From: Candidatus Heimdallarchaeota archaeon
Lineage (GTDB): Archaea > Asgardarchaeota > Heimdallarchaeia > JABLTI01
Assembly: GCA_019058275.1 (NCBI GenBank)
Contig: JAHLVW010000117.1
Span: forward strand, 1-15,885
Direction of reading: 5' to 3'
Length of the DNA: 15,885 nucleotides
The notes under the pieces were generated by a model. The model was not told the DNA's origin. It did not search any database and worked only from the letters and a program-made list of their open reading frames with translations. The translations under genes were made by a program, and so were the position numbers. Positions within the stretch are counted from its first letter, which is position 1; every line of letters starts with the position of its first letter. This document shows positions 1 through 15,885 of the stretch, one piece after another.

Positions 1-992
1 ACAGTGAAAGCCATAGCTCTCATCATTGAACCAATTTCGTTGTTCAAAATTGCTATCCAAGTAGCATAAAGAGCATCTTCAAACTCATCAGCAGTTTTGA
101 AACCTACCCCTTTAACAGTATTGTCTTGGAAATTTTCAGTGTAATCAACTCCATGAGCCATAACCTGCTCCCATTCATTTGTTAAAGCATAACTGGTTTG
201 ATTTTCTGCTGTGGTTCGTGAACCCATGAATATTTCAGCATAACGCTCATCAGTAAAGTTTTGATTTGCAGGTAGATCATAAATGTAGATAGCATCGCAA
301 ATTAACTCATCAAAATTGATGTTGATAATATATGGTCGTGAGCTGTTGGTTGCTTCTAAATCTAATCTAAAGAATAGATGTTGTTGCACTGGTAGGAATT
401 TGTTTAAAATTGTGGTGTTCGTCGTATCTGCTCCATCGGTGATATTACCTGTTAGAGCATCAGAATAAGAAACATTTACTAGAGTGTTACTAGTTAATGC
501 TGATCGTGCTTTATGAATTGCTAAATATTGGTAAGTTTCTGAATTAAAATTATCAGTGATCTCGTAGGCATCTGTTTGATCAGTTACATTTTCAAAATAA
601 TTGCTAGTTCCTTTATTAAGGAATCTTTCAAGTTGCCAACTTGAAATCTCTTCCTCTTTTTCAGTTGTGCAGTCAACATTGACCTTATCAACATCTGAAG
701 AGGATATTACCATCTCTGAATCAATATCCATTTGCAGTTGACCGTTAGGTGTCAAACGAATATTGGAGATGTGTTCAGTGTTAGGGAATGATAAAAACTG
801 TGATTTACAACTTAAAGTCGCATCATTATCGAATGTGATAGGTGCTGTAGTGGTGATAGTCACGTCAGGAAAAAGTTCTACTTTAGTAGTTGTTGCTGCA
901 TGACTATTCGAAATACTAGCAGTATTAACAACAATCAAACCAGAAAGAATGAGTGTTGCTAATAATATTCTGATTTTTGTATTTAGCTTCAT
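1..992 (-). CDS. Secreted/surface glycoprotein of unknown function (N-terminal ~330 aa; runs off window start; missing from ORF track)
   Basis: Manual translation from ATG at 992 is open to position 1: MKLNTKIRILLATLILSGLIVVNTASISNSHAATTTKVELFPDVTITTTAPITFDNDATLSC... Basic N-terminus, hydrophobic core and SHA|A fit a Sec signal peptide. N-x-S/T sequons NVT, NVS, NIT, NTT, NSS, NFT, NQT. GGAGG site at 1008-1004. Confidence 0.85.
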   Translation of the reverse strand, partial: MKLNTKIRILLATLILSGLIVVNTASISNSHAATTTKVELFPDVTITTTAPITFDNDATLSCKSQFLSFPNTEHISNIRLTPNGQLQMDIDSEMVISSSDVDKVNVDCTTEKEEEISSWQLERFLNKGTSNYFENVTDQTDAYEITDNFNSETYQYLAIHKARSALTSNTLVNVSYSDALTGNITDGADTTNTTILNKFLPVQQHLFFRLDLEATNSSRPYIININFDELICDAIYIYDLPANQNFTDERYAEIFMGSRTTAENQTSYALTNEWEQVMAHGVDYTENFQDNTVKGVGFKTADEFEDALYATWIAILNNEIGSMMRAMAFT

Positions 993-1004
993 TTTTTTGA
1001 AAAC

Positions 1005-1121
1005 CTCCCGGGGATCCCCGTCTGGCCCTGGCCTTGGAACAGGCATTTTTGTTCGAATGGTCCCTGAGGGAAGATGTTCGAACTATGATTTTGAGTATTG
1101 GATTAGCGAGGATCCCAGGAA
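1005..1121 (-). ncRNA. Putative structured 5'-leader (cis-regulatory) RNA of the secreted-protein gene
   Basis: 62/120 GC over 1001-1120 versus ~30% background. Closing stem UCCUGGGAUCCUCG (1120-1107) / CGGGGAUCCCCGGGA (1020-1006) uses G-U pairs valid only on the minus strand. Inner stems GUUCGAA/UUCGAAC, UCCC-UCA-GGGA and GCCU-N6-AGGC. Confidence 0.6.
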
Positions 1122-1145
1122 TTCAATTATATACTAGTAGATTTT

Positions 1146-1178
1146 CTTTAAAAGTGTATTGACAAGTGTCTGGACAAG
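1146..1178 (-). promoter_or_regulatory. Putative TATA box (TTTTAAAG) with adjacent 12-bp direct repeat, in a divergent promoter region
   Basis: Minus-strand TTTTAAAG at 1153-1146 lies ~25 nt upstream of the 5' end of the folded leader. Plus-strand AAGTGTATTGAC (1152-1163), AAGTGTCTGGAC (1164-1175), AAG. Confidence 0.45.
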
Positions 1179-1266
1179 AAAAATTATTTCAAGTAAAACA
1201 AAACGTTAATAATGGCATAAAATTGATTTCGCTTTAGACATTGATAACAAGCACAGGTGTATATAT

Positions 1267-3264
1267 TTGTCTAAACGAAATATTTTGCTAATAATTACAA
1301 TTGTAGTGTTTACATTATTTATTTCACAAGTAAATATAGTAAAAGGCATTTCATTTATTGAAGATGCTACAGATGATGTTTTGAGATATGAAATTGGGGA
1401 ATTTGATGAAAAAGGAGATTTCCAAAACGAAATCGACATTGTAAGTTTAACTTTCGTTGGAATTGATTTGTGTCTAACACTTCAATCTGATCCTTTGCTT
1501 GATGATAATTTTCACTTATATGAAGTTACTATCATCTGGGATAAAACAGGAACATATGAAAACAAAACAGATATAGAAGTTGGTAGTATAAACGGCACTC
1601 CAATGACTGATACAATAACTCATACTCTTGTAAATGCTTCAGGTGTTGCTTTACCCGACCAACCAGATCCAATCTCAGATAGTACTAAAATTGATGATAA
1701 TCAATTAATATGGGAAATGAATGTCCTTATTTTTGAAAATATGGCTAATCCATATTATGTTAATGCTTCTGCACAGTATTCAACAATGGAAAATCTTAGT
1801 GTAGTTTTATACCAAGATTCCTATTTGGAAGGCGAGAAACCAACTCCACCTCCAGTAGAACCTCGCTTCGATTTTAATACAATCTTGTCGATATTAGGAA
1901 CATTACTTGTTTGTGGTTTTGCAGGATACACAATTGGTTCAATCTCAGTGTATTTCCTAACAACAAACATCAAAGCTAAACAAAACAATACCATATTCAT
2001 GGCTGTATTTGTCCTTGCTCTGGCAATTCTGGTTAATGTCTGGTTTTGGTCTGGACCTTGGCAAATACTTTGGAATGTTGGAATATTCTTTGTAACAATT
2101 GTAATCGGTTATCTATGGGCAGCTAGAGGAATTATGAATCTAAAATTCGATTCACCGTTACCGGATAATTTACCAATAGATACAGATGAAGACAAAAGAG
2201 CTGTCATAGTTTTATCAAAAGGAGAAGCAGAGGAATATAATCCATTAGCAGTTATAAGGCAATACTATAAAAAATCTGAAACAGGCGTAAACCAAAAAGC
2301 AAAGTATTTGCAACCTTTTGAATTTTATAAAGAGAAAAGAAAATACCGTAAAATTATCAAAGGACAATCTGCTTTAACAACAGATGACATAAAGTTAAAT
2401 CAACCAAAGAATCCATATCGCAAAATCTCAAAAACGATTACAGAGAAATTAGAAGGGGCATTTTTGGATTATGATCTGTATCTAGAAGCTTTCGTTAATG
2501 ATTGGCCTACAATGAATCAGGCATTACTTACAGTAATATCTCAAGGTGCAAACAAGATTACTATTCTTAATCTCTTCATGACTAATGATTTCAAATATGA
2601 TATTGCTCTTGATGAAATGAAAAGAATTGATTACTCAGAAATCGGTGTATCTATATTACAAACAGATTTCTTAGCTACATCAAAAGAAATACCAAACTTG
2701 ATTTCTAAGAAGATCAAAGCAGCTGTTCCTGGTGGTAAAGATATCAAAAAGATTGGAGTACTTCTCATTGCTGAAGGTCAACCATTTGAATGGGATGAAG
2801 TGTATCCAATAACAGATCAAGAAAATTTCTTCAGAGACAAAATTAAAAAGAAATTGAAGAAAGAAGGATTCAAAGAAGAGAACATAAAAACAGCTTGGAT
2901 TTATGATAGAAAACCAACAATAACTGAAGCAGTTGAAAGACTTGTTAATAATGGTTGTAAAACAATCATTCACGTTGCTACAACAACTCCAATCGACTGC
3001 ATTCACTCATTATATGACATACCAGAGGCAATGACTAAACTTTCAAAGGAAAAGGAATTTGAAGCAATACCAATTAACGCATGGAATGACAATGAAGAAA
3101 TAATACAAACCTACCTCGGATTAATTACAAATGCAAAAGAAATGCCATTAGCTGAACTCGGAAAGGATGCAGAAATCATACTTCAATCAACAAAAATAGG
3201 AGCAAAATTAACAGAACCTACTGTTGAAGAAGAAAAAGAAGTTGAACCTAATTCTGAAAATTAA
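1267..3264 (+). CDS. Membrane protein: signal peptide, acidic extracellular domain, Pro linker, 3 TM helices, C-terminal class II chelatase (ferrochelatase/CbiX)-like domain
   Basis: TTG start with upstream AGGTG; hydrophobic N-terminus; KPTPPPVEP linker; three hydrophobic segments. Chelatase-like motifs RAVIVLSKGE, NPY, AFVNDWPTMNQAL, KIGVLLIAEGQP, RKPTITEAVERL..GCKTI, DCIHSLYDIP and AWND. Confidence 0.75.
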   Translation: MSKRNILLIITIVVFTLFISQVNIVKGISFIEDATDDVLRYEIGEFDEKGDFQNEIDIVSLTFVGIDLCLTLQSDPLLDDNFHLYEVTIIWDKTGTYENKTDIEVGSINGTPMTDTITHTLVNASGVALPDQPDPISDSTKIDDNQLIWEMNVLIFENMANPYYVNASAQYSTMENLSVVLYQDSYLEGEKPTPPPVEPRFDFNTILSILGTLLVCGFAGYTIGSISVYFLTTNIKAKQNNTIFMAVFVLALAILVNVWFWSGPWQILWNVGIFFVTIVIGYLWAARGIMNLKFDSPLPDNLPIDTDEDKRAVIVLSKGEAEEYNPLAVIRQYYKKSETGVNQKAKYLQPFEFYKEKRKYRKIIKGQSALTTDDIKLNQPKNPYRKISKTITEKLEGAFLDYDLYLEAFVNDWPTMNQALLTVISQGANKITILNLFMTNDFKYDIALDEMKRIDYSEIGVSILQTDFLATSKEIPNLISKKIKAAVPGGKDIKKIGVLLIAEGQPFEWDEVYPITDQENFFRDKIKKKLKKEGFKEENIKTAWIYDRKPTITEAVERLVNNGCKTIIHVATTTPIDCIHSLYDIPEAMTKLSKEKEFEAIPINAWNDNEEIIQTYLGLITNAKEMPLAELGKDAEIILQSTKIGAKLTEPTVEEEKEVEPNSEN

Positions 3265-3281
3265 GCCAGGAAAAATAAAAC

Positions 3282-3314
3282 GTGCCTTTATAAGGTACTA
3301 TTCCAATTTTTTTT
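3282..3314 (+). terminator. Hairpin plus oligo-T terminator
   Basis: GTGCCTT-TAT-AAGGTAC (3282-3298, one G-U pair) followed by T8 at 3307-3314, just after the stop at 3264. Confidence 0.5.
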
Positions 3315-3388
3315 AAGAATACTTAAATTTAATAAAACTTAATTAAATTCGTTTTTAAGTTATGATTCGATATTAATGAACAATTTTT

Positions 3389-4354
3389 GTGATGAAATTG
3401 AGAGATAAAGCAATAATCGATGGACACACAGATGTTTTACTAGCATTAGTAGAACAAAGACGTAAATTCTATGAAGAATCTGATAGAGGGCACGTTGATT
3501 TACCAAGAATGAAAAAAGCAAATCTAATTGCTTCGTTTTTTGCTATATGGCCTGCTATAAATCAATATTATATTCAGAAAGGAACAAGACAATTATTGGA
3601 ACTTGTTGAGGATCCTAGGAATGAAGCATTATTAATCAGAAAAAAAGAAGACATAGAGAAAGCTGATAAAGAGAATAAAATAGGAGTCATTTTTCACATT
3701 GAGGGTATTGGTGGTTTTGATTCAGAATTTCACTTATTGAATATTCTTTATAGAACTGGTTTACGTTCCTTTGGTATCACTTGGTCTGACAAGAATCTCT
3801 TTGGATCTGGTTCGTCATTTGTTCCAAATACTCCAGAAGATACTCGAGGTATTACTGCTGAAGGAAGAGAATTGATAGCTGAAGCGAATAAATTAGGTAT
3901 AATTATCGATGTATCTCATCTCTCAGATAAAAGCTTCTGGGATGTTTTAGATGTAACAAAGAAACCTGTTATTGCATCTCACTCCTCAGTTAGAAAAATC
4001 TCTCCTCATGTTAGGAACTTGTCTGATGAAATGATTAAAGCTCTTGTTGATAATGGAGGTATGATGGGTATAAATTTTGGCAATGTATTTTTACGTGAAG
4101 ATTGTGCAAGAGATGCTGATACTCCCTTAACCAAAGTTATCGATCATATAGACCATGTTGTAAATTTAGTTGGTCCAGATCACATAGCTTTTGGCAGTGA
4201 TTTTGATGGTACAGGTGTTCCTTCAGAAATAAAAGATGTAACAGGTTTTATTGCATTAGTTAAGGAACTAGAAAATAGAGGTTATTCAGATAAAGACATT
4301 AACAAAATCTGTCATGGAAATTACATCAGGATTTTTTCCAAAGTTTGGAAATGA
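3389..4354 (+). CDS. Zn-dependent dipeptidase, peptidase family M19 (membrane/renal dipeptidase-like); no signal peptide
   Basis: Motifs IDGHTD, FHIEG, GITWS..N, IIDVSH, IASHS, RNLSDE, HIDHV, GSDFDG and GNYIR. Start may be the ATG at 3392. Confidence 0.92.
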   Translation: MMKLRDKAIIDGHTDVLLALVEQRRKFYEESDRGHVDLPRMKKANLIASFFAIWPAINQYYIQKGTRQLLELVEDPRNEALLIRKKEDIEKADKENKIGVIFHIEGIGGFDSEFHLLNILYRTGLRSFGITWSDKNLFGSGSSFVPNTPEDTRGITAEGRELIAEANKLGIIIDVSHLSDKSFWDVLDVTKKPVIASHSSVRKISPHVRNLSDEMIKALVDNGGMMGINFGNVFLREDCARDADTPLTKVIDHIDHVVNLVGPDHIAFGSDFDGTGVPSEIKDVTGFIALVKELENRGYSDKDINKICHGNYIRIFSKVWK

Positions 4355-4356
4355 TG

Positions 4357-7300
4357 TTATTTTTTGAAAGGTTTTTTTCGGAACAATAGTTTAATTATTG
4401 TTCCTTTACCTTCTTCACTTTCTATTTTAATATCTCCTTCATGTGCTCGCATAACGGTTACGACAATTAACAAACCAAATGATGAATATCTCTTTGTGGT
4501 CCAAGATTCATTAATTTCCTTCAACTTCTTTTTAGAGATACCCTTTCCATTATCTTTTACTGAGATTATAAAATGCTTTTTAGTTTCTTCACTATCAATT
4601 ACTGATTCTGTTGCTTCAGCATGCTTTACAATATTCATTAAAAGATTCTCAAAAACCTGTTGAAGTTTTATTGAATCTCCTAAGACCTTTGGAAGTTTAT
4701 TAACCTCAATTTTTAATTCTGGATTTAATGAAGTAATTTTCTCTGACATCTTTGTAAGCATATCATTAAGATTTACTTTTGATACTTCACCTAATAATTC
4801 ACCTTTCTTTGCAAGCAAAAGCAAATCTTCAATAAATGAAGACATTTCATCTATACTTTCAGATATTTTCTGACTATACTCCGAATCCAACATTGAATTA
4901 TATAAGGAAATAACTTGCATTTTACCTCTTAAGTCATGAGCAATGGTAGAAGCAAAAGATTCAAGCTCATCACGTTGTTTTTGCAGCTCCATTTGGCTCT
5001 GCATTAACTTTTCCTCTGATAGAATTCTTTCAGTAATATCTGTTATAACAGCAAAACTACCATCATATTGACCTTCGGAATCAAAAATTGGTTGTGGTGA
5101 AATAATTGTTGGTTTTTTAGTTCCATCCTTTCTAACCCAACTAATCTCATAAGACTCTATTGTTCCTTCAGCTCTGTTTTTTGAGTGTTCTAAATAGAGT
5201 TTCTTGTTTTCTTCATCAAGAAAATCTGTTACCTTTCGACCAAGCACTTCATTTTCATGATATCCAAGCATATTACATAATTTAGCATTAACATAAGTGT
5301 TTACTCCATCTTTATTATCAATACCTAAACCATCATTCATAGTTTCAATTAATGTTCGAAATCTTTTTTCACTGTTCTGTAATTCATCTTCTGCTTGTTT
5401 ACGAACTAATGCAACTGATGCTTGGTTAGCAAAAGCTACCAACATTGGAATTCTTGAGATTTTTTTATTTTTCTTCAATAGTATGATAACTGCTCCCACA
5501 AGTTTTCCTTTACTCTTGAATGGAATTGTGTAAGCTTTTCCAATATTCAATAATTTAATCATAGTAGCAGTAACTTTTTTCTGAATAGCTCCTTGAGTTA
5601 TTTCTGACATTGGTTTATCTATTTCTATAAATTGGTTTGCTATCAATCTTTTAAGAGATTCTTCTCTAATTGGTATCTCCAATTCCATTGGATTCTTACC
5701 TAGTATTGCTACTAAATTCTTAGTGAAGCCTTCCAAACCTGTTAAAGATTGAGTCTTAAATGAATAATTGTCTTCATCAAAAGATGTAACAATAATATAT
5801 GAGTCATCAATTAATTCACTCATTCTTTCTCCAATATATTTGTAAATATCAAAATCTGATGAGAATCCTATAAGGTCCATAGCGGTTTGGGACAAAAAGG
5901 TTAGATTTAGGATATTTCTCTCCTCTTCCTCTTTAGCGACTTTCTTTTCAGTTATATCTTGGAATATAACTACAACTGATCCTGGTTTTGAATGAAATAC
6001 TCTAACCTCAAATGCACTAGAAACATTCTTATCTTGATAATATATCTGCTCAGTTTCCCAGACCCCTCCTTCCTCAGCTATTTTCTTATAGATTTTAGCT
6101 AAACCTGATTCAACAGAAGTTGGAAAAGCATCCTCAATTTTCTTACCTCTTAATGTATCATGATCTATCCTTAGGATTTCATTTGCAGATGGATTGGCTC
6201 CTTGAAAAATCAAATTATTCTCTGCATCTAAATTATACATGTGTATACCTAAAGGAGTGGAATTAATTATATTCCTAAAACGTTCTTCACTTTTTTGTAG
6301 CTCTGATTGTGCTTCGTTTCTTAGGATAGCAACAGAAGACTGATTGACAAATGCTTCAATTAGATCTTTATTCTTTAAATTATACCCCTTTTTCATTAGT
6401 ATAAGAACTGCCCCAGCTATATGTTTATCTTTGCTAAATGTTGCTGAATACACTTTACCAATTTTTAATAACCTGAAAATTAAAGAACTCTCTCTTTTAG
6501 TTATTCCTCCCAAAGAAAGATCATGTAAATCATCTTCAATCTTAATAATTTTACCAAAAATCTCTCTCTCTAGATATTTAGGATTTAATTTTGCAGTAAC
6601 CTTATATGGATCTCTACCTAGGATTTTAGTAATCGTTTGAAATTGTTTACTAATCCCTAATAATGATTTAATATTGAAATCTTCATTAATTTCATTGTAT
6701 GATGCTGTAATTATATATGCATTACCTGCTAGATCTTTGATTTGCTCTGCTATGTACTGGTAAATATTTTTTGTGAAAGTTTGTTCTACAAAATGCATAG
6801 CTGAATTAGAAAGGAACAATAAGTCTTTGATTCTTTTTGATTGAACATCTTCCATTAGTTTTCTTGTTGTAATGTCTCTTATAATCCCTTGAACAATCTT
6901 GCTTCCACTCAATTCTATAACTGAAGCTGAAAGTTCTCCAAAAATTTCTTCACCATTTCTTTTTCTAATAATGACTTCAGAATTAATTGATTTTGTTTCT
7001 TGAATTTGAATAAGAGCTTTTCTAGTCTGTTCAATATTCGTTGGTGTAGCAAATTCAAATAGATTCATTTTGAGAATTTCATCTTTAAAATATCCCAAAA
7101 TTTCCAATGTTCTTTGATTTACATCTAATATTTTACTATCCAAATTGAAGAGAATTACAATATCGTTTGATTTGTGGAAAAGTATGCTATATTTTTCAGC
7201 TACCTCTCGTAGATTATTCTCTATTTGGACATTTTCTGATATATCACTAATTATTGTAATAATACGAACAACTTTACCATTATCAAAAATTGGTATCTTT

Positions 7301-8937
7301 CTTGTTTTTGTATGTATAGTCCTGTCTTCAAGTTCATCTGAACCATAAGTTACCAAAATTTCTCCTGTTTTGAACACATGATCATATTCATCTCTAACTT
7401 CATCAGGTAAAAATGGAAATGCTTCAAATACACTTTTCCCCATTAGATTTGATTCAATCTTAAGACTGGTTAACCAATCAATTAAAGCTTTATTAGTTAA
7501 AACGAAGTTCAGATTTTCGTCTACAACATGAAGTGGATCAGCAAGTGAATCCAAAGTTGATCTATATTTTCTTTCAGATGATTCAATAGTATCTTCTATC
7601 GCAACATTTTGATCAATTATATCTAACCCAGAGCTAAGAAAACCAATTATTTGATTTCTATTATCTCGAAGAATATTTGTTTTCCAAGAAATATTTCTTT
7701 CTTTACCAGATTTTGTTAATATTGGATTTTCAACATAAACAGTTGTAACAGTTTGGATGTTGTTGTTCTTTACAATTTTTGATAATCTTTCACGTAAACC
7801 TTTTCGAAGTCGTTTTGGTAGGAAATTTTCAACCCAATCTTTGTTTATGATTTCTTCTTCAGTATATCCAAGTATTTCACAACCTCTTTTATTAATCATT
7901 TGGACGTTTGCATTTAAATCAAAAACAACTACTATGACATCAACAACATCCAAATACATTTGTGTTCGATTTTTTTCTGCTAATAATTCGATATTTGTTT
8001 GCTGTAGCAAATTAAATAACCTAGCATTTTGAATAGCAATTGCAGCTACGTTTGCTAATGCTGATAGTAATTCAATATCTTGTTGTGAGTATGCATTATA
8101 ATCGTAACTTTGTACTTCTATTACACCAATAATTTCTCCACCAATCTTCATAGGAACATATACAGCTGATTTTGTATAATCTCCCTCGTAATGTTTCTTC
8201 TTCTCATTCTCAGTTTCTTTACCTAAAGTTCTACGTAAGTCAGGTAAGTATACATATTCTTCGGTTGTAATAACCTTATTTTGTATTTCACTTTCACGAT
8301 GTGATAAGGACATTGGCGGGAAAACAGTTATGTCTAAAACATTTCCTTCGATTAATGCATAACCAGGTGAAATCGTTTCCTTTGCTTTGTTATAGAAAGA
8401 AACGACGAAAGTATCTGCATCCATAATCGAATAAATATGATGAAAGATAGTTTTGTAGATTTTATTCAGATCTCGAGTTTCGCCAAGTGTTAATGCAAGT
8501 TCGTTTATCGAGATTTGTTGGTCTAACAAATGCTTTCGAGCTAAATCTGTTTGTTTCTTTTCAAAGAGATTGTCAATTAGATTTTCAAGTTCATGGAATT
8601 GACTTGTTGTTTCTCCACCCTTTTGTAAATAGAAATCTGCCCCTAAGTTTAGAGCTTGAATAGCAACTTCTTCTCTTCCTTTACCAGTGAAAATAATAAA
8701 TGGTATTTCATTGCCATCTTCTCTTAATGCAGATAGAAATTCTAAACCATTCATTTTTGGCATTCGATAATCCGAAATTATAACATCGAATTCTTCTTTC
8801 TTAATGATCTCTAGTGCTTTTATTGCAGAATCAGTTGTAATAATTGAATATCTTTCATTCATTTTCTTAAGATAAATTTTAGATACTTCTAGTAAGGTTT
8901 CTTCATCATCTACAAGTAAGATCTTTATCTCAAGCAC
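4357..8937 (-). CDS. Cytoplasmic hybrid sensor histidine kinase: REC-GAF-PAS-PAS-PAS-GAF-like-PAS-GAF-like-PAS-HisKA-HATPase
   Basis: REC motifs ILLVDDE, ISDYRMP..NG, FTGKG and YLQK. GAF VPMKIGGEIIGVIEVQS..AYSQQDIELL. PAS motifs ending DITTRK, DITEKK and DITER. H-box IAHDLR, N-box FENLLMNIVKHA, G1 DNGKGI, G3 EGKGT. GTG start with upstream GGTG. No TM segment. Confidence 0.93.
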   Translation of the reverse strand: MLEIKILLVDDEETLLEVSKIYLKKMNERYSIITTDSAIKALEIIKKEEFDVIISDYRMPKMNGLEFLSALREDGNEIPFIIFTGKGREEVAIQALNLGADFYLQKGGETTSQFHELENLIDNLFEKKQTDLARKHLLDQQISINELALTLGETRDLNKIYKTIFHHIYSIMDADTFVVSFYNKAKETISPGYALIEGNVLDITVFPPMSLSHRESEIQNKVITTEEYVYLPDLRRTLGKETENEKKKHYEGDYTKSAVYVPMKIGGEIIGVIEVQSYDYNAYSQQDIELLSALANVAAIAIQNARLFNLLQQTNIELLAEKNRTQMYLDVVDVIVVVFDLNANVQMINKRGCEILGYTEEEIINKDWVENFLPKRLRKGLRERLSKIVKNNNIQTVTTVYVENPILTKSGKERNISWKTNILRDNRNQIIGFLSSGLDIIDQNVAIEDTIESSERKYRSTLDSLADPLHVVDENLNFVLTNKALIDWLTSLKIESNLMGKSVFEAFPFLPDEVRDEYDHVFKTGEILVTYGSDELEDRTIHTKTRKIPIFDNGKVVRIITIISDISENVQIENNLREVAEKYSILFHKSNDIVILFNLDSKILDVNQRTLEILGYFKDEILKMNLFEFATPTNIEQTRKALIQIQETKSINSEVIIRKRNGEEIFGELSASVIELSGSKIVQGIIRDITTRKLMEDVQSKRIKDLLFLSNSAMHFVEQTFTKNIYQYIAEQIKDLAGNAYIITASYNEINEDFNIKSLLGISKQFQTITKILGRDPYKVTAKLNPKYLEREIFGKIIKIEDDLHDLSLGGITKRESSLIFRLLKIGKVYSATFSKDKHIAGAVLILMKKGYNLKNKDLIEAFVNQSSVAILRNEAQSELQKSEERFRNIINSTPLGIHMYNLDAENNLIFQGANPSANEILRIDHDTLRGKKIEDAFPTSVESGLAKIYKKIAEEGGVWETEQIYYQDKNVSSAFEVRVFHSKPGSVVVIFQDITEKKVAKEEEERNILNLTFLSQTAMDLIGFSSDFDIYKYIGERMSELIDDSYIIVTSFDEDNYSFKTQSLTGLEGFTKNLVAILGKNPMELEIPIREESLKRLIANQFIEIDKPMSEITQGAIQKKVTATMIKLLNIGKAYTIPFKSKGKLVGAVIILLKKNKKISRIPMLVAFANQASVALVRKQAEDELQNSEKRFRTLIETMNDGLGIDNKDGVNTYVNAKLCNMLGYHENEVLGRKVTDFLDEENKKLYLEHSKNRAEGTIESYEISWVRKDGTKKPTIISPQPIFDSEGQYDGSFAVITDITERILSEEKLMQSQMELQKQRDELESFASTIAHDLRGKMQVISLYNSMLDSEYSQKISESIDEMSSFIEDLLLLAKKGELLGEVSKVNLNDMLTKMSEKITSLNPELKIEVNKLPKVLGDSIKLQQVFENLLMNIVKHAEATESVIDSEETKKHFIISVKDNGKGISKKKLKEINESWTTKRYSSFGLLIVVTVMRAHEGDIKIESEEGKGTIIKLLFRKKPFKK

Positions 8938-15602: not shown

Positions 15603-15885
15603 CTAAATCACCTTTTTTCAATGTTTTTCGTTCTGCAAGTCTAAATAGCAGGTAACCTCCTAACCAAAAGATTATGTCAATCCCAATTAGGATACCAACC
15701 ATGTAGAGCATACTAATAATCGAGTCATTTGTCATGAGTAATGCTCTTATTGCCATCAATCCCCATGAAAATGGTACAACTAAACCAATCCATTTTGCCC
15801 AATTGGGTAAAACATTTAGCGGATACCTAATAGGGGAGCAAATGTATAGAGCACTGTCAACGAATTCAGTAAGAACACCTGGTTC
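15592..15885 (-). CDS. ABC-2 type exporter permease, C-terminal fragment (missing from ORF track)
   Basis: Manual translation EPGVLTEFVDSALYICSPIRYPLNVLPNWAKWIGLVVPFSWGLMAIRALL...LFRLAERKTLKKGDLGAF* is paralogous to the downstream permease. Its 3' end overlaps the next gene's start by 11 nt. Confidence 0.88.
   Translation of the reverse strand, partial: EPGVLTEFVDSALYICSPIRYPLNVLPNWAKWIGLVVPFSWGLMAIRALLMTNDSIISMLYMVGILIGIDIIFWLGGYLLFRLAERKTLKKGDLGAF

What the first reader, a model, noticed from the sequence alone, without database searches (positions are those of the whole stretch)
1004..1125. GC-rich three-way-junction leader RNA that can sequester the ribosome-binding site: riboswitch/thermometer-like candidate
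Seen: a 52% GC island in ~30% GC DNA lies between a TATA-like box (1153-1146) and the ATG at 992. On the minus strand a 14-15 bp closing stem (1121-1107 with 1020-1005, one bulge, G-U pairs) covers most of the GGAGG site and encloses two hairpins (1083-1051 and 1044-1031) plus an A/U/C-rich linker. The 3' arm contains a perfect palindrome CGGGGAUCCCCG (1020-1009) that can fold locally and free GGAGG, giving two mutually exclusive folds. I do not recognise it as a known RNA class. Inference: a translational switch, or an mRNA-stabilising leader of an abundant surface protein.
Basis: partly seen in the sequence, partly recalled or inferred. Interest (0 to 1): 0.7.

Follow-up and report, generated by a model that had tools for sequence, protein, structure and literature searches.

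The report
Conserved structured mRNA leader, Heimdallarchaeota
The GC-rich island is a real, evolutionarily conserved folded 5' leader RNA, absent from Rfam, in front of a family of secreted membrane-anchored proteins in one genus of Heimdall (Asgard) archaea; its long closing helix ties the start of the transcript to the ribosome-binding site, but nothing shows that it senses temperature or a ligand.

Summary
Window 1124-990 (minus strand) folds as described, with a 14-bp closing helix P1 (1120-1107 with 1020-1006) around two hairpins.

P1 is the conserved part. It recurs in 19 leaders (18 distinct) from four MAGs of one Heimdallarchaeota genus and from metagenome contigs. All sit upstream of one orphan family of secreted, C-terminally anchored proteins.
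- On the model-fitted alignment, 10 of 13 P1 pairs change on both sides and 93% of cells pair.
- P1 cells show 24 G.U pairs against 1 A.C, so the helix is selected in the sense-strand RNA.
- A conserved TATA box lies 25-28 nt upstream of P1. This puts the predicted, unmapped start 1-6 nt before the helix.

Other conserved features are a GUUCC loop motif, ACUCAARAUCA, AAGGGCYAGA and GGAGGUUU. The large inner hairpin (1083-1051) is dispensable: one relative has lost it by deletion and others carry different inserts.

The palindrome-based alternative fold is not conserved and is weak (-4.9 kcal/mol against about 16 for P1). P1 stays closed in silico above 60 C, so a thermometer is unlikely. No Rfam family matches. 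The element is not a dispersed repeat.

Best reading: a new cis-acting 5'-UTR element that protects the mRNA 5' end and limits ribosome access, probably with a binding site for an unknown factor. The mechanism is inferred. The scan's earlier notes held nothing on this element.

The parts
1155..1175 (-). Tandem repeat GTCCAGACA (1175-1167) and GTCAATACA (1163-1155) upstream of the TATA box; candidate transcription-factor site
   Evidence: The same GTCnnnAC(A) pair is kept at this position in most leader-bearing loci (ungapped alignment anchored on P1). The function is inferred.
1146..1153 (-). TATA box (TTTTAAAG; TTTATAAA in relatives)
   Evidence: It is conserved 25-28 nt upstream of the first C of P1 in all 15 loci aligned and in L088. 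Assignment as the TATA box rests on established archaeal promoter geometry (TATA centred near -26/-27).
1127..1136 (-). Conserved A/T-rich block TAGTATATAA between the TATA box and the predicted start (like a promoter-proximal element); alternatively a second TATA box
   Evidence: TAGTATAT is kept in 11 of 15 loci. If it were the TATA box, the start would fall near 1104 and the covarying 5' arm would not be transcribed, which conflicts.
1121..1124 (-). Predicted transcription start zone, not mapped. The 5'-terminal GAAUU can pair with GGUUU just after the ribosome-binding site (outer helix P0).
   Evidence: Inferred from TATA spacing. P0-type pairing of the 5' end (GAA/AAC) with U-rich sequence just 3' of GGAGG appears in 6 of 10 single-sequence folds.
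1107..1120 (-). P1, 5' arm (UCCUGGGAUCCUCG)
   Evidence: MFE pair list. Covariation: 10 of 13 pairs change on both sides and 93% of cells pair. G.U 24 against A.C 1.
1085..1096 (-). Conserved motif ACUCAAAAUCAU; unpaired in the window, but the 3' strand of a hairpin in other clades
   Evidence: ACUCAARAUCA is present in most leaders. It pairs with GAUUU-type sequence in L029, L032, L034 and L030.
1051..1083 (-). P2 hairpin (GUUCGAA/UUCGAAC with an inner CCCU/AGGG stem); variable and dispensable
   Evidence: Folded. A related hairpin exists in G004. It is removed by a roughly 30-nt deletion (27 alignment columns) in G005:C154, and replaced or absent in G010, L030, L088 and C6.
1031..1044 (-). 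P3 hairpin carrying the motif GCCUGUUCCA (1044-1035)
   Evidence: GUUCC is present in all 19 leaders (CYUGUUCC in 18, GGUUCC in L034). It lies in or at the edge of a hairpin loop whose stem register differs between clades. In the own genome the motif followed by GGAGGT occurs only at the three leaders.
1021..1030 (-). Conserved junction CAGGGCCAGA (consensus AAGGGCYAGA) directly 5' of the P1 3' arm
   Evidence: Near-invariant in 16 of 19 leaders. GGGC can pair with GCCU of the loop motif (4 bp, only one-sided changes), so that pairing is unproven.
1006..1020 (-). P1, 3' arm (CGGGGAUCCCCGGGA); overlaps the first three nt of GGAGG and contains the non-conserved palindrome 1020-1009
   Evidence: The palindrome hairpin is worth -4.9 kcal/mol.
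1004..1008 (-). Shine-Dalgarno sequence GGAGG (GGAGGU is complementary to the 16S 3' end ...GGAUCACCUCCU)
   Evidence: GGAGGU is invariant in all leaders. The 16S 3' end was read on contig C115. Unpaired probabilities in the window are G 0.00, G 0.01, A 0.10, G 0.13, G 0.15.
3..992 (-). 5' part (330 codons) of the regulated gene: a secreted protein with an N-terminal signal peptide; the gene runs off the contig
   Evidence: Translation. The complete paralog P0001 (491 aa) has a C-terminal membrane anchor and 7 N-X-S/T sequons. No Pfam family matches. The family has 15 clusters among 5.8 billion proteins.

Best explanation
This is a genuine cis-acting structured 5' untranslated leader of about 130 nt, a new RNA motif. 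It belongs to the mRNA of a secreted, membrane-anchored protein, which in complete loci is the first gene of a two-gene operon.

Transcription most likely starts at about 1124-1121, from a strong conserved promoter made of upstream repeats, TATA 1153-1146 and an A/T-rich proximal block.

The first nucleotides of the RNA pair with the sequence that ends in, and just follows, the ribosome-binding site. This forms a 13-14-bp helix P1 (1120-1107 with 1020-1006), plus a weak outer helix. P1 encloses a variable set of hairpins that present an invariant GUUCC loop motif and two conserved junction strands.

Inferred consequences:
- The base-paired 5' end shields the mRNA from 5'-end-dependent decay.
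- The helix holds part of GGAGG in duplex and so sets, or limits, ribosome loading.
- The invariant unpaired motifs are a docking site for a still unknown trans-acting factor (a protein, an RNA or a small molecule) that could modulate either effect.

Shown: the structure, its conservation, its strand and its exclusive link to this gene family. Inferred: the start site, the effect on stability and translation, and the existence of a factor.
For: Structure:
- MFE -44 kcal/mol, z = -3.3.
- P1 is worth about 16 kcal/mol.
- P1 is present in all 10 independent single-sequence folds of diverse homologs.

Conservation:
- 19 leaders (18 distinct) were recovered from G000 (three copies), G004 (two), G005 (two), G010 and metagenome contigs.
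- On the model-fitted alignment A6, 93% of P1 cells pair and 10 of 13 pairs change on both sides. No shuffle of 500 reaches the observed values, and all slid registers pair far less.
- On the plain MAFFT alignment A3 of 10 sequences, 91.5% of cells pair, against at most 70% when slid.
- L089 and L088 have P1 arms of quite different sequence that still form 13-14 bp.

Strand: 24 G.U against 1 A.C in P1 cells, so the selection acts on the sense RNA, not on the DNA or on an antisense transcript.

More conserved than the gene:
- Leader identity to the paralog on C2 is 94%, against 58-78% in the coding sequence and 54% upstream.
- In G004 two leaders are far more alike than the 27%-identical proteins they precede, and the similarity stops at the AUG.

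Promoter: a TATA box sits at a fixed 25-28 nt from P1, with conserved upstream repeats.

Specificity:
- Covariance models R1 and R2 find it only upstream of this family, in the order's 12 genomes and the class's 83.
- A pattern scan of 185,579 species representatives returns true hits only from these MAGs.

Analogy: 5'-UTR stem-loops stabilise mRNAs of secreted proteins, for example H. pylori vacA (PMC4843948). The E. coli ompA leader is a second example, from my own knowledge.
Against: - No transcription start, expression or half-life data exist. The conserved TAGTATAT block could itself be a TATA box, which would start the RNA inside the element.
- All sequences come from one genus-level lineage and are related, so covariation cell counts are inflated by shared descent. 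The larger alignments were fitted to the model.
- Within-genome homogenisation of paralogous leaders is evident: the two G000 copies and the two G005 copies each share derived states. Part of the sequence identity therefore reflects gene conversion rather than selection.
- The interior is poorly conserved in architecture. The C6 copy lacks both junction motifs. Two homologs (L035 at 55% and L031 at 38% protein identity) have no such leader, so it is not essential to the gene.
- Occlusion of the ribosome-binding site is only partial outside the window's clade.
Confidence: 0.62

Rival explanations
1. It is a true switch: a riboswitch or protein-responsive translational operator. Binding of a ligand or protein to the conserved junction and loop (ACUCAARAUCA, GUUCC, AAGGGCYAGA) would stabilise or open P1/P0 and so gate access to GGAGG.
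For: - The layout resembles an aptamer: a covarying closing helix that ends in the ribosome-binding site, invariant unpaired nucleotides, and variable peripheral hairpins.
- The first G residues of GGAGG are paired in every homolog, and GUU after it can pair with the 5' end.
Against: - No Rfam family matches.
- The gene context is an orphan secreted protein family, not a transporter or a biosynthetic gene.
- No conserved alternative (anti-P1) pairing was found, and the only one proposed, the palindrome, is not conserved.
- The helix order differs between clades, and C6 lacks two of the three motifs.
- P1 is very stable, so it would need active opening.
Confidence: 0.22
2. It is a conserved 5' homology cassette (promoter, leader and signal-peptide region) kept alike by gene conversion among paralogous, variable surface-protein genes. 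The RNA fold would be incidental or secondary.
For: - Paralogs within one genome share derived leader states.
- Identity extends about 135 nt into the coding sequence in the window's clade.
- Copies sit at contig breaks (C114 and C6 both end inside the gene).
- Promoter types and coding-sequence types are reshuffled between genomes.
Against: - Homogenisation cannot produce compensatory double changes, nor a 24:1 excess of G.U over A.C.
- In G004 the similarity stops exactly at the AUG, and the proteins are 27% identical.
- Leaders of lineages with 50% protein identity keep P1 with different sequences.
Confidence: 0.1
3. It is an RNA thermometer: heat melts the helix that hides GGAGG.
For: The ribosome-binding site is partly inside a helix that contains U.G pairs and a bulge.
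Against: - P1 is a GC-rich 14-bp helix.
- In silico the first two G of GGAGG stay 98% or more paired up to 80 C, and the last two open only above about 60 C.
- Known thermometers rely on short, weak, mismatched helices (established knowledge of ROSE and fourU elements).
Confidence: 0.03
4. It is a miniature inverted-repeat transposable element, another dispersed palindromic repeat, or a chance fold.
For: It has inverted-repeat ends about 85 nt apart, with GGATCC palindromes in both arms.
Against: - There are only three copies in the 4.1-Mb assembly, all upstream of paralogs of one gene.
- The same holds in relatives.
- The G.U excess is strand-specific.
- The distances to the TATA box and to the AUG are fixed.
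Confidence: 0.02

Closest known systems
5'-UTR stabiliser stem-loops of mRNAs for secreted or surface proteins (H. pylori vacA, PMC4843948; E. coli ompA and Lactobacillus slpA leaders, from my own knowledge)
   Same: A long leader in front of an exported protein gene, with a stable helix that involves the extreme 5' end of the transcript, upstream of a strong ribosome-binding site. It is conserved among strains.
   Different: This one is archaeal (Asgard), and the sequences are unrelated. The helix is long-range, from the 5' end to the ribosome-binding site, rather than a local 5' hairpin. It encloses invariant unpaired motifs that a pure stabiliser would not need. No decay data exist.
Translational riboswitches and protein-binding operators whose closing helix overlaps the Shine-Dalgarno sequence (for example SAM-II, preQ1-II, ribosomal-protein leaders)
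   Same: A covarying closing helix ends in the ribosome-binding site, the junction and loop nucleotides are conserved, and the peripheral helices vary.
   Different: There is no match to any of 4227 Rfam models, no metabolic gene context and no conserved alternative pairing. The architecture is rearranged between clades, and the ligand or protein is unknown.
RNA thermometers (ROSE, fourU)
   Same: The ribosome-binding site is partly base-paired in the leader.
   Different: The helix is far too long and GC-rich. It is predicted to stay closed well above any plausible growth temperature.
Archaeal L7Ae-binding K-turn leaders and box C/D-like elements
   Same: They are archaeal 5'-UTR protein-binding structures.
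   Different: No 3-nt bulge followed by tandem G.A/A.G pairs is present next to P1 in any homolog (by inspection). There is no Rfam hit either.

Membership tests
Any described RNA family (Rfam 15) | Score at or above the family's gathering threshold with its covariance model | tested here: not met
   There were 0 matches at gathering thresholds in the window. In 850-1350 at E<=10 there was only an irrelevant SNORD65 hit at 1269-1320. Nothing fell on the leader in seven homologous loci at E<=1.
Riboswitch (generic) | Conserved aptamer: covarying helices around invariant unpaired nucleotides | tested here: inconclusive
   P1 covaries and three or four unpaired motifs are conserved. However, the inner helices differ in number, order and register between clades.
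Riboswitch (generic) | Expression platform with mutually exclusive pairings | tested here: not met
   The only alternative proposed, the palindrome hairpin, is worth -4.9 kcal/mol against about 16 for P1 and is not conserved.
Riboswitch (generic) | Ligand binding, and a gene context related to the ligand | not testable with these tools
   The downstream genes are orphan secreted proteins with no Pfam family.
RNA thermometer | Weak helix over the ribosome-binding site that melts in the physiological range | tested here: not met
   Partition-function folds from 4 to 80 C: the unpaired probability of the first two G of GGAGG is at most 0.04 at every temperature, and that of the last G exceeds 0.5 only at 60 C and above. 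This is in silico only.
MITE / dispersed repeat | Many copies in unrelated genomic contexts | tested here: not met
   There are three copies in G000, all upstream of paralogs, and one to three per positive genome in relatives, always in the same context.
5'-terminal stabiliser stem-loop (ompA/vacA type) | Helix beginning within a few nucleotides of the transcript's 5' end | tested here: inconclusive
   The spacing from the TATA box to P1 is 25-28 nt in all loci, which predicts a 5' tail of 1-6 nt. The start site is not mapped.
5'-terminal stabiliser stem-loop (ompA/vacA type) | Removal of the helix shortens the mRNA half-life | not testable with these tools
   This needs decay assays in a cultivable or surrogate host.
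K-turn / L7Ae-binding leader | 3-nt bulge followed by tandem sheared G.A pairs flanking a C-stem | tested here: not met
   AGA precedes the P1 3' arm, but the opposite strand after the 5' arm never shows NNN-GA (sequences). This was by inspection only.

The most novel reading that the evidence does not exclude
The leader is a factor-responsive translational regulator peculiar to Heimdallarchaeota. An unknown protein, RNA or metabolite would recognise the invariant GUUCC loop and the AAGGGCYAGA/ACUCAARAUCA junction and would lock or open the P1/P0 clamp around the ribosome-binding site. This would control a recombining family of cell-surface proteins. It would be the first riboswitch-like or operator-like cis-regulatory RNA class described from Asgard archaea.
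Probability: 0.22. Interest if true: 0.75.

Novelty: new variant of a known kind. Interest (0 to 1): 0.48.

Why it matters
Very few cis-regulatory RNA structures are known in archaea, and my paper searches found none described for Asgard archaea, the closest prokaryotic relatives of eukaryotes. This element has comparative support: a covarying helix, sense-strand specificity and a fixed promoter geometry. It is tied to one orphan family of exported, membrane-anchored, probably glycosylated proteins that is patchily distributed and shows signs of recombination.

It offers three things:
- A concrete, testable handle on post-transcriptional control in Heimdallarchaeota.
- A candidate strong promoter and leader for expression tools.
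- A correction for gene calls, because several homologs are annotated with false N-terminal extensions that read through the leader.

Its range is narrow: one genus and about 19 sequences. The mechanism is unproven, which limits its immediate weight.

Tried and rejected
- Rfam at gathering and at permissive thresholds, on the window and on seven homologous loci: no family.
- ARAGORN: no tRNA or tmRNA, despite the T-arm-like GUUCGAA.
- Covariance-model hits outside the family were rejected. G010:C52:31724 lies inside a coding region. G024:C155 and G080:C226 lack the motifs and a downstream gene. G009 and others have E>0.05.
- Fourteen bacterial hits in the GTDB pattern scan and ten hits in the metagenome scan failed the covariance model.
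- Coding explanation for the conserved GCCUGUUCCA (in-frame ATG at 1046): rejected. The start codon and the frame are not conserved, and other homologs have stops.
- Pseudoknot between the GUUCC loop and GGAG/GGGA of the ribosome-binding site: topologically possible, but it needs fraying of P1, and both partners are invariant, so it is untestable here. I left it as speculation.
- K-turn, bulge-helix-bulge and hammerhead-like readings: the motifs are absent on inspection.
- Function of the downstream protein. Pfam found none. The AlphaFold2 model was unusable (mean pLDDT 43), so no fold search was run. The ESM Atlas gave nothing above 0.78. IMG/VR held no relative.
- Genome-wide TATA-to-ATG distance profile, to show that the leader is unusually long: only a weak peak at 40-59 nt, too noisy to use.
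- Earlier notes of this scan: nothing on this element or this protein.
- Literature searches for Asgard riboswitches or 5' UTRs found nothing relevant.

Full report
**What is there.** The window is contig C114 of a 4.12-Mb, 32.5% GC metagenome-assembled genome. Close homologs of its proteins are named Candidatus Heimdallarchaeota, and the neighbouring genes look archaeal: a KaiC-like ATPase, a class III signal-peptide protein and PAS histidine kinases.

On the minus strand, a 51% GC island (1001-1100) lies between TTTTAAAG (1153-1146) and GGAGG (1008-1004) with ATG at 992. The ATG opens a gene for a protein with an N-terminal signal peptide, and the gene runs off the contig. The complete paralog on contig C2 (P0001, 491 aa) ends in a membrane anchor and has 7 N-X-S/T sequons.

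**The fold.** RNAfold of 1124-990(-) gives -44 kcal/mol, z = -3.3, with 1 of 200 shuffles folding as well. It contains these helices:
- P1: 1120-1107 with 1020-1006, 14 bp, with one bulged C and two U.G pairs.
- A short extension of P1.
- P2: 1083-1051.
- P3: 1044-1031.

Forbidding the 5' arm from pairing costs about 16 kcal/mol, while the palindrome hairpin is worth only -4.9. From 4 to 80 C in silico the first two G of GGAGG stay paired, and the last two open only above about 60 C.

**Relatives.** The own genome has a 96%-identical copy upstream of a paralog on C2. A short variant sits upstream of a third copy at the edge of C6.

The GTDB order holds only 12 genomes. The protein family and the leader co-occur in four of them: G000, G004, G005 and G010.

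A search of 5.8 billion proteins found only 15 clusters. I fetched the DNA upstream of eleven of them:
- Nine have the leader, including lineages with only 50-54% protein identity (L029, L030, L032, L033, L034, L088).
- Two lack it (L035 and L031).

G004:C8 and metagenome contig L073 carry the leader in front of a 563-aa protein that is only 27% identical to P0001. There the similarity stops at the AUG.

**Specificity.**
- A pattern scan of 185,579 species representatives and of JGI metagenomes returned true hits only from this lineage. One of those records is labelled Bathyarchaeia at NCBI.
- Covariance models R1 and R2 found nothing credible elsewhere in the class's 83 genomes.
- In G000, GCYTGTTCCA followed by GGAGGT occurs only at the three leaders.

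**Comparative support for P1.** On the plain MAFFT alignment of 10 leaders, 91.5% of P1 cells pair, against at most 70% in slid registers.

On the model-fitted alignment of 18 distinct leaders, 93% of P1 cells pair and 10 of 13 P1 pairs change on both sides. Over the whole structure there are 30 double-change cells, no shuffle of 500 reaches any observed measure, and slid registers give 34-72%. This alignment leans towards the structure, and the sequences are kin.

Three independent observations back it up:
- Every single-sequence fold contains P1.
- L088 and L089 form 13-14 bp with arms of quite different sequence.
- P1 cells hold 24 G.U against 1 A.C. A DNA-level or antisense inverted repeat would not give this, so the sense RNA is what is selected, and the 5' arm must be transcribed.

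**Promoter.** Aligned on P1 without gaps, all loci show three elements:
- A TATA box (TTTATAAA or TTTTAAAG) whose 3' end lies 25-28 nt before the first C of P1.
- An A/T-rich TAGTATAT block between the two.
- A tandem GTCnnnACA repeat upstream of the TATA box.

With the archaeal rule that the TATA box is centred near -26/-27 (established knowledge), the start falls 1-6 nt before P1, at about 1124-1121 in the window. The 5'-terminal (G)AAC or GAAUU can pair with GUU(U) right after GGAGG in 6 of 10 folds. That leaves the central A-G of the ribosome-binding site in an internal loop.

**What is and is not conserved inside.** Conserved features:
- GUUCC, in all 19 leaders (CYUGUUCC in 18), always in or at the edge of a hairpin loop, with stems in different registers.
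- ACUCAARAUCA, single-stranded in the window's clade and the 3' strand of a hairpin in others.
- AAGGGCYAGA, directly before the P1 3' arm.
- GGAGGU, invariant, usually followed by UU.

Not conserved:
- P2 is dispensable. It is removed by a roughly 30-nt deletion between TTCGAA repeats in G005:C154 (27 alignment columns), and it is replaced or absent in others.
- The C6 copy is a bare P1 with a GUUCC loop.
- The palindrome in the 3' arm is specific to the window's clade.
- Occlusion of GGAGG is deep in the window (unpaired probabilities 0.00-0.15) but partial elsewhere.

**Selection or conversion.** The leader is 94% identical to the C2 paralog's, against 58-78% in the coding sequence and 54% upstream. 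Both G000 copies and both G005 copies share genome-specific states, so gene conversion contributes. Conversion cannot explain compensatory changes, the G.U bias, or the G004 pair whose similarity ends at the AUG.

**Interpretation.** The element is a new, lineage-restricted structured 5' UTR. The best-supported mechanism has three parts, all inferred:
- A clamp joins the transcript's 5' end to the ribosome-binding site.
- The clamp protects the 5' end, by analogy with vacA (PMC4843948) and with the ompA and slpA leaders (my own knowledge).
- The clamp also tempers initiation, while the invariant loop and junction motifs act as a likely factor-binding site.

A genuine ligand- or protein-operated switch is possible, at about 0.2. 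A thermometer, a MITE and a chance fold are effectively excluded.

The protein family itself stays uncharacterised: no Pfam family, a failed structure model, and no viral relatives.

Noticed in passing
window 1155-1175 (-), and the same position in L015, L020, L027, L030, L033, L045: A tandem repeat GTCCnnACA / GTCAnTACA sits just upstream of the conserved TATA box in most leader-bearing loci. It looks like a transcription-factor binding site shared by this gene family.
   Followed up: partly
window 993-1046 (-); P0003, P0004, P0014: The leader has no stop codon in the gene's frame, and an in-frame ATG at 1046 lies inside the invariant GCCUGUUCCA motif. The ORF finder and public gene calls therefore extend several homologs by 18-60 false N-terminal residues. 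L028 has the opposite error: its gene is called from an internal ATG.
   Followed up: yes
window 3-992 (-); G000:C2:482-1954; G000:C6:28-219; L073:4067-5758: This is an orphan family of secreted, C-terminally anchored, sequon-rich proteins. In complete loci each gene is followed by a distant paralog of about 530 aa. The family is patchily distributed (4 of 12 genomes). Copies end contigs, and promoter, leader and coding-sequence modules are reshuffled between genomes, which suggests recombining surface-protein genes. Some loci sit next to integrase or HNH genes (L032, L033, L034).
   Followed up: partly
L059 (DATKZI010000052.1) = G010:C52: A record labelled 'Candidatus Bathyarchaeia archaeon' at NCBI carries the same leader and gene as G010, which the GTDB-based genome set places in the window's Heimdallarchaeota genus. 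The NCBI label is probably a taxonomic mislabel.
   Followed up: no
window 949-1137 (+) and 1206-1439 (-): These mechanical ORFs of 62 and 77 aa overlap the leader and the promoter region. They are almost certainly not genes.
   Followed up: no
L073:383-1555: A bactofilin-domain protein (390 aa) and a HEAT-repeat protein lie upstream of the 563-aa paralog on the metagenome contig. Their relevance is unknown.
   Followed up: no
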